Shown here one piece after another: positions 1 to 60,151 of a stretch of 60,151 bases of DNA. The notes under the pieces were generated by a model that searched no databases, was not told the DNA's origin, and saw nothing but the letters and a program-made list of their open reading frames with translations. Location of the stretch: positions 1 to 60,151 of IMG/VR virus record IMGVR_UViG_3300008113_000221, one strand, 5' to 3'. Numbering within the stretch: the stretch's first letter is position 1; each line of letters opens with the position of its first letter. Both the position numbers and the translations under genes were made by a program. The stretch is from a virus (Duplodnaviria; Caudoviricetes).

Positions 1-1
1 A

Positions 2-193
2 GTTACTGCATCTGTTAAGTCTTATGAGTTAGTTTTTTTCTATCCTTGTGAATACGGCATTGAAACCCTTGACGGCTTATACTCATGGGAGAGCAAAGAC
101 CCAGCAAACAGGCGATTGATAGAAGTGGAAAGCCTTGATGCGGCATACTCCATAATTGACAATAAAAAACTACTAAAGACGTTTGCGGCTTAA
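2..193 (+). CDS. hypothetical early protein, 5'-truncated by the window edge
   Basis: Open frame read by hand from base 2 (VTASVKSYEL...LLKTFAA*), TAA at 191-193. Confidence 0.6.
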   Translation, partial: VTASVKSYELVFFYPCEYGIETLDGLYSWESKDPANRRLIEVESLDAAYSIIDNKKLLKTFAA

Positions 194-221
194 CCAATTT
201 TTAACCAATAAATTTAAACAC

Positions 222-524
222 ATGAACACACAAACATTAACAATTCACGGACTATCTGAAAACATTGCATATTGCGAAGCTCAAGGACTTGCTAATGTCT
301 TTTCGGCTTATGCTGAACATTGTGCAGGGGAAACAATCATGGACGGCGGGGCAGGTTTCAATCCCAATTCGGGATATATTTACATAGCCCTTGAAAATGG
401 CATTCAAATTTGTTCCATGCTTGGTAGAGAGGTTGAATACCTTGTAACAGACTTTGAAGACGGGGAAGAAACTTTCTTCAGTACATACAATGAGGCGGAG
501 GAATTTTTGTGCAAAGAAGCATAA
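222..524 (+). CDS. hypothetical acidic early protein
   Basis: ORF track 183..524; true start probably ATG222 after the shared TAAACAC-ATG motif. Confidence 0.75.
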   Translation: MNTQTLTIHGLSENIAYCEAQGLANVFSAYAEHCAGETIMDGGAGFNPNSGYIYIALENGIQICSMLGREVEYLVTDFEDGEETFFSTYNEAEEFLCKEA

Positions 525-531
525 ACAATAA

Positions 532-558
532 ACGGGCTGAAATATGCCCGTATTTTTT
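532..558 (+). terminator. hairpin plus U-tract (intrinsic terminator-like)
   Basis: ACGGGC-TGAAATAT-GCCCGT-A-TTTTTT, intergenic. Confidence 0.6.
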
Positions 559-577
559 AACCTTAAATTTTAAACAC

Positions 578-799
578 ATGAAACAGATTTTTGCAAAATT
601 CAACAGCAAATGCGCTGAAACTGGTAAAACATTAAAAAAGGGAGATTTGATATTTTACGACTATTCAAGCCGTAAGGCATACCACATAGACAGCCAAGCA
701 GCTAAAGGAGACAATGAAACAGAAAGTACAAAAAACTACATTAATGCCCAAGAGGAGGCGTACTGGGATAATTTAACGGGCGGATATTATTCAAGATAA
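578..799 (+). CDS. hypothetical early protein
   Basis: ORF track; ATG578 after TAAACAC. Confidence 0.75.
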   Translation: MKQIFAKFNSKCAETGKTLKKGDLIFYDYSSRKAYHIDSQAAKGDNETESTKNYINAQEEAYWDNLTGGYYSR

Positions 800-805
800 A
801 AACGA

Positions 806-858
806 GGTTAGCTGATGAGGATTGAATATCCGAAACGGGCATTTTGCCCGTATTAACC
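806..858 (+). ncRNA. type I hammerhead ribozyme
   Basis: Stem I GGTTAG/TTAACC; core CTGATGA 812-818; stem II GGAT-TGAAT-ATCC; GAAA 832-835; stem III CGGGC-ATTTT-GCCCG; cleavage triplet GTA 850-852. Confidence 0.9.
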
Positions 859-871
859 AAACATTTAAAAA

Positions 872-970
872 ATGCAAACGATTAAAACTTTTGCCGTTCC
901 TCTCATTGTCCTTGTTATTGTTTCAGCATGTTTCATCATGCAAGTTTACACAATGGCAATAAACTGGTAA
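872..970 (+). CDS. 32-aa single-transmembrane peptide
   Basis: Read by hand: MQTIKTFAVPLIVLVIVSACFIMQVYTMAINW*; A-rich start context; fills the gap between ribozyme and hairpin. Confidence 0.6.
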   Translation: MQTIKTFAVPLIVLVIVSACFIMQVYTMAINW

Positions 971-977
971 AGAATTA

Positions 978-1002
978 AGGCGGTGAAATTCCGCCTATTT
1001 TT
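978..1002 (+). terminator. hairpin plus U-tract (intrinsic terminator-like)
   Basis: AGGCGG-TGAAATT-CCGCCT-ATTTTT. Confidence 0.6.
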
Positions 1003-1023
1003 CAATCCTTTAACGTAATACAC

Positions 1024-1218
1024 ATGAGAAACATAGAAACAAAATACATATTTTTTAAGACGGAAAATGAAGCTATTAACCACATGATAGACAAAAGCTA
1101 CCAATACATTGACCCGATAAAATTTGAACATGAAATAATTAACAAAAAATGCTATTATTCAAAAACACATAACATAATTTTTATAGTTGATGAACTTGGC
1201 ATATTAACAACTGATTAA
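1024..1218 (+). CDS. hypothetical early protein
   Basis: ORF with ATACAC-ATG start. Confidence 0.7.
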   Translation: MRNIETKYIFFKTENEAINHMIDKSYQYIDPIKFEHEIINKKCYYSKTHNIIFIVDELGILTTD

Positions 1219-1261
1219 CAAGTCATTGTGAGCTATTTAACATTTCAGCACATAATTTTAC
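1204..1261 (+). promoter_or_regulatory. early promoter P1 with phased TTAACA boxes
   Basis: TTAACA at 1204, 1215, 1237; TTGTGA at 1226; TAATTTTAC at 1253 (variant of the Bacteroidota -7 element TAnnTTTG). Confidence 0.7.
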
Positions 1262-1294
1262 ATTACAATTTTAAACACACAAAAAACCAAACAC

Positions 1295-1585
1295 ATGGAA
1301 CAGATTAAAACTATTGACATTAACGCAAAAGAGTGGTTTGACAAGGTGAACGGGAATAGCTATTTTTCAGCCGAAATAGTTACAAATTATGGCATGGATG
1401 ATGCTAAAATGTATGTGCTACCTTTTCAATATGGCTACGATGACCACTACAAACACATGGCAGCAAAAGAATTATTTGAACAAGGCATAATATCAACAGA
1501 GAAATTTTGGGAACTAAGAGAGCAGGGAATAATAGTGAGAGCCAACATACAGCATAATTGCAAAAAAAGGGAACTGATACATTAA
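1295..1585 (+). CDS. hypothetical early protein
   Basis: ORF with AAACAC-ATG start. Confidence 0.8.
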   Translation: MEQIKTIDINAKEWFDKVNGNSYFSAEIVTNYGMDDAKMYVLPFQYGYDDHYKHMAAKELFEQGIISTEKFWELREQGIIVRANIQHNCKKRELIH

Positions 1586-1639
1586 CAGCTGATTAACAAT
1601 GTATTGTGAGTTCTTTAACATCTTACAAATTACCTTTAC
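1582..1639 (+). promoter_or_regulatory. early promoter P2 with phased TTAACA boxes
   Basis: TTAACA at 1582, 1593, 1615; TTGTGA at 1604; TACCTTTAC at 1631; spacing identical to P1. Confidence 0.7.
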
Positions 1640-1662
1640 TTCATAATCAAAAACACAAACAC

Positions 1663-1830
1663 ATGAGCAAAGAAACACTAAAGGAAGCAATTGAAACCTA
1701 CGGAAAAGAAATCGTATCGGAAGTAATACAGATAGTTGAACTTGCCGACACAGACGGGGCATGGGCAACATTCCAAGACATGGGCATGGAGGAACATGCC
1801 GAAATAGTTGAAATGCTATATTTTAACTAA
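1663..1830 (+). CDS. hypothetical acidic early protein
   Basis: ATG1663 after AAACAC, in the frame of track ORF 1606..1830. Confidence 0.7.
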   Translation: MSKETLKEAIETYGKEIVSEVIQIVELADTDGAWATFQDMGMEEHAEIVEMLYFN

Positions 1831-1835
1831 CCCGA

Positions 1836-1871
1836 ACGGGAACGGGAAACCCATAAACCCGTATTTTTTTT
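1836..1871 (+). terminator. branched hairpin plus U-tract
   Basis: ACGGG...CCCGT enclosing GGG-AAA-CCC, followed by A and a T run. Confidence 0.5.
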
Positions 1872-1892
1872 AACCAAACAAATAAAATACAC

Positions 1893-2339
1893 ATGAATCA
1901 AATTATACCTGAATTTGAAATAAAGCTAAAGATTAAAGGAAAGAAATCGGAACTGAAACAAATTAGAGGTTCAGAAGATGCAGCCGAGATATGCCGCATG
2001 TGTTTTGATGAAGGAAAAATAAATTGGATTGAAGAATTTATCGTAATAGGACTGAATAGAGCAAATAAGGTACAAGGTTTCTATAAAGTAAGTTCGGGAG
2101 GAGTTACGGGAACAGTTGCCGACCCAAGAATCGTTTTTCAATTTGCACTATTAAGCAATGCAACAAGCATAATAATAGCACACAACCATCCAAGTGGTAA
2201 CCTAAAGCCCTCTGACGCTGATATAACCCTAACCAAGAAAATGAAACAATCGGGAGAAGCATTGGATATCAAACTACTTGACCATATCATAGTAACAGAC
2301 GAAGGTTACACATCATTGTCAGACGAAGGAGTTATCTAA
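1893..2339 (+). CDS. radC: RadC-like JAB/MPN domain protein
   Basis: EEFIVIGLN, SSGGVTGTVADPR, AHNHPSGNLKPSDAD and IKLLDHIIV motifs. Confidence 0.9.
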   Translation: MNQIIPEFEIKLKIKGKKSELKQIRGSEDAAEICRMCFDEGKINWIEEFIVIGLNRANKVQGFYKVSSGGVTGTVADPRIVFQFALLSNATSIIIAHNHPSGNLKPSDADITLTKKMKQSGEALDIKLLDHIIVTDEGYTSLSDEGVI

Positions 2340-2368
2340 ACAACATAAAACACAATAAAACTAAACAC

Positions 2369-2554
2369 ATGAAACATTTACACACAAAATTTAATGAAGT
2401 TATCGTATCGTACAAGTTAGACCCATTTACAGAACTTGAATATAGTTCAATCACTGAAATGTTCCACAACATGACAGAGAATGATGTTATCAACCTTGCC
2501 CATGACTACGCAAAGGAGTTGATAGTTTTTGACTACGAAACAATGTATGTTTAA
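2369..2554 (+). CDS. hypothetical early protein
   Basis: ORF with TAAACAC-ATG start. Confidence 0.7.
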   Translation: MKHLHTKFNEVIVSYKLDPFTELEYSSITEMFHNMTENDVINLAHDYAKELIVFDYETMYV

Positions 2555-2597
2555 CAACCCATTAACAACAAGTAATTAATCTGACAACTATTTTTAC
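2551..2597 (+). promoter_or_regulatory. early promoter P3
   Basis: TTAACA at 2551 and 2562; TATTTTTAC at 2589; same helical phase as P1 and P2. Confidence 0.65.
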
Positions 2598-2615
2598 ATT
2601 CTAAACAAAAAACAT

Positions 2616-2762
2616 ATGGAAAGTATAATTTTTCAGAACAAATGGTGCAAAATAGTGCAAATAGACACATACTATGTGCTGAAATCAAAATCAGACAAGT
2701 ATAATGACCAGTATTTTTTAACCTTATCAGATGCCTATAAAAATATAGGAATAAGATACTAA
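2616..2762 (+). CDS. hypothetical 48-aa early protein
   Basis: Read by hand: MESIIFQNKW...NIGIRY*. Confidence 0.55.
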   Translation: MESIIFQNKWCKIVQIDTYYVLKSKSDKYNDQYFLTLSDAYKNIGIRY

Positions 2763-2774
2763 AACACACATACC

Positions 2775-3371
2775 ATGAGAACAATAGAAACACAACTATT
2801 CAAATTCAGCGAATTGTCAGATGATGCTAAGAAATTAGCAATAGAGCAATACAGAGAAAGGGAATACTTTGATGACTGGGGAATTAGATGGGTAATAGAT
2901 GATTGCTACCTATTTGAACCTAAATATGAGGAATTGCATAAGCTATTTGGCAAGGAATATGATGACAGACAAAAACCGATTATAGGAAATACAAGGAAAG
3001 TTTATTTTGATACAGACAGAAATTCACATCTTGATGCTGATGAAGGTATTATCATAAACGATGAAAGGATGTTTCTAATATGGTTAGGAATACCAGAAAG
3101 TATGCACGAATTTGTTTATTTCACAATAAGAGACAAAGGTGGAAGATATACCGATACTATCATAGAATTTGAACCCAATGACTGGGAGCATGAATTTTCA
3201 GATGAAGAAAATAAAATACTTGAGGATGCTGCCGATAAATTTTCAGACCACATGGATAACGTGCTGAACAATATAAAGAAAAGTCTTGAAGACTATTATT
3301 CAGACGAAAATTTAATGGAACAACTTGACGTAAATGAATATGAATACCACGAAGATGGTACAAGATATTGA
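2775..3371 (+). CDS. hypothetical acidic early protein
   Basis: 198-aa ORF, rich in D/E and aromatic residues. Confidence 0.8.
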   Translation: MRTIETQLFKFSELSDDAKKLAIEQYREREYFDDWGIRWVIDDCYLFEPKYEELHKLFGKEYDDRQKPIIGNTRKVYFDTDRNSHLDADEGIIINDERMFLIWLGIPESMHEFVYFTIRDKGGRYTDTIIEFEPNDWEHEFSDEENKILEDAADKFSDHMDNVLNNIKKSLEDYYSDENLMEQLDVNEYEYHEDGTRY

Positions 3372-3393
3372 TAACCAATAAAATATAAAACAC

Positions 3394-3753
3394 ATGACAC
3401 AATCATTTTACAATCGCTACAATGACCTAAGAGATGAGGTTAAGAATGAAATTATTGACTACATCAACAAACATGAATGCGGAGATATTCATAATTCAGA
3501 AGAAGAATTCTATGACCTACCAAGAACATTTTATGTAGATAAATATGGGCATTACAATGAATATGCCATACTTGGGGCAAGAATAGAATGTGATAGGCTG
3601 ATATTTGACGGATTCGGGTTGGGAAATAATTATGGACACGACATGGCATTTTATGAATATGAACTAAACCTACCGACAATGATTGAAATACTTGATGAGC
3701 TATACAAGATACCAATTAACCCTAAATTAATTAACACACAAGTACAAAATTAA
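3394..3753 (+). CDS. hypothetical early protein
   Basis: ORF with AAACAC-ATG start. Confidence 0.75.
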   Translation: MTQSFYNRYNDLRDEVKNEIIDYINKHECGDIHNSEEEFYDLPRTFYVDKYGHYNEYAILGARIECDRLIFDGFGLGNNYGHDMAFYEYELNLPTMIEILDELYKIPINPKLINTQVQN

Positions 3754-3765
3754 AAACATATTAAA

Positions 3766-3927
3766 ATGATTAAAGAAACGCAATTAGACAACCTTAGGGC
3801 AATGATATACAACTTGCTTATATCTAACCCAGAAATGGGATTAGGGGATATGCCGCAATGCAGTGATGCAGCCAATATATTAGTAGATGAATGGATTGAA
3901 CTAAACAATATAAAAATACAACTATGA
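3766..3927 (+). CDS. hypothetical 53-aa early protein
   Basis: Read by hand: MIKETQLDNL...NIKIQL*; ATGA overlap with the next gene. Confidence 0.6.
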   Translation: MIKETQLDNLRAMIYNLLISNPEMGLGDMPQCSDAANILVDEWIELNNIKIQL

Positions 3928-4172
3928 AACAATTTACAGACACAGACATTATCAATGAGCTGAAAAGCAGAGGATATAATACCAGCCTATTGTTCAACCT
4001 ATATGATGTTGAATTTGCCGTTAAGCAATACGAAGAAGATGCAGGTAGCCCAATAGACATGGATGATACAGACATGGCTAACATACTGGATGAAATTAAC
4101 TACGAATGGTACACTGAACAGATTAACCAAGACATATACCAAGCAGTATCTGACTACGTTAAATACTATTAA
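3924..4172 (+). CDS. hypothetical acidic early protein
   Basis: ORF track. Confidence 0.7.
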   Translation: MKQFTDTDIINELKSRGYNTSLLFNLYDVEFAVKQYEEDAGSPIDMDDTDMANILDEINYEWYTEQINQDIYQAVSDYVKYY

Positions 4173-4215
4173 CAACCCTTTAACAACATTCAATAACACA
4201 CATTAATAACTTTAC
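4169..4215 (+). promoter_or_regulatory. early promoter P4
   Basis: TTAACA at 4169 and 4180; TAACTTTAC at 4207; shares TTAACAACCCnTTAACAACA with P3. Confidence 0.65.
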
Positions 4216-4228
4216 AAAAAACACACAC

Positions 4229-4531
4229 ATGAAAACTTACACATTCAACATTGACAGAAAATGTACTATCTGGTATAGGGAATATCATGAAGTACAAGCA
4301 AGTAGCAAAGAAGAAGCTGAAAAGATTATGATTGAGAATTTCACTGACGGAACAACAGATGAAACTTTTTCGTATCAAGAAGCCCTATATGACACCCTTG
4401 AAGATATGTTCCCAGAAGATAATGGCGGACACTCTACGTTTGAGCTGGTGGATGAAGATGGCGATAGTATTGCAGACAACACAATGATAGTATCAAATAA
4501 TTCTATAACAATAAAAAACACACAACAATGA
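4229..4531 (+). CDS. hypothetical highly acidic early protein
   Basis: ORF with ACACAC-ATG start. Confidence 0.75.
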   Translation: MKTYTFNIDRKCTIWYREYHEVQASSKEEAEKIMIENFTDGTTDETFSYQEALYDTLEDMFPEDNGGHSTFELVDEDGDSIADNTMIVSNNSITIKNTQQ

Positions 4532-4737
4532 AACTTTGGATTGAAAAACGAAATGAATTTAACAAGTATTCTAAGAAGTTCCAAGCAGAATACTTCATCA
4601 TGATGCAAGAGGAAACTAATTTACCCACCTTGTTATTCATATCCGATAGCCTTGACGATGCTGAATATATGTTCGGCAAGATAGCAGAAGAAATTAAACC
4701 AGCAGAAAAAGAAATCATTAAAGAAATAACACTATGA
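4528..4737 (+). CDS. hypothetical protein
   Basis: ATGA-coupled ORF. Confidence 0.7.
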   Translation: MKLWIEKRNEFNKYSKKFQAEYFIMMQEETNLPTLLFISDSLDDAEYMFGKIAEEIKPAEKEIIKEITL

Positions 4738-4931
4738 ACGCACACGCACTATTAAACTACTTGCTCATGCTTAAGAAGAATGGGCAAGACCTTAGCCGAA
4801 TATCCGTAAATTTCAGAATTGACTATGATTCTGACGTAATACCAGTGAACTTCGCCGAAGAAGATTTGTATGACGCTGAAACCAATAGCATACTTGAATC
4901 AATTTGCTTACTTAATAACATAAATCAATAA
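4734..4931 (+). CDS. hypothetical protein
   Basis: ATGA-coupled ORF. Confidence 0.7.
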   Translation: MNAHALLNYLLMLKKNGQDLSRISVNFRIDYDSDVIPVNFAEEDLYDAETNSILESICLLNNINQ

Positions 4932-4935
4932 AATA

Positions 4936-5280
4936 ATGAGAAAATTTAACTTAGACGCAGCCCTTAAGGGAGTTCCAGTCGCTACTAAGGATGGACATGA
5001 GGTACATATTATAGACGCTAAAGAAACTTCTAATGGCACAACTATCGTTGGCTGGATTGGAGACATAATAGCCACATGGGAGAGAGATGGAAGGCACAGA
5101 AAAGGTAGCGATAGCGACCTTGACCTATTCCTTGCAGGAAAAGATGACTATTACATTAACATCTATAAAGATGATGAAGGGGTATGGGCAGCTGAACACA
5201 TGTACGAAACACGTGAAATGGCAGTAACTATGGGAGAAGATACGCCATACTTTTATGACACTATAAAAATTGAGCTATGA
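4936..5280 (+). CDS. hypothetical phage protein (FNLDAALKG-PV-TKDG type)
   Basis: ORF track; N-terminal motif of a kind common in small phage proteins. Confidence 0.75.
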   Translation: MRKFNLDAALKGVPVATKDGHEVHIIDAKETSNGTTIVGWIGDIIATWERDGRHRKGSDSDLDLFLAGKDDYYINIYKDDEGVWAAEHMYETREMAVTMGEDTPYFYDTIKIEL

Positions 5281-5501
5281 AAACAGGCAGCCAGATAATA
5301 GCAGACGGAGATAGGGTAAACATTACCGCCCACTACCAGTACACTCTGGGCATGAATGAAATACTACCACACGTTCAAGAGGTCAGCATAAGGCTAACAG
5401 ATTTATATGTAGAATTTGAAAATGGCACACATATAAAGCTATTGACTAAGCTAACCAAGAGCCAAGAAGATTTGATTATCAAGTCAATACAAATTGACTG
5501 A
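5277..5501 (+). CDS. hypothetical protein
   Basis: ATGA-coupled ORF. Confidence 0.65.
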   Translation: MKTGSQIIADGDRVNITAHYQYTLGMNEILPHVQEVSIRLTDLYVEFENGTHIKLLTKLTKSQEDLIIKSIQID

Positions 5502-5567
5502 AAAAATATCTATAATTTATTTTTTTAATTATTCACAAGTGTATAACTTGCACACAAACCAAACACA

Positions 5568-5774
5568 ATGACAGCACAAAACACGCTGAAAGCCTTGTAC
5601 GCCTTTACTTCAGACCAGTATGAGAATTTGAAGAAGGACTACAACAAGCTACCGAAACAAGAGAAGTCCAGACTGCCCTTCACACTATTTATCATCGGAG
5701 TATTTGCAAACCTTATTGAAGACGCAAACAAAAAACAACATGATAAACCTACTGAAGAAAAGAAAGTGGATTAA
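5568..5774 (+). CDS. hypothetical protein
   Basis: ORF with AAACACA-ATG start. Confidence 0.7.
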   Translation: MTAQNTLKALYAFTSDQYENLKKDYNKLPKQEKSRLPFTLFIIGVFANLIEDANKKQHDKPTEEKKVD

Positions 5775-5913
5775 AACCTACGATTTCACATCAGAAGATG
5801 GGGCATACAGACACGAGATACTAAGATGCGAATCATCTGGGATGCTGAAACACATTAAGACACACAGAAACATTAAACACACTAAAATTATCAAACCATG
5901 CAAAACAAAATAA
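5740..5913 (+). CDS. hypothetical basic protein
   Basis: ATG5740 in the frame of track ORF 5704..5913. Confidence 0.5.
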   Translation: MINLLKKRKWIKTYDFTSEDGAYRHEILRCESSGMLKHIKTHRNIKHTKIIKPCKTK

Positions 5914-6104
5914 GTTCATTCGCCAAGATGGATGAAGCAGAAAGGATGCTATACGTCGCAAGATTACACCACGCAATATGGCATGACGAGTCAGTATATA
6001 GGGCAGTTGATATGCTGATAAGTAGAAGTGAGGAGAGAGTTCCAGAAGCCATATACTTTCCTAATGGAGAGCAGATTGATAACCTTACAAACGAAGCAAT
6101 ATGA
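5898..6104 (+). CDS. hypothetical protein
   Basis: ORF track. Confidence 0.7.
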   Translation: MQNKISSFAKMDEAERMLYVARLHHAIWHDESVYRAVDMLISRSEERVPEAIYFPNGEQIDNLTNEAI

Positions 6105-6298
6105 CAGCAATGCAGGAGCTTATACAAGGATTAGACCCGATACATTCAGCAGTGAACGACAAGGCTAATGAGCTTGTTACTAAAGAAAGGCAGCAGCTAT
6201 TTGACGCCATGATGTATGCCTTAGATGAAGATGGGCACAATGGTGAATGGAAGCTAAAGTTTATCAATAACTACTTAGACAATTTATATAACAAATAA
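6101..6298 (+). CDS. small protein (MTAMQEL...KERQQ type)
   Basis: ATGA-coupled ORF; loosely related to the 6676 and 6945 genes. Confidence 0.7.
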   Translation: MTAMQELIQGLDPIHSAVNDKANELVTKERQQLFDAMMYALDEDGHNGEWKLKFINNYLDNLYNK

Positions 6299-6308
6299 AA
6301 CTAAACAC

Positions 6309-6473
6309 ATGGAACAGGTACAAGACATCGTTATCAGATATGTTCAAGATTATTTAGCTGACAGGTTGAAAGACGTATTAACTTACCCAGAGATAGGACA
6401 GATTAACGAAGATGTAGAGATGAAGATACTGGCAGCTTTCTACGAAAGAGGTATTACTTCGCCCATAAAATAA
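6309..6473 (+). CDS. hypothetical 54-aa protein
   Basis: Read by hand: MEQVQDIVIR...ITSPIK*; TAAACAC-ATG start. Confidence 0.65.
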   Translation: MEQVQDIVIRYVQDYLADRLKDVLTYPEIGQINEDVEMKILAAFYERGITSPIK

Positions 6474-6478
6474 CAGAT

Positions 6479-6673
6479 ATGAAAATAACAATTGAATCAA
6501 ACGGAACAATAGTAACAATAGATGAAGATGTAACAACTATATATGAATTATTAGACGTGTACAGAAGATGTGCAATAGCTTTAACATATCATGAAGATAG
6601 TTGGGAAGAAGCGATACTTGATGAGGCTGATGAGATTAATAATGTTCGCAGTTCCCAAACAACAAACAAATAA
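6479..6673 (+). CDS. hypothetical protein
   Basis: ORF track. Confidence 0.7.
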   Translation: MKITIESNGTIVTIDEDVTTIYELLDVYRRCAIALTYHEDSWEEAILDEADEINNVRSSQTTNK

Positions 6674-6675
6674 CT

Positions 6676-6942
6676 ATGGCACAACAAACAGCAGTAGACT
6701 ATCTTTTTGAAAAATTATTCTATACTCCAAAAGACAAATTTGAATGCTATGCTATATTGGAACAATCCAAACAAATGGAGAAGGAGCAGCGTATTAAAGA
6801 CTACAATGTTGGCTATACAGATGCTCAATGTAATCATATAAATGATGCAGAAAACTATGTCAATGAACAAGAATATTTAAATGACGACCCAGAAATAAAA
6901 GGATGGACTATTGGACCATTTGGTACACCTGAAAAATTATAA
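6676..6942 (+). CDS. QTAV...KQMEKEQ family small protein (paralog 1)
   Basis: Shares QQTAV[DE][YW]L and QxKQMEKxQ with the 6945 gene. Confidence 0.75.
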   Translation: MAQQTAVDYLFEKLFYTPKDKFECYAILEQSKQMEKEQRIKDYNVGYTDAQCNHINDAENYVNEQEYLNDDPEIKGWTIGPFGTPEKL

Positions 6943-6944
6943 CT

Positions 6945-7133
6945 ATGAAACAACAAACGGCAGTAGAATGGTTGGAATATAAATTATTAACTGAAGGATT
7001 AGATGATGAATTTATAAAACAAGCCAAACAAATGGAGAAGCTTCAAATAACAAAAGCATATAGCGAAGGTCTATTTAGCGAAGCGCAATGGAGAGATGCA
7101 GAACAATACTATAACGAAACATATAATAAATAA
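6945..7133 (+). CDS. QTAV...KQMEKEQ family small protein (paralog 2)
   Basis: QQTAVEWL...QAKQMEKLQI...AEQYYNETY. Confidence 0.75.
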   Translation: MKQQTAVEWLEYKLLTEGLDDEFIKQAKQMEKLQITKAYSEGLFSEAQWRDAEQYYNETYNK

Positions 7134-7135
7134 CC

Positions 7136-7339
7136 ATGCCAGACATAACAAAATGCAAAGGTACTGATTGCCCACTCAAAGAACAATGCTACCGATACAC
7201 TGCAAAGGATGACGAGTATCAAGCGTTCTTGGTTGAAGTACCATATAAAGATGGGAAGTGCGAAATGTTTTGGGGTGATAATCAGGAGCAAATACTTATG
7301 AATTTACAAGATATAATTAATAGAAAAAATTTTACATAA
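7136..7339 (+). CDS. small Cys-rich (putative metal-binding) protein
   Basis: DITKCKGTDCPLKEQCYRY...CEMFW. Confidence 0.75.
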   Translation: MPDITKCKGTDCPLKEQCYRYTAKDDEYQAFLVEVPYKDGKCEMFWGDNQEQILMNLQDIINRKNFT

Positions 7340-7344
7340 TCGGT

Positions 7345-7473
7345 AATATAATGCACTTTAATTCGGATTTTGTCCGATTTATGACACATTATTTAATAAA
7401 ATGAGCAATATAATGCACAATAAAGTGCATGAAAAATGCACAATAAGGCATGAAAAAAAGGAAAAATTCATGC
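7345..7473. repeat. non-coding array of short inverted and direct repeats
   Basis: AATATAATGCAC twice (7345, 7407); TCGGA-N5-TCCGA; ATGCAC-N6-GTGCAT; GTGCAT-N5-ATGCAC; GCATGAA-N12-TTCATGC. Confidence 0.7.
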
Positions 7474-7503
7474 AAAATTTAGTCATCAAACAAAAACACA
7501 TAT

Positions 7504-8043
7504 ATGAAGAATCTATTAAAAGCCATGTACCAGTTCGCTGATATGGCCGAACCGATACTAAAAGACGCAGACAATCCTTTCTTTAAATCCAAGTTCGCAG
7601 CACTGGAGCATATCCAGCAGAGCATAAAGGAGCCATTAAAGAAGTGCGGACTTGTCCTTTCCCAGCCATCAGTAGTAATAGACGGAGCGCACTATGTAAA
7701 AAGCATATTGTTCCATGTGGAAAGCGGAGAATATATTGAATCTTACTTCCCAGTGGTAGCCATGAAGGGAACGCCACAAGACTATGGTTCGGCTACCAGT
7801 TACGCCAAGCGTTATGCCCTATCTGGGCTATTAAACCTTACTATTCAAGGAGAGGATGATGATGCAGAAACAGCAGAAGGCAGAGGTAAGTCTGCTCCTC
7901 ATCAAGACCAGAAGGAGTGGCTGAATAAAGGTTCAGAAGCTTTCATGAAGGTAAAGGGATTCTTAGATAAAGGAGGAGACATTAAAGAGGTAGAGAAGAA
8001 GTATAAGATTAGCAAAGAGGTAAGAGACTTATTAAGCAAATAA
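7504..8043 (+). CDS. erf: ERF-family ssDNA annealing protein
   Basis: NPFFKSKFAALE and PQDYGSATSYAKRYALSGLL...EDDDA signature. Confidence 0.88.
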   Translation: MKNLLKAMYQFADMAEPILKDADNPFFKSKFAALEHIQQSIKEPLKKCGLVLSQPSVVIDGAHYVKSILFHVESGEYIESYFPVVAMKGTPQDYGSATSYAKRYALSGLLNLTIQGEDDDAETAEGRGKSAPHQDQKEWLNKGSEAFMKVKGFLDKGGDIKEVEKKYKISKEVRDLLSK

Positions 8044-8046
8044 ACT

Positions 8047-8232
8047 ATGGCACTTAAAAAAATGGAAAAAATCTACGACTACGTATTTCACTTTAATCAC
8101 TTTACCGAATTGTGGAGTGCAATTCCAAGAGAGCTATATAATAGATACTGGAATAACGATGAAGTAGAAGGAGTAATTAAATCTAACAACATCAATACGC
8201 TGATTAACATTATAACCAAAGAAACAAAATAA
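8047..8232 (+). CDS. hypothetical protein
   Basis: ORF track. Confidence 0.7.
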   Translation: MALKKMEKIYDYVFHFNHFTELWSAIPRELYNRYWNNDEVEGVIKSNNINTLINIITKETK

Positions 8233-8242
8233 AACATAGTAC

Positions 8243-8695
8243 ATGGAACTGACAATTTTAAACGAACTGAAGCCAACGAAGACAGACATCAAAACAGCAG
8301 CAGAGTATTTTATCCAAGCAGTAGAGCAAGGAAAAGAGAATCCACTTGACCTTGCAGTAAAGGTTAAGGTATGGGAAGAGCTGATGAAAGAAGTAAAAGA
8401 CAGGCTCATGAAATACTCCCTTGACGAGATTGATAAGCATAGCGGGAAGGTAAATCTGTATGACACCAAGATTGAAAGAGTTGAAGGCGGAGTAAAGTAT
8501 GACTACTCTGGAGACACTACATGGCAACTGCTTAAGGCTTCTGTTGACTACGCTACAGAAAAAATGAAAGCCAGAGAAGATATTTTAAAAAAGATACCAG
8601 CAGGAATGAGCCTTGTAGATGAAGCTACTGGAGAAGTTATTGTAGGGCCATCAAAGACATCAACAACAACCTTAAAGATAACACTTGCAAAATGA
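8243..8695 (+). CDS. hypothetical protein in the recombination module
   Basis: 150-aa ORF with a GVKYDYS motif. Confidence 0.8.
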   Translation: MELTILNELKPTKTDIKTAAEYFIQAVEQGKENPLDLAVKVKVWEELMKEVKDRLMKYSLDEIDKHSGKVNLYDTKIERVEGGVKYDYSGDTTWQLLKASVDYATEKMKAREDILKKIPAGMSLVDEATGEVIVGPSKTSTTTLKITLAK

Positions 8696-8761
8696 TACAA
8701 CTATTTATAATACTTTCATTACTAATGATTTATGCAGCAAACCAACTAAACAAAATAGAAA

Positions 8762-9208
8762 ATGAGCGATAAAGAACTGATGAGTAACGTAAAGATTGAC
8801 AAGATTAAGATGCTGATTAAGAAAGCCGAGGAGTTTCATAGCCTTGCTCTTGAGATAGGGATAGACACTGGACTGATAGAGGCGATAGCTGGTAATAGCG
8901 TAATCATTGAGCCGTACTATATCATTGAGCTTGTTCAAAGAAGGCTTAACGTAGATATAAATACCAACTCAAGGAAGAAAGAAATCGTAGAGGCTAAAAG
9001 GATTATATGCTGGTTACTACAAAAGTATGCAAGGCTAAGTCTAAAGAAGATTATAGTATATGTAAATCTTAAAGACCATAGCACAGCCATACACCATATC
9101 CAGACGCTGAATGACTATCTGGAGCATGATGAATACTTGCAACACCTTATTGCAGGATTTGAAGAAGATATTATAAATTTTTCTAATAAGAAAAGCCAAT
9201 ATCATTGA
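8762..9208 (+). CDS. protein with a DnaA domain IV-like (Bac_DnaA_C) HTH
   Basis: SRKKEIVEAKRIICWLLQKYARLSLKKI...KDHSTAIH resembles the DnaA C-terminal RDHxTV motif. Confidence 0.75.
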   Translation: MSDKELMSNVKIDKIKMLIKKAEEFHSLALEIGIDTGLIEAIAGNSVIIEPYYIIELVQRRLNVDINTNSRKKEIVEAKRIICWLLQKYARLSLKKIIVYVNLKDHSTAIHHIQTLNDYLEHDEYLQHLIAGFEEDIINFSNKKSQYH

Positions 9209-11061
9209 TTACTATATTCCAGACTTTTAAAGACATAGATACTCCGCATCATGTTACCGTAAGCTCAGTACTCAATGGTATAAAAAATGGCAAGGTAAAG
9301 GATGATGTTGAAAAGATACGCTCATCAACAAGTGATGCTGAAATTGGAGAGCTGAAACTAAAGCTACCATGCGTTCTATACGCTGGAAGATTTGACATAC
9401 CAGTTATTAGGGAGCGTAAAGATGGTACAATGTATAAGTCTTACAGAACAGACGAATCATTATCCATGCACTCAAAGCTTGTTCCATTTGACATTGATGA
9501 TATTGATGACATACCGAAATACAAGGAGGATGCAAAGAGAGACCCGTATATATATGCTCTATGGGTAAGCCCTTCTGGAACAGGACTTCATGGGCTTATA
9601 AAGATAGCTGATGGCAGCAGACATGAGGAGCATTACACCGCCCTTCTAAAAAGGTATCCAGTCTTTGACCCTACAGCAAGGAACCCTTCAAGGGTATTGT
9701 TCTTGTCTTATGACCCAGATATTTATATCAACGAAGATGCTAAGACTTTCTTTGAGGTGCAGGAAAAGGTTGTATCTGCTGGCATCAACATGACTGGTGG
9801 ATTTACAGACTACAAAAGGCTTGGCGTGGCAGCTAAGATGATAAGGATAAGTGAGCAAGGAGCAAGGCATCACGCTGTTATCAAGTCTTCATACCTTGTA
9901 GGTGGGCTTATTGCTGGAGGAATTGTGGAAGAGTATATAGGCAGGATGGTTCTGGAGTACGAGGTTAATAACAAGTTCGCTCCAGAAGAAAGAGAGATAG
10001 AGATAAAAGCTGTTCACGATGGCATCAAGGCTGGTATGTATATGCCTATCAGCGATATTGACAGGTACGAACACGAGGTAATGCATGCTGTAGGGGCTAT
10101 AGAAGAAGAGCTTTCGTTTCTATCTAACAACAGAGCCGATGAAGAGTTCATTAGGAAGTACAGAGCAGGCTTAATTCCGATGGGTAAACCATTTGGGTAT
10201 GAAGACATGGATAAGCATTTACTCCTCAATGAAGGTCAGTTCTATGCGATTCTGAGCCATACCTCAACTGGTAAGACGCAGCTAACCTTATGGCTTATAT
10301 TCCTTTCTGCCTTGAAATATGACTGGTGCTGGGTAATATACACTGGAGAGAATAGAGTTGCATCTGTTAAGATGAGGTTTGTAGAGTTCTTTACAGGGTA
10401 TAGGATAAAGGATTGCCCAGAGGACTTCTTTCAACAGGCTATTAAATGGATTAATGATAGGATATTCTTTGTCAATAACGATGAGATGCACGGGTATGAT
10501 GACATTCTTAAGTATACGGAGTCCGTTTCTAAGTATCATGCCATTAAAGGATTGCTCATAGACCCTGTTAATTCACTGAAGATGAATGGAAAAGACTCTA
10601 AGTATAATCACGAGATGGAGATGTATACTAACATGCTGCTCTATACAAAGAGGACTAATATAACTATCCTATTATCCATACATACAAGGAGTGAATCTCA
10701 GAGACAGAGGGACAAGAATGGTAATCAGCCTATGCCATACCCTGCTGATGCTGATGGTGGGGCTGTGCTTGTTAATAAGACTGATGTGTTTATCGTGATG
10801 AATAGGAATATCCAAGACCCAGAAAGCTGGATGATTAATGAGATAAAGGTTCTGAAGCACAGGACAGCAGAGTATTCTGGAGGCGGAGTAACTAAGGCCA
10901 ATGAATCTATAAGGCTGAAGATGAATAAAGGAGTGGAGTTCACTGACGAGTATGGACACTTGCCCATTGACAGGAGCTACCTAAGATTAGACAACAGGCT
11001 GATAGACGACAAGCCAAACGATGAAGATATAGAAAGCTTTATACACGAAATAAAACTTTAA
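9205..11061 (+). CDS. primase-helicase: BT4734/VirE-N primase-like domain fused to a DnaB-like SF4 helicase
   Basis: LPCVLYAGRF, FDIDD, SPSGTGLH and SRVLFLSYDP in the N-terminal part; Walker A SHTSTGKT and Walker B LLIDP in the C-terminal part; TTG start overlaps the previous stop. Confidence 0.82.
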   Translation: MITIFQTFKDIDTPHHVTVSSVLNGIKNGKVKDDVEKIRSSTSDAEIGELKLKLPCVLYAGRFDIPVIRERKDGTMYKSYRTDESLSMHSKLVPFDIDDIDDIPKYKEDAKRDPYIYALWVSPSGTGLHGLIKIADGSRHEEHYTALLKRYPVFDPTARNPSRVLFLSYDPDIYINEDAKTFFEVQEKVVSAGINMTGGFTDYKRLGVAAKMIRISEQGARHHAVIKSSYLVGGLIAGGIVEEYIGRMVLEYEVNNKFAPEEREIEIKAVHDGIKAGMYMPISDIDRYEHEVMHAVGAIEEELSFLSNNRADEEFIRKYRAGLIPMGKPFGYEDMDKHLLLNEGQFYAILSHTSTGKTQLTLWLIFLSALKYDWCWVIYTGENRVASVKMRFVEFFTGYRIKDCPEDFFQQAIKWINDRIFFVNNDEMHGYDDILKYTESVSKYHAIKGLLIDPVNSLKMNGKDSKYNHEMEMYTNMLLYTKRTNITILLSIHTRSESQRQRDKNGNQPMPYPADADGGAVLVNKTDVFIVMNRNIQDPESWMINEIKVLKHRTAEYSGGGVTKANESIRLKMNKGVEFTDEYGHLPIDRSYLRLDNRLIDDKPNDEDIESFIHEIKL

Positions 11062-11063
11062 CT

Positions 11064-11390
11064 ATGACGGAAGGGCAAAAGGAATCTTTATTCATGGCCT
11101 ACATAAGCGCTTGTAATGGATATATGTACGCCAGCGACCTTGAGAAAGACAAGTCGCTGCATGTTGTAACAAGGCAGGCGGTTGGAGCTATGGCAAACAA
11201 GTTCAAATGGATTAAGACATCGCTTGAGGTTAAGTCTAATTCAGCCATACTAAGGCAGGTTGATACCCTTAGATACGATGAAATATTTAGGCTGATGATT
11301 AACCTTGACGAGGATAACCAGCATAAGCTTGAGATGTTGATAAGCAAATTTGTAGATGATTTAAACCCAGATAATGAAGGTAACAAATAG
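11064..11390 (+). CDS. hypothetical protein
   Basis: ORF track. Confidence 0.75.
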   Translation: MTEGQKESLFMAYISACNGYMYASDLEKDKSLHVVTRQAVGAMANKFKWIKTSLEVKSNSAILRQVDTLRYDEIFRLMINLDEDNQHKLEMLISKFVDDLNPDNEGNK

Positions 11391-11583
11391 TATTGCGGAG
11401 TATATTAAAAAAAATGATGAAAGAAAGAATTTAAGATGGAGATACAAAGATGGAGAGCTGATGTTTGAGTATGATGATGGATTATGGTTCAACGAGAAGC
11501 ATTTAGATGAGCTATTCCCAATGTATCAGTATAAAAAGTTCAATGACAAAGGAATCAATCCAGACACCACTAAATTTAACTAA
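11374..11583 (+). CDS. hypothetical protein
   Basis: ORF track. Confidence 0.7.
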   Translation: MKVTNSIAEYIKKNDERKNLRWRYKDGELMFEYDDGLWFNEKHLDELFPMYQYKKFNDKGINPDTTKFN

Positions 11584-11584
11584 T

Positions 11585-11725
11585 ATGAAAAAACTATTAT
11601 TGTCAGCGTATTGCAAGTTCTTTGGCCACAGATGGAAGATTAACCACATATACGGAGCTTCTGCTGTAGTTACCTGTAAGAGGTGCGGAGAGCACAGGCA
11701 TGACTTAATATCTGAGCTGCTATGA
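11585..11725 (+). CDS. small DUF1660-like Zn-binding protein
   Basis: CKFFGHRW...CKRCG motif; ATG11585. Confidence 0.6.
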   Translation: MKKLLLSAYCKFFGHRWKINHIYGASAVVTCKRCGEHRHDLISELL

Positions 11726-11943
11726 TACACGAGATTAAGTCTTCAATAGCTGTGCATACTCCACATGGAGAAGGAGTAGCTATGTTCATAATCGACTATG
11801 GCATTGATGTTAATTCTGTATGGGTAGTAAGGCTTGACGGAGGGCATGTAAAACATTACTATTCAGATGATATACGGGTATACGACAATCCGATGAATGG
11901 GAAAGGCTTTAATATAGAAATACCAGATAGCTGGGAAAAGTAA
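11722..11943 (+). CDS. hypothetical protein
   Basis: ATGA-coupled ORF. Confidence 0.7.
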   Translation: MIHEIKSSIAVHTPHGEGVAMFIIDYGIDVNSVWVVRLDGGHVKHYYSDDIRVYDNPMNGKGFNIEIPDSWEK

Positions 11944-11988
11944 TAAATATATTACAAATGTTTTTTTTCTCAAGTATATTAATTTTTG

Positions 11989-11996
11989 TATATTTG
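11989..11996 (+). promoter_or_regulatory. Bacteroidota housekeeping-sigma -7 element
   Basis: TATATTTG matches TAnnTTTG; intergenic, upstream of the initiator leader. Confidence 0.7.
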
Positions 11997-11999
11997 AAC

Positions 12000-12091
12000 T
12001 GGAATGTACCATATTCCATTAAGAAAACTTATTGGCTTGAGGAGGCGCTTGCAATGGTACTGCAAGCAAATCTGATAGCCTTTTTTATTTT
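12000..12091 (+). ncRNA. structured 5' leader with two complementary hairpin loops (kissing-loop pseudoknot)
   Basis: TGGAAT-[GTACCAT]-ATTCCA and GCTTGCA-[ATGGTAC]-TGCAAGC; the loops are exact reverse complements; outer GGCT/AGCC stem followed by a U-tract. Confidence 0.75.
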
Positions 12092-12724
12092 ATGCCTGAT
12101 AGCTATATAAAGCGCACAAAGCGCAACAAGAACTTTACCACACTTGGCAATAATCTATTTTCTTCTGGATTATCCGCTGAATCTCTTGGTATACTATGCT
12201 TTATCCTTCATCTTCCAGATGACTGGGTGCTAAGAAAAGGTCACTTGCAGAAACAATTTAAGATAGGGAGAGATAAAATGACAAGGATATTTAAGGAGTT
12301 AAAAGAGAAGGGGTACCTTGCTGATTTATTGTATATCAAGGGTGAAGATGGAAAGTTTGATGGAGCTCATTATATAATATATGACGAGCCTATTAAAGAG
12401 GATAATAAAGTTTTAGACAAGGCGAACAATGTTATAGAAGCGGATAGCCTGAAAACCCGTACTCCGGAAAACCAGTCTACCCGAAACCAGTATACTGGAA
12501 ACCAGTCTACCCAAGACCAGTGCACTGGAAAACCTACACATACTAAAGACTATAATAACAAAGAACTAATTATACCAAATACTAACCAACCAAACCAACA
12601 ATCAGCGAGAATTAAAAGAGACCCAGAAGATGACGCTCCAGAAGGAATGTATACGGTTATATTCCATGATGGTACTCGTAAATATTACAAAGACGATGAT
12701 ATGTCTTGGCTTGATAAAAAATAA
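12092..12724 (+). CDS. phage replication initiator (HTH, lambda O/replisome-organizer-like architecture)
   Basis: N-terminal wHTH (NFTTLGN...LSAESLGILCFIL.LPDDW...GRDKM...KELKEKGYL) followed by a linker containing iterons. Confidence 0.75.
   Translation: MPDSYIKRTKRNKNFTTLGNNLFSSGLSAESLGILCFILHLPDDWVLRKGHLQKQFKIGRDKMTRIFKELKEKGYLADLLYIKGEDGKFDGAHYIIYDEPIKEDNKVLDKANNVIEADSLKTRTPENQSTRNQYTGNQSTQDQCTGKPTHTKDYNNKELIIPNTNQPNQQSARIKRDPEDDAPEGMYTVIFHDGTRKYYKDDDMSWLDKK
12452..12535 (+). repeat. 15-bp iterons, probable replication origin
   Basis: A(A/G)ACCAGT at 12469, 12484, 12499 and 12514, degenerate flanking copies, then an AT-rich tract. Confidence 0.75.
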
Positions 12725-12798
12725 ATACAAATAATGTAAAACAAATAGTAATAACAAAACGCTGATAATCAGCAACTTAAACAAGTAAATAATAAATA

Positions 12799-12963
12799 AT
12801 GGATAATGTAAATGTAATTTATTCTCAAGGCAAGCTTAAATTTGTATTCAAGAACTATGAGATACAAGAAGATGGAGTAGCTATTGAGCTTACTCCAGAA
12901 GAATATGAAAAGCTAATAGAATACATAGAGCTATCAAAAGATATAGACAACGCTTTTTTATAA
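12799..12963 (+). CDS. hypothetical 54-aa protein
   Basis: Read by hand: MDNVNVIYSQ...DIDNAFL*. Confidence 0.6.
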   Translation: MDNVNVIYSQGKLKFVFKNYEIQEDGVAIELTPEEYEKLIEYIELSKDIDNAFL

Positions 12964-12978
12964 TTAAAAACAAATACA

Positions 12979-13197
12979 ATGGAAAAGAAAACAACCAAGA
13001 AGTTGGTAAAGAGAGCTGATGTAAAGAAGTCTGCTCCTAAAAAATCAGCGCCTAAGAAAGCAGTCAAAAAGAAAGTAGAAGTATTTGTAGAAGAACAGGA
13101 GTTCGACTTCTTTAACTTTGATATACCAAGAAGTGTATATGCAAGACTATTCTGGACATACTTTAAGCTATACATTAAATCATTCTTTAGAAAATAA
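12979..13197 (+). CDS. small Lys-rich protein with a histone-H1-like repeat
   Basis: KKSAPKKSAPKKAVKKK. Confidence 0.65.
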   Translation: MEKKTTKKLVKRADVKKSAPKKSAPKKAVKKKVEVFVEEQEFDFFNFDIPRSVYARLFWTYFKLYIKSFFRK

Positions 13198-13209
13198 CAT
13201 ACCATAACC

Positions 13210-13605
13210 ATGAAGATATTTGAAGACAAAGAGCTGCAAGATAGGTTTGAAAAGACTAAAGAACTATACGAGCAATATAGGTCAGTAGTTACAAGGAAGG
13301 TAGACTTCACTAATCCAAATGAGATACTTAACCAGCTTGGAGAACTAAGCAATGTAGCGCACTTGGGAGCTGAATGTGAGGCCATGTTCGAGTTCCTTAA
13401 CGATAAGCATGCAATGAAGAAACTTGCTGTGCTTGACATGGATGCAAGAGGAGCTGCTGAAAAGAAGATTATCCTTAACAACGAAATAGGTAGCACTAAC
13501 TTCTGGCTGACAATGATAAGGCTACTTGTAAAAGAGGCTCACTATAACTCAGATAGACTTAGGTCAGCACTTTCATATCTAAAACAAGAGATGTCATCAC
13601 TTTAA
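13210..13605 (+). CDS. hypothetical helical protein
   Basis: ORF track; adjacent to the SSB-like gene. Confidence 0.75.
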   Translation: MKIFEDKELQDRFEKTKELYEQYRSVVTRKVDFTNPNEILNQLGELSNVAHLGAECEAMFEFLNDKHAMKKLAVLDMDARGAAEKKIILNNEIGSTNFWLTMIRLLVKEAHYNSDRLRSALSYLKQEMSSL

Positions 13606-13625
13606 TAATCATAAAACAAAAACAA

Positions 13626-13901
13626 ATGGAAAAGCAAAAGAAAATCTACTGCGGTAGTGGAAAGAAAAAGTCAGACACATGGCTGCAAATCAGCATCAAT
13701 CCAGAGAAGTTCGGCCAGTACATTAAAGAGTACAATGGAAGTAAGTATCTTAGGCTGAATGTAAACATTCTTAATCAGCCAGACAAGTATGGTAAGGATG
13801 TTCAAGTATCTATTGATACATGGGAACCTAATGGCAATAAGCAGCAAGAAGTTAAAACTCCTGCACAAGATGTTGGAGGATATGATAGCCTACCCTTTTG
13901 A
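13626..13901 (+). CDS. putative single-stranded DNA-binding protein
   Basis: Beta-rich core plus an SSB-type C-terminal tail (YDSLPF). Confidence 0.6.
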   Translation: MEKQKKIYCGSGKKKSDTWLQISINPEKFGQYIKEYNGSKYLRLNVNILNQPDKYGKDVQVSIDTWEPNGNKQQEVKTPAQDVGGYDSLPF

Positions 13902-13903
13902 TT

Positions 13904-14257
13904 ATGAAGTATAGCTCATCATATACATACGATTTAACTGTCGGCCAGCGTGCTGAAGAGTGGGTAATGGAAGTCTTTGACGGAACTAAAAAGATTGAAG
14001 TCAAGACAGACTTCCTTGCTCACAGGACAGGAAACATATATGTTGAAGTATACTCCAGAGGAAGGCAATCTGGCATCAGCACAACAACTGCTGACTACTG
14101 GATATATAAGATAGCCAAGATTGATTCTGCCGCAATAATTCCTGTAGCAAGGTTGCGAGAATTGGTCAAGAAGTATCATAATGGTACATTTGCTAAAGGC
14201 GGAGATGATGACACTTCACTTGGAGTGCTAATACCCCTGTCAGAAATATACAGATGA
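13904..14257 (+). CDS. PD-(D/E)XK-type endonuclease
   Basis: IEVKTD...TGNIYVE...SGISTTTADYW. Confidence 0.65.
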   Translation: MKYSSSYTYDLTVGQRAEEWVMEVFDGTKKIEVKTDFLAHRTGNIYVEVYSRGRQSGISTTTADYWIYKIAKIDSAAIIPVARLRELVKKYHNGTFAKGGDDDTSLGVLIPLSEIYR

Positions 14258-16218
14258 GTGTAATACAGATATACGGAATAGATGTAACCATACCACCAGC
14301 TCCACCAAAGGAGCGAATAGATGGCTATGGACTATCTGAAAAGAAACAGAAGTTTAAACGTATTGAGATACCAGATTCATTCTACGATGTAGACTACGAT
14401 GAAGATGGAGTAGCAATATACGATGATGAACAGATAAGATTTATACGTACAGAGTTCGATAAACTAAAGCACGGATACTGGTTCTTTAATAAGTCAGAGC
14501 CTACATACATTACTGGAGACTACTACTTCTACCTTAACTACTGGATGCTTGAGCATGGAGGACTACCAGAGTATAGAGACGCAGACAGAAAGTGGTTTCT
14601 ATTCTATGAAGAGTGCCTAAAAGACCAAGATATTCTCGGAATTATAAGGGTAAAGAAAAGACGTGAAGGTGCTACCTCTCAGTCATCGTGTATTATTACA
14701 AAGGCTGCTTCCATGTCAGAGAATACAAGATGTGGTATTATTAGTAAGACTGGTAAAGATGCTGAAGACTTGTTTCAGAACATGGTAGTATACGGATTCA
14801 GAGCCATGCCTTCATTCCTTCAGCCAAGAACAGACGGAACAGAAGACCCTAAAAAGAAACTTACATTCGTTAAGCAGGCTAAGAAAACAAAGAAAGCTAA
14901 GGGATTATTTAACAGGAGAGAAGGACTTAACTCATTCATTGAGTGGCGTAACACAGCATTGAACTCTTTTGACTCTGGTAGATGGAGCAGACTTCTGATA
15001 GACGAGGCTTCTAAGTATGACGCAAGTATACCTATCCAAGAGTATTGGAACATCGCTAAAAAGACGCTGACAGAAGGAGCTAACAAGGTAGGATTTGCTA
15101 TCATGGTATCTACCGTAAACCCTCCAAACAACGGAGGCCAGCCATTCAAAACACTATGGGATGACTCAGACCAGTTTAAATATGGTAGACGCACGCCTTC
15201 AAGACTTGTAAGATACTTTGCTCCAGCCAACGAAGGCTATGCAGGATTTATTGACGAATGGGGATTCTCTATGGCAGAAGATGCTAAAGAGCATATCCTT
15301 GCAGACAGGCTTGCTTCTAAGCAAGACCAAGACATTAGAGACTATCCGCTAAACGAGATGGAGGCTTTCAAGTTCAATGATGTAGACTGCCACTTTAATC
15401 TTGACCTGATAGAAAAGCAGGAGTACTTCCTTAAAGAAAATAACATACCGCTAAGGCGTGGTAGACTATACTTTGATGGTGATAATAAGGTTCAGTTTGC
15501 TGATGACAACGCAGGAAAATGGCTGATATATAAGATGCCGAAAAATACTAATTCTTTCACCATAAAGAATAATGTAATGTATCCTATGTCATCAGCAGAG
15601 TATGGAATAGGGTGTGACCCATTTAGGCACAGCATAACATCTGGAGAAGGCTCAATGGGAGCAGCGTGGGTAGGAGAGAAGCTGGATATTACCAAGCCAG
15701 ACGATACAGGACTTCCTGTGGCATATTATTATGGTAGGCCTAAGATGAAAGACTTGTTCTGGCAGGAGATGTTGATGGTGGCTATGTGGTATGGAGCTCC
15801 AGTAACTATAGAGAAAGACGCAGGAGATGACTACTACCCATACTTCCAGAAGTATAATACGCTTGGATATAACTGCCTGCCTATGCTTGGTAAAAAGCCA
15901 GACGCTGTAATCAACCCAGATAGAAAGGCTAAGACTAACTTCCTTGATAGAGGTATAGCATCAGCAGATGCGTTTGCCTTATCTAAGCAGCTTGAGTATT
16001 GCATCAACTACGTAGAACATCACTGCCATAAGATATACTATCCAGACCTTCTTGATGAGCTGAAAAGATACAGGCACGATAATAGAACTAAGTTCGATAC
16101 CTGTGTCAGCTTCATGATAATGCTGCTGACAATGACTGGCCAGAATAAGGCTAACGCTGTAGCTAAAAAGAAACAACCGCTGATAGAGATATATACAGCA
16201 GACGCATTTAGAGTTTAG
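14254..16218 (+). CDS. terL: terminase large subunit
   Basis: Walker A-like KKRREGAT, Walker B LLIDEASK, coupling motif VST, nuclease GCDP...EKD...FD. Confidence 0.88.
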   Translation: MSVIQIYGIDVTIPPAPPKERIDGYGLSEKKQKFKRIEIPDSFYDVDYDEDGVAIYDDEQIRFIRTEFDKLKHGYWFFNKSEPTYITGDYYFYLNYWMLEHGGLPEYRDADRKWFLFYEECLKDQDILGIIRVKKRREGATSQSSCIITKAASMSENTRCGIISKTGKDAEDLFQNMVVYGFRAMPSFLQPRTDGTEDPKKKLTFVKQAKKTKKAKGLFNRREGLNSFIEWRNTALNSFDSGRWSRLLIDEASKYDASIPIQEYWNIAKKTLTEGANKVGFAIMVSTVNPPNNGGQPFKTLWDDSDQFKYGRRTPSRLVRYFAPANEGYAGFIDEWGFSMAEDAKEHILADRLASKQDQDIRDYPLNEMEAFKFNDVDCHFNLDLIEKQEYFLKENNIPLRRGRLYFDGDNKVQFADDNAGKWLIYKMPKNTNSFTIKNNVMYPMSSAEYGIGCDPFRHSITSGEGSMGAAWVGEKLDITKPDDTGLPVAYYYGRPKMKDLFWQEMLMVAMWYGAPVTIEKDAGDDYYPYFQKYNTLGYNCLPMLGKKPDAVINPDRKAKTNFLDRGIASADAFALSKQLEYCINYVEHHCHKIYYPDLLDELKRYRHDNRTKFDTCVSFMIMLLTMTGQNKANAVAKKKQPLIEIYTADAFRV

Positions 16219-16457
16219 GAGTCAAGCCTTCTAAACTTGGCTTTCCATAATAGCCTTGCCATTACAGAAGACTCTTTACGCACCTTTGTTTCAGACCATT
16301 CTGGATGCCTGATATGCATAAACTCATGTATTAGATATAGTAAATATCTGTAACCTCTTAGACTAACATCAAGCTCAATAAGGTTTTCTGCGGTATGGGC
16401 AAGACCCCAAGACCTCTCCTTTCCGAGCTTACGATGTATAATCTTAGGTTGCTTCAT
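16215..16457 (-). CDS. small HExxH zincin-like metalloprotein
   Basis: LIHEFMHIRHPEWSE. Confidence 0.65.
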   Translation of the reverse strand: MKQPKIIHRKLGKERSWGLAHTAENLIELDVSLRGYRYLLYLIHEFMHIRHPEWSETKVRKESSVMARLLWKAKFRRLDS

Positions 16458-16611
16458 TCACTTTTGTAGGCTTTTTTATCTTTGATTTTCTTGCTTTTAT
16501 GGCTACCTTACGCCACTGCTCTGCCTTCTCGTAGTACATGTTCGTCATCTTTACTGCTTCCTCTTCTTGCTGCTCTTGTGTTAATTCGTAGAACTCGTCT
16601 TGTAGCTTCAT
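16444..16611 (-). CDS. hypothetical 55-aa protein
   Basis: Read by hand: MKLQDEFYEL...VNEAT*; TAAATTTG promoter element upstream. Confidence 0.6.
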   Translation of the reverse strand: MKLQDEFYELTQEQQEEEAVKMTNMYYEKAEQWRKVAIKARKSKIKKPTKVNEAT

Positions 16612-16630
16612 AAATTTGTTTTGTGAGCGA

Positions 16631-16638
16631 CAAATTTA
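16631..16638 (-). promoter_or_regulatory. TAnnTTTG -7 element
   Basis: TAAATTTG on the minus strand, intergenic. Confidence 0.55.
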
Positions 16639-16658
16639 ATGAATTGATTGATAAAATT

Positions 16659-17708
16659 CTAATGTAATATATGGGTAAATCTGGCTATTTGTCCGTGCTC
16701 TGGGTGGTGGACAAATGCTTCTACCGCCTTTGGGGCATGCTGATACCCATTCTTGTGATGCCAACCGTCTGTTCCAGAAGGAGACCTCATAGACTCAACC
16801 GTTACGCTCATGTAATCCCTTGACCTTTTATGGTGGATATGGTGGGTGTAAAAGTACCTATTCCTACACTCTGCCCAATATGGACTCTCGTGAGCCATAA
16901 GCATTGGTAAGTCGGCTTCTTTTGCTCCGTCTCCATGCGTTGTTCCTATAATGTTATTATGGTATCTAAAGTACTTTCTATGGGCCGGGCTTACATCAAA
17001 GGTTACGTTAGCGTTCTTATAGAACCAAGCCTCTATAGTCTGGGCAAGGTAGAATCCACTGGTATAATCATGGTTAGATGGGTTGTACTGTACATGAACT
17101 GGAGCTACTTGAACAAGTAGTTCTATGCATCTTGTTATAAGGTTCTGTGCCATCTTAAAGGCATCGTACCACATTAAGCTGACATCTTGCTTAGTTCCTC
17201 CTGTAGTTGTATTAGCAGGATTATCTACGTGCAATATATCATTTCCTATGACAAGAAGAATCTTGTCAATCTCAAAGCCACTAGAACGTGAAATAAGCCC
17301 ATTTACGGCCTCCATTACTCTGGCAAATGCTATGTCATGGTTATACTCGTCTCCGGTCTCTATGGAGCTCGCTAGCTTTCCTATATGTATATCAGCAGGG
17401 TCTATTACAAGAAGGTGCTTACTTTTGTATTTTGGGTATACAAGCTTGGGGTATATTGGGGCGTAGAGCTGAATCTCCTCTATGATATTGCTAAATATAG
17501 AATCAAAGCCAATCTTATTATTTGATACGTTTATTGAGAATCTTTCGCTCTTATGCCAGTAATAGTTGACATCTTCATAGGGTATCCCCTTCTCTTCACA
17601 TTCTTTCTTAAGCGCTTCATGGTTCCTCTTTTCTTGTCTATACCTATTAACAATATCCATCTCGTCTTTATCAAGACGTGGCCTAACTAAGCTTTTCTTT
17701 TTAGACAT
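16659..17708 (-). CDS. calcineurin-like metallophosphoesterase
   Basis: DIH, GNDILHVD, NHD, HGD and HIHH motifs. Confidence 0.85.
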   Translation of the reverse strand: MSKKKSLVRPRLDKDEMDIVNRYRQEKRNHEALKKECEEKGIPYEDVNYYWHKSERFSINVSNNKIGFDSIFSNIIEEIQLYAPIYPKLVYPKYKSKHLLVIDPADIHIGKLASSIETGDEYNHDIAFARVMEAVNGLISRSSGFEIDKILLVIGNDILHVDNPANTTTGGTKQDVSLMWYDAFKMAQNLITRCIELLVQVAPVHVQYNPSNHDYTSGFYLAQTIEAWFYKNANVTFDVSPAHRKYFRYHNNIIGTTHGDGAKEADLPMLMAHESPYWAECRNRYFYTHHIHHKRSRDYMSVTVESMRSPSGTDGWHHKNGYQHAPKAVEAFVHHPEHGQIARFTHILH

Positions 17709-17732
17709 TTAAGTTGTATTGGTTAAGAGATG

Positions 17733-18059
17733 CTAGCAGAACTTGAATATTGCTTTTTTATACAGCTCGGTAACTTTTCTGGTAAAGGGCTTTGGTGGGT
17801 GATACTCCCCTATGATAGTGTTATATAATGCAAATACTAAATCATCAAGGTCTATGACGTAAAAGTCTCCAACCTCGCATCTGCCACCTATAAACAACCC
17901 ATTCTCTATAACAATATCTTCTATATGGGCTACGTAATCATCAGTGCTTCTTCCTTCTACTGGGATATATCCAGTATGATACATTGTCCATACAGCACGC
18001 TTTACCTCATTACTATACGGAGAGTTATATATTATATCATATACTATTTGCTCTTTCAA
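17733..18059 (-). CDS. hypothetical protein
   Basis: ORF track. Confidence 0.65.
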   Translation of the reverse strand: MKEQIVYDIIYNSPYSNEVKRAVWTMYHTGYIPVEGRSTDDYVAHIEDIVIENGLFIGGRCEVGDFYVIDLDDLVFALYNTIIGEYHPPKPFTRKVTELYKKAIFKFC

Positions 18060-18655
18060 GATAGTAGGCTATTAAATGTATTAAACTTGCTCTGGCGGTC
18101 TGCCAGCCCATGAGTTCCGCCATTTACACGCTTTGTTACAGCAAGAACAACATCTTCTCCTGCTCCTTTATCGCATATATCCCATAGCTTATTCTTGTCA
18201 AAAAACCATGCAGCTGAAGTAAGCGGATACTTGTCTGATACTAAATCTGGATTAGCCACACAATCCTCGCCTATAAATGTAGAGAAAGCCTTGTAATTAT
18301 CCTTGCCTGTCAATTGGATAAACCCTCTTCCACGAAACTTAAATCCATCTCCACTTGCCTCATCTCCATTGCCCATCCTGCTTGCATATACCCTATTGGC
18401 TATCTTCTCTGGTTGACGTGCATATTTGTCGGCAGTAGCCTTGTCTTTAAAGTATTTAGGAAACACCTTGAGTAAAGAATCAGCTGAATAATTTAAGTTC
18501 TCTTTTAAGAATTTAAAGTTCCCAGACTCATGAGCAACCTGTGCTAAGAAGTGAGCAAGCCTGATAGGTTTACTAATAGAAAACTTTTCCATTACAGAAG
18601 GAAGCTCAGATGATACAGATACAGGTATCTTTAATACTAAATTGCTTGTATTCAT
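18056..18655 (-). CDS. endolysin, glycoside hydrolase family 19
   Basis: AHFLAQVAHESGNF...ENLNYS...FRGRGFIQLTGKDNY...TKRVNGG. Confidence 0.92.
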   Translation of the reverse strand: MNTSNLVLKIPVSVSSELPSVMEKFSISKPIRLAHFLAQVAHESGNFKFLKENLNYSADSLLKVFPKYFKDKATADKYARQPEKIANRVYASRMGNGDEASGDGFKFRGRGFIQLTGKDNYKAFSTFIGEDCVANPDLVSDKYPLTSAAWFFDKNKLWDICDKGAGEDVVLAVTKRVNGGTHGLADRQSKFNTFNSLLS

Positions 18656-18674
18656 GGTCTTCTAGTTTATAGGA

Positions 18675-18917
18675 TTACTTGCTATTATATTTCCACTCTA
18701 GATAAGAAACTCTCTTTGTAAGGCTTATAATCTTTGCTCCGATAACGCTGTCTCTTTTCATATATATGCTATCACGAACACGCATGCCATCATTAATTGA
18801 CTTTACGGTAAGCGTATCCATGCTTGAAGATTTCTGCATGTATACAAAAAATCCTATCAACATAAATATTGATATAATCAATAGCGCCATTTCGTTGTTG
18901 CTTATCTTATTTGTCAT
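18675..18917 (-). CDS. single-transmembrane protein (lysis cassette)
   Basis: N-terminal hydrophobic helix. Confidence 0.65.
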   Translation of the reverse strand: MTNKISNNEMALLIISIFMLIGFFVYMQKSSSMDTLTVKSINDGMRVRDSIYMKRDSVIGAKIISLTKRVSYLEWKYNSK

Positions 18918-19089
18918 CTCCTGTTATTTTCTTTATTGAAGAAGCCATTGCCCCAAAGAGTACGCTGACAAAAGCTATCAAAAGCTCCCTGTTCTCCTGC
19001 GGCATCTCCTTTTCCATAAGCATCATGAATATGCCAACGGCAACAGCTATTACAAGCAAAGAGCCAATAAATCCCCAAACATTATTCAT
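18907..19089 (-). CDS. holin-like protein with two transmembrane segments
   Basis: Two hydrophobic segments; ATG19089. Confidence 0.6.
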   Translation of the reverse strand: MNNVWGFIGSLLVIAVAVGIFMMLMEKEMPQENRELLIAFVSVLFGAMASSIKKITGDDK

Positions 19090-19315
19090 CTTTACCTTTT
19101 TTAAATATTTTTTCAGCCGCTGATATCCCAAGCGCAGCAGCGCTTAGAGCAGCTACGGAATATACTAATGCCTCGGAAGGCTCATTTTGAGTATCATGAT
19201 TAGCATACAGCGTATAGCACAATGCAACAGCTGATACTACCCCTACAAGCCTCTTGCTTGACGCTTCTCCGTTCTCTGATAGAAAACCTTTAGCCCATTC
19301 AAAAAACTTTTTCAT
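19082..19315 (-). CDS. holin-like protein with two transmembrane segments
   Basis: SSKRLVG motif, two hydrophobic segments, basic C-terminus. Confidence 0.7.
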   Translation of the reverse strand: MKKFFEWAKGFLSENGEASSKRLVGVVSAVALCYTLYANHDTQNEPSEALVYSVAALSAAALGISAAEKIFKKGKDE

Positions 19316-19319
19316 ATAA

Positions 19320-19622
19320 TTATTTTTCTATTGCTTTTTTAGTTCCAAAATAATAGCTGAAAATCATTAAAATCAAAGTCTTTATTAGGTCAAATAATTC
19401 CTTGTCTTGCCCATCGCTCAATAATGATAGTTTAAATGCTACAGTCTTGTCAGCTACATAAACTCCAACAAGTGCGGTAAATACAAGTAATATAAACCGC
19501 ACAAGTATCTCTTGAGTTTGATTAATAAATAGCCTGCTTACATACCATATTGAGCCCATTATAACTCCCAGAGACAATAAAACGCCCAAAATCATTATAT
19601 ACAAATTACTGCTACTAAACAT
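19320..19622 (-). CDS. holin-like protein with three transmembrane segments
   Basis: Three hydrophobic segments, C-terminal SYYFGTK. Confidence 0.6.
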   Translation of the reverse strand: MFSSSNLYIMILGVLLSLGVIMGSIWYVSRLFINQTQEILVRFILLVFTALVGVYVADKTVAFKLSLLSDGQDKELFDLIKTLILMIFSYYFGTKKAIEK

Positions 19623-19632
19623 TATGAAGCGT

Positions 19633-19902
19633 TTATTTCTTTTTATTTTTCTGAACAAATCTTCTGGCCTGCTCTACATTGTCAAATCCCCAAGCCTTAA
19701 ACGCAAGAGCTTTCCTTGTAGGCTCCCCATTAGGCTTCTTCATGTCTCCTTTCATGCCAAGAAACCTCGCAGCAAAAGACACCCTTCTCGGATTATCTCC
19801 AGACTTAACTGGTGGCTTTAGATTAGCACCTTCCGTACGCTTGAAGTATTCTCTTCCCGCCTTCGTAAGTCCGCCTTCTGGATTCTTATGCTCTTTTCTC
19901 AT
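19633..19902 (-). CDS. basic phage protein (DUF6321-like)
   Basis: KNPEGGLTKAGR...NLKPPV...RRVSFAARF. Confidence 0.7.
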   Translation of the reverse strand: MRKEHKNPEGGLTKAGREYFKRTEGANLKPPVKSGDNPRRVSFAARFLGMKGDMKKPNGEPTRKALAFKAWGFDNVEQARRFVQKNKKK

Positions 19903-19905
19903 GGC

Positions 19906-20493
19906 TTATAGTTTTATAAGTACATTACCCCTGATGACAGGAACTCCATTTATAACTCCAGCGCCTATGCCGTACAGCCTTCTGCTTGGAGTTTCCATAA
20001 ATAAGTTGATATTAGCATCGTATACCCCTCTTCCAGCGCCTGCTCCAAATCCCCAAAAAAAGGTAGTCTTAAACTTCTCTTTTAGGTATATCTTGTCTGT
20101 TATTGTTTTAGAGTATATAGATGCTGAATACTTTCTTGAAAGTATCTTATTTTGACTTACACTATCTGTTATGTAAACGTGTCCACTGTCAAGGCCAAGT
20201 GTATCCTTGTATACAGATATGGTATAGAAGTCCCTAATTATGATAGCTGTATCTACTGGCTCTGTAATGGCTACGTATATTACCGTATCCTTACGTATAC
20301 CTTTGCCAGCCTTATAAACTACTGTATCTTTTCTTATGTATTGTGTATCTGTTATGGTCTTTATAACCTCATACTTCTTGCCATCTACCTTTACTGACTT
20401 GTCATCTTTACGGCATCCGTCAAAATAATTAACACAGAATACCCCAAGAAGGAATGAGAGTAAGCTGAATATGTAAACTTTTGCATTGTTCAC
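19906..20493 (-). CDS. membrane-anchored protein, spanin-like candidate
   Basis: N-terminal transmembrane segment, DT[VI] repeats, C-terminal Gly/aromatic beta strands; lies in the lysis cassette. Confidence 0.55.
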   Translation of the reverse strand: MNNAKVYIFSLLSFLLGVFCVNYFDGCRKDDKSVKVDGKKYEVIKTITDTQYIRKDTVVYKAGKGIRKDTVIYVAITEPVDTAIIIRDFYTISVYKDTLGLDSGHVYITDSVSQNKILSRKYSASIYSKTITDKIYLKEKFKTTFFWGFGAGAGRGVYDANINLFMETPSRRLYGIGAGVINGVPVIRGNVLIKL

Positions 20494-20774
20494 TTTGGTA
20501 CACTACTATATATTTTTATCAAAACCTCTATTGTAAGCCCTATAGCCACTATAGCTGATACAGTATACAATATCCTTTTTCTAAAGTCTTTAAGTTCTTG
20601 CATATCCGCCTCAAACTTCTCAAGTCTTTTTACAAGACCATCTGATTTTACAAGTGGATTACCGACTAAGGCATCCACTACATACGACAACTTCTTATCT
20701 ATCTCATCTAGCTTTTCTTCCATTTCATCTAGTCTATTTTCCATCTTCTGAAGGTGGATTTCTGTAGGTTCCAT
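20490..20774 (-). CDS. coiled-coil protein with a C-terminal transmembrane segment
   Basis: Heptad pattern followed by a hydrophobic helix. Confidence 0.7.
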   Translation of the reverse strand: MEPTEIHLQKMENRLDEMEEKLDEIDKKLSYVVDALVGNPLVKSDGLVKRLEKFEADMQELKDFRKRILYTVSAIVAIGLTIEVLIKIYSSVPK

Positions 20775-20800
20775 TTACATTTGGTTAAGTCATTAATTAA

Positions 20801-20808
20801 CAAATATA
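20801..20808 (-). promoter_or_regulatory. TAnnTTTG -7 element (lysis operon)
   Basis: TATATTTG on the minus strand. Confidence 0.65.
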
Positions 20809-20825
20809 ACACTTTATTTTTATAG

Positions 20826-20854
20826 CAAAATAGCCCTCCATATAGGAGAGCTAT
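20826..20854 (-). terminator. putative terminator hairpin
   Basis: ATAGC-CCTCC-ATATA-GGAG-A-GCTAT with a short U run on the minus strand. Confidence 0.45.
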
Positions 20855-20878
20855 CCGTAAAATTACGTATAATTTTAA

Positions 20879-21316
20879 TTACATTTCTACAACTACAGCG
20901 TCTTCGGAATCGTCATCCGACTCTTCTTCTGGAGCTTTAATACCTTCTACCCATCCATTTAGGAATAAGTAATTTTCAAGTCCTTCTGTAGAGAATGTGA
21001 GCTGATAGAACTCAAACTCTTTATTAAGGAGTTCTTTGATTTCAGCATTCATCTTCTTAGTACCTTCCTTAGAGTACTTATATCCCCCCTTCTCATCTGT
21101 AAGAAGTGAGCCGTTAGCGTCAACATTAGCATTATCAAGACGAATGTCTTCTAGCTTTTCATTGTACTCGTCAAGGTTTTTCTGAATCTTTTTAGCTATC
21201 TTTTCAAGCTTCTTTCCAGCCTTAGACGAAAGGATAGTTTTGTCAGACATGAGGAGGTTTAGCCCCCTTGTTAATACCAATAGGTCTTGGTAGCTCTTTG
21301 TTACTTTCTGTGACAT
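20879..21316 (-). CDS. hypothetical tail-region protein
   Basis: ORF track. Confidence 0.75.
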   Translation of the reverse strand: MSQKVTKSYQDLLVLTRGLNLLMSDKTILSSKAGKKLEKIAKKIQKNLDEYNEKLEDIRLDNANVDANGSLLTDEKGGYKYSKEGTKKMNAEIKELLNKEFEFYQLTFSTEGLENYLFLNGWVEGIKAPEEESDDDSEDAVVVEM

Positions 21317-21333
21317 AGTTATTTATTTAGATA

Positions 21334-21341
21334 CAAATATA
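21334..21341 (-). promoter_or_regulatory. TAnnTTTG -7 element
   Basis: TATATTTG on the minus strand. Confidence 0.65.
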
Positions 21342-21388
21342 CAAAAAGCCCGTAAAAACAAGCTTTCTGTATACTTTTTTTCTAAATA

Positions 21389-21742
21389 TTATGCCTGTGG
21401 CTCAGAAGGAGTTTCTTCTACTTGTGGCTCTACCACCTCTGGAAGCGGTTCTGGAGTTGGCTCAGGAGTTGGTTCTGGGGCTGGAGGAACAGGTACGTTA
21501 TCTACCACTATCCAAGGGGCAGCAGCAAGAATGTCATCAATAAGAACTTGGTCAGAATCAGTCCACTGTGCCAAAACTTCTTGGCTGAAGCTGTAATTAC
21601 CATCTTTTAGATTAGTTCCTTTTTCGTCTTGGATTGCCCAATAAGACCAACCGCTTGGATACTGAACGTAAAAATAACCTTTAACTGCTTCTACGTTAAT
21701 AAACGGAAGCGAAGGATTTAACTGAAATTCAATGTTTGTCAT
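21389..21742 (-). CDS. putative tail-fibre assembly protein with a Pro/Glu tail
   Basis: Downstream of the fibre genes; GNYSF...WTDSD motif; PEPT repeats. Confidence 0.55.
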   Translation of the reverse strand: MTNIEFQLNPSLPFINVEAVKGYFYVQYPSGWSYWAIQDEKGTNLKDGNYSFSQEVLAQWTDSDQVLIDDILAAAPWIVVDNVPVPPAPEPTPEPTPEPLPEVVEPQVEETPSEPQA

Positions 21743-21754
21743 ATTATATTTGCT

Positions 21755-22447
21755 TTAATTATTGAAAAATTGAAAGAATCCTCCATTATTACCTCCACCA
21801 ACTACCCAATCAAGAAACACATACCCTGCTGCTCCAGAACCACCATTATACCCCCCGAAAGAGGTAACTCTTGAACCACCTCCTGCGCCACCATAAACAC
21901 TGCCTCCTGTTCCTGAGCCATCGGTAGTTGTTCTACCATTACCACCTGCTCCACCATTTAATGTTTTAGCAGCACCTCCTGTAGCACCACTTGCGCTATT
22001 ACCTGTTCCTGTAGAACCTGCTCCACCACCACCACCTCCTCCAGAAGTTGTTGCAGAACTACCTGCTGCACCATTACCACCTGCATACACAGTGTCTCCT
22101 ATTGAGCCTGTTGTAGTTCCTGTTGGAGCAGTACCACTGCCGCCACCAATTACAGGAGGAGCCCCTGCTCCACCTTTAGCAATTACTGTTCCTGTCGTGC
22201 TAAACCAACTATCCCCCCCACTTGATGATGAACTACCTCCACCTCCAACTGTTACAGTATATGTTGTGCCTGCTGTTACAGATACTACTTTTTTTGCATA
22301 AGCTCCACCTGCACCACCACCACTGTATGAACCAGCACCATTTACTGTTCCTCCACCACCTCCACCACCCCAACACTCTACTGTTACCGATGTAACACCT
22401 GCAGGTGCGGTCCATGTTCCTGTTGTAGTAAAAGCTTGTGTAGGCAT
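21755..22447 (-). CDS. glycine-rich virion/fibre-associated protein
   Basis: FTTTGTWTAPAGVTSVTVECWGGGGGG...GAAGYV glycine-rich domain. Confidence 0.8.
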   Translation of the reverse strand: MPTQAFTTTGTWTAPAGVTSVTVECWGGGGGGGTVNGAGSYSGGGAGGAYAKKVVSVTAGTTYTVTVGGGGSSSSSGGDSWFSTTGTVIAKGGAGAPPVIGGGSGTAPTGTTTGSIGDTVYAGGNGAAGSSATTSGGGGGGGAGSTGTGNSASGATGGAAKTLNGGAGGNGRTTTDGSGTGGSVYGGAGGGSRVTSFGGYNGGSGAAGYVFLDWVVGGGNNGGFFQFFNN

Positions 22448-22448
22448 A

Positions 22449-25400
22449 TTATGAAATTACGGGAAAGTTATTTAAGAATGCTATCAAATCCCATCTGCTA
22501 TCTGTGCTATTCCAAATAAAACCAAGATACATTGTTTTACCTAATATAGTTGTTGTAGGAAGAGCTAAGTCTGAAGATGCCCTATATGCACCTGATGAAC
22601 CTGTTGTCCAAGTTATAGCCCTTGCAGTACCATTATCTTTTATTCTTATGAGTAATTTCTGACCATTTACAAATGTCCCTGTAGGTGATGCTACTGATAG
22701 AGCAGCAGCCTGAGCTGTTATTGTAAATGTATCACCACTTGCAAGGTTTGGAGTAAGTGTTGCAGTTGATGCTGTATTTGTAGTTGTAGGCTTAAGAACA
22801 TTGTAATTTACTCCACCTGAGAATGTACCTTCTCCTAACCCATTAACTCTAAATCTTACTGTACCATTAGTGGATAAATCTATTAAATTAAATGCACTAC
22901 TACCTACAACTAAAGTAGTTCCTTGAATTAAATTACCTGTATACGTAACAATATCATTTGAGTTTACTTGCAAACCTGCAGACGATGTTGAGTTTTGATT
23001 GATTACTATTCTACCATTTTGGAATAACCCATTCCCACTTATTTGTAAGCGGTCTGCACCATTATCGGTTGTAGTGCCGATGAGTACGTTGCCACCACTT
23101 GTGATACGCATACGTTCGCTTCCACCAACTTCAAACAAAAACGGAGTACCGCCTATTGCTCTAATAACCGCAGCACCACCACCAGCAGCATTCAAATTTA
23201 AATAGCTCGTATACGCTCCAGCCGAAGATGATAATACTATACCTACATCGCTACTTGTATTAACGTGCAATGGAGCACTTGGCGAGGTAGTACCTACACC
23301 AACGTTACCGCCTTGTTTTATTACTAATCTATAAGCTGTATCATAAAAGAAAAAGTCATTGGTAGCACTTGCAAATGCTCCTTCATTACCAATAACCCAC
23401 CTTTCGGTTGAATTATTAAATGATAAATATGCATTAGTATTAGTTCCTGTCCCTTCAGATATTGTTACTTTTCTTGTTGGAGATACAGTTCCAAAACCTA
23501 CCCTATTATTAGCAGCATCTACAAACAACGTATTGGTATCTACTGTTAAGTTACCTGTGATGTTAGCACTTGCTGCCGTTACACTACTTGAGAATGTGGC
23601 TGCACCTGTTGAGGCTATGGTTAATCTTGTTGTAGTAACACCTGAATCACCATAATCTATTGTTAAGTTACCTGCACTATTTCTAAATCTATAATCTCCA
23701 TAAGCATCAGCACCCCACGTTGCATTCGTTCCACGCATCATTTCTATATCAACAACAGGAGTAGTGTTGGTAGAAGCGTGAACACAAAGTAATGCATTGC
23801 CGCTTTTTACTATTGATAAATTATCCGTAAACCTACCCGTACCATTTACATCAAGTTTATATCCTGCGTCTGTAGCTGTGCCTACTGCTAAATTACCATT
23901 AGCAAATAACGTCATAGCTTGTGTAAAGCTGATTGCGTTACCTGCCGTTCCTGAAGGAGCTTGATACCAAACATATTGACCACTATCATTTAATCCATAT
24001 AATTGTGCATATCCATTAGCAATATATTTGTTGCCTGAATTATAATATATGTTATGACCTAAATAAGTTGATGGAGATGAATATAAAGAACTTAAAGAAC
24101 CTACTTGTAATACTTTAAATGTACTCCACGCACTTGGTGTTACTCCTAAACCTAAATTGCCTGAAGCGTCATTAATTAAATTACTATTCCCTATTGTACT
24201 TGTACCTGTAAACTTAGGAAGGTAGTTAGTTGTTCCTGTGCCTGTAACAGGGTTAGTTAAAGCATTCTGTTTGCTATTAAATGTTGTCCAATCTGCACTA
24301 CTTAATGCACCTCTGTTTGTGGCAGATGCTGTTGGTAAATTGAAAGTGTGAGTGCTCGTTGCTGATGATATTGCAAAATCAGTTCCTGCTGTACCCACTG
24401 CAAATGTCTGTGTTGCTGCAGTCAATCCATTAAGTGATGTAATGGCAGCACTTATATATGTAGGAGTAAAAAATTCATAAGCAGTGTTACCTGCATTTCT
24501 CCTTAAAAGTTGACTTGCTGTTCCTGCAACAGCAGTTACAGCAGAGGTGGCATTACCAATTAACACACCCGTAAGTGTTGTTGCTCCCGTACCGCCTCTA
24601 CCAACGGCTAATGAACCTGTCCACCCAACAGTAATTGATGCAGCACGAAGTAAAGCTGTTGCAGCTGTACCACCAAGTGTTAAGGTGACATTTGTATCGT
24701 CAGTCTTTGTTAATGCTGCTCCTGTTATATCAGAACCTGCAATAGTAGCCCAAGATGGAGCTGCTGATACTGTACCCGTACCTGTCTGAGATAAAAATTG
24801 CTTTGCAGTTGTAATGTTTCCTGCAAGTCTTGTAGCAGCACCGGCAGCAACACCATATATGACATCACCAAGCGTTGTCATTGGATTGGCAAACCCAACG
24901 TAGTTTGGTATATTAAGCGTTGCACCAACTAAAGTTGCAGCACCTGAAGTTCCTGTTGTTGTTAGTGTAATAGCATTCTGCTTACTATTGAATGTAGTCC
25001 AATCAGCACTACTCAATGCACCTCTGTTTGTAGCTGATGCTGTAGGTACGTTTAATGTTATAACAGGTGTTGTTGTTCCTGTTGCTACTGTTGAACTTAA
25101 ATCTGTTCCTGTAGTTCCTAAAGTTAAAGCTGCAACAGAAGTAACTGTACCCACGCTGAATGTTCTGTTTGCACTTAAATCTTGGGCAGTACCGTTAATC
25201 GTTATTGTTCTTGTTGTAGGTACACCACCTAATCCGCTTAGTGTGTATGTAGGAACATTAAGAGTAGCCCCCACTAAAGTAGACGAACCACTTGCACCCG
25301 TTGTAGTTAGTGTTATTGCATTTTGCTTACTATTAAATGTTGTCCAATCCGTACTACTCAATGCACCTCTGTTAGTTGCAGATGCCGTTGGTATATTTAA

Positions 25401-28400
25401 AGTTATTACAGGAGTAGTTGTGCCGTTTGCAACAGTTGAACTTATATCCGTTCCCGTTGTACCTATCGTTAAAGCTGCAACACTTGTTACCGTTCCTACA
25501 CTCCATGTCCTATTAGCAGACAAATCATAAGATGTACCGTTAATGGTTAATGTCGTAGTTGCAGAAGCGCCTCCAAGGCCATTAAGTGTATATGTTGGAA
25601 CATTAAGAGTTGAGCCAACTAATGTTGAAGAGCCACTTGCACCTGTTGTAGTTAAACTAAGTGTATTTTGTTTATTGTTAAAAGTTGTCCAATCGGTACT
25701 ACTCAAATAACCATTTGTACTGCCACTTGATTGTGATATTGAGATTGTATTCCCACTAACAGAAATAGGTGCAGTACCAAAATACACACCAGAACCAATC
25801 TGTGAGAATGAAATATATGTTGTTCCTATTGTAATAGGAGTAGAAGCAGGATTACAATGCCATTGGGTATTTGATAAAGTAGAACCACTACTTATACTCA
25901 ATGTCGCTTCAGATAGTTCTGATGATGCATTGGCATCCGCAGACCTTGTAAGTATAAATGGACTTGAGCCATCTCCTGCTTGTGTAACTACATAAATACC
26001 GTTATTAGGGGTTAGTGTACTTGTTTCATTTTTTACTAAAACCCTATTTCCTGCAACCAGTGCAACTCCATCTGTAGTTGCTGAAGGTATTGCACCATTA
26101 ACTGAGCCAGTCAATATTTGACCAGAACCAGTTACCGCATAAGAAGGTAAGGCAGCAACAGTACCTGCATTTGCAGATTGTTTCCAGTCAATACCATTAG
26201 CCAAGTTGTCTACATAATCCTTTGTGGCTGCACCAAGCCCGCTAACAGGGTCTGCATTTAATATTAGATATCCCGTCATTGTATCGCCCGCCTTGTTAAC
26301 AGGAGTGTATCCAAGAACAGTGGGAATAGTTGCACTCTTCCATAGGCTTAATGTAGTATCACGGTAAAGCACACCATTATTTACATAAGGGGCTGGAGCT
26401 ACGTCATGTAATTCTTCAAGCTCATAACCATTATCTATCTTAACGTATATCTTACCGTTATTAGCATGTGCATATTCTACATATCCAATAATAACAGTAT
26501 GCTGAGGTGCTACTGGCTTTATATTTGTAATTGCTCCGGGCGTTGTTGGACTTAGGTAAAGAATAGTTCCATCAACCCAAGTTTCACCCTGAAGGCTACC
26601 TGTTGTATTTATATCTGTAATAGCTCCAATATTCACAATAAACCCTTCCTGATTAGTTGATATGTTTTCACATACTAATCCAAGGGTAGACGCACTATTT
26701 GCGTCATTATTTGCTTGAGCTAAAGAAACAGCAAGTCTTTGTCCTTGCGCTCCTGCCACTTTTACTACCTTATAATCTGCTCTAAGCAAGTTAGTGGCTG
26801 TACTATTTCTTACTCTTGCAATAACACTCTGCCCAATAGGAACACTATACGTATTGCCCTTGACAGACAGGCGAACTGTGCCATCCGTATTATCCCACCA
26901 CATTACTCCTTCAGCAGAAGGAATGTTACTGCTTGATGGATTATATCTAACAAAGTCAGTAATCAAACCATAGGTTCCGAGGTCAACATCTTGTGTTGCG
27001 CCCGTATACGGAACGTATCCTGTTAATGCTGAACCATAGTTAGGTATATTTAATGTATTCCCAATAAGAGTAGATACACCACTTGTCCCTGTTGTAGTTA
27101 ATGTTATTGTACCTTGCTTATTATTAAAAGTATTCCAGTCCGTAGAGCTTAAATATCCGTCTGTTGTAGTCGTAGACTGTGTTATTCCTATAGTTCCGCT
27201 GCCCGTTATCGTACCTCCAGTTATTGGGCCGCTTGTAGCAATACTTGTAACCGTTCCTACAGACCAGCTCCTATTTGCTGATAAATCATAAGAAGTGCCA
27301 TTGATGGTAAGTGTTCTTGACGTAGGAACATATCCAGAAAGGTCTGGAGAGTATATTGGTATGTTTAATGTGTTCCCTATAAACGTAGCAGCCCCACTAC
27401 TTCCTGTAGTAGTTAGAGTTATTGCTCCTTGTTTTGAATTAAAAACAGACCAGTCTGAGCTTGACAGAGCACCTCTGTTTGAAGCAGAAGCTGTTGGTAT
27501 ATTCAGTGTTATTGCTGGAGTAGTAGTAGCGTTTGCTACAGAGCTATTTATATCTGTTCCTGTAGTTCCAGTAGCAAAGCTGACAGACGTAACAGTTCCA
27601 AGAGGATTTGCTGCCCATGACAATATATTACCATCAGTAGTTAAGAACTTCCCAGCATTTCCTGTTTGTGTTGGAAAATTAGATACCCAAGTATATGCGT
27701 CATCCCAGTTGCTCTGCTTAACATTTGTTGGCAAAGAGTATCCAGATGCGAATGATAACGCCAAAGTTCCTGCTCCCGTAACAGGATTTCCGCCTACAGA
27801 AAATCCAGTAGGAACAGACATGTCTACAGAAGTTACTGTGCCAACGCTCCACGACCTATTAGCAGATAGGTCATATGTTGTTCCATTAATAGTTATTGTC
27901 CTTGATGTAGGCACATAGCCAGAAAGGTCTGGAGTATATATAGGAATATTTAATGTTCCTCCAATAAGTGTTGCGGCGCCAGAAGTTCCTGTTGTGGTAA
28001 GCGTTATGGCCGCTTGCTTTGAATTAAAAACGCTCCAGTCTGTAGCGCTTAAATACCCATCGGTAGACGAACTTGCTTGGCTTATTCCTATTGTTCCAGA
28101 GCCAGTTATAGTACCCCCTGTTAAAGGCCCAGATGTAGACACACTTGTTACAGTACCTACACTCCACGACCTATTCGCTGACAAATCATAGGTAGTTCCA
28201 TTTATAGTAAGAGTCCTTGAAGATGGAACAGACCCATTTGTATCCATAATTCTTTCCCACCTACCAGTAGCAACTCCTGTAACTTGCAGATAATCCACTC
28301 CGTCATCAGCCGTAGTGCTTGACGGATTCCACCAGAATACACCTCCGCTATTATCGCCCTCTGAACTTAGTCCAGTAGCATAGAATAGAGTACTTATATT

Positions 28401-28451
28401 CTTATTCTGATTTCTTAAGTCAGTTACAAGAGGTATACTTTGTATTACCAT
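22449..28451 (-). CDS. long tail fibre / receptor-binding protein (2000 aa)
   Basis: Thr/Gly/Ser-rich; 5 copies of TINGTxxDLSANRxxSVGTVTS; 7 copies of LSxxDWxxFNxKQ; GNVGVGTT-type fibre repeats near the C-terminus. Confidence 0.88.
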   Translation of the reverse strand: MVIQSIPLVTDLRNQNKNISTLFYATGLSSEGDNSGGVFWWNPSSTTADDGVDYLQVTGVATGRWERIMDTNGSVPSSRTLTINGTTYDLSANRSWSVGTVTSVSTSGPLTGGTITGSGTIGISQASSSTDGYLSATDWSVFNSKQAAITLTTTGTSGAATLIGGTLNIPIYTPDLSGYVPTSRTITINGTTYDLSANRSWSVGTVTSVDMSVPTGFSVGGNPVTGAGTLALSFASGYSLPTNVKQSNWDDAYTWVSNFPTQTGNAGKFLTTDGNILSWAANPLGTVTSVSFATGTTGTDINSSVANATTTPAITLNIPTASASNRGALSSSDWSVFNSKQGAITLTTTGSSGAATFIGNTLNIPIYSPDLSGYVPTSRTLTINGTSYDLSANRSWSVGTVTSIATSGPITGGTITGSGTIGITQSTTTTDGYLSSTDWNTFNNKQGTITLTTTGTSGVSTLIGNTLNIPNYGSALTGYVPYTGATQDVDLGTYGLITDFVRYNPSSSNIPSAEGVMWWDNTDGTVRLSVKGNTYSVPIGQSVIARVRNSTATNLLRADYKVVKVAGAQGQRLAVSLAQANNDANSASTLGLVCENISTNQEGFIVNIGAITDINTTGSLQGETWVDGTILYLSPTTPGAITNIKPVAPQHTVIIGYVEYAHANNGKIYVKIDNGYELEELHDVAPAPYVNNGVLYRDTTLSLWKSATIPTVLGYTPVNKAGDTMTGYLILNADPVSGLGAATKDYVDNLANGIDWKQSANAGTVAALPSYAVTGSGQILTGSVNGAIPSATTDGVALVAGNRVLVKNETSTLTPNNGIYVVTQAGDGSSPFILTRSADANASSELSEATLSISSGSTLSNTQWHCNPASTPITIGTTYISFSQIGSGVYFGTAPISVSGNTISISQSSGSTNGYLSSTDWTTFNNKQNTLSLTTTGASGSSTLVGSTLNVPTYTLNGLGGASATTTLTINGTSYDLSANRTWSVGTVTSVAALTIGTTGTDISSTVANGTTTPVITLNIPTASATNRGALSSTDWTTFNSKQNAITLTTTGASGSSTLVGATLNVPTYTLSGLGGVPTTRTITINGTAQDLSANRTFSVGTVTSVAALTLGTTGTDLSSTVATGTTTPVITLNVPTASATNRGALSSADWTTFNSKQNAITLTTTGTSGAATLVGATLNIPNYVGFANPMTTLGDVIYGVAAGAATRLAGNITTAKQFLSQTGTGTVSAAPSWATIAGSDITGAALTKTDDTNVTLTLGGTAATALLRAASITVGWTGSLAVGRGGTGATTLTGVLIGNATSAVTAVAGTASQLLRRNAGNTAYEFFTPTYISAAITSLNGLTAATQTFAVGTAGTDFAISSATSTHTFNLPTASATNRGALSSADWTTFNSKQNALTNPVTGTGTTNYLPKFTGTSTIGNSNLINDASGNLGLGVTPSAWSTFKVLQVGSLSSLYSSPSTYLGHNIYYNSGNKYIANGYAQLYGLNDSGQYVWYQAPSGTAGNAISFTQAMTLFANGNLAVGTATDAGYKLDVNGTGRFTDNLSIVKSGNALLCVHASTNTTPVVDIEMMRGTNATWGADAYGDYRFRNSAGNLTIDYGDSGVTTTRLTIASTGAATFSSSVTAASANITGNLTVDTNTLFVDAANNRVGFGTVSPTRKVTISEGTGTNTNAYLSFNNSTERWVIGNEGAFASATNDFFFYDTAYRLVIKQGGNVGVGTTSPSAPLHVNTSSDVGIVLSSSAGAYTSYLNLNAAGGGAAVIRAIGGTPFLFEVGGSERMRITSGGNVLIGTTTDNGADRLQISGNGLFQNGRIVINQNSTSSAGLQVNSNDIVTYTGNLIQGTTLVVGSSAFNLIDLSTNGTVRFRVNGLGEGTFSGGVNYNVLKPTTTNTASTATLTPNLASGDTFTITAQAAALSVASPTGTFVNGQKLLIRIKDNGTARAITWTTGSSGAYRASSDLALPTTTILGKTMYLGFIWNSTDSRWDLIAFLNNFPVIS

Positions 28452-28452
28452 G

Positions 28453-29001
28453 TTAGATATATATGATGGTCAAAACCTGATTCAAATTAAGATTCGCACT
28501 AAATGTTATTGTTCCTGTAGCACTATTGAATGAGTATGTAACTGGTGTTCCAATAGTCTGTAAAACAACATTATCAAGTACAACTATTATAGTTCTGTTT
28601 GCCAGAACAAGATTAGTATACAAGTTTGTGTTTGGCGGCATAGGACTTCCTATTACGCCAACGGTAAATGTTATTGTGCCAGCCGCACCTGCTGTTGCTG
28701 TAGGTATTACAGGAGTTCCAATGACAAGGCCAGATGCTCCGCTATTGGCAACGCCTACTGCTGTAAGTAGCCATTTGCCAAATAAAGCATACATGTAGTT
28801 TCCAACCTTATCATATCCCTCAGTACCAACGAGATATGGCTGACCCCATTTCATTGTTTCGTTAACCATATACAGCAATCTCGTCTTCTTCCTCTCGTCA
28901 ATCCAGCTGTAATACCTCTGTTTCTGATAGTCGTTCATGGACAGATATACGGATATATCAGCCCATTTTATATAGTCTGTTATGGTAGAGTTAGATAACA
29001 T
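28453..29001 (-). CDS. putative tail hub/structural protein
   Basis: Position; beta-rich C-terminal domain. Confidence 0.6.
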   Translation of the reverse strand: MLSNSTITDYIKWADISVYLSMNDYQKQRYYSWIDERKKTRLLYMVNETMKWGQPYLVGTEGYDKVGNYMYALFGKWLLTAVGVANSGASGLVIGTPVIPTATAGAAGTITFTVGVIGSPMPPNTNLYTNLVLANRTIIVVLDNVVLQTIGTPVTYSFNSATGTITFSANLNLNQVLTIIYI

Positions 29002-29540
29002 TAGAATCTAAGTGATGATTGATTAATAATAGCTTTTGCTCTCCTAAGTGCATTGTCTGCACTTATCTGGTCTCCGTAAGTAGCCGCTACTATGGCAGCA
29101 TCCTTTTCTGTCTGAAGCTCACTCCAGCTATCGTAAAACGTAAGGTCATCTATCCTTGCTGGGTTGGTAGCCGCAATCTGTGCTACATTATATAGCGCAG
29201 TATTGGTATAGCAAGTAAGTGCTGCAACACTCTCCTTAGAGTATATACTTCCGCCTTGAGGTGCTGAAGAGTTCAGCTCCATAACTATCCTTAGTCCGTA
29301 ATCTTGGTCTATGCCAGTTATTGTAATCTGGTCTGTAGGATATGACGCAAAGCTAAAGTCTACGTAGTTATTCGGAGAGTTTGCTGGGAACTTGATAGTT
29401 GTTCCGTCTGCCTTATACAGGTATAACCTTCTATACGTAAACGTATTCTTAGCCTCTGAGGCGTATGACGAGGTGTCGGTAATTACAAACTGGGTACAAT
29501 CAATACCCTGCGCTACCGTATAATTTGCTACAAAAGCCAT
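29001..29540 (-). CDS. putative tail hub/structural protein
   Basis: Position; ITDTSSY N-terminal motif. Confidence 0.6.
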   Translation of the reverse strand: MAFVANYTVAQGIDCTQFVITDTSSYASEAKNTFTYRRLYLYKADGTTIKFPANSPNNYVDFSFASYPTDQITITGIDQDYGLRIVMELNSSAPQGGSIYSKESVAALTCYTNTALYNVAQIAATNPARIDDLTFYDSWSELQTEKDAAIVAATYGDQISADNALRRAKAIINQSSLRF

Positions 29541-29554
29541 AGTCTATGTTTTTA

Positions 29555-29562
29555 CAAATATA
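29555..29562 (-). promoter_or_regulatory. TAnnTTTG -7 element (fibre operon)
   Basis: TATATTTG on the minus strand. Confidence 0.65.
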
Positions 29563-29577
29563 AGATTTTTGCAGCTA

Positions 29578-32500
29578 TTATCTGCCCATCTTCATAGAGC
29601 CTCCGCCCATGCCCCCCATCTTCATTCCGCCTTTCATTCCTCCGCCTTTTGACTTTTTAGGGTACTGCCTGAATTTTTCTTCTTTAATTATACCATACCT
29701 TAGCTTTTCACCTGCCCTTATTATGTCTGCATCTTGGAATCCGCTTATTGCAGACAGTCCATTGGCAAGCCCCATAAAAAGAAAGAATCTTCTTTGTTCG
29801 TCAGAAAGCTGTACATCTTTTTCTGTTATGTTAGACATGTCGCTTCTTTCGTTTTCTTTTCTTACTTTTTTTTCAAACTTAAATGCAGCAGGGGCCTCTC
29901 CATTTGCGGCATACGAAATATCCAACATTGACTTATATCCAGTCTTAAACGGTATGCCATAAGTTCCTAGTATATCATACCATCCATAGTCTGAGTTATT
30001 TCTTGGGTTGAATGGGGGCTGAAATGTAGGCTCTTCTTTTACCCAAGAGAAATAGTCTTTTCCTGTGTCGCTAATGGCATTCCCAGACAATACGTAGGCT
30101 ATCCTATTCATTATATTTATTCCAGACTCTTCTACACTAGGGCCAAAGCCGCCAACAGTTAAGTCTCTTAGCACGTATGTGTACCACTTTTTAAATGAGC
30201 CAGATAGAGAATCGTAAAATTCGTCATCATCCTCTATGTCAAACGCTGATTTAAGAACCTCTTTTATACCATATCTGTATATAGACGAAATCAAGAAAAT
30301 ATTAATTGCTGAATACGCAGCTGTTTCTAGTGTAGTGCCAAATACATCTATAGCTGCTTCTTTTTTTTGCATTGAGTTTCCGTACAACATTTTAGACGTA
30401 TCCTCCATTAGCCTAGCTTTCGTATTAGAGCTAAAATTATTAAATGGAAGAATTATATTCTTTATAAGCTCCGCCCACGATGAGCCGTTCTCATTTCTTT
30501 TGAACTCAGACTGCAATACCCTAGTGCTTACGGCCTGTGTTTTGTCAATAGACTGCTGGGCATAAGATAAAGCCATCTCTCTTTCTTCGTTCATTCTAGT
30601 ATGCTCAGTCTTTAAGTCTTCTGCCGTAGTAGGTATTTTGGCAACCTCATTCATATACTGCAAGTAATACGAAGCAAATGTCTTCTTTGCTGCATATACG
30701 TCAGCTGTTGTAAGTGCGTATAAGGATAAAGACCTTATATTCGCTGCTACGTCTCCAACATCTGAAACGACCTTTTTTATCCCTCTCTTTGTCTTTCCGT
30801 ATGAAAGAACCTCTGACTCCTCTGCCCTTCCTGCTGCTCCCATTTCTATACCCCTAGAGCCAACTGGAGCAAGATTAAAAAGCTCTAAGTTAGTAGGCAC
30901 ATTAGATGTCATTACCATTGACATATACTTTGGATTTCTTACAGACGCAAGTATAAGAGGAGTTGTTTGAGATATTATCTGCGTTGGCCTTCCAAGAGCA
31001 ATAGCTGAACCCAAGTCTTTTAATATCCTTGTTGCTGCTAGTGCTACGGAATTAAAAGTCCCATCAGCATTCTTTCTACCGTATCTCATCGTTTCATACT
31101 GCTTCTTAAAAGACTCTGTAAAGAAGTCTGAATTCGCTTGTCCTCCAAATGCCTCAGACATTCCATCAGTATTCTGAGACATGTATTGAAACACTTTTGC
31201 GGAAAGATGCGACTTAGAAGTAAACAGCTGCTCTTGTAGCGTCTTAAATGAGTTAAACTCAAATCTATAGTCAACTGCCTTATTCTTTGGTAGATTGTCA
31301 ACAAGTTTTCTTTCTTTGCTTCTTCCAGTTTCTTTTGGCTTTAGCGTATTATTATTAAATACAGTATCAAATGGGTCAAAATCTTGAGCATCTGTTCCAA
31401 CCTTTTTGTATCTTCTTGGATGATATTGTGGCCTGTTTTCATACTCAAATGTCTCATTCAGGTCTTCTTCTGCATGTGTCTTAAAATCATCTTCGTAAAC
31501 CTTCCACACATTTTTGTTCATCCATTCAGCAGCCTTTACCTCTAGTGGGTGCAGATTAGAGTATCCATTTTTAAAGTCTTCAAGCGTATTAAAGTCTTTT
31601 ACGGAAGACTGGTATATACCATCAAGAAGCTCTCCAATATAATTATCTTCAACATCAGAGCTTTTCTTGTATACTTCTATAGACTTTCTTAGCTGCTCTT
31701 TATTGTTCCTGTAGTCAGAATCTTCTGAGCCAAGCCTTACGTTTGCCAAGTCAGCAAATACACCTATTGTTATATCTGTTTCAGCAGAGTTATGAATTAT
31801 TGGAGTATCGTAATAGAACTTAGAAAACCCTCCTATTAAAAATCTTTTTACTGCGCTGGTAGCCTGCTGCAATCTTGTTACGTTTTCTGCCGCAAGAACT
31901 ATGGCGTATGCGTTATTTACATTTGAGTTAGAGTCGTTTATAACAGAGTTGTCAACTATTCTAATTAGCTCTGCAAGCTGCTTGCTATCTGATATTGACG
32001 CTGGGTCTACTCCAGATATTCTTTTCAGCTTATCAAATAGCTTCTTTTGTTTCGCTGATGCATTAGCGGCAGGAACTGTTCTTGCCAGCTTTTCTTTAAG
32101 TCCAAGTAGGCTATATCCAGCAACTCTTTCTAGGTTATATCTAAGAGCCTTTCTCTTTGCATCGCTAAGAGAATTTAGATATGAGTCCATGTCTTCTGAT
32201 GACATAAACTCGTCTATTGCATTAGCTTCTTCTTCATTTATTCCAAGAACCCCATAGGCATCTTCTACGTCAGATATAACAGATTGCTTTACAGATTTTT
32301 CTATAGGAGCAAATAATTTCTCGGCATTTTTTACATCAAATGCCTGATAATTTGGCGATGTTACTGGAAGCTTAGACGCTGCATACGTAGCAGCAATCCT
32401 GTTAAATTCCGATAGTTCTTTTTGAGATAGATATTCAAGCGGAATATTCTTCATCCTCTTAACTAAGTCAGCAGCCTCCGCAAATGGTTTTACAAGTTTT

Positions 32501-33198
32501 GCTTGCAAAGACTTTCCTGTTCTCAAGTCAGCATCATAATTAGCATTAGCTACAATCTTCTCAAAGTAGTCTGTAAACCTTTTCAAATCCCTTTCGCTAC
32601 TGCCTATATTTGACGCCTTTCTTATAATAGACTCTACCTGCTTTCTAGACAATACGCCTCTTAGCTTATCTGACGTTTTTAGAAAGTCTCCAACCTTTTT
32701 GCTAAACGCTTTCTGAAAAGCAGTTTGCTCTTTTACGCCCTCCTTTCTTCCGGCCTTCTTTCCTTCTATCTCTGCTGCAAGCTTTGCTTCCGCTTGTTTA
32801 AACGCCGACTCGTATTCAAGTTCTTTTATACGCTCTTCGTACTCCGCTTTTGTTATCTTGTTATTGGCAAGCTGGTCTTCAAGAGCTCTTATCTTAGGAG
32901 CCATATCTCTACCTTGCCTCATCTGCCCAGCCAAAAACGCTTCTTTTCTTGCTTCGTCAGCTCCTTGCTTAAACGCCTTTGTTGCCAACCTTACAGTTTC
33001 GTTTAACTGCTTTTTGCCCTGTTTAGATAATAGCTGAACCGCTTCATCGACAGTAGGTATACTACCATCTCCTTTAATCAAAAAAGATACATGCGCAATG
33101 GCATCTATATCCTTTGGAGATTTTCCAGACAACCTTTCAGCCAATCCAGACGTGAGCTCTTTCCAATTATCAGACTTCTTGTTTGGGCAAATAGACAT
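29578..33198 (-). CDS. large internal virion (ejection) protein
   Basis: 1206 aa, helical; last of four large genes downstream of the tail genes. Confidence 0.7.
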   Translation of the reverse strand: MSICPNKKSDNWKELTSGLAERLSGKSPKDIDAIAHVSFLIKGDGSIPTVDEAVQLLSKQGKKQLNETVRLATKAFKQGADEARKEAFLAGQMRQGRDMAPKIRALEDQLANNKITKAEYEERIKELEYESAFKQAEAKLAAEIEGKKAGRKEGVKEQTAFQKAFSKKVGDFLKTSDKLRGVLSRKQVESIIRKASNIGSSERDLKRFTDYFEKIVANANYDADLRTGKSLQAKLVKPFAEAADLVKRMKNIPLEYLSQKELSEFNRIAATYAASKLPVTSPNYQAFDVKNAEKLFAPIEKSVKQSVISDVEDAYGVLGINEEEANAIDEFMSSEDMDSYLNSLSDAKRKALRYNLERVAGYSLLGLKEKLARTVPAANASAKQKKLFDKLKRISGVDPASISDSKQLAELIRIVDNSVINDSNSNVNNAYAIVLAAENVTRLQQATSAVKRFLIGGFSKFYYDTPIIHNSAETDITIGVFADLANVRLGSEDSDYRNNKEQLRKSIEVYKKSSDVEDNYIGELLDGIYQSSVKDFNTLEDFKNGYSNLHPLEVKAAEWMNKNVWKVYEDDFKTHAEEDLNETFEYENRPQYHPRRYKKVGTDAQDFDPFDTVFNNNTLKPKETGRSKERKLVDNLPKNKAVDYRFEFNSFKTLQEQLFTSKSHLSAKVFQYMSQNTDGMSEAFGGQANSDFFTESFKKQYETMRYGRKNADGTFNSVALAATRILKDLGSAIALGRPTQIISQTTPLILASVRNPKYMSMVMTSNVPTNLELFNLAPVGSRGIEMGAAGRAEESEVLSYGKTKRGIKKVVSDVGDVAANIRSLSLYALTTADVYAAKKTFASYYLQYMNEVAKIPTTAEDLKTEHTRMNEEREMALSYAQQSIDKTQAVSTRVLQSEFKRNENGSSWAELIKNIILPFNNFSSNTKARLMEDTSKMLYGNSMQKKEAAIDVFGTTLETAAYSAINIFLISSIYRYGIKEVLKSAFDIEDDDEFYDSLSGSFKKWYTYVLRDLTVGGFGPSVEESGINIMNRIAYVLSGNAISDTGKDYFSWVKEEPTFQPPFNPRNNSDYGWYDILGTYGIPFKTGYKSMLDISYAANGEAPAAFKFEKKVRKENERSDMSNITEKDVQLSDEQRRFFLFMGLANGLSAISGFQDADIIRAGEKLRYGIIKEEKFRQYPKKSKGGGMKGGMKMGGMGGGSMKMGR

Positions 33199-33202
33199 GT
33201 TA

Positions 33203-33367
33203 TTATTTTTTCTTTTTAGGCATAGGTGCGCCTGCCGACCTTAAGGCAATCGCAACTATTTGATTCTGAGGTCTTTTTGTTTCAGGCTTTTTAAGTTCTC
33301 TAATATTTGCGCTTACTGCTTTTTGCATTGCCGCCTTGCTTTTGCCTTTCGCTTTTTTGAGTGGCAT
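33203..33367 (-). CDS. small basic protein
   Basis: Read by hand: MPLKKAKGKSKAAMQKAVSANIREL...QIVAIALRSAG...KKKK*. Confidence 0.7.
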   Translation of the reverse strand: MPLKKAKGKSKAAMQKAVSANIRELKKPETKRPQNQIVAIALRSAGAPMPKKKK

Positions 33368-33370
33368 ATA

Positions 33371-33652
33371 TTATTTTTTAATAAGTGACTTTACCTTATT
33401 TGCAAAACTTCCTAGCAACGAACTGCTCCCTTGTTTCTGTGTACCCGAACTCACTGGCTCTTTCTCTTTGGTATTGCTCTTCAAACTTTGGGTTTGTGAA
33501 CTCTCCGTTGACAAACTCTGGAAGCTCTTCTGCCTCTTGCTCTGTAACTTGTTCAAAGATGGGTTGCTCAAATACTTTAGCAGTTCCTGCTTGTTGGGCT
33601 CGCTCATACTCGGAATAGACTCCTGCAAGATTAGCAATGATTTTGATTTCAT
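33371..33652 (-). CDS. possible overprinted 93-aa ORF
   Basis: Alternative frame over the 3' end of the 1447-aa gene; stops 3 nt before the next ATG. Confidence 0.3.
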   Translation of the reverse strand: MKSKSLLILQESIPSMSEPNKQELLKYLSNPSLNKLQSKRQKSFQSLSTESSQTQSLKSNTKEKEPVSSGTQKQGSSSLLGSFANKVKSLIKK

Positions 33653-36600
33653 TTTCTTTTAATTTATTTTCAGTTTTAGCAAGTGCTGATAACGCTTGCT
33701 CTCTTGTCATAGCCTCTGATTCAAACATTCCACCTGCGGATGTCTCAGATGCTGCATTGTATTTTCTTACAAAGTCCTTAAACTTCATAGGCCCTTCTGC
33801 AATCATTCTATTCATTACGATAACATCTGGGTTATGAGGCTTACCTAACTGCGTCTGACCAATATAATTCCAAAAATCATCTAGCTTGTAGCCCCTCGAC
33901 ACCATATCAGACTGAAGTAATATGGCATCGTTAATCAGTTTCTCAAGACTATAGTTTTCGTTCTTATAGTTTGTCGTAAGTAAAGGTAACGCACTTATGA
34001 TATTTTTTCTAAATGTTTTTACATTATCTGTAGACTTCATTACCTCTGGACTAACTACAGTAGCTAACAATATGTCGTTAATCAAATCTTTTCCAGATTC
34101 CGTAAGTTGATTATCTTGAGAAACATACTCACTTCTTTCTTGCTGAGTAATTATCCCGTTAGCCTCAAGTAAATTTATAAGCGCAGTTCTATCTTGTTTG
34201 CTATCAAACAGCTCGCCCATTGTATTGTATCCAGATATTATATTTAAAATGCCATCCTTTAGGCGCTGATTATTTGATATGATAGCAGCTCTTTTTATTG
34301 CCGTATCAGTAGGGCTTTCTCCTTTCTGAGCCTTCTGGTTATATGCGTCAAGTTCTTTTACAGAATACTCTTTTACGGAGTTGTCTATTTTTACGAGAAC
34401 TGGATTCTTCATACCTCTTACAGCAGCAGGGTCTATGCCAAACTTTGCAGCTCTATCCTCAAGCCTTTTCTTATATTCCGCATATTTTTCTGGAGCTATA
34501 TCCTTAGATAGCTTAATCGCCATTGTTCTTCCGTTTCCAGAAAGAACTATGCCATCAAGGCTTATGATAGGAACTCCTGTATCTGGAGTTGCTGAATCAG
34601 AAATAACAATAGAAGGCTTTAAGTTTCTTGCATCCCTGTTTACCTTTTCTTTTGCTACAGTATCTCCTTTATAGTTCCTTGGATTTACATTCATCCCATT
34701 CTGACTAGGGTATCCTTTTGTATCATTGAATGAAGTCTCATTGTGAGATGCAAGTATGTCATCCATTTCGACTACAGCAAATGCCGCATCTCTGGTTTCT
34801 CCATTAGGCATCTCAATGGTAGTATCCTCTCCAAGTATTATGCCTTTATTCTGAAATCCTTTATTAGCTTCTCCGACTTTAACAGTCTTACCATCAGCAG
34901 GAGCAAGAAGACCTGTTCCGGTCTCCATTGTTGGTTTTACTTCTATGTCGGCCTCTACTACCGCTTGTCCTGCAACTGGTTGAGCTGTCTCCGAAGGCTT
35001 AACTAACGGACTTATAATTTTATCGTACTTATTATAAATTTCATCAAACTTTGCCCTATCTTCCTCGTTAGTTATTTTGCTCCTATCAACAACTCCATCA
35101 ACCTTGTATTGCTCAATATTAGGAATAGCGGCAAGTAGTTCTTTTTGCTCTGCTGCTCTTAGTCTTTCTATTTCATTAACTGGTTCTACAGAAGTCTGTT
35201 CTGATTCTTTTAGTTTTAAATCCGATAAATCTAATGTTATGGTTCCTCTAGAACTATTATTTACGGCAGTCTGTTCTGAAATTTCTTCTGAAATAGCAAT
35301 ATCTTGTTCTTTTATAAATTTAGGGTCATTTTCTGATTTATAAAGTGTTCTATTTTCATTTCTGCCAAAAACAATTAGTCTTGCATTTTTCTCAATTTCC
35401 TCTTTTGTTCTTTTTGGTATTTCTACAGTAGCTTGTGGTGTACCCTTTCTGCTTGTTCCCAATTCTACAACCATATATTCTTTTCCATCCGCATCCGTAA
35501 CTATGCTGCCTACTTTGATTTCTGCGACAACAGGAACTTGTTCAGTAATGATAGGCGCTGCTTCAACGGCAACTTCTGCAACTTGTCCAGATTCGAGCTC
35601 TTGCTTGATTGGTTCGTTTGATTCAACGAAGTCTTCAAATTGTTGTCTTGTTTCATTATTTTCGTTTATTTTCTTTAAGATTATTTGGTACGCTACATCA
35701 TCAGCTGTAGAACCTCTAAAAGTTCTTTTCTTGCCATCCTCTGTCTCTAGGTTTACTGAAACAATATTACCATTAGCGTCTCTGTTAATTGCTGCCAATG
35801 GGTCTGTAAACAAGTTTACAAACTCTGTTCCTCTTACAACTATATTTCCGCTATCTGCAACAGATACAGCAGACTCCTGCTTTTCTATTCCAAGGTCAGA
35901 TATTTTAGAGTCTCCTATCTCGTCTACATTACCTATTTCTACAATCCTATTTTTGCTAGGTATATCAGCGACTACAGTCTGGCCTTCAACTCTTAGTGTA
36001 GCCTTATCACCGTTATATAGAACAGGCATATCTAACATCTCTGATACTGTAATAGCGTCTTTCTCATCTTGCTCAAGTTGCTTATCATCATTTCTTACAG
36101 ACTCTATATCGTATCTTGTTTTGCTAATTTCTTCTGGCTCTGCATCTCCTATCTGCTTAAAGAACTTTCCATCTGCTTCAAAGTAGCTAGTTTCAACACC
36201 AGATACTTCTCCTCTTATCTCGTCATTAAGAGATGCTCTTTTTTCCTCTAATGCTTTTATTTCAGATTCTGCATCAGCGGCAACAGATTCGTCTAATTTG
36301 GATAGCTGCTCTTTTTTTGCGGCAATCTCTTCGTCAACCTTATCCCTTTGCTCTACGATAGGAATAACCTTTTCTTGAACTTCTGGAGGAGTTAGCGGAG
36401 GAAGCTTTTGCTTTATCCTTGCATAGTTTTCTAGAGTAAACATCGTAGCATCTCTATCTTCTTGAGAATAGTTATTCGCATCGAATGTCGCCTCTAATTC
36501 ACTTCTTATGTTGGCAAAGTCTTCATCTGTCTTTGCATTTGCAACGTCTTTTAATACACTTGTATTTACGTTTTTACTAAACGTTGCTATAGTGCCCATG

Positions 36601-37739
36601 GGGGCTCCGTATATTCCGCCAGCTAACGTAGCTGTTAAAATATTTTTGCCTATGTTGTCGTATATTTCTTTTTCGTTAAATACTTCTTGCCCTTGAATCT
36701 TATTTGTAAGTATCTTAGCGCCTTCATTAAGAGTTGTCTGTATTCCTTCTGTAATACCTTCAATAGCTGATGAATAAGCGACTTTAAGTCCTTTTGATTT
36801 TGCTGTAGAAGCAAGCGCTCTAACTTCTGTTTCTATAATCTTCTCTATCCCTTTTGTTGATATTGGAGTTGTAGACTTTGATATTTTCTTAAAAGTATCT
36901 GATATTACTTTTTTTTGTATGTTCTTGAACGCAGGCCCAGTTCCAAATATTTTATCAAATCCAAGTTTTTCTAAGTAAGAGTTTATTACACCAACGGTAT
37001 TCCCATACACTTCTCTGGCTAAAGGATTTTCTTTAATCTCTCCTTTTTCAACCATTTTATCATACTCTCTAACCCCCTCTCCATATCCTTGAAAATAGTA
37101 TGAAGACATTCCTGTAACAAGAGCTAAAGGTATATCAGATAACATTCTTGCTCCAGAAGCTGTTAGGGCTTTTGCATTTTCAATAAAACCCTTATTTTTA
37201 AAATCTATTCTTGATATTTCTTGCTGCTCTACAGGAGTAGCGTAATCTGACTTTATCTTTCCAAATGCTGACTCTATTTTACGAGTTCTTTCTTTTTTAA
37301 TAGCAGCTTCTGTTTTTGGCCTTTCTACCTGCTCTCTTACTACATCAGAAACCGTTTTCTGTGGGCCTGTTAAAGGCTGAATATATGAGAATGGGTCTTG
37401 AGGAACCCTTTCTGGTATGCCAGTAGCAAAAGATTCAAATCCTGTTACAAAATTATTCCAAGTTGTAGAAAGGAACTTTTCCGCTTCGCTCCTATCTTTT
37501 TGTACGCTTTTCTGATACTTTGGTTGTTTAGGAATTTCTCCTATAACCAATGAGTTAAAGTTCTCTGGCGTTCTATTAAATCCTTCTACTTTGTCTTTAA
37601 GAGCTTGGTACGCCCTTCCTCTGTAGGCAGAATCAGACATCATAAGATTCCTAAATTCTTCTGGACTCCTATTAAATCCGTCTACCTTTTCAGTTAGCGT
37701 TTGATATACTTTGGATATATAATCGTTCTCGTTTGCCAT
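33396..37739 (-). CDS. large ejection/polyvalent protein with a DdrB-like ParB domain
   Basis: FAVVEMDDILASH...NPRNY...GVPII..DGIVLSGNGRTMAI...NPVLV motif set. Confidence 0.78.
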   Translation of the reverse strand: MANENDYISKVYQTLTEKVDGFNRSPEEFRNLMMSDSAYRGRAYQALKDKVEGFNRTPENFNSLVIGEIPKQPKYQKSVQKDRSEAEKFLSTTWNNFVTGFESFATGIPERVPQDPFSYIQPLTGPQKTVSDVVREQVERPKTEAAIKKERTRKIESAFGKIKSDYATPVEQQEISRIDFKNKGFIENAKALTASGARMLSDIPLALVTGMSSYYFQGYGEGVREYDKMVEKGEIKENPLAREVYGNTVGVINSYLEKLGFDKIFGTGPAFKNIQKKVISDTFKKISKSTTPISTKGIEKIIETEVRALASTAKSKGLKVAYSSAIEGITEGIQTTLNEGAKILTNKIQGQEVFNEKEIYDNIGKNILTATLAGGIYGAPMGTIATFSKNVNTSVLKDVANAKTDEDFANIRSELEATFDANNYSQEDRDATMFTLENYARIKQKLPPLTPPEVQEKVIPIVEQRDKVDEEIAAKKEQLSKLDESVAADAESEIKALEEKRASLNDEIRGEVSGVETSYFEADGKFFKQIGDAEPEEISKTRYDIESVRNDDKQLEQDEKDAITVSEMLDMPVLYNGDKATLRVEGQTVVADIPSKNRIVEIGNVDEIGDSKISDLGIEKQESAVSVADSGNIVVRGTEFVNLFTDPLAAINRDANGNIVSVNLETEDGKKRTFRGSTADDVAYQIILKKINENNETRQQFEDFVESNEPIKQELESGQVAEVAVEAAPIITEQVPVVAEIKVGSIVTDADGKEYMVVELGTSRKGTPQATVEIPKRTKEEIEKNARLIVFGRNENRTLYKSENDPKFIKEQDIAISEEISEQTAVNNSSRGTITLDLSDLKLKESEQTSVEPVNEIERLRAAEQKELLAAIPNIEQYKVDGVVDRSKITNEEDRAKFDEIYNKYDKIISPLVKPSETAQPVAGQAVVEADIEVKPTMETGTGLLAPADGKTVKVGEANKGFQNKGIILGEDTTIEMPNGETRDAAFAVVEMDDILASHNETSFNDTKGYPSQNGMNVNPRNYKGDTVAKEKVNRDARNLKPSIVISDSATPDTGVPIISLDGIVLSGNGRTMAIKLSKDIAPEKYAEYKKRLEDRAAKFGIDPAAVRGMKNPVLVKIDNSVKEYSVKELDAYNQKAQKGESPTDTAIKRAAIISNNQRLKDGILNIISGYNTMGELFDSKQDRTALINLLEANGIITQQERSEYVSQDNQLTESGKDLINDILLATVVSPEVMKSTDNVKTFRKNIISALPLLTTNYKNENYSLEKLINDAILLQSDMVSRGYKLDDFWNYIGQTQLGKPHNPDVIVMNRMIAEGPMKFKDFVRKYNAASETSAGGMFESEAMTREQALSALAKTENKLKENEIKIIANLAGVYSEYERAQQAGTAKVFEQPIFEQVTEQEAEELPEFVNGEFTNPKFEEQYQRERASEFGYTETREQFVARKFCK

Positions 37740-37747
37740 AAATTTAA

Positions 37748-39367
37748 TTATAGGTCTCTCTCTGCTGCATCTCCAGTAACTGATGGCGCCATGTATACCC
37801 CAATAGCCTGCCTTGTTTCCTTAGCGCTTCGCTGTGGTGGAGCTATGTATGCATCGGCAAAATTCCTAGATTTTCTCCCATTAACATTTAGGTATATGTT
37901 TATTGGATTCTTTGCTGCGTCAGTTGTTCTTAAAATCATAACCCTTCCAGACCTTAAAGCTTCTGGAGTTATATCACTATCAAGGAATCCTCTATTTTTA
38001 TTTGCCTCATTTATAGCAACAGACAATTCATAAAGCTGCTGTTTGCCTTGTTCTGTGTTTGGATTTTTGACAGAGAACTTTCTAGATATAGTTTTATCTA
38101 TATCTTTTGATGCTAGTTCGCTTCCAATATTATACCCCTCTTTATTCTTGTGCACTTCTAATGCGGTGAATGGGTACATCTTATCAGCAGCGCCTATGCT
38201 ATTAAACTGATTAGATGTCTCTCTCATTGCAGATACGCCCATCTCTCCAACTCTTGATGCGTTTTCAAATAATGGAGATATTTTTACTGGCCCTCCCCCA
38301 AATCTTTTATCTAAGGCCTGCTCTCTCCTTTGCTCTGCTGCAATTTGGTCTGATATTCTTTCTTGCCTTAAAACTTGTCTACGAGTTACGGGGTCTTCTA
38401 TGAAATCTTCTTCAAATGAAGGATTTGCGTATTTTGAAATAAACTGTTTAGCAGCAAGGTAGTTTATAAACTTAGCTTTAGGTGGTAAGTTTTTAGCAAA
38501 TATATCTTCTGGCAAATTTGGAAGCTTAAACTTAGACTGCTTTTCTTGATACAGTTTTAAAAAATTATTTATCGTATTATTATAGTCTCCAGTTTCAACA
38601 GCTTTATCAAACTCTTGTTTTGTAAACTTATTTATTTCTCTTGGAGAAATAGTCTGTTCTAGAGATTGTCTAATTGCGCCTGCTGTTACATCAATATCTG
38701 GCAAAAGATTCTTATACTTAAATACTTTAGATACGCCTTCTCCTGAAGGGTATGCCTCGTCTGGTATATTGGGGCTATATTTAGATACCGCATCTATTGT
38801 TTGCGGAACCGATTGATAAAACTTTCTTCCATCAACATCTTTTCTTCTGTATTCGGCCATGTTATCAAGGTTATTCGCCCTTATTTCGTCAATAGACTTG
38901 CTCATTACATTATTTTTCCATCTAATGTCAGCGCCTTCATCCCAATCATCAATATTTTTGGGGTCTACTATATTTTGGTATGTATCCCTTTCTGTTTTAG
39001 AAAACTCTTTACTGGCTTGAATGGTAGTAAGCATTTTACTATATAGTGCATTTGCCTCACTTTTTAGCTGACCATACTTTTCTGGATTCTTAGTAATGAG
39101 TGAAGGATTAGAAGACAGTTGCTTTTCTATTGAAGACCACTTATTGTAGCTATCAGTAACCCTGCCTATATCAGCTTCTCTTATTCCAGCTCTTTGCTTA
39201 TTGATGTCAGCAAGTTCAGTATAATACCTTTTCTCTGCCTCTATTCTCCTAGCTCTATCTTCTGCTGCAATACGCTGATTAGCAGCACTCAATGTGTTGT
39301 ATATGGGAGACAGGTCTTGAGCGCCAAACGCCCTTTGTATCATTCTTTCTGAAATGCCTAATGCCAT
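37748..39367 (-). CDS. internal virion (ejection) protein
   Basis: Helical, 539 aa; position. Confidence 0.65.
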   Translation of the reverse strand: MALGISERMIQRAFGAQDLSPIYNTLSAANQRIAAEDRARRIEAEKRYYTELADINKQRAGIREADIGRVTDSYNKWSSIEKQLSSNPSLITKNPEKYGQLKSEANALYSKMLTTIQASKEFSKTERDTYQNIVDPKNIDDWDEGADIRWKNNVMSKSIDEIRANNLDNMAEYRRKDVDGRKFYQSVPQTIDAVSKYSPNIPDEAYPSGEGVSKVFKYKNLLPDIDVTAGAIRQSLEQTISPREINKFTKQEFDKAVETGDYNNTINNFLKLYQEKQSKFKLPNLPEDIFAKNLPPKAKFINYLAAKQFISKYANPSFEEDFIEDPVTRRQVLRQERISDQIAAEQRREQALDKRFGGGPVKISPLFENASRVGEMGVSAMRETSNQFNSIGAADKMYPFTALEVHKNKEGYNIGSELASKDIDKTISRKFSVKNPNTEQGKQQLYELSVAINEANKNRGFLDSDITPEALRSGRVMILRTTDAAKNPINIYLNVNGRKSRNFADAYIAPPQRSAKETRQAIGVYMAPSVTGDAAERDL

Positions 39368-39404
39368 GTTAAGTTTTTAAGCTCGTTTATATTCTATCTA
39401 TTCA

Positions 39405-40079
39405 TTAAAAACCTTCATTCAAAAACCTAGCATCCATTCCTGCGTCAGCAGCTGATAAAGCTGAAGCGCTAGGGCTAGATATTTTTGGCAAGGAAGTTTT
39501 TCCTTTCTTTCTAGAAAAATCTATTTCAGCACCACTGCCACCAGAAGTAGCAAGTCCAGCTCCAGCTCCAGTTGCAGCAGCAAGTCCTTGGCTAACCATA
39601 GCTCTCTTTGCAGCAAGTCTTTCAAGTGCCATGTTTGCTTTAAGGCCAGCCTTCTCTCTTCTTGATTCAAGAGCTCTCGCTCTTTCTTGCGTCATCATCT
39701 GCCTTTGCCCCTGTAATCTTTGTCTTGCGCCTAGTTTAAATTCAGCAGCCTTAGTGCCTAAGTCAAGAAGCCCTCTTCTTTGCTGTTCAGCAAGAACGCC
39801 AACAGATTGAAGTCCACCCTTTCTTGTTTGAGCAGAACGAAGTGCCGCTGATGTAGCAAGTCCAAGTTGCTCTTGCGCTCTTCCCATTCCGGGCATAGGA
39901 ACATTGACATCCTCTTTAGCGGCTTGATAAGCCTCTTTAGCAAACGGAGATTCTGTATAGTCTTCAATACCTTCGATTGCAGCCTCTGCTCTCTTTCTTG
40001 CCTTTCTTTGACCAATCATTCCTCCTATTGCTTGAACAGCGCCTATGCCTGCTTGAATTGCCGCTAATGGAATTGCCAT
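39405..40079 (-). CDS. internal virion (pilot/ejection) protein
   Basis: Ala/Gly hydrophobic N-terminus and Gln/Arg helical body, typical of the smallest podovirus ejection protein. Confidence 0.7.
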   Translation of the reverse strand: MAIPLAAIQAGIGAVQAIGGMIGQRKARKRAEAAIEGIEDYTESPFAKEAYQAAKEDVNVPMPGMGRAQEQLGLATSAALRSAQTRKGGLQSVGVLAEQQRRGLLDLGTKAAEFKLGARQRLQGQRQMMTQERARALESRREKAGLKANMALERLAAKRAMVSQGLAAATGAGAGLATSGGSGAEIDFSRKKGKTSLPKISSPSASALSAADAGMDARFLNEGF

Positions 40080-40090
40080 AATATTTTATT

Positions 40091-43000
40091 TTATCCGTTT
40101 CGTTGACTTATTGTAAAGTTCATATATAATCCTGACAAATATACAAAATTAGTGCTAGTATTGGACAGTTTGAGCTGCAACCATGACCCTTTAAGGTAAT
40201 TGCCATCTATAACACCGCCTATGCTATTGCCATCTCTCATGAAGGCTGCATGGTAAAATCCTTCATTCAATTCATAATCACTAGCCACAAGGTTGCTAAC
40301 TTGCCCTAAAGACGTAGTAACATCTGAGCTTCCAGCAGAAGCCCATAATGCGCTTGAGTCCTGCGTTATTGCGTTAAAGTCTTTCTTCAGCATATTCTGC
40401 ATATTGAAAGATACGCTTATTTCGCTTGGATATGCTACTCCGTAGAACGTATTTCTTGTAGCTGAATCATGCAGATATAAGCCTCCATTCTTCCAGCTAA
40501 CAACAGTATTCTCTACGCACCCAAGCCACTCTGGCTCATAGCTATAGAACGATGAATATGCGTTTCTTTTTTCATTAAATCCTATAGTATACGGGGTAAG
40601 TGTAACAGCGCCCTTAGTTCCAGACTGGAATACGCTAATAAACTCTTCTTCAAAAGAGTCGTAAGTTCCAAGAACTCTGGCAAATCCGCCACCGCTTCTT
40701 AGATACGTCTGGTCGATATACTTATTTGCTATCTCTGGGAAGAAGTACTGTCCTTTATAAATCTCACTTATTGGAGTAACTCCATCGTTAGCAAGCCTTA
40801 TATGGTATCCCCTTATTGGGTCTACGAAATAGTCGGCAGCGGCAGAAGACGCAAGAGAGCAATACTGATTGCCTATTCCATATTCCCCTTGATAGTAGTT
40901 AATCTTATTGATTATATTTATTGAGCCTATAAGGTTAGTGCTACCATCTTGGTTTGATAGTTCTGTAGCGTAAATCCTAACAACACCTTGTCCTCTATTT
41001 TGAAATACTCTAAGTATGCTCTCACGAACCTTAAACCTCTGTATATCTCCCTTGCTCCTATCGTACTCATCATAGTTTATAGGGAAGAATCTGTTAGTCT
41101 GATTAATCAGCGTTCCCTGCTGATATGTTCCACCATATCTTACAAGAGTTGAATTGTATAATTCTCTTGCAAATGGGTCTATAACAAACGGCCTTCCGTT
41201 TCCAGCTACAGACGAAGGGAATAGGTCAGATGCAGCTTTATTTACAAGATACATTGGATTCGGAAGAGCAGGGCTATTTACGGGGAACATCCTAAATCTT
41301 GTGTATACGTCTCCTCTGCTAAACCCAAATACTGCTCCCTGCGGCATCAACGCTGTAATAGAAGCATCTGCTATATTATCTGTATATGTCGTAGTGGTAT
41401 TATCATTTATTGTTGTCAGTAAATAATAATCTGCTCCATTAGCTTTTGTCCTAAACACCTTCCTTGCTGTAGTTCCAGCAGGGCCTGTCGGGATAGACGT
41501 AAGATTAATTTGTTGGCTACCAGAAACTGTTGTTACGTTAGCGCTCTTTGGACTAGGATTAGATTGGCCAGCAGGGGCAACATATTCCACTTTGTAAGAA
41601 TATACCCCAATACTAAGATTTCCTGCCGATGCGACAAGTGTTGCCGTAGGAGCTGTAGAAGGAGCAGGCACAGCAGATGTAGTTCCGGCAATTTGATTTA
41701 CAGTTTTTGACGTATGGTATCTTGTTGGCAATCCAGCATCTCCAACTTGATAAGTTTCCCCAAACTCATAGAACGACTGAGCATTTAGCTCTGTTCCTGT
41801 GGCTGGAGTGTAAACTTCGCAATAATAATTATCTGTTGTACCAAAATTAGAAATAGCTGTCGAATATGGTATTTTTATATATATCCCAGTAAATGCAGTT
41901 GCCACTATAGTAGGGTCTGTTACAACATCTACAATAGGAAAATCAACAGTCGATACAATTCCTCCTCCGTATGGTATAAATGGCCCTATAATCCTAATTC
42001 TATCTCCTCTATTAAAGTCATATGCCTCATAATTATTTTCGTTGGTCTGCAAATTTGTTATCTGCAAGTATCCATAGTCTGAGTCTTTTTCTGTAGTAGA
42101 GCTAACGAATGTAGTAAACGATGCAGCAGTAAGATTTAATGACCTACCCCAAGTAAAATACTTTGCGTTTACTGGAGGCTGATGATTTATAAGAAAAGAT
42201 ATGTTTGGTATCTTCATCTGTGTTCCACCAGTAGTATCCATCTCTGGAGTTGAAATAAGCATTGAGTCAACAGTCTTTGCTCCATCAGTTACACCAAACT
42301 CATCAAAATACATCAATACAAATCTGTATTTAGATTTATGCTTATAGCATGATATTGATACGTCATCTATTGAAGAAGGCGCAGAGGCATAAGATATTGA
42401 AGAAATCCCATCAAATACGTTATACTGAACGGGGTCTCCTGCGTCTGGGTCTCTAGGGTATACATATACTCTACTAAATAAAGTATAATTAAACGGGTCT
42501 GTCTGGTCTAGATAATAGTTTGTAGTTATCTGTGCGGCAAAATATGCGGCTACGGTTGACCTTGTATCTCCAGCCCCAACAGTATAACTATATGTAAGGC
42601 TCGCAACAACGTATGGAGGCGTAGGCTTATCTACTACAACCTGTATGGTAACTACATCTCCTACTTGAGGAGTTCCGTATATGTCAAATGCCCATCCGTA
42701 AGTATCAATCTCTGCTGATACTATAGTCATTGGCGCAGTAGAATTATTTGTAATAAGAGATACGGATGATGAAACATCTAGATTCGCATCCATATTAATG
42801 CCTTCCGTTATTCCACCATATAATAGAACATTGCCATTTAGCAGCTCTTGTGCATTAGCCTTTTTTGGCACATAGTCAAAAAGAAGCAAATCCTCTTCTT
42901 GGTCTATGTAGTCATAAGAGCTATCGTTTAAAAAGAAGAATGTCTGATTGCTATTATTAGATGCATTGCCCTTTTGTATCGTAGCAATAGATAGCGTTGC

Positions 43001-43816
43001 TGAAAATGTATTATCAATAGTATGCCTTGCAGCAAGCTCAACAGCTATGCAGTCAGCATCTCCATTATTGTATATTACAGATATTTTATTGCTCTTTGTG
43101 GGGTCTGTGTCATTTGCAATACTGTCAACGCTTGAAGGAGCAAATAACTTACTCCAAGGGCTCCACGTAGATTTAGTATTATCCCTATAAATCCACCTGT
43201 ACCTAAACTGATACAATGTGTTTTTAAGGTTATTTATTGTGATAGCAGCATCATCAAGATACGAGCAAATAGGAGCTATTAAAGGCATCTTCCTTGCCAC
43301 GTACAAATACTGCGTCTGCCACTGCGTTCCAGAAGAATAAAGGAGGTTAGACAGCGCATCTTTTACATTCAGATAGCATGGCCTATTAGTCCTGTCTGTC
43401 CAATACAGCGTATCTCCTTCATCTTGGTCTTTGTAAATAATATTTACAGAAGCTATTGGATATGCAGGGTCAAAAGTAAAAATATCATAAGCACTATTAG
43501 TAAAGCTTACAAGAACAGGAGTTATTGTCTTGGCAATAGTGTCATAATAGTATATTCCATTTCTTCCATTACTATTGTAGTTGAAATAGTATAATCTATT
43601 TTTTACATTATCGTACAAGTGTCCAATACACCTATTTGTTCCTGCTGGAAGAGAGTTAGAAATAAGCCTATTGCCATAAATATTCTCAACAAGATTATCT
43701 CCTTGAGGGCCTCTAAACCTTACGTTCAGTGCATTTCTATGATGCGATTCTGGCAATACATCATTACCATCATCTAAGTTCATTACCCCTGAAAACCTCT
43801 TTTCGTTTACTGGCAT
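40091..43816 (-). CDS. tail stabilization / muzzle (nozzle) protein
   Basis: GVMNLDD...ALNVR start, LYWTD..NRP, YQFRYRW, GEYGIGN; crAss-like muzzle layout. Confidence 0.8.
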   Translation of the reverse strand: MPVNEKRFSGVMNLDDGNDVLPESHHRNALNVRFRGPQGDNLVENIYGNRLISNSLPAGTNRCIGHLYDNVKNRLYYFNYNSNGRNGIYYYDTIAKTITPVLVSFTNSAYDIFTFDPAYPIASVNIIYKDQDEGDTLYWTDRTNRPCYLNVKDALSNLLYSSGTQWQTQYLYVARKMPLIAPICSYLDDAAITINNLKNTLYQFRYRWIYRDNTKSTWSPWSKLFAPSSVDSIANDTDPTKSNKISVIYNNGDADCIAVELAARHTIDNTFSATLSIATIQKGNASNNSNQTFFFLNDSSYDYIDQEEDLLLFDYVPKKANAQELLNGNVLLYGGITEGINMDANLDVSSSVSLITNNSTAPMTIVSAEIDTYGWAFDIYGTPQVGDVVTIQVVVDKPTPPYVVASLTYSYTVGAGDTRSTVAAYFAAQITTNYYLDQTDPFNYTLFSRVYVYPRDPDAGDPVQYNVFDGISSISYASAPSSIDDVSISCYKHKSKYRFVLMYFDEFGVTDGAKTVDSMLISTPEMDTTGGTQMKIPNISFLINHQPPVNAKYFTWGRSLNLTAASFTTFVSSTTEKDSDYGYLQITNLQTNENNYEAYDFNRGDRIRIIGPFIPYGGGIVSTVDFPIVDVVTDPTIVATAFTGIYIKIPYSTAISNFGTTDNYYCEVYTPATGTELNAQSFYEFGETYQVGDAGLPTRYHTSKTVNQIAGTTSAVPAPSTAPTATLVASAGNLSIGVYSYKVEYVAPAGQSNPSPKSANVTTVSGSQQINLTSIPTGPAGTTARKVFRTKANGADYYLLTTINDNTTTTYTDNIADASITALMPQGAVFGFSRGDVYTRFRMFPVNSPALPNPMYLVNKAASDLFPSSVAGNGRPFVIDPFARELYNSTLVRYGGTYQQGTLINQTNRFFPINYDEYDRSKGDIQRFKVRESILRVFQNRGQGVVRIYATELSNQDGSTNLIGSINIINKINYYQGEYGIGNQYCSLASSAAADYFVDPIRGYHIRLANDGVTPISEIYKGQYFFPEIANKYIDQTYLRSGGGFARVLGTYDSFEEEFISVFQSGTKGAVTLTPYTIGFNEKRNAYSSFYSYEPEWLGCVENTVVSWKNGGLYLHDSATRNTFYGVAYPSEISVSFNMQNMLKKDFNAITQDSSALWASAGSSDVTTSLGQVSNLVASDYELNEGFYHAAFMRDGNSIGGVIDGNYLKGSWLQLKLSNTSTNFVYLSGLYMNFTISQRNG

Positions 43817-43819
43817 GTG

Positions 43820-44590
43820 TTATCCTTTTACTGATAGTCTCATTGATTCTCTTGAATACTGCTCTGCTACTGCAACCCTAAATGGCTTAATCCTTTTTCT
43901 TGCAAGTTTCTTCTGCGTATAGTACTCTCTCTGCCTAAGCGTCTTTTCGCTGATGTTTACCATCCTGCTACTTGCAAGAGAGCTTATGTCTTTCCATGCA
44001 AGCCATGCTATCAAAGCCTCTTGACACTTCAAATCTATTGAATAATCGTCATTCATTACAGGACTGCTCAAGTACTCAAGAACAATCTGATTGTATTGAA
44101 AATCAGCGCTTAGGATAATAACTCCATTTGCTGCATCCACTTTAAAATCTCCTGCCTGTACCAGTCCGCTTCCAGCTCCAAAGTACTGCTCATATCCTCC
44201 ATCATCCCATCCACCCCACCAGTAAGGGTACTGCTCATAGTTTGGAGAACCTCCATTTGGAGACTGTATCTTGCCAATCCTGTCTGGGTCTGTAGATTTA
44301 TATGTAGTAAGTTGGTCGTTATATCTTAGCGTAGAAAGCTCACCAAAAGAATTAAATATGCCTACTCTTGCCCAGTCGATATAGTCAACTGGCAACGTAG
44401 CTGTTTGGTTTGCATTAACATCTATGACTACAGACTTGGGAGCCCATGAAACATCAAGACCTATATCCGTAAGTCCTCTGAACGCAAGAACCCATAGCCT
44501 TCTAAATTCTCTAGAAGTCTGTCTGCTTTCATCAATATACATATTGACACAATCTGAAAGCTTTACATATTTTTCTATTGCTTCGCTCAT
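43820..44590 (-). CDS. tail ring / adaptor protein
   Basis: TATLPVDYIDWARV...IVLEYLS; upstream of the muzzle gene. Confidence 0.7.
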   Translation of the reverse strand: MSEAIEKYVKLSDCVNMYIDESRQTSREFRRLWVLAFRGLTDIGLDVSWAPKSVVIDVNANQTATLPVDYIDWARVGIFNSFGELSTLRYNDQLTTYKSTDPDRIGKIQSPNGGSPNYEQYPYWWGGWDDGGYEQYFGAGSGLVQAGDFKVDAANGVIILSADFQYNQIVLEYLSSPVMNDDYSIDLKCQEALIAWLAWKDISSLASSRMVNISEKTLRQREYYTQKKLARKRIKPFRVAVAEQYSRESMRLSVKG

Positions 44591-44600
44591 CTTTTATTTT

Positions 44601-45239
44601 TTAAGCTCTATCTTGTCCGTCATTAATAACGTCAGAAACAATACCCTTTCTTGGCAACAACCTCTGCAAGACAATGTTAAATATCTGCTCTACAGCATCA
44701 GCTGGAACATTCAATACGTCATTTGCTGATGATTGAACATTGGTAGCCATCCTTATATTTATCTTGTCTGTAGTATGAGACAAATCTGTTCTGCACCAGA
44801 AATATATCTTATTTCCTTCAATCCAGTAGAATGCAGCCTGTGGAGGCTTAGGCATAAACTGGAAGTAATCCATCTCGTTAGGCTTGATATACAACACTGG
44901 CTTGCTCTGTCCAAGTCCGCCGCTAAAATATACCCCTAGTACTCCAGAGCTATTAGGCATGCCTATAGGTGGGTGAGGTATAGTTGTATAATAGTTTCCG
45001 CTATCGTTATCATACGAAGGAGTACTAAGCTGATATGTGGTGATATATCCGTCTGGAACAGACATGATACCAGATATGTTGTACTCGTCAAGAATCTGCT
45101 TGTTCATTACTGTAGCAATAGCATCGTTGATATATAAATCAACCTCATTGCTTGACAGTTCAGCATCATCTGTAGGTATGCCGTTATAGTAATACCTAAG
45201 TATTCTATCTATAAGCTGTTGTCTTGTTGTATATGCCAT
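44601..45239 (-). CDS. tail ring / adaptor protein
   Basis: Position and size. Confidence 0.6.
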   Translation of the reverse strand: MAYTTRQQLIDRILRYYYNGIPTDDAELSSNEVDLYINDAIATVMNKQILDEYNISGIMSVPDGYITTYQLSTPSYDNDSGNYYTTIPHPPIGMPNSSGVLGVYFSGGLGQSKPVLYIKPNEMDYFQFMPKPPQAAFYWIEGNKIYFWCRTDLSHTTDKINIRMATNVQSSANDVLNVPADAVEQIFNIVLQRLLPRKGIVSDVINDGQDRA

Positions 45240-45241
45240 AA

Positions 45242-45910
45242 TTATTCTCCTTGAGCAATAACTTGCTGACCGTAATTAATAAGTGTACTTTCTTTTATCG
45301 ACACGCCTAGTACTTTTAAAGCCCTTGCTACAATCTCATCAATATCATTATCCTTCCACACTGGCTGAGTACTTGTTCCTGCGTTGTATACAGGCCTTCC
45401 GCTTCCGTCAATAGTATACCCCCACACCACATTTACGGGTACTGATAAGTATTTTACAGTAACGCTTGCAAGAGATGTTGGATACACCCTCCATGATGTA
45501 GATTGTTCCACGTAAAACGCATTTGACTCATTGACTGGGTCAATAGAGTCTCCAAGTCTTTCCGCAAACCTATCCTCTTCTATTCTAAATACCCTTTGAT
45601 TGGTTGGCGTATACATAGCCAGAAGCTTGTTGAAGTCTGCTGGCTTGTTACCTGCTCCTGTAGTCAGCGCTACCGTTGCCGATTTCTGAAATGGAGCAAG
45701 TCTGCTAACTACATTATCTGTCATGTTCAATCCTACTCTTGGAGTCGGTTTGTCATATCTATATTGCTCTACCCTTCCAACAAGGAAGTCGTAGTAATTT
45801 CTTTGAGCTGTATTAAAGCATGCTTGAAATTCAACTGGAGATAAACTCTCAAGTTGATTCTTTCTTGCAATCACTCGCATCAGCGTATATACTTCGTTAA
45901 CATCCATCAA
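45242..45910 (-). CDS. tail ring / adaptor protein
   Basis: LSPVEF...AQ...YLSVP.NVVWGY...EIV. Confidence 0.7.
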   Translation of the reverse strand: MMDVNEVYTLMRVIARKNQLESLSPVEFQACFNTAQRNYYDFLVGRVEQYRYDKPTPRVGLNMTDNVVSRLAPFQKSATVALTTGAGNKPADFNKLLAMYTPTNQRVFRIEEDRFAERLGDSIDPVNESNAFYVEQSTSWRVYPTSLASVTVKYLSVPVNVVWGYTIDGSGRPVYNAGTSTQPVWKDNDIDEIVARALKVLGVSIKESTLINYGQQVIAQGE

Positions 45911-45932
45911 AAGCTGTTTATGTTAATTTTAA

Positions 45933-45940
45933 CAAATATA
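45933..45940 (-). promoter_or_regulatory. TAnnTTTG -7 element (tail operon)
   Basis: TATATTTG on the minus strand. Confidence 0.65.
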
Positions 45941-45945
45941 CGAAT

Positions 45946-45978
45946 AAAAAAAATCCCCGATGTAGAAACATCAGGGAT
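45946..45978 (-). terminator. intrinsic terminator
   Basis: ATCCCCGATGT-AGAA-ACATCAGGGAT with a U-tract on the minus strand. Confidence 0.75.
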
Positions 45979-46034
45979 ACCAAACTTTAAAAAACACACG
46001 AATTGAACATTTTCAAATGTCTACAAACACGGAA

Positions 46035-46973
46035 TTAAAAGTCTACTTGAGCCTTTAGTGTTCTCAAGAATGATTCTCCTTCATCTGTCATGCCGTAGTC
46101 CGTTATTGCGTCTAATGGCTTTTTGCTGACATCAATGTTGGCTATAAGTTGCTTTGTAGCAGTCCAGTGTGCCTGTCCTTTTACAAATCCTGTAGTAATA
46201 ATATTGCTTTCAAGACCCCTTGAAACGAGATACAGCGTCTTAATCCTTGGGTTATTAGCATACAACAAGAACTTTTCTGGGTTTTCCAGAGCCTTGCTCT
46301 TGTAGTCTTCCCTTATTGCATCATAATCCCTTTCTTCTCCTGTTGCAGGGTGTATGAAGCTGATGCCCAAGTACTTAGCGTGTGGTATCATTTCTTCTAC
46401 AGCGGCATTTCTTGCAACGTCATAAGCCCTGTCTTTCTTCTTACCAAGTTCTACAGTATCCTCGTCAGAGTTTGCAAAGTCAAGAAGTCGGTATACGTTC
46501 TTAACCATTTTGAGCTTGTTTGTATTCTGCTCACACTGGTTAGAAAGCAACAAGAATTGATATAATTGTTTATTCCAAGCAGGAACTACTAAATTTCCAT
46601 TTTCAAAAGTAATTGAGTTTTTAGGATTACCAGTCACAGAGTCTGTAATATTACCCTTCTCTTCCTGCTCATCAACAAATATTGTCGGATATCCGTCAAG
46701 ATACCTAATCTGCCTTGGTCTGAAATCAGGCTCTTCAGCAGTTCCGTAGTTGTAAAGAATGTTGTCTTGGTTGGTGACAGTAAATCTTGGAGGGAATACG
46801 CTAGCACCTTCATGAGACCTTACGTGTTCGTGAACGAGCCTAAACACGTACTGGTCTGGTTGCCTCTTTGGTTTCTTTGTTGCTGTTGGCGCTGGCGGCT
46901 TCTTAAAACTTAAAGAAGGTTGTGGCGCTGCTTGAGTTGGTGTACTTGCCAACTCTGCTGATACTTTTGCCAT
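46035..46973 (-). CDS. head-region structural protein
   Basis: Follows the capsid gene; RQIRY...TIFVDEQ...ITFENGNLVV motif. Confidence 0.65.
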   Translation of the reverse strand: MAKVSAELASTPTQAAPQPSLSFKKPPAPTATKKPKRQPDQYVFRLVHEHVRSHEGASVFPPRFTVTNQDNILYNYGTAEEPDFRPRQIRYLDGYPTIFVDEQEEKGNITDSVTGNPKNSITFENGNLVVPAWNKQLYQFLLLSNQCEQNTNKLKMVKNVYRLLDFANSDEDTVELGKKKDRAYDVARNAAVEEMIPHAKYLGISFIHPATGEERDYDAIREDYKSKALENPEKFLLYANNPRIKTLYLVSRGLESNIITTGFVKGQAHWTATKQLIANIDVSKKPLDAITDYGMTDEGESFLRTLKAQVDF

Positions 46974-47004
46974 AGTTTTATTTTTTTTAGTTAATAACTT
47001 ATTA

Positions 47005-47012
47005 CAAATGTA
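47005..47012 (-). promoter_or_regulatory. TAnnTTTG -7 element
   Basis: TACATTTG on the minus strand. Confidence 0.6.
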
Positions 47013-47032
47013 GTTACTTCAAATAACATGCC

Positions 47033-47088
47033 AAAAAAAATAAATAGGGGCCTAAGCCCCCATCTATACACATTAAACACAATTAATT
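47033..47088 (-). ncRNA. candidate ~50-nt small RNA with its own promoter and terminator
   Basis: TAAATTTG (47100-47093), then UGUGUUUAAUGUGUAU, then GGGGC-UUAG-GCCCC and a U-rich tail; no ORF. Confidence 0.55.
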
Positions 47089-47131
47089 GTAACAAATTTA
47101 TATATAAAAATGTTACGAAAGCTATATTAAT

Positions 47132-47170
47132 AAAAATCCCCACCAAATTAATGGTAGGGATTTCTATTTT
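47132..47170 (-). terminator. terminator after the capsid gene (possibly bidirectional)
   Basis: AAATCCCCACCA-N6-TGGTAGGGATTT flanked by A and T runs. Confidence 0.7.
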
Positions 47171-47198
47171 TATGTAACTAATTGATAATCAATTAGAA

Positions 47199-48617
47199 CT
47201 ACACGCCTTCAACAATTGCGTACTGGTTAGCACCGAAGACTCTTACGCCGGGGTAGCTAATCATACTGATTGTTTTGTTAGCAGTAGTGGTCTTGTTAGA
47301 AGGAGCAAGCATACCAGTTTCGGTAGTCAAAATCCTCTGACCATTAACCTCTTGGAATACAATCTGGAAGCTAGGGAACTGTTTGCCAGTCTTAGCATCG
47401 CTGTTGATTTTCTGAGGAATAAGTACACCATAGTTGCGCTTTTCTGGAGTCAAAGCACCTGCACTGATGTGGTATACCGCTTCTGGGCTGAACATGTTGT
47501 TCAAGAAGAAGTGGAAAGTATAGCCATCAATCATGAAAGAGCTAAATCCGTAAGAAGCAGCAGCCTCTTGGCTTCCACCTACAGAACCGTAGCTGATAGC
47601 ACCGTTAGCATACTTACCGAACAGAAGGTTGTTAACCTCTTGGCGCTGATAGATGTCTTGCAAGAAATGATACTCGCCAGAACCACCGTAGAAGTTCAAA
47701 GCACGAGTGATTGATTGCATGTTAGACATATCAGTTCCAGAACCACCACCGAAAGAACCAGCAGTGTATTGGATAGTAGAACCACCAGCAGCAACACGAG
47801 GAATAACACCAGTTGTACCTACAGTACCAGCAATGTTATCAACAGCAACACCTTCCATGATTTTGAAGAAAGCGTTGTTCATGTAACGGCGGTTCATATC
47901 GTCTTGAGCGAGGTAGTAGTAGTAGAAGTTTCCGTTTCCGAAATCTACTTCGTTCTTCTCGAGGTCAGCTCTATCAGTGATAGTGAAGTCGTCTCTGTGC
48001 TCAGTGGTAGTGTTTGTAATCTTATCCAAGATTGGAGACATACCGTTAAGAGCTGTAGAACCTTCTCCGATGTTAACTGCACCACGAAGCAATAAGAAGT
48101 CAGCAGCAAGCAAGTTTGCAGAGCCAGCTGAAGTCAAAGCTTGAGCAGCAACAAGAGGCTTGATTTCCCAAACCTCTGGGTAAACGCCAGAGCCAGATGT
48201 CTTAGCGATAACTTGACCTTCGATACCAGAAGTCATAATACGAACAACTTCACCAACACGAAGAGGAGTAGCAGCACTGTAGTAGTATGGGTCAGCAGCA
48301 GCATTTGCAGCAGCAGAATCACCGATAGTTACAGAGATGGTTGCGCCAGCAGCAGGAGCTACAACAGCAGCACGTACCTTTACAGCTTGGTGAAGACCAC
48401 GCTTCTCATAGTGGTAGAATAAACGGTTGTCAGACTTAGCTTCTGTAACTGAGTTACCGAGAGCCATTTGTACGATTGCATAGTTTTCAGCACCGTACTT
48501 TCTAACCAAGTTCTTTTCAAAAGAACGGTCGAAAATGTTGAGGTCATTCAGAAGCGCTCTGTTCGCTGAAGAGCTAGAGATGGCGCCTTGTGAATAAGCA
48601 GGATAGCTATTAGGCAT
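47199..48617 (-). CDS. major capsid protein (crAss-like HK97 fold)
   Basis: 472 aa, third in the portal-scaffold-capsid order; strongly biased codons; YGFSSF..DGYTF and GVRVFGAN motifs. Confidence 0.85.
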   Translation of the reverse strand: MPNSYPAYSQGAISSSSANRALLNDLNIFDRSFEKNLVRKYGAENYAIVQMALGNSVTEAKSDNRLFYHYEKRGLHQAVKVRAAVVAPAAGATISVTIGDSAAANAAADPYYYSAATPLRVGEVVRIMTSGIEGQVIAKTSGSGVYPEVWEIKPLVAAQALTSAGSANLLAADFLLLRGAVNIGEGSTALNGMSPILDKITNTTTEHRDDFTITDRADLEKNEVDFGNGNFYYYYLAQDDMNRRYMNNAFFKIMEGVAVDNIAGTVGTTGVIPRVAAGGSTIQYTAGSFGGGSGTDMSNMQSITRALNFYGGSGEYHFLQDIYQRQEVNNLLFGKYANGAISYGSVGGSQEAAASYGFSSFMIDGYTFHFFLNNMFSPEAVYHISAGALTPEKRNYGVLIPQKINSDAKTGKQFPSFQIVFQEVNGQRILTTETGMLAPSNKTTTANKTISMISYPGVRVFGANQYAIVEGV

Positions 48618-48642
48618 TGTTATTTGTTTTTAAAATTAATAA

Positions 48643-49893
48643 TTATTGTCTTCTTAAATGCCCCATGAAGAGTTGCTCATACATAGCATTTTCTTCATCT
48701 GCCGCATTAGGCCTAAATGTTCCAGATGGATTTTGTTCTGTTTGAATGTTTTTGCTCTGCTTCAGTATCTCTAAGCGAGTTTGATTAACCGCTTGCGAAA
48801 CCGCTGAAGTAATAATCTTATCTAAGTTGTCTGCAACGTAAAGCTCTTTTACCAATCTTTCAGCGTCATACTTACCGTCTTTGTAGTACCTGCCGACTTG
48901 ATATGATTCAAGGTCTTCTGCGGCTTGGCGATACTTCGATAACTCCTGCGCAGGAATATCAAATTTTCCGTTAATCGCCACGCTTGATTTCTCATCCTTC
49001 CATGAAAAGGGTAGAGAACTAATACGTGATTCAACACCATTAAGACTGGAAAGGAAGTTTGACCTTTGTTCTTGAATCAATTCTTCCAACTCACTGTCGT
49101 CTTGTTGCTCAACCACTTCTTGTTGCCTAGACAACTCAGGTAGTTTTATCTCCTGAGCTAAACCATCAAAGAACTCTTTCGCACTGTCAACATCATTTTT
49201 AATGCGCTGGGACAGCTTTTTTTGTTCTCTTTTTAACTTCGACTCATCAAATGCATATTCGTCAATGCTGTACTTTTCATCGTACTCCGCTTGAACGTCA
49301 TCATCGTCAAACTCTGGGTTGTTTACTTTTATATAAGCTTTAAGAACTTCTTCGTTACTTCCGCCTTTAATATCTTCTGCGAACTTCTTAGTTCCCAGAA
49401 CATCAACCACCTCATCAATCTTTCCCTCTAAAAGCAGATTATATATCGCTTCAGACATTTCGTTTTCAAACTTAGGAACAGCAGGCTCATTTAAAGCCTC
49501 AACTATTTCCTCCCAAGATTCAAACTGGCCGTCTGTCTTAGCCTTTATGAAATCATCCTCCTCAATCACATCATTCATCCCACTTGCGTCTTCGCTACCA
49601 ATTTCGGTAGAAGCTTCAAGATTTTCCATATTAGTTGCGTCTGCAACTGTTTCATGTGAAACTTCTTCTGATGCTTGTTCTGTGCTTTCTGGCCCTTGCT
49701 TGATATTGCTTTTGCCTGTCAGCAGCGCATCATAAGCGCTTTCGTTAGAAACGTCTGGTGGAGCTGATGATACAACTTCCTCATTTAAAGAACTTTCCTC
49801 TGTCGTTTGCTCTGGTTGTGGCGCTTCTTCTTGCTTTGTTTCTACTGGCTTAATTTCTTGTGCATACTCTTGCACGATGTCTTTTATTTCCAT
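48643..49893 (-). CDS. capsid scaffolding-like acidic protein
   Basis: Highly acidic and helical; between portal and capsid genes. Confidence 0.7.
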   Translation of the reverse strand: MEIKDIVQEYAQEIKPVETKQEEAPQPEQTTEESSLNEEVVSSAPPDVSNESAYDALLTGKSNIKQGPESTEQASEEVSHETVADATNMENLEASTEIGSEDASGMNDVIEEDDFIKAKTDGQFESWEEIVEALNEPAVPKFENEMSEAIYNLLLEGKIDEVVDVLGTKKFAEDIKGGSNEEVLKAYIKVNNPEFDDDDVQAEYDEKYSIDEYAFDESKLKREQKKLSQRIKNDVDSAKEFFDGLAQEIKLPELSRQQEVVEQQDDSELEELIQEQRSNFLSSLNGVESRISSLPFSWKDEKSSVAINGKFDIPAQELSKYRQAAEDLESYQVGRYYKDGKYDAERLVKELYVADNLDKIITSAVSQAVNQTRLEILKQSKNIQTEQNPSGTFRPNAADEENAMYEQLFMGHLRRQ

Positions 49894-49934
49894 AAATGTT
49901 TGTTTTTAGGATTTACTTGTCCTGAAACTATTAG

Positions 49935-49942
49935 CAAATATA
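49935..49942 (-). promoter_or_regulatory. TAnnTTTG -7 element (scaffold/capsid operon)
   Basis: TATATTTG on the minus strand. Confidence 0.65.
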
Positions 49943-49983
49943 TGTAATATTTTGATTTACAAAAAAATAGCTTTATGGCTTAC

Positions 49984-50010
49984 AAAAAAAGGCGGTGTAA
50001 AAACACCGCC
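49984..50010 (-). terminator. intrinsic terminator after the portal gene
   Basis: GGCGGTGT-AAAA-ACACCGCC, perfect 8-bp stem, with U7 on the minus strand. Confidence 0.85.
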
Positions 50011-50041
50011 ACCATAACCATGAAACTAAACAAAGAAGCCA

Positions 50042-52438
50042 TTATTGAATTGGCGGCTCCTGTATCTGCTCTTCAGCAGGAACCTCTTGAGCGACCTCTC
50101 CATCCATAGCAGCTCCTTGCTCTGCTATAGCCTGTTGCTCCATCATCATCTGCTCTTCCATCTGCGCCTGTTCTTTTGCCGCCATCTGTTCCATTTGAGG
50201 CTGAATTGCATTTGACAATATTGTGTCAGCAAACGCCTTTATTTGTTCTGGAATATCTTTTCCGCTATTTAGCGAGTTAGCATATATCGTAGACGCAAAC
50301 TTAATAAGTTCTATCTGCTTGTCGTACTCTCCCTTATTGCTATTGACGGCTATCTTACTCTCTGCTGCCATCTGCTCAAGCTGTGCATCCATCTCCGCCT
50401 TAGACTGAGCTGACTGCTGCTGTATCTGTGCGTTCATCTCTGCGTTCTTCTGTGCCGTCTCCTCCGCTTCCTTCTTCGCCTTCTTCATAGCTCTGGCAAG
50501 GTATAGTTCAGCAAGCTTTGTATCGTCAATATTCTTAACCTTAAATGCCTGCTCGTATGTAATAATACCAGCCTGTATAGCTGAATTAAGCATCTGATTA
50601 AGCTCTGCCCTGCTATTCTGGTCGTTAATCATACTGACGGTAACGTCAAAAGTCATGTCCAGAAGACTCATCTCGTAGCCTTCAAACTCCTTGAATTTGA
50701 CTGCCTTAAGCACTACAGAATCCCATACCATCATAGAAACCTTCCTAGAAGTATCTTCGATAAGCTGCATTGCTGCACTATAGATATATTCTGTAGCATT
50801 GTTTGAGGCTTGAACCTGCTGTTGCATAACACCAAGTCCAGTCTTTACAGGAAGACTTGAGCCATCCCTGTATTCAGAAATACCCATCTCCTCACGAAGT
50901 CTATCAAGTTCAAAGTTATACTGACCTATCAGCGCATTAAGCTGGCCAATATTATTGTTTGAGTTCATTGGCTGAATAGGCGCAGCCTTTTGCTGCCCGT
51001 CATCTCCTGTGGAATCCCAATATACTCTACCAGTTTGGTCCCAAATACGCATTAGCTTCAGCGGCTCTACGCTATTACCAAGACCTAAGTCTACATCTCT
51101 AAGACCTGCTATATCAATCATGTAGCCATCTGGCCTCATGGTAGACAATAGCTGCTGCATCTTGAGTCTGATAAGAATCATCTGCCTGATAGGGCCCATA
51201 GCCTTCTCGATAATAGAAGGAATAAGTCCGCCTGTAGCATTAGGGCATATAACAGAATACGAGAAGAATACATCAACTCCATTCTGATAAGGCCTAATCT
51301 GGTTAGGAGCAATCTCCCACTTCAGCATTATGTCTGTATCATTAACCCAGATACCATTGTAAATATTGTATCTCTTTGTCTCAAGAACTTCTCCAGCTAT
51401 AGCCTGTCCTTCTGGAGCTACTGGCTTTCCTTGCTTTGGAACTACAAGAAGATTGCCAAACTTGTTCTCTGTCTTAACAGAATACTCCACGTCAATAGTC
51501 TTTACCTCAAAGTCAAATACAAGAACAGAATAGTCGTCATACGGTCTAGTCTCTGTGTACTTGTATGAATCTTTCCAGTAAAGGTTTTCTGAACGCTTCA
51601 GCTCTCTTGACGCCTTCTGCGCCAGCTTGAACAAAGTCTCTTCGTCTACATTAAACTTTCTTCTGATAGCTGAAATCTTCATCGGATAAACCTCTCCGAT
51701 ATACGATATGTCTTTGCCATTGTCTGTTTCAAAGACATTGTAAAGCATATTTTCTGGCTTACACCTCTTTATTCTTATATTACCAGTTGCATCATAGTAC
51801 AACTTAGTGCATGCAAAGTTGGTATCTATAATATCTCTAAGAACCGTTCTCTTTAAAATATTATAGTCGTTATCGCCAAGAACTTTTCTAATCCTTTGCT
51901 CAAACATTATCTCTTCTGGCAGTCTATACTCTAAGTCAAAGTATAATGCCAAGTCGTCTTCATCTTCTGGAATAAACTTCTGAGACTCAAGCTTCTCGCC
52001 CATCTCCTGTTCGATAAGAGCAATCTTATCTTTGTTGTCCATTCTGAATTTAGCTTCCTGCTTCTCCATATCCTTCTTAGATATGCTCACGTCATCAACC
52101 GCTCTTACAATAGGCACTTCAACTCTATTCATAAATCCGCCAAGAAGTATCTCTACAAACTTTGGCGCTATCTTAATAGGAGTCCAGTCAATGTTTATAA
52201 AAGAGTTGTTCCCTTCTATACGCATCAAGTCCATAAACTCCTGCATAGTGTTTGTGCCGTAGCTAAACTCTCTGTTAGCACGCCATTGCCTATACCTTTT
52301 ACCGTAGTATCCGTCTGAATTTCTATCAGCGCTATTGAATATTCCTTGAGCTACCTTCAACCCGTACTCTTTCTTTCTCTTTTGAGAGGGCTTATCGAGG
52401 TGCATCTGAAGAAGTTCACCTAAACTTGAGAACTGCAT
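50042..52438 (-). CDS. portal protein
   Basis: 798 aa; NIDWTPIKIAPKFVEI, QTGRVYW, GISEYRDGS...GLGV; Gln-rich C-terminal barrel. Confidence 0.88.
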   Translation of the reverse strand: MQFSSLGELLQMHLDKPSQKRKKEYGLKVAQGIFNSADRNSDGYYGKRYRQWRANREFSYGTNTMQEFMDLMRIEGNNSFINIDWTPIKIAPKFVEILLGGFMNRVEVPIVRAVDDVSISKKDMEKQEAKFRMDNKDKIALIEQEMGEKLESQKFIPEDEDDLALYFDLEYRLPEEIMFEQRIRKVLGDNDYNILKRTVLRDIIDTNFACTKLYYDATGNIRIKRCKPENMLYNVFETDNGKDISYIGEVYPMKISAIRRKFNVDEETLFKLAQKASRELKRSENLYWKDSYKYTETRPYDDYSVLVFDFEVKTIDVEYSVKTENKFGNLLVVPKQGKPVAPEGQAIAGEVLETKRYNIYNGIWVNDTDIMLKWEIAPNQIRPYQNGVDVFFSYSVICPNATGGLIPSIIEKAMGPIRQMILIRLKMQQLLSTMRPDGYMIDIAGLRDVDLGLGNSVEPLKLMRIWDQTGRVYWDSTGDDGQQKAAPIQPMNSNNNIGQLNALIGQYNFELDRLREEMGISEYRDGSSLPVKTGLGVMQQQVQASNNATEYIYSAAMQLIEDTSRKVSMMVWDSVVLKAVKFKEFEGYEMSLLDMTFDVTVSMINDQNSRAELNQMLNSAIQAGIITYEQAFKVKNIDDTKLAELYLARAMKKAKKEAEETAQKNAEMNAQIQQQSAQSKAEMDAQLEQMAAESKIAVNSNKGEYDKQIELIKFASTIYANSLNSGKDIPEQIKAFADTILSNAIQPQMEQMAAKEQAQMEEQMMMEQQAIAEQGAAMDGEVAQEVPAEEQIQEPPIQ

Positions 52439-52454
52439 TTTTCTATATTTACAA

Positions 52455-52462
52455 CAAATATA
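52455..52462 (-). promoter_or_regulatory. TAnnTTTG -7 element (portal)
   Basis: TATATTTG on the minus strand. Confidence 0.65.
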
Positions 52463-52478
52463 GAATTTTATTGGCTAA

Positions 52479-53261
52479 TTATTTGGCTTTAGCCATTTTA
52501 GCTTGGATATTAACTATGTATTTATCGTATATCGGGTCTACATATTCCCCCTTGGATTGCTTGTCTTCCATCCACTTTCTAAGCATGCTGTAGCGTATAA
52601 ATGGGTCTGCTGGTATCTTCTTCCTGCCCATATCCCAGTATGGCTGCATAAACACAATATACTGCCTTCTCCTTCTATCAATCTCCTCCTCGCTATACTT
52701 CCTTTCTCCAAAAGTCCTGCCCCTAAGAACAAAGTTGCTGATGTTCTTTTTCCTCATCCTGTTGTTAAAGTAGTACTTCATGTCCTGCCTTATTGCGGCA
52801 AGTATACTTTCAACAATCTGCTTTCCTTTGTCTGATATGTAATAATACCCATCTCTATCGCTATTCATGGCATACCCGAGCCTCACCATTCTTTTTACAG
52901 TCCAACCCTTAATCTCTTGAACTCCAGTAGATTGTACGTAGTTGTTTATCCTATCTTGATTAGTGTGCTCAACATCATACATATAATTCAGCACATCATA
53001 CTCAAATGGGCGTAGCTTATAAACCTTAAACGCCTTTTCGTATATTGTTGCCGACACGGTAAACATTCGCATCTGGTGGTCTCTGTCTCTGATAGCGGAG
53101 TGGATACGCCTTATGTACCTCTCCCTTGACCTTACCATTGCCTTTAGCGTAAAGAAGGCTGCTCTATATCTTGCCTTTACCTCATCTATGATTTTATTAA
53201 CGTCAAAACTGAGCTCAAAGTTTACCCCTTTGTAGCTCATTGACTTCTTTATTGACTTCAT
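52479..53261 (-). CDS. basic protein with a putative winged-HTH domain
   Basis: EYDVLNYM...TVKRMVRLGY...YYISDKGKQIV resembles a MarR-type wing. Confidence 0.55.
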   Translation of the reverse strand: MKSIKKSMSYKGVNFELSFDVNKIIDEVKARYRAAFFTLKAMVRSRERYIRRIHSAIRDRDHQMRMFTVSATIYEKAFKVYKLRPFEYDVLNYMYDVEHTNQDRINNYVQSTGVQEIKGWTVKRMVRLGYAMNSDRDGYYYISDKGKQIVESILAAIRQDMKYYFNNRMRKKNISNFVLRGRTFGERKYSEEEIDRRRRQYIVFMQPYWDMGRKKIPADPFIRYSMLRKWMEDKQSKGEYVDPIYDKYIVNIQAKMAKAK

Positions 53262-53578
53262 CGCTTCTCCAGTTTAGCGAGCTGCTCAATGAGCGGTATG
53301 CCTTTCTTCTCAGCTTCATTAGCCTCCTGCTCTGTCATCTTCAAGAAGTTATTCCTGAGCCAGTTAGCAGACTCTACCATATCCTTCAGCGAAGTTGTCA
53401 GCTTCTGGAATCTGTCAAATGTTTTATCATCGCTGGTAAGGTCTAGCGTAAAGCCATTAAGTGATTTAGACAACTCATTAAGCTTTCTATTTAGAGAAAA
53501 ATACAAAGCGAACATGCCGTCACTTTTGTATATGGCAAGTTCTTCTTCAAGCTGTTTTATAATTTGCTTCTCTGTCAT
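53258..53578 (-). CDS. hypothetical helical protein (small terminase candidate)
   Basis: Size and position upstream of the portal only. Confidence 0.4.
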   Translation of the reverse strand: MTEKQIIKQLEEELAIYKSDGMFALYFSLNRKLNELSKSLNGFTLDLTSDDKTFDRFQKLTTSLKDMVESANWLRNNFLKMTEQEANEAEKKGIPLIEQLAKLEKR

Positions 53579-53973
53579 TAGTTTCTGCTCATTGTTAGTT
53601 TCAATACAATATCTTTCTCGTGCTCCATTACGTTTATATAGCCTTCTCTTATACCGTCAAATATATAGTCTATCCAGTCATTACTTCCATCGTCAGCAGT
53701 TATTATGCAGTAGTACTCTGCATTTTCTGGAACTACCGAAATAACATCATCAACTATATAATCTCTACTCGCAAGTACTTCTATAATCTGTTCAAGCTCG
53801 TCAAAGAACATGCATATTCCGGGCCTATTCTCATCATCATTTATCAGCCTGCTTATGTGGTGTACGTCATACGTTACATACGCAGCTGTTGTCATATTTA
53901 TCAACGCTATTTTATATGAGTCATGCATCGACTCAAATGTAAAACTAATCGTTGAATACTCCAAGTATGTCAT
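53578..53973 (-). CDS. hypothetical acidic protein
   Basis: ORF track. Confidence 0.6.
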   Translation of the reverse strand: MTYLEYSTISFTFESMHDSYKIALINMTTAAYVTYDVHHISRLINDDENRPGICMFFDELEQIIEVLASRDYIVDDVISVVPENAEYYCIITADDGSNDWIDYIFDGIREGYINVMEHEKDIVLKLTMSRN

Positions 53974-54526
53974 CTTGCAATATGCGTATTGCTCTCTGCT
54001 CTATACCTTTATGATGATACACAATCTCATAGTCGCTCATCTTATAGCAAAGAACATTTTGATTACGCTTAACGTCAGTATAGTCATCAGGAACTGATAC
54101 TACCTTAAACTTCATTGGCTCTGTCTTCTCTGTGTAGTCAAACTGAGAGAGCTTCTTAGCCTGTATCCTTTCTGCAATTATAGTTCCGCTGATAGGAGTA
54201 AGATTTCCTTCGTCATCAATCTTTGCGTATACCAGATTATTGTACGGTATAGAGAATATGACATAGCCATCTTTCTTTTCTATATGGCTTGCATCATTCT
54301 TTACCATGTTGTGATGAACGATTACGTTGTCTCCAACTTTAATGTCATCAATACCTTCTCCAACAGCTATTACGCTGCATATATTTGGAGATGCCTCCCT
54401 GTCATTTTCGTTATACTTTCTTCCAATAAAAAGCTCAATGCTTGAGCCATCGGGCATCTGTACTTTGTGTGTCTCCTTCTGCTCCATATGAGCTTTCAGA
54501 ATTAATGATTTTCTCTTTGCTTTCAT
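53945..54526 (-). CDS. GroES-like co-chaperonin (two repeats)
   Basis: VIAVGEGIDDIKVGDNVIVHHN and a second unit ending DDILGV. Confidence 0.7.
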   Translation of the reverse strand: MKAKRKSLILKAHMEQKETHKVQMPDGSSIELFIGRKYNENDREASPNICSVIAVGEGIDDIKVGDNVIVHHNMVKNDASHIEKKDGYVIFSIPYNNLVYAKIDDEGNLTPISGTIIAERIQAKKLSQFDYTEKTEPMKFKVVSVPDDYTDVKRNQNVLCYKMSDYEIVYHHKGIEQRAIRILQDDILGVFND

Positions 54527-54728
54527 GGTAGTCTAATTCTATTAGTAGGTCAATGTAATGCTTTGCTTTGAGTAGGTCTTGTATGCCGTTCTTATCTCTG
54601 TGGCGTATGACATATTTAACAATGTTACCTTCTATAAAAGGTATATTGTTTTTATGGATAAACTCGGTAGGCTGAATCTTGTACTTCTTATAGTGTCCTC
54701 CACCTACCTGTATGTCTTTTGCACTCAT
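54435..54728 (-). CDS. DUF3310 (SaV-like) protein
   Basis: GGGHY...QPTEFI...EGNIVKYVIR...KNGIQDLLKAKHYIDLL. Confidence 0.8.
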   Translation of the reverse strand: MSAKDIQVGGGHYKKYKIQPTEFIHKNNIPFIEGNIVKYVIRHRDKNGIQDLLKAKHYIDLLIELDYHESKEKIINSESSYGAEGDTQSTDARWLKH

Positions 54729-54901
54729 ATAATCCACTTAAATAAAAATAGCCAAGACAAATATAGAGATATAAGTCCGACTATCAATGCAGCATTGACA
54801 AGTATTTTCGCAACAACCTTCCTTATCCCACTAATTCTTTGTATGTAAAAGAATATAAATATAGTGGCAAGAGTTGTTATGAGTGCAAATGCATATATCA
54901 T
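54725..54901 (-). CDS. 58-aa protein with two transmembrane segments
   Basis: Read by hand: MIYAFALITT...LFKWII*; ATGA-coupled on both sides. Confidence 0.6.
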   Translation of the reverse strand: MIYAFALITTLATIFIFFYIQRISGIRKVVAKILVNAALIVGLISLYLSWLFLFKWII

Positions 54902-55041
54902 TTTTTCTTCATTTTAACAGGTGCAACCTTTTTAACCTCAAATTGTTTTCCTACAATAAGCTGTCCTTTAGGTGTCCTGTCTTTTGGCCTTGGTACAATC
55001 GTATTGTATTCAATAGCTTTTTTCATTTTAATCTTTGGCAT
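54898..55041 (-). CDS. small basic protein
   Basis: Read by hand: MPKIKMKKAI...VKMRKK*. Confidence 0.6.
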   Translation of the reverse strand: MPKIKMKKAIEYNTIVPRPKDRTPKGQLIVGKQFEVKKVAPVKMKKK

Positions 55042-55089
55042 ATTTCTATTTTTAAATACTTGTATATATCTTTACAAAAACCACGAACC

Positions 55090-55293
55090 ATGAACACTAT
55101 TTTTAACTACTGCGTAGACCTTCTTTACTATATTTCTTACATCACTGGCTTGTCTTACGAAGAGGTAAATGTCGTTATATTTTGTTTTATATGGCCATTG
55201 TTTACAATATTTTTAATATATAAGGCTTTTATAAAATCGGCTTGCCAGTCTTCTTGTCAAAATAAATCCTGCCATAAATCTCTGGAGGCTTAG
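55090..55293 (+). CDS. lone plus-strand membrane protein (moron-like)
   Basis: MNTIFNYCVDLL...GLSYEEVNVVIFCFIWP; AACC-ATG start; TATCTTTAC at 55067. Confidence 0.6.
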   Translation: MNTIFNYCVDLLYYISYITGLSYEEVNVVIFCFIWPLFTIFLIYKAFIKSACQSSCQNKSCHKSLEA

Positions 55294-56107
55294 ACCCCTG
55301 CCTTAGTATACTCCTTCCAAACTTGGCTATATTTGTTTTTGACTTTTCTATAAATCCCTGTCCTTCTAACTCTTTGCTGGTTCCTGAAGTAGGGTCTATA
55401 TCCCATACATCATAGTATGATATATATGGCCCCTTTTCATCTTCTTCAATACCTATGTTAGCGACCCCTAGTCCAGTTACAGTTCCTTTTACTCCTCCTT
55501 TCTTTCCAACAAGCACCTCCCCAGTTTTTTCATCCCTTGCTAGAAACGAACTTCCAGATTTCTTTAATGTGCTTATCAAGTTGTCTAAATCTTTTTTGCT
55601 TTTTATACTTGGAGTAGAGCCAATCTCTTTTGACAGAGCATCAAGCAATCCCTTGCCAACTATTTTAGAATCAACATATTCAGATGTTTTATCCGTTTCG
55701 TCTGTTGGCCTATAAGCCGATTTTGATAAAGTACCATACTTTGGCTTCAGTCCACCATACTTAGAAAGCAGGTCAAACCTTAGCTTATCTTCATCTCCAC
55801 CTTTTAGACCATATCCCTTCTCGAAGTATTGCTCCATGTCAGCCCTATCCTGCTCTTTTTCTCCCATTACTATAGTCTTAAATCCTCTTTCTATAGTACT
55901 TCCTTTACCGCCGGGCCTATCATCTCCATATCCCCAAGGAGTTATATTTTTAGCAAGCCTTTTTCTCGCAATGCCTGCAATAATCTTTAATGCCTCTTTT
56001 CCAGATTCTCCAAGTGTGTTAAACCCAACTGGCTCTTGAGGAAGCTTTGGCTTGTCTGGAACTAATATCTCCTTGCCGTTAACTACTATCTTTTTTTTGT
56101 CTTCCAT
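55229..56107 (-). CDS. hypothetical protein
   Basis: 292-aa ORF; ISYYDVWDIDP...EIYGRIYF. Confidence 0.75.
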   Translation of the reverse strand: MEDKKKIVVNGKEILVPDKPKLPQEPVGFNTLGESGKEALKIIAGIARKRLAKNITPWGYGDDRPGGKGSTIERGFKTIVMGEKEQDRADMEQYFEKGYGLKGGDEDKLRFDLLSKYGGLKPKYGTLSKSAYRPTDETDKTSEYVDSKIVGKGLLDALSKEIGSTPSIKSKKDLDNLISTLKKSGSSFLARDEKTGEVLVGKKGGVKGTVTGLGVANIGIEEDEKGPYISYYDVWDIDPTSGTSKELEGQGFIEKSKTNIAKFGRSILRQGSKPPEIYGRIYFDKKTGKPIL

Positions 56108-56108
56108 G

Positions 56109-56219
56109 CTATATTGATGCTATGTAAAGTATTATAAAAAATATTGGCAATAGAAGCACTATCGCTAGTGGTATTAGTCCGTATAAAAGTACACGCAGTA
56201 TTGCTTTAGCTATTTTCAT
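56109..56219 (-). CDS. 36-aa hydrophobic peptide
   Basis: Read by hand: MKIAKAILRVLLYGLIPLAIVLLLPIFFIILYIASI*. Confidence 0.5.
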   Translation of the reverse strand: MKIAKAILRVLLYGLIPLAIVLLLPIFFIILYIASI

Positions 56220-56434
56220 TTTTTCTTTTTGTAGTTCTCAAGCATCTTATACCCCTGCATCCTTCTGTATGCATTACCAAAAGCCTTGAGCTTCATCATC
56301 TTCTCCTCTTTTTCTTTCTTCTCATCGCTTTCTTCCATCATATCCTCTTCCTCTTCAATGAGGTCTTCCATCATCTCATGATGCTTATACATCTTCTCGA
56401 TGTCTTTTTCGGATATTTTTTTTTTGCCAAACAT
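56216..56434 (-). CDS. small charged protein
   Basis: ORF track; E/K/M-rich. Confidence 0.65.
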   Translation of the reverse strand: MFGKKKISEKDIEKMYKHHEMMEDLIEEEEDMMEESDEKKEKEEKMMKLKAFGNAYRRMQGYKMLENYKKKK

Positions 56435-56435
56435 A

Positions 56436-56684
56436 TTATTTCTTTTTAGCTTTTAACTCCATCAGCTTCTTTGCTGCACTTGGAACTTTAGTCATGTCAG
56501 TACCGTACAGTCCACGACCTTTAACAGGATTTAGCTTCCTATCCTCTTGAACAAGTTTCTTATAATCCTTGTTAGCTTGAGCATTTTCCTTTGCAGTCAT
56601 TGGCTTCTTCATCTGGGTAAGAGACTTTGCCATTCCAGCCTCCGCTTGAGTAAGCGGTCTTTTTTTAATAGGTTGTTGTTTCAT
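56436..56684 (-). CDS. small Lys-rich protein
   Basis: ORF track. Confidence 0.7.
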   Translation of the reverse strand: MKQQPIKKRPLTQAEAGMAKSLTQMKKPMTAKENAQANKDYKKLVQEDRKLNPVKGRGLYGTDMTKVPSAAKKLMELKAKKK

Positions 56685-56692
56685 TTTTTTAT

Positions 56693-57028
56693 TTATTGTA
56701 TTCCGTATTTAGATAATCCACCAGATTTTTTAAGAGCCTGATATTTTGCTGTTGGAACTAAGTCGCCATCTTTCATAGCAAAAATACCTTCTGCGATAAG
56801 TTCTTGATTAGACATCTTAGACTTTCCTTTTGGCCCTGCCATTGCAGCTACATTCTTTGGAATGAACTTAGCGAGCATAGTCTTTTCAGTAACCTTGCCA
56901 TCCATAGACTCTGTCTCCTGTCCAACCGCAACTACTTTGCCTACTTTCTTGTCTTCAATCATTTTGTCAGCAGCTTTCTTTACTCCAGACATTGGAAGTG
57001 GGCCACCTTTAAGTTTAATTTTTGCCAT
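56693..57028 (-). CDS. Lys-rich protein
   Basis: ORF track. Confidence 0.7.
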   Translation of the reverse strand: MAKIKLKGGPLPMSGVKKAADKMIEDKKVGKVVAVGQETESMDGKVTEKTMLAKFIPKNVAAMAGPKGKSKMSNQELIAEGIFAMKDGDLVPTAKYQALKKSGGLSKYGIQ

Positions 57029-57040
57029 TGTTTTTTGTTT

Positions 57041-57415
57041 TTATCTGTACTTTTTAGTTTTTTCTGCTATCTTTTTAGGCTGCTCTACAAACTGCTTTCC
57101 CTCTTTATTCCCTTCAGCCTTTGCCTTGTTAGTCGCCGCCTTCTCTTTTTCAGATAGTGCGCTCCATGCTTTCTTAGGAAGGTATCTTCTCTTGCCTTCA
57201 GAAGGCTTGCCAGAAGATGTTGTCCATTCCTGCTTTGTCCACTGAGAGAGTTTGTTAGACTCCTTCTTTTCTCCACTATATCCTCCACCCTTCTTCTTAT
57301 ATATTGACACTGCAAGTTGCATTGCTCTGGCTGAGTGTTTACCGCCCATCCTTCTCTTCGCTTCTTGCTTTGCTGAATCCCACAGCGCAGGCTTAGTTTT
57401 TACGGCTACACTCAT
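57041..57415 (-). CDS. basic protein (DUF5872-like)
   Basis: HSARAMQLA..YKKKGGGY...WTKQEW...RYLPKKAW. Confidence 0.75.
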   Translation of the reverse strand: MSVAVKTKPALWDSAKQEAKRRMGGKHSARAMQLAVSIYKKKGGGYSGEKKESNKLSQWTKQEWTTSSGKPSEGKRRYLPKKAWSALSEKEKAATNKAKAEGNKEGKQFVEQPKKIAEKTKKYR

Positions 57416-57522
57416 TTCCTATCTTTTCTATCGTGCTTGTTATACGACTTCTTAGCCTTTCCTTTCTTTCTTTTACCAAAGGAGATTTTTACACTGTCGC
57501 CTGATGATTTAGATTTTGCCAT
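57412..57522 (-). CDS. 36-aa very basic peptide
   Basis: Read by hand: MAKSKSSGDSVKISFGKRKKGKAKKSYNKHDRKDRK*. Confidence 0.55.
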   Translation of the reverse strand: MAKSKSSGDSVKISFGKRKKGKAKKSYNKHDRKDRK

Positions 57523-57866
57523 TACTTTCCTATTTTAACTTTTCTACCACCTTTATAATTTTGCGTAAACCTTACAGCGTCTGCATCATTCTTGAATTTA
57601 ATAAATTCCCCTGTCTTTTTTGCATAGTCATAAGCATCATCACTATTTAAATATTTTAGCTCTTTATTTATGTTTACAACTCTTGGATAAGCAATCCCAT
57701 CGGATACTTCCATTTTGTGCGTCATGCTATATCCGGGCTCATCTGGGTCTGGTATGCTTTTAGTTTTTTTCTCAAAAAACCTTTCAACAAAGTCTTTGCC
57801 CCTATTAGCAGCAAGTATACTATCAACTTCTTTTCTATCCTTTCTTTTTAGCCTTACCTTAGCCAT
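57522..57866 (-). CDS. hypothetical basic protein
   Basis: ORF track. Confidence 0.7.
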   Translation of the reverse strand: MAKVRLKRKDRKEVDSILAANRGKDFVERFFEKKTKSIPDPDEPGYSMTHKMEVSDGIAYPRVVNINKELKYLNSDDAYDYAKKTGEFIKFKNDADAVRFTQNYKGGRKVKIGK

Positions 57867-58218
57867 CGAGTTTAATAATTTTAAATTCTATTCTTGGGTT
57901 CTGTTTGTCAACAAATTTTCTGGCTGATATATTCATGCAATACCTATCATTCTCTATTGCCTCTACCCTTTGCAGGCAGTCAAGGAAAGCCTTAAACATG
58001 CCATCAAGGTCACTCATATTGCTTCTGAAATATACATCAACCTCTACGCCAAAGTTACCAATTATTTTCTCTTTTTTACCAAATTGCAAGGCAAACGATT
58101 TTTCGTAGTCTTTCAGCTCTTTTGTCTTCGCCAGTGAGCCATGACCCTTAATGGTTATTATCCTATAGCCATTACTTTTAGAAGGCACTTGCCCATATAT
58201 CACTATCTTGTCATTCAT
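57859..58218 (-). CDS. rusA: RusA-family Holliday junction resolvase
   Basis: VPSKSN...SDLDGMFKAFLDCL...IENDR...NPRIEF. Confidence 0.85.
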   Translation of the reverse strand: MNDKIVIYGQVPSKSNGYRIITIKGHGSLAKTKELKDYEKSFALQFGKKEKIIGNFGVEVDVYFRSNMSDLDGMFKAFLDCLQRVEAIENDRYCMNISARKFVDKQNPRIEFKIIKLDG

Positions 58219-58219
58219 A

Positions 58220-58489
58220 TTACAAAGGCTGTTCAGTTACAGAACTATCGTCATCTTGCATACTCTCAGTTATCATCTTACACTTCTCAAACTCATGGTA
58301 GCTTGCGCTTTTAAAGTTAACCATATAATCTGATTTAGCCTTGATTAATTTATCAAGCGTTCCTTTGAGAGCATACTCGCTGATACCTATAGTAGCCTCT
58401 GCTCGGTGGGTATCACAGTAAGAGAATACCGCATCATCGTGTACCCTTACTGAATTTACTGCTGGGTTAGAACAAATACAGCATATCAT
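58220..58489 (-). CDS. hypothetical protein with a possible Zn finger
   Basis: CCIC...YCDTH. Confidence 0.6.
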   Translation of the reverse strand: MICCICSNPAVNSVRVHDDAVFSYCDTHRAEATIGISEYALKGTLDKLIKAKSDYMVNFKSASYHEFEKCKMITESMQDDDSSVTEQPL

Positions 58490-58692
58490 ATGTTATTTTT
58501 TACTTCGTTCCAAAATTCGTAGTCGTACTCTATTGACGTACTTGAAATCTTCTTTGTAGGATGCGCTGATAATATCAAGTCTACTGCCATTCGTGCATAC
58601 CTCTTTGACTCATAATGTGTTATATTTTCTGAGTTAGAGAACATGCGCACTATCTTTTCAGCCATCTGTTTTGGCGTAATCTCTCTTTCCAT
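58486..58692 (-). CDS. AKECALIA..EI...EVK family paralog (divergent)
   Basis: SKRYARMAVDLIL...FWNEVKNNI. Confidence 0.7.
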   Translation of the reverse strand: MEREITPKQMAEKIVRMFSNSENITHYESKRYARMAVDLILSAHPTKKISSTSIEYDYEFWNEVKNNI

Positions 58693-58918
58693 CGTATTTA
58701 AGTATTTCTTTTTTTACTTCCTTATAATACTCTTCAGCATCTGATGTTTGTGACGCTGACAACGCCTCCTCATATCCTTCTACTACATACCATATCTCAT
58801 CAAGTGCTATGATAGCACATTCTTTAGCTCTTTGTAGGCAGTCTTCCTGACCTAGTTTCCACTGAACATGAGGATAGAATCTCTCAATCAGCATCTGTGC
58901 ATGCCATTTTGCCTTCAT
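58658..58918 (-). CDS. AKECALIA..EI...EVK family paralog
   Basis: AKECAIIALDEI...YYKEVKKEI. Confidence 0.7.
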   Translation of the reverse strand: MKAKWHAQMLIERFYPHVQWKLGQEDCLQRAKECAIIALDEIWYVVEGYEEALSASQTSDAEEYYKEVKKEILKYDGKRDYAKTDG

Positions 58919-59160
58919 AATTTCTCTATTTCATTTTTTACTTCTTGCCAGTAATGGTGTGTTAGCGGAAGCTCTTTAATAGCATCTAGCCTAAGTATCT
59001 CATTAACGGCAATCAGCGCACATTCCTTAGCCTCTGTCCATCCGTCATATTCGCCTTCTGATATGACATGTCTATTAAGTGGTAAGTGCTTATAAAATGC
59101 GTCTACCATCTTATTAGCCTTCTTCCTGACATCGGGAACATGGTCTGTTTGTTTGCTCAT
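58915..59160 (-). CDS. AKECALIA..EI...EVK family paralog
   Basis: AKECALIAVNEI...YWQEVKNEIEKL. Confidence 0.7.
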   Translation of the reverse strand: MSKQTDHVPDVRKKANKMVDAFYKHLPLNRHVISEGEYDGWTEAKECALIAVNEILRLDAIKELPLTHHYWQEVKNEIEKL

Positions 59161-59624
59161 ATACTCCTTTTATTTAATACTTTTATCCTATTGCCATTAA
59201 AGAACACATTAGGGTCAAACCAGAACTCTATCCTTGAGCCTAGCTTCTTCCTTATAATGTCATTATCCAATAGGTTATTTACTCCTTCATATACGCTTGC
59301 CACAGACATTCCACACGCCACAGAGCAATCTGGAGGATTCAGCACAATAAGCTGAGACAATGGTCTTACAGATGACATTGAATAAAACAATAGCTTCATT
59401 GCCGCTGGAGACAATTTAACAACCCTACTAAGACTACTCTGAAACAGCTTAGTATATACCAAAGAGTCATGCAAAACTTTACTATCTTTGCCTAATCTAC
59501 GCATGGAATAATACTGACCTGTCTCTGGGTCAATGGTCAGCTGCTCATCTTCCTTCGTAGTATATATCCTCTCATCTATTCCCTCTATCTTGTAGGGATT
59601 ATTTATGTAAGCCTCTCTCTTCAT
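59157..59624 (-). CDS. RepL-like HTH replication/maintenance protein
   Basis: IDPETGQ, YTKLF, HTH (MSVASVYEGVNNLLDNDII), FWFDPNVFFNG C-terminal motif. Confidence 0.6.
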   Translation of the reverse strand: MKREAYINNPYKIEGIDERIYTTKEDEQLTIDPETGQYYSMRRLGKDSKVLHDSLVYTKLFQSSLSRVVKLSPAAMKLLFYSMSSVRPLSQLIVLNPPDCSVACGMSVASVYEGVNNLLDNDIIRKKLGSRIEFWFDPNVFFNGNRIKVLNKRSI

Positions 59625-59629
59625 AGCAT

Positions 59630-59637
59630 CAAATATA
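59630..59637 (-). promoter_or_regulatory. TAnnTTTG -7 element, 5 nt from the ATG
   Basis: TATATTTG-ATGCT-ATG on the minus strand. Confidence 0.6.
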
Positions 59638-59689
59638 AGTACTTTTTATGCTATCACCCAAATATTTTCCAGTATTCTGAACTACCTAT

Positions 59690-60130
59690 ACTGATAATCA
59701 ATTAGTTATAGCGTTTCCTTCTTATAATTATTAAGCGTGTAAACATAATACTCGCATTAGGGCTGATGACTTGTTTATCTGTGCGGTATTTAACGGCGAC
59801 TATCGCCGTAAAAATGCGGTGAATTAAACAATAAGTTTAAAAACATGCCAATATCTGTACTATGAGTACGACAATCAGCATAATTCTAAACAATTCGCAA
59901 ATTGATAAACCTATAGATTTACTAACGTCATGAATAAGTAAGCTGATAACTTGACTTATAAAGGATAGATATGAGTCAAAATGTAGGATATATGACACAT
60001 TAAACGCTGATATACGCATTAATGTAGTAAATATCCAACTGTCAAGTAATCCTTGACAACTCAGAAATGTCCAGTAATTGATGCATAAAACTTGACAAAC
60101 AATGTCACAAATTTTACAATATCTGTGACT
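59690..60130. repeat. non-coding array of diverse inverted repeats
   Basis: ACGGCGA-N3-TCGCCGT, TTAAAC-N5-GTTTAA, GTACT-N3-AGTAC, TTGACT...AGTCAA, TGTCAAG-N5-CTTGACA, GTCACA-N14-TGTGAC. Confidence 0.7.
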
Positions 60131-60151
60131 TAGAGATGTGGTATCGTAGAT

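Follow-up and report, generated by a model that had tools for sequence, protein, structure and literature searches.

A type I hammerhead ribozyme, predicted to cut shortly before a candidate membrane-peptide gene of a phage, belongs to a large phage-borne subfamily

Clustered hammerhead ribozymes of phages and prophages flank single genes or short gene blocks, and passages of the paper that describes them propose a role in which long phage transcripts are cut down to mRNAs of gene length (Perreault et al. 2011, PMC3088659). According to the same passages, tandem arrangements were cleaved during in vitro transcription, the anti-restriction gene ardA lies directly downstream of one hammerhead copy, and a halovirus carries a hammerhead among its early genes, 13 nt before a start codon, with a mapped 5′ end within 3 nt of the cut (PMC3088659). 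Passages of a 2019 review still describe the role of genome-encoded phage hammerheads as unresolved (PMC6765202). Since processing of phage transcripts by hammerheads was proposed in 2011, the copy that we describe here adds to an already known kind. Like the hammerheads of that proposal it is an intergenic, gene-flanking phage element; unlike them, which comprise all three types and were assayed for cleavage, it is predicted from sequence, is single in its genome, and comes from a uniform type I subfamily (PMC3088659).

Type I hammerheads of RNA viruses, as far as passages of their paper go, also resemble this element: they fill short intergenic regions, cut a few nucleotides before the start of the next ORF (7 nt in one fusarivirus) and have a long helix III, which that paper likens to bacterial and phage copies. 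They differ in belonging to the RNA genomes of eukaryotic viruses and in their proposed role, which is in eukaryotic translation initiation; matches in DNA phages were set aside in that work.

The stretch of DNA analysed here, called the window, is the whole of IMG/VR virus record IMGVR_UViG_3300008113_000221 (60,151 bases; estimated completeness 96%). On its + strand, at 806-858, every core base of the hammerhead class is present, including the A15.1-U16.1 pair and H17 = A852, and the order of helices is that of type I, with stem I open and stems II and III closed by loops (Table 1). The minimum free energy fold of 800-865 is the exact three-way junction (-18 kcal/mol, z = -3.0), with 1 of 200 shuffles equally good. 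When both strands of the window were scanned with our own type I descriptor, 806-858 was the single match, while 300 Markov shuffles, each read on two strands, gave 0 matches with equal stem lengths and 2 loose ones. By its core, its topology and the family-wide covariation described below, 806-858 is a genuine type I hammerhead, for which cleavage is predicted. The original prediction had reported a hammerhead with full core and three stems at this place, and its account of core, stems and positions was accurate; the motif is the sole one of its kind in the 60-kb genome.

Table 1. Coordinates of the hammerhead element and of the features that surround it in the window
Feature	Position	Strand	Basis and remarks
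Terminator-like hairpin ACGGGC-loop-GCCCGT and T run	532..557	+	Terminator scan; hairpin 532-551; upstream of gene 578-799
Small gene, 73 aa from ATG578, stop TAA 797-799	578..799	+	No PHROG or Pfam match
Type I hammerhead ribozyme, whole element	806..858	+	Direct reading (GGTTAG-CTGATGA-GGAT[TGAAT]ATCC-GAA-ACGGGC[ATTTT]GCCCGT-A-TTAACC), fold, descriptor, model R1
Stem I 5′ strand GGUUAG	806..811	+	Partner 853-858; 6/6 pair columns covary in the 119-sequence alignment
Catalytic core C3-U4-G5-A6-U7-G8-A9 (CUGAUGA)	812..818	+	C, U, G, A, G and A unchanged across all 119 rows of the alignment
Stem II hairpin GGAU/AUCC, loop UGAAU	819..831	+	Strands 819-822/828-831, loop 823-827; usual G10.1-C11.1 pair
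Core G12-A13-A14 (GAA)	832..834	+	Direct reading and alignment
Stem III hairpin ACGGGC/GCCCGT, loop ATTTT	835..851	+	Strands 835-840/846-851; begins with the A15.1-U16.1 pair (A835-U851)
Predicted cleavage site, A852 (H17, triplet GUA) / U853	852..853	+	From hammerhead numbering
Stem I 3′ strand UUAACC	853..858	+	Would form the 5′ end of the downstream product
A/U-rich leader without Shine-Dalgarno sequence	859..871	+	Direct reading
32-aa ORF, predicted single-pass membrane peptide, MQTIKTFAVPLIVLVIVSACFIMQVYTMAINW	872..970	+	ORF reading and hydropathy
Terminator-like hairpin and T run	978..1003	+	Terminator scan; hairpin 978-996; directly 3′ of the peptide ORF

The element had also been called canonical. 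This holds for core and topology but not for the innermost pair of stem I, G811-U853, which adjoins the cut and is a G-U wobble that 1 of 119 aligned family members, the window copy alone, possesses. Such a wobble beside the cut might slow cleavage. When 700-1003 is folded as a whole, the predicted equilibrium probability of the hammerhead fold is only 0.056. A competing long-range helix of 794-824 with 895-923 (-20 kcal/mol) was rejected as chance, 63 of 500 shuffles being equally good. None of the runs recorded as RNA that were checked for the 806-858 stretch contains it; the matching runs were DNA contigs.

A search with Rfam hammerhead models, named as a check in the original prediction, came out negative for the window copy. 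No family was reached at gathering thresholds over the whole window, hammerhead families were absent from the matches to 700-1000 at E ≤ 10, and RF00163 Hammerhead_1 alone (gathering score 34 bits) gave zero matches at E ≤ 10 on the whole record. The 700-1000 search gave three chance-level matches, which we rejected as noise: CyVA-1 on the minus strand (21.4 bits, threshold 41.4), a coronavirus UTR and a fragment of a fluoride riboswitch. The best match on 795-870 was to RF03152 RAGATH-1-hammerhead, with 14.8 bits (E 1.6, threshold 56.3) and over model positions 26-77 only; the RAGATH-1 hairpin (model positions 1-25) is absent at this locus because the corresponding bases are the end of gene 578-799. 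The window copy has a short stem I and a GAC/GUC-type junction similar to those of RF03152 but not its upstream hairpin, and has the core and type I topology of RF00163 but no match to that model. In four related loci our descriptor finds 32 type I copies, of which Rfam lists 7 at E ≤ 1 and a single one reaches a gathering score (RF00163, 36.2 bits). Sister copies scored 36.2, 31.5 and 30 bits with RF00163 Hammerhead_1 (threshold 34) and 42 and 33.8 bits with RF03152 (threshold 56.3). Standard Rfam thresholds thus miss most copies, so that routine phage annotation will pass them over; the low scores reflect on the models and do not speak against the motif.

We then turned to viral contigs with a pattern made of the core, stem II (GGAT...ATCC) and GAAAC only, leaving stems I and III unspecified, and obtained 125 matches in 100 stretches. 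Stems I and III were both complete in 115 of the 123 usable matches, and stem I had at least 6 bp in 114; after shuffling of the downstream 130 nt the same counts were 31 and 4 of 2460. As the matches had not been chosen for pairing, 115/123 against 31/2460 is the unbiased pairing figure. Those of the 8 failures that were inspected carry long or mismatched stem III inserts, and a ninth, belonging to the wider set of 125 matches, lies where the sequence ends at the locus edge. Another 128 type I copies in these loci differ in their stem II sequence, which brings the total to 244 (201 unique).

An alignment of 119 compact copies, the window copy among them, was built from rows preselected by a scanner that demands pairing. 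Its core columns are invariant or nearly so, double changes occur in 15 of the 16 pairs, and the covariation score is 0.803 vs 0.172 after shuffling. In-register pairing amounts to 98.3% of cells, partly by construction, and to 27-40% when the partners are slid by 1-3 columns. Covariation, the check that the original prediction had named for related phage contigs, is thus found across the ribozyme family, in both stems I and III. Covariation and core conservation this strict point to selection acting on the fold of the RNA; a role played at the DNA level only would not call for it. The covariance model R1 scores 806-858 at 66.4 bits (E 1.9e-13), partly by construction, the window being one of its 119 seed rows. 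The next best R1 match in the window has 13.2 bits, and 806-858 is the only one with E below 2; with nothing else above 13.2 bits, we count one copy in this genome.

The family is uniform in its dimensions. Among the 201 unique copies, stem I has 6 bp in 173, stem II 4 bp in 169 and loop II 5 nt in 161, and the cleavage triplet is GUC in 150 and GUA in 31. Outside the core, an A precedes stem I in 115 of 119 aligned sequences and another follows it in 105, and the U-N-A-N-U of loop II is conserved at 114, 104 and 101 of 119; the window copy matches all of these positions (A805, U823, A825, U827, A859). They may be candidates for the tertiary contact between stem I and loop II that a hammerhead requires to cleave fast at low Mg2+. 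On these sequence features, the copies are a large, phage-borne type I subfamily in which stem I is open and 6 bp long, stem II has 4 bp and a 5-nt loop of the form U-N-A-N-U, and stem III varies.

The position of the copies relative to genes is regular as well. An ATG-initiated ORF of at least 25 aa begins 10-35 nt past the cut in 174 of the 201 unique copies (87%; median 23), against 656 of 4020 positions taken at random from these loci. On the other side, the upstream stop ends between -15 and +10 nt from the first base of the ribozyme in most of 189 cases; in 67 of the 189 it ends 6-10 nt inside the element, often within stem I or the core. Hammerheads are confined to one strand in 97 of 99 loci. 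One array (L020) comprises 13 scanner matches with 12 distinct cut sites over ~6.3 kb, another locus (L061) has 9 copies, and in both of them small ORFs alternate with ribozymes, leaving 0-6 nt ahead of each ribozyme and 19-28 nt between its cut and the next ORF. The window copy, with 6 nt between stop and stem I and 19 nt between the cut and ATG872, lies within both family distributions. The placement given in the original prediction agrees with the coordinates: the element starts 7 nt past the last base of the stop (797-799) of ORF 578..799, and the predicted cut lies 19 nt before ATG872 of the 32-aa ORF, where a spacing of ~20 nt is the rule of the family. Intergenic elements in packed genomes are necessarily near starts, so this spacing shows location and not by itself a coupling between cutting and translation; the closeness of cut and start codon could reflect tight gene packing instead of functional coupling. 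Our literature search found no paper quantifying the stop-ribozyme-start spacing or the phage-contig arrays of this subfamily; the supplementary alignments of PMC3088659 may hold such data.

The element sits between two co-oriented small genes, and the same + strand arm holds RadC, Erf and primase/helicase genes. No relatives of protein 578-796 were found among viral contigs. Placement in an early operon, as originally described, is consistent with the co-orientation and with the gene content of this arm, but it is something that we infer and do not observe, and the terminator-like hairpins on either side (532-551 and 978-996) may point to a short bicistron and not to part of a long operon.

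A single stretch of the downstream peptide, MQTIKTFAVPLIVLVIVSACFIMQVYTMAINW, is strongly hydrophobic (maximum Kyte-Doolittle 19-residue window 2.62). A variant of its ORF occurs in contigs of the wastewater run X5, which are ~90% identical to the window and whose differences are listed only in part, so that counts from them are minima. The X5 variant of 872-970 has at least 10 nucleotide differences and at least 7 changed codons, with the frame kept. Among the differences listed for one variant, 3 of the 7 changed codons are synonymous and 4 are conservative (C>S, F>L, I>L, V>L), and the same differences read in the other two frames give 8 and 7 residue changes. The ORF also has a weak match to phrog_37607 (E 1.5e-4); look-alikes of the peptide in the atlas score 0.82 at best and are a lead only. 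Given the hairpin with T run on its 3′ side (978-996), the substitution pattern in X5, the weak PHROG match and the start-codon rule of the family, ORF 872-970 is likely to be a real membrane peptide gene. The hydropathy and the coding-like substitutions thus favour the 32-aa single-transmembrane peptide gene proposed from the first reading. In the family, 14 of 169 downstream ORFs have 50 aa or fewer, and 10 of these 14 are hydrophobic. Among downstream ORFs of at least 50 aa there was no enrichment of membrane proteins, with 8 of 155 vs 117 of 1392 in the background.

Among GenBank phages, neither a megablast of 1-6000 nor a blastn of 800-864 gave a match, and no cultured phage with a copy or near copy was found. 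Relatives of protein 222-521 led to 39 loci, in which nothing is syntenic beyond gene 222-521; for this reason the ribozyme family, and not a set of homologous loci, was used as comparison set and as support. A family hammerhead lies within 3 kb in 6 of the 39 loci (4 distinct), in none of them at the same place, so the element is dispensable and patchy. Comparison with related contigs, as the original prediction had suggested, therefore gave a divided answer: the ribozyme family keeps its core and its covariation, but syntenic IMG/VR relatives are mostly without the element. Among the differences listed for the X5 relative, none falls in 812-858 and at least 4 fall in the 13-nt leader (863, 866, 870, 871). 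One X5 contig joins 522 to 799 and so is without the 532-557 hairpin and gene 578-799, with the ribozyme kept. Proteins of the + strand arm (the 222-524 ORF, RadC-like, Erf, primase/helicase and large terminase) have relatives, 27-47% identical, in many ribozyme-bearing loci.

Our preferred reading, with a probability of roughly 0.7, is that 806-858 is a functional type I hammerhead which splits its transcript and brings a benefit of punctuation or insulation; here cleavage in vivo, the resulting ends and the benefit are what we infer. Soon after transcription the RNA would fold into the three-way junction and cut itself between A852 and U853. The upstream RNA would carry gene 578-799 and end in the folded ribozyme with a 2′,3′-cyclic phosphate. 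The downstream RNA, of ~150 nt, would start with a 5′-OH and a 19-nt unstructured leader without Shine-Dalgarno sequence, encode the 32-aa peptide and end at 978-1003. Each small early gene might thereby obtain its own message with defined ends, with stability and translation independent of the upstream context, a benefit in keeping with the 2011 proposal (PMC3088659). Because this phage has a single copy, a genome-wide punctuation would not apply here. The original prediction had added that cleavage possibly releases the initiation region of the peptide from stem I. The predicted accessibility of the leader does not support this: the mean unpaired probability of 855-871 is 0.73-0.76 in uncleaved transcripts vs 0.67 in the cleaved product.

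Other explanations of the element have to be weighed against a functional, transcript-splitting ribozyme. It could chiefly mark the boundary of a mobile gene cassette, either portable with the downstream gene or a selfish repeat that spreads when near-identical copies recombine; cleavage would then insulate the cassette or be incidental, with no tuning to this gene pair. We consider this unlikely, though several observations would suit it: the early regions are mosaic, relatives having only gene 222-521 in common; presence among relatives is patchy; the X5 contig without 523-798, that is, without the terminator and gene 578-799, keeps the ribozyme; copies within one genome (L020) have the same stem I and stem II sequences; and loci L004 and L078 agree at 99% over the ribozyme and its downstream flank but at 53% over the upstream flank. 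However, this last pair is the 1 clear discordant case in 129 scored comparisons of similar ribozymes between loci, to which the one metagenome contig can be added, a transposase or homing gene was not seen adjoining the element, and the RNA fold is under selection, as its covariation and conserved core show. It is improbable, too, that the element descends from hammerheads but is decaying or poorly active and no longer cleaves usefully in vivo. The unique wobble next to the cut, the GUA triplet in place of the commoner GUC (31 vs 150 of 201), the low Rfam scores and its being the sole copy in the genome could be taken as signs of decay, but all core bases are intact, the three stems are fully paired, the conserved non-core positions of the family are retained, and the flanks differ in the X5 relative while 812-858, among the differences listed, does not. 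In one X5 record (record 11) there are 6 differences over 90 nt, of which 4 are listed, all outside the ribozyme; by a hand estimate the chance of all 6 lying outside is ~0.01, a figure that assumes the 2 unlisted differences to be outside as well.

A link to translation appears very improbable as the main role. A ribosome ending the upstream ORF might cover stem I and block folding, so that cleavage would report upstream translation, or the fold might control access to the start of the peptide. The footprint of a terminating ribosome would cover bases of stem I or the core near the stop; here 6 nt separate the upstream stop from stem I, and the stops that end 6-10 nt inside the element in the family (67 of 189) would suit such a switch. 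Tight packing would, however, also place stops inside the element, as would the UAA and UGA triplets of the consensus itself, and the predicted accessibility of the leader hardly shifts with cleavage. As for a chance match, or a terminator-like hairpin with a fortuitous CUGAUGA nearby, the identity of stem III (ACGGGC...GCCCGT) with the stem of hairpin 532-551 invites the idea, which can be dismissed almost entirely: the 600 shuffled strands gave 0 equal matches, R1 separates 66.4 bits from 13.2 for the next best, the stems are complete, no T run follows 851, the site is absent from the terminator scan, and more than 200 relatives have the same architecture.

For the family at large we put forward, tentatively and as a doubtful rather than a favoured extension of the splitting ribozyme, that phage type I hammerheads are portable expression insulators moving with a downstream early or anti-defence gene cassette. 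If so, each cassette would bring its own cutter, its message would always start with a 5′-OH leader of ~20 nt, and the preceding message would end in a folded ribozyme capped by a cyclic phosphate. The single copy here would yield a stand-alone message of ~150 nt and uncouple the dosage of the peptide from the gene in front. In that case nature would have its own equivalent of engineered ribozyme insulators, and bacterial viruses an analogue of tRNA punctuation. RiboJ-type insulators are engineered from the hammerhead of a plant satellite RNA, with an added hairpin, and their principle is that a hammerhead before the ribosome-binding region removes upstream sequence context from the message; to the window hammerhead they offer an analogy of mechanism only.

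While the window copy alone adds little, the family is a clean test bed for the role of phage hammerheads, with hundreds of near-uniform type I ribozymes, a fixed stop-to-start spacing, arrays of up to 13 scanner matches in ~6 kb, and following genes that are mostly ORFans, the few named ones including anti-restriction and DNA methyltransferase genes. A ribozyme's position also points to small genes missed by gene callers, the candidate gene for the 32-aa peptide at 872-970 being an example. The added value of the present analysis is the size and regularity of the subfamily, its poor coverage by Rfam and the pointer to a probable, unannotated membrane peptide gene.

Few of 150 proteins encoded directly downstream of family ribozymes match a known family; at E ≤ 1e-5 the matches were to 21 PHROG families, with 1-2 proteins each, and 5 Pfam families. 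The named ones are an anti-restriction protein (ArdC N-terminal domain and zincin peptidase domain), DUF932, an Imm5-like protein and three families of DNA methyltransferases. Two of the downstream families, phrog_10310 and phrog_5162, also match ORF 2775-3371 of the window itself. In 185,579 species genomes the same pattern found only 16 stretches, and 7 of these loci were confirmed by R1 as carriers of the family, several of the 7 being short MAG contigs with 5-9 copies.

In other phage contigs, type I hammerheads of the family found in the window occur in arrays. At L020, one of the loci holding pattern matches for family hammerheads, small ORFs alternate with the ribozymes over ~6.3 kb, and the 13 scanner hits there correspond to 12 distinct cut sites; at L061, nine copies are interleaved with small ORFs over 3.6 kb. 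In both arrays the ribozyme follows the stop codon by 0-6 nt and the predicted cut precedes the next ATG by 19-28 nt, while copies in the same genome have the sequences of stem I and stem II in common and differ in stem III. We identified 32 type I copies in L020, L036, L098 and L023 with our own descriptor, of which Rfam listed seven at E<=1 and only one reached a gathering score; this phage type I subfamily is poorly covered by Rfam. A type III hammerhead match (RF00008, 47.8 bits against a threshold of 48.5) was also observed in L036, with type I copies around it on the same contig.

Coordinates of the features described (window positions unless a locus is named)
Feature	Position	Strand
Block absent from an X5 relative	523-798	
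Terminator-like hairpin	532-551	
Stem III of the hammerhead	835-851	
Predicted long-range helix	794-824 with 895-923	
ORF of 198 aa	2775-3371	
Late arm	16659-60151	-
Hammerhead array, L020	2292-8607	
Hammerhead array, L061	2808-6441	
Type III match, L036	7855-7908	-

The upstream ORF often ends within the ribozyme itself at the family loci (L002-L101), with either the stem I UAA or the core UGA serving as its stop codon. The stop ended 6-10 nt inside the ribozyme in 67 of 189 cases, and a ribosome terminating there would cover stem I.

Among the contigs of the wastewater run X5 that are ~90% identical to the window, one joins position 522 to position 799, stop codon to stop codon. This relative thus lacks the terminator-like hairpin and gene 578-799 as a single 276-nt block, and keeps the ribozyme. 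The hairpin and stem III of the hammerhead have the stem ACGGGC...GCCCGT and its flanking bases in common; the window holds no third copy, and 0 occurrences were expected from 100 shuffles. A predicted long-range helix joins the 5' half of the ribozyme to the peptide ORF; with it, the predicted probability that the hammerhead fold forms at equilibrium falls to 0.056. This competing helix was not retained as a candidate, its strength being matched by 63 of 500 shuffles.

Elsewhere in the window, the late arm encodes the portal and virion proteins together with four very large ORFs (1999, 1205, 1446 and 1240 aa), and a PHROG search at 1e-5 returned no match for the 1999-aa and 1205-aa ORFs. The 198-aa ORF matches phrog_10310 and phrog_5162, and in other phage contigs proteins of both families are encoded immediately after hammerheads. 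Three short contigs from MAG bins labelled Aliivibrio sp. and Gammaproteobacteria (L146, L149 and L153) carry 5-9 family hammerheads each, and look like phage fragments rather than host DNA.

What the first reader, a model, noticed from the sequence alone, without database searches (positions are those of the whole stretch)
11989..12094. Kissing-loop RNA leader directly upstream of the replication initiator
Seen: right after the TATATTTG promoter element, hairpin 1 is TGGAAT[GTACCAT]ATTCCA (12000-12018) and hairpin 2 is GCTTGCA[ATGGTAC]TGCAAGC (12047-12067). Their 7-nt loops are exact reverse complements. Hairpin 2 sits on an outer stem GGCU-U-GA-GGA/UCU-GA-U-AGCC with tandem G.A pairs, followed by UUUUUUAUUUU-AUG. 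Known: pseudoknot and antisense control of rep expression exists in IncI/IncB plasmids. Inference: a cis-regulatory RNA (attenuator, autoregulatory protein site or riboswitch-like element) that sets initiator dosage. I do not recognise it as a named family.
Basis: partly seen in the sequence, partly recalled or inferred. Interest (0 to 1): 0.78.

Follow-up and report, generated by a model that had tools for sequence, protein, structure and literature searches.

The report
Kissing-loop leader RNA of phage rep
A folded stretch of RNA lies between a promoter and the start of the replication-initiator gene in a group of uncultured Flavobacteria-type phages. Its two loops stay complementary in every relative, so it is a real and apparently undescribed regulatory RNA whose exact mode of action is still open.

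Summary
The window is a 60-kb phage record whose terminase resembles only those of Flavobacteriia phages. At 11989-12094 a TATATTTG promoter box is followed by hairpin P1, an A-rich linker, and a composite hairpin (outer stem, G.A internal loop, hairpin P3). A U-tract and the AUG of a replication-initiator gene come next.

The 7-nt loops of P1 and P3 are exact complements. I found 11 leader types in relatives. In every one, a promoter-proximal element pairs with the interior of the terminator-like hairpin, although the paired sequences differ (Fisher p about 8e-10). The stems covary too. G.U pairs (20, against 0 A.C) and folding energies point to the + strand RNA.

The element is single-copy. 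It precedes three unrelated initiator families, so an initiator-specific protein site is unlikely. It matches no Rfam family. It has no conserved leader peptide, no antisense promoter, and no relation to the iterons inside rep.

My best reading is a portable cis-acting leader, most likely a pseudoknot-locked attenuator, that keeps initiator expression low. The mechanism is inferred, because no transcript data could be obtained.

The parts
11989..11996 (+). TATATTTG, a match to the Bacteroidota -7 promoter consensus TAnnTTTG (consensus recalled). The transcript is inferred to start a few bases downstream, at about 12000.
   Evidence: Read. A single TAnnTTTG lies 99-148 nt upstream of the ATG in all 11 leaders examined. 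It is also present in L160 and L157. It is the only intergenic consensus box on the + strand of the early/replication half of the window.
12000..12018 (+). Hairpin P1: stem 12000-12005 with 12013-12018, loop L1 GUACCAU at 12006-12012.
   Evidence: The stem covaries (TGGAAT/ATTCCA, TGCTAT/ATAGCA, TGGAG/CTCCA).
12019..12033 (+). A-rich linker. UUAAGAA at 12019-12025 is invariant in the window's clade.
   Evidence: Invariant columns. Linkers are A-rich in all types.
12034..12038 (+). 5' arm of the outer (terminator-like) stem. GGCU pairs with AGCC 12077-12080, and U12038 faces U12076.
   Evidence: helix 3: 97.5% of cells paired, 2 pairs changed on both sides.
12039..12046 (+). 5' strand of the G.A internal loop (GAGGAGGC). 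It is k-turn-like in relatives (GCCC-AAA-GA-GGA).
   Evidence: G12042 and A12043 are invariant. The register is ambiguous in the window.
12047..12067 (+). Hairpin P3: stem 12047-12053 with 12061-12067, loop L3 AUGGUAC at 12054-12060, which pairs with L1.
   Evidence: In one search, P3 is 100% paired with 5 of 7 pairs changed on both sides. The L1:L3 helix is 100% paired with 4 of 7 pairs changed on both sides.
12068..12080 (+). 3' strand: invariant AAAUC (12068-12072), G.A partners G12074-A12075, and the 3' arm of the outer stem at 12076-12080.
   Evidence: Invariant columns.
12081..12091 (+). U-tract UUUUUUAUUUU, lying directly between the outer stem and the AUG.
   Evidence: Positions -12 to -1 of rep hold 10 T and 1 A, the most T of 48 ORFs (mean 2.8 T, 6.25 A).
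12092..12724 (+). Replication-initiator gene (210 aa; HTH_36 / DnaD-like replication-initiation PHROGs).
12454..12528 (+). Four 15-nt iterons inside the initiator gene (a presumed origin). These are context, not part of the RNA element.
   Evidence: Relatives carry 15-nt repeats of other sequence at the same place.

Best explanation
SHOWN: the stretch from about 12000 to 12091 folds, as + strand RNA, into a conserved pseudoknot. The loop of a promoter-proximal hairpin (P1) pairs with the loop of a second hairpin (P3). P3 sits on an outer stem that contains tandem G.A pairs. That outer stem is followed at once by a U-tract and, 9-16 nt later, by the AUG of a replication-initiation gene. The element occurs once per phage genome. 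It travels with three non-homologous initiator families in uncultured Flavobacteriia-type phages.

INFERRED: it acts in cis as a fixed or conditionally tunable brake on initiator expression. A consensus host-type promoter starts transcription at P1. The composite hairpin plus U-tract then works as an intrinsic terminator (attenuator) just before the AUG. The loop-loop helix forms before the 3' arm of the outer stem is made. This pre-organises or locks the irregular or large-looped terminator hairpin. Most transcripts would end as an RNA of about 85-90 nt, and only read-through transcripts would carry rep. The unusual U-rich, A-poor initiation region would further limit translation.

My confidence that the RNA structure is real is about 0.95. 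That it acts in cis on replication-gene expression, about 0.75. That attenuation is the main mechanism, about 0.4.
For: Structure:
- In the window's clade (8 sequences) the L1:L3 helix is paired in 100% of cells, with 4 of 7 pairs changed on both sides.
- In the same count P3 is 100% paired, with 5 of 7 pairs changed on both sides. None of 500 shuffles reaches the observed covariation score, and slid controls pair 33-39% of cells.
- A model built without the pseudoknot, and without L160, finds L160 at 62 bits, E about 4e-12. The L160 loops are CCGTAC/GTACGG.
- Second clade: GTAGTAGC/GCTACTAC (L004), GTAGAAGC/GCTTCTAC (L157), ATAGGAGT/GCTCCTAT (L023).
- Further types L007, L009, L027 and L028 pair a 5' element with the interior of the last hairpin.
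- Over all 11 types the combined shuffle test gives Fisher p = 7.8e-10.

Strand:
- There are 20 G.U and 0 A.C pairs among 262 helix positions (the helices were drawn by eye on the + strand, so this count is biased).
- The + strand folds better in 9 of 11 types.

Cis role and terminator reading:
- A promoter box is present in all 11 leaders.
- The distance from stem end to ATG is 9-16 nt in 11 of 11 types.
- The rep U-tract is the extreme among 48 ORFs, which are otherwise A-rich.
- The same phage uses plain hairpin-plus-T-run terminators in front of early genes.
- In L004, L023 and L027 the A-rich linker extends the stem by pairing with the U-tract, as in classical terminators.
- There is one copy per genome.

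Independence from the initiator: the leader precedes a Lin1244_N initiator in L157/L159. In L160-L162 it precedes an HNH gene, then a phrog_11233 initiator, then a DnaB helicase. BLASTP between the two initiators is not significant.
Against: - There are no transcript start, end or abundance data. The promoter and terminator are inferred from consensus only.
- The consensus terminator scan did not call this site, because the stem is interrupted and the outer stem has only 4-5 pairs.
- In L007 and L009 the tails after the stem (AACAUAUUUUACU and GACUUUAUUAUU) are U-poor for a terminator.
- The loop-loop helix does not compete with the terminator stem. No on/off switch is evident, and nothing shows that the pseudoknot changes termination.
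- The fixed short distance to the AUG fits translational control equally well.
- The types are related by descent, so the shuffle p-values overstate independence.
- The window's own fold is only z = -1.84.
Confidence: 0.55

Rival explanations
1. Translational control. The compact pseudoknot next to an SD-less, U-rich initiation region sets how well 30S subunits load on the rep AUG. It could repress or insulate. It could also activate, as the IncI-alpha/IncB rep pseudoknot does (recalled). Termination would be secondary or absent.
For: The distance from stem end to AUG is fixed at 9-16 nt in 11 of 11 types. The initiation region is the only U-rich one among 48 A-rich ones. The topology matches the IncI type: a 5' hairpin loop pairs with a site just upstream of the rep start (recalled). 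The L007 and L009 tails are poor U-tracts.
Against: No conserved pairing of either pseudoknot strand with positions -14 to +40 of the start region was found (3 of 22 tests at p<0.05, in no common pattern). There is no conserved leader ORF (4 of 11 leaders have no ATG). No antisense TAnnTTTG was found in 10 of 11. U-richness with a GC-rich stem is the signature of a terminator, not of the A-rich initiation sites this phage uses elsewhere.
Confidence: 0.25
2. A stand-alone small RNA. The promoter, the fold of about 85 nt and the terminator would together form a gene. One possible use is to sense genome copy number.
For: The element has its own promoter box and a terminator-like end. Covariation cannot tell intramolecular from intermolecular loop pairing.
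Against: The element always abuts the initiator AUG within 9-16 nt and is tied to replication genes of three families. The G.A/k-turn-like bend and the A-rich linker fit folding back within one molecule. No second target site was found in the window.
Confidence: 0.08
3. A riboswitch-like or protein-binding sensor. The invariant unpaired nucleotides of the window's clade (UUAAGAA, AAAUC, the G.A pairs) would form a pocket for a metabolite, a host protein or RNA polymerase. Binding would stabilise the terminator fold.
For: Invariant unpaired positions lie within otherwise covarying helices. The architecture, a kissing loop plus a k-turn-like bend, resembles that of several riboswitch aptamers (recalled).
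Against: These nucleotides are absent from the other clades, which keep only the pseudoknot topology. There is no Rfam match. An initiator-specific protein is unlikely given three unrelated initiators and no likeness to the iterons.
Confidence: 0.08
4. A DNA-level element: operator inverted repeats for a DNA-binding protein, a cruciform, or part of the origin, with no role for RNA.
For: The two loops form an inverted repeat 41 bp apart next to an initiator gene that carries iterons.
Against: The stems around both loops covary independently. G.U pairs occur only in the + strand sense (with the bias noted there), and the + strand is more stable in 9 of 11 types. The loop words do not occur in the iteron arrays. 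The promoter, U-tract and ATG share one orientation in all types.
Confidence: 0.03

Closest known systems
IncI-alpha / IncB / IncL-M plasmid rep leader pseudoknot (repZ/repA; recalled from the literature, not read here)
   Same: The loop of a 5' hairpin pairs over a distance with a site just upstream of the replication-initiator start codon. The element belongs to the rep mRNA leader.
   Different: There is no conserved leader peptide and no antisense RNA promoter. The 3' partner lies in the loop of a terminator-like hairpin followed by a U-tract. The host is Bacteroidota-type without Shine-Dalgarno use. There is no sequence or Rfam relationship.
pT181 / pIP501-type rep attenuation (recalled)
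   Same: A terminator hairpin with a U-tract lies directly upstream of the rep start, within the leader transcribed from the rep promoter.
   Different: In those plasmids a 5' segment pairs with the 5' arm of the terminator (a preemptor), and an antisense RNA decides the outcome. Here the 5' element pairs with the loop, is compatible with the stem, and no antisense promoter was found.
Phage T4 gene 32 leader pseudoknot (mentioned in PMC10690425, passages read; the mechanism is recalled)
   Same: A pseudoknot in the 5' leader of a phage replication gene, followed by an unstructured A/U-rich stretch that reaches the start codon.
   Different: gp32 binds its own leader. Here three unrelated initiators share the leader, so a gene-specific autoregulator is unlikely. 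The fold and the sequences are unrelated.
Kissing-loop plus k-turn architectures of riboswitch aptamers, e.g. lysine and SAM-I (recalled)
   Same: A G.A/k-turn-like bend in one helix lets its terminal loop reach another loop. The helix is coupled to an intrinsic terminator.
   Different: There is no multi-helix junction and no conserved pocket shared by all clades. There is no Rfam hit, and the gene context is replication, not metabolism.
Lambda-type terminators upstream of replication or late genes (tR1; pR'-tR' 6S RNA) and HK022 put RNA (recalled)
   Same: A promoter-proximal short transcript ends at a terminator placed ahead of key phage genes. In put, a two-hairpin RNA just downstream of the promoter acts in cis.
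   Different: No antiterminator gene or nut/qut/put-like site was identified. Here the structured RNA includes the terminator itself.

Membership tests
Any Rfam 15 family | A covariance-model match at or near the gathering score | tested here: not met
   cmscan of 11000-13000 at E up to 10 gave 3 weak matches (snoRNA and lncRNA models). None overlaps 11989-12094.
IncI/IncB-type rep pseudoknot control | The loop of a 5' hairpin pairs with a site close upstream of the rep start | tested here: met
   L1 pairs with L3, which lies 32-38 nt upstream of the AUG. The pairing is conserved in 11 of 11 types.
IncI/IncB-type rep pseudoknot control | A leader peptide ORF whose translation opens the structure | tested here: not met
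   4 of 11 leaders have no ATG. Where ATGs occur they differ in place and frame.
IncI/IncB-type rep pseudoknot control | An antisense RNA gene overlapping the 5' hairpin | tested here: not met
   no minus-strand TAnnTTTG between the promoter and ATG+60 in 10 of 11 types; none in the window between 9027 and 16638. This is a consensus-based test only.
pT181-type attenuator | A terminator hairpin plus U-tract just upstream of the rep start | tested here: inconclusive
   The U-tract and a GC-rich closing stem are present. The consensus scan did not call the site, and no 3' ends have been measured.
pT181-type attenuator | A mutually exclusive pairing of a 5' segment with the 5' arm of the terminator | tested here: not met
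   the 5' element pairs with the loop or interior of the hairpin, not with its arms.
Kink-turn | A canonical stem, a 3-nt bulge, tandem sheared G.A pairs, then a non-canonical stem | tested here: inconclusive
   The sequence pattern is met in the L002 and L005 types (GCCC-AAA-GA-xGA with UCyGA-GGGC). In the window and L160 (GAGGAGGC) a register without a bulge is equally possible and is the MFE choice. The geometry cannot be tested here.
Intrinsic (Rho-independent) terminator | A stable GC-rich hairpin followed at once by a U-rich tail | tested here: inconclusive
   The tail holds 10 T in 12 nt, the top of 48 ORFs. The stem is interrupted, so the site was not called. The L007 and L009 tails are weaker.
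Riboswitch | A conserved ligand pocket shared by all members | tested here: not met
   The invariant unpaired nucleotides are confined to the window's clade. The other clades share only the topology. Ligand binding cannot be tested here.

The most novel reading that the evidence does not exclude
The element is a self-contained, portable RNA device that has moved between non-homologous replication-initiator genes of Flavobacteriia phages. It may do more than attenuate passively. It could sense a general signal (RNA polymerase, ribosome, a metabolite or Mg2+). Alternatively, its short terminated form could kiss nascent leaders of other genome copies through the same L1/L3 loops. That would give the phage an RNA-only way to count genomes and throttle initiator synthesis.
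Probability: 0.15. Interest if true: 0.8.

Novelty: new variant of a known kind. Interest (0 to 1): 0.58.

Why it matters
Gene regulation is poorly understood in Bacteroidota and their phages, which lack Shine-Dalgarno-based initiation. Few cis-regulatory RNAs are known there. This element has clear covariation and a pseudoknot that is easy to test by mutation. Its tie to replication initiation across unrelated initiator proteins suggests a general, transferable solution for keeping initiator levels low. It could serve as a compact expression-control part for Flavobacteria. It would also add a new family to RNA databases.

Tried and rejected
- **Rfam:** nothing at the site.
- **Other copies in the window:** none of either hairpin.
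- **ATGGTAC 7-mer:** it occurs 12 times against 5.6 expected. The other copies are coding DGT/NGT-type contexts without hairpins, so I dropped this lead.
- **Loops as mimics of the iterons or as Rep operators:** rejected. No loop word lies in the iteron arrays of the 9 rep ORFs examined.
- **Leader peptide and antisense promoter:** rejected.
- **Switch with the start region:** no consistent pairing.
- **Phage isolates:**
  - No DNA match in the phages collection.
  - Terminase relatives from Flavobacterium, Cellulophaga and a spring virome lack this Rep (0 of 3 records).
  - In cultured Bacteroides, Alistipes and Parabacteroides phages the rep homologue overlaps the upstream gene, with no leader (4 of 4 looked at).
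- **Prokaryote genomes:** no Rep relative. The DNA pattern gave 3 hits, all false on reading.
- **First DNA pattern in viral contigs:** it gave 103 stretches. I screened the 80 returned as loci with model R1, and only the two known contigs matched.
- **Further protein-based scans:** the query built from P0012, P0009 and P0011 gave one distant locus without the leader. Alignment A6 gave 5 new distant loci without it.
- **Rows left out of the 11-type counts:**
  - Distant Rep relatives L010-L017, L032, L033, L137, L143-L145 and L151. I only read these. They show no TAnnTTTG-leader arrangement.
  - Duplicates and microvariants of the 11 types.
- **Expression:** no RNA holder is listed. Contigs of runs X1, X2, X3 and X5 cover nothing of 11997-12185. 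There is therefore no information either way.
- **Literature:** searches found no description of this element.

Full report
**The locus.** The window is a 60,151-bp IMG/VR virus record estimated 96% complete. Its large terminase matches 87 phage records: Flavobacterium 68, Cellulophaga 15, Tenacibaculum 2, Maribacter 1 and one unclassified. Consensus TAnnTTTG boxes precede many genes with short leaders. I therefore read it as a Flavobacteriia-type podophage; the promoter consensus is recalled. The ORF at 12092-12724 (210 aa) matches HTH_36 weakly and several replication-initiation or DnaD-like PHROGs. It carries four 15-nt iterons at 12454-12528. A primase/helicase gene lies upstream, at 9205-11061.

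**The observation.** The + strand MFE fold reproduces P1, P3 and the outer stem. Taken alone the fold is only mildly unusual (z = -1.84). The 7-nt loop complementarity is reached in 189 of 5000 shuffles. No Rfam family matches the site.

**Relatives.** A protein search gave 29 relatives of the initiator. DNA loci came from viral contigs (16 loci) and metagenome contigs (16 loci).
- All 22 loci whose match is at least 42% identical and starts within the first 8 residues carry a leader of the same build.
- The 10 more distant loci do not.
- Two DNA patterns taken from conserved unpaired parts of the leader, with the loop positions left free, found two further types. These are L160-L162 and L157/L159.

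Together this gives 11 leader types:
- the window's clade: window, L160, L002 and L005;
- a second clade: L004, L157 and L023;
- four singletons: L007, L009, L027 and L028.

**Covariation.**
- In the window's clade (8 sequences) the L1:L3 helix is paired in 100% of cells, with 4 of 7 pairs changed on both sides.
- P3 is 100% paired, with 5 of 7 pairs changed on both sides.
- None of 500 shuffles reaches the covariation score, and slid controls pair only 33-39% of cells.
- Model R1 contains neither the pseudoknot nor L160. It still finds L160 at 62 bits. The L160 loops are again complementary, CCGTAC/GTACGG, and its P1 and P3 stems differ.
- In the second clade one loop-loop position shows three different Watson-Crick pairs (U-A, A-U, G-C). 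Another changes G-C to A-U.
- The singletons pair a 5' element of 8-21 nt with the interior of the last hairpin.
- Over all 11 types the longest Watson-Crick run between the 5' part and the hairpin interior gives Fisher p = 7.8e-10. The types are related, so this overstates independence.

**Strand and molecule.** Helices hold 20 G.U and 0 A.C pairs among 262 positions. I drew these helices by eye on the + strand, which biases the count. An unbiased check agrees: the + strand folds better in 9 of 11 types. The promoter box, U-tract and ATG share one orientation in every type. A DNA-only element or a minus-strand RNA is therefore unlikely.

**Anatomy.** The parts run in this order:
- a TAnnTTTG box, present once, 99-148 nt from the ATG, in all 11 leaders;
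- the 5' element, usually a hairpin loop;
- an A-rich linker;
- a GC-closed hairpin whose loop holds the complement;
- a U-rich tail;
- the AUG, 9-16 nt after the stem.

In the window's clade the hairpin is composite: an outer stem, invariant tandem G.A pairs, three further pairs, an invariant AAA bulge, then P3. The L002 and L005 types fit the k-turn sequence pattern. The window and L160 (GAGGAGGC) allow two registers. The linker word UUAAGAA is invariant in this clade only.

**What it is attached to.** Most types precede the window-type initiator. L157/L159 precede a Lin1244_N initiator. L160-L162 precede an HNH gene, then a phrog_11233 initiator, then a DnaB-like helicase. That initiator shows no BLASTP similarity to the window's. 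The element occurs once per genome in the 3 of 5 records that R1 can recognise. It is thus a portable cassette tied to replication-initiation genes, not to one protein.

**Mechanism.** Several observations point to an intrinsic terminator in the leader:
- The rep initiation region holds 10 T and 1 A in 12 nt. The other 47 ORFs are A-rich, with means over all 48 ORFs of 6.25 A and 2.8 T.
- The closing stem is GC-rich.
- The linker pairs with the U-tract in three types.
- The phage uses plain hairpin-plus-T-run terminators before its early genes.

I therefore favour an attenuator whose irregular or large-looped hairpin is pre-organised by the loop-loop helix. Several points count against this reading:
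- The consensus terminator scan does not call the site.
- Two types have weak U-tails.
- The pseudoknot does not compete with the stem, so no switch is visible.
- No transcript data exist.

Translational control at the adjacent SD-less start is the main rival. I tested and did not find a leader peptide or an antisense promoter. I also found no conserved pairing with the start region and no likeness to the iterons.

**Known systems.** The topology recalls the IncI/IncB rep pseudoknot. The terminator position recalls pT181-type attenuation. The defining antisense RNA, leader peptide and preemptor pairing are all absent. The bend plus kissing loop recalls riboswitch aptamers, but no pocket is shared by all clades. 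My literature searches found no description of this element.

**Verdict.** This is a real, conserved and apparently undescribed pseudoknotted leader RNA of phage replication-initiation genes. It is a new variant of the known kind "structured rep leader/attenuator". The structure is well supported. The function is inferred.

Noticed in passing
window 12454-12528: Four tandem 15-nt iterons lie inside the initiator ORF, encoding a repetitive peptide. Relatives carry 15-nt repeats of different sequence at the same place, plus a second pair of direct repeats 16-17 nt apart near the NKELI-coding part. This is presumably the origin, inside the initiator gene as in lambda O (the lambda comparison is recalled).
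   Followed up: partly
window 1-1900: Small early ORFs are each preceded by a GC-rich hairpin plus T-run (532-551, 978-996, and about 1838-1868) and by a shared start context ending in AAACACATG. A repeat of about 33 nt (CTGATTAACAAGTCATTGTGAGCTATTTAACAT-like) occurs at about 1212 and 1589. It may be a phage-specific early promoter or operator.
   Followed up: no
window, 48 ORFs of at least 100 aa: Positions -12 to -1 are A-rich in nearly all genes (mean 6.25 A, 2.8 T) and lack Shine-Dalgarno motifs. This fits Bacteroidota-type initiation. rep is the single U-rich exception.
   Followed up: yes
L162 11059-11451 (minus strand of the locus); also L160 504-896: A 130-aa HNH-endonuclease-like gene sits between the leader and the initiator gene in one phage lineage. 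It looks like an insertion into the leader-initiator junction that kept the leader next to the new first gene.
   Followed up: partly
L011-L014, L017 (about 60 nt upstream of the distant Rep homologue): Distant relatives lack the pseudoknot leader. Instead they have a hairpin whose 3' arm contains AGGAG, followed by T7 and the ATG. This is a possible SD-sequestering hairpin or terminator.
   Followed up: no
window 22615-22633 (minus strand): A 13-nt identity to the L3 plus P3 3' arm word (ATGGTACTGCAAG) lies inside the 2000-aa structural ORF. It is probably chance once all leader 13-mers are considered.
   Followed up: no
P0005, P0013-P0017, P0020: Gene callers extended several homologues upstream through the leader, giving N-terminal extensions that end in ...FYFM or ...FLFM. 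These extensions are read from the U-tract and hairpin, so they are likely mis-annotated starts.
   Followed up: partly
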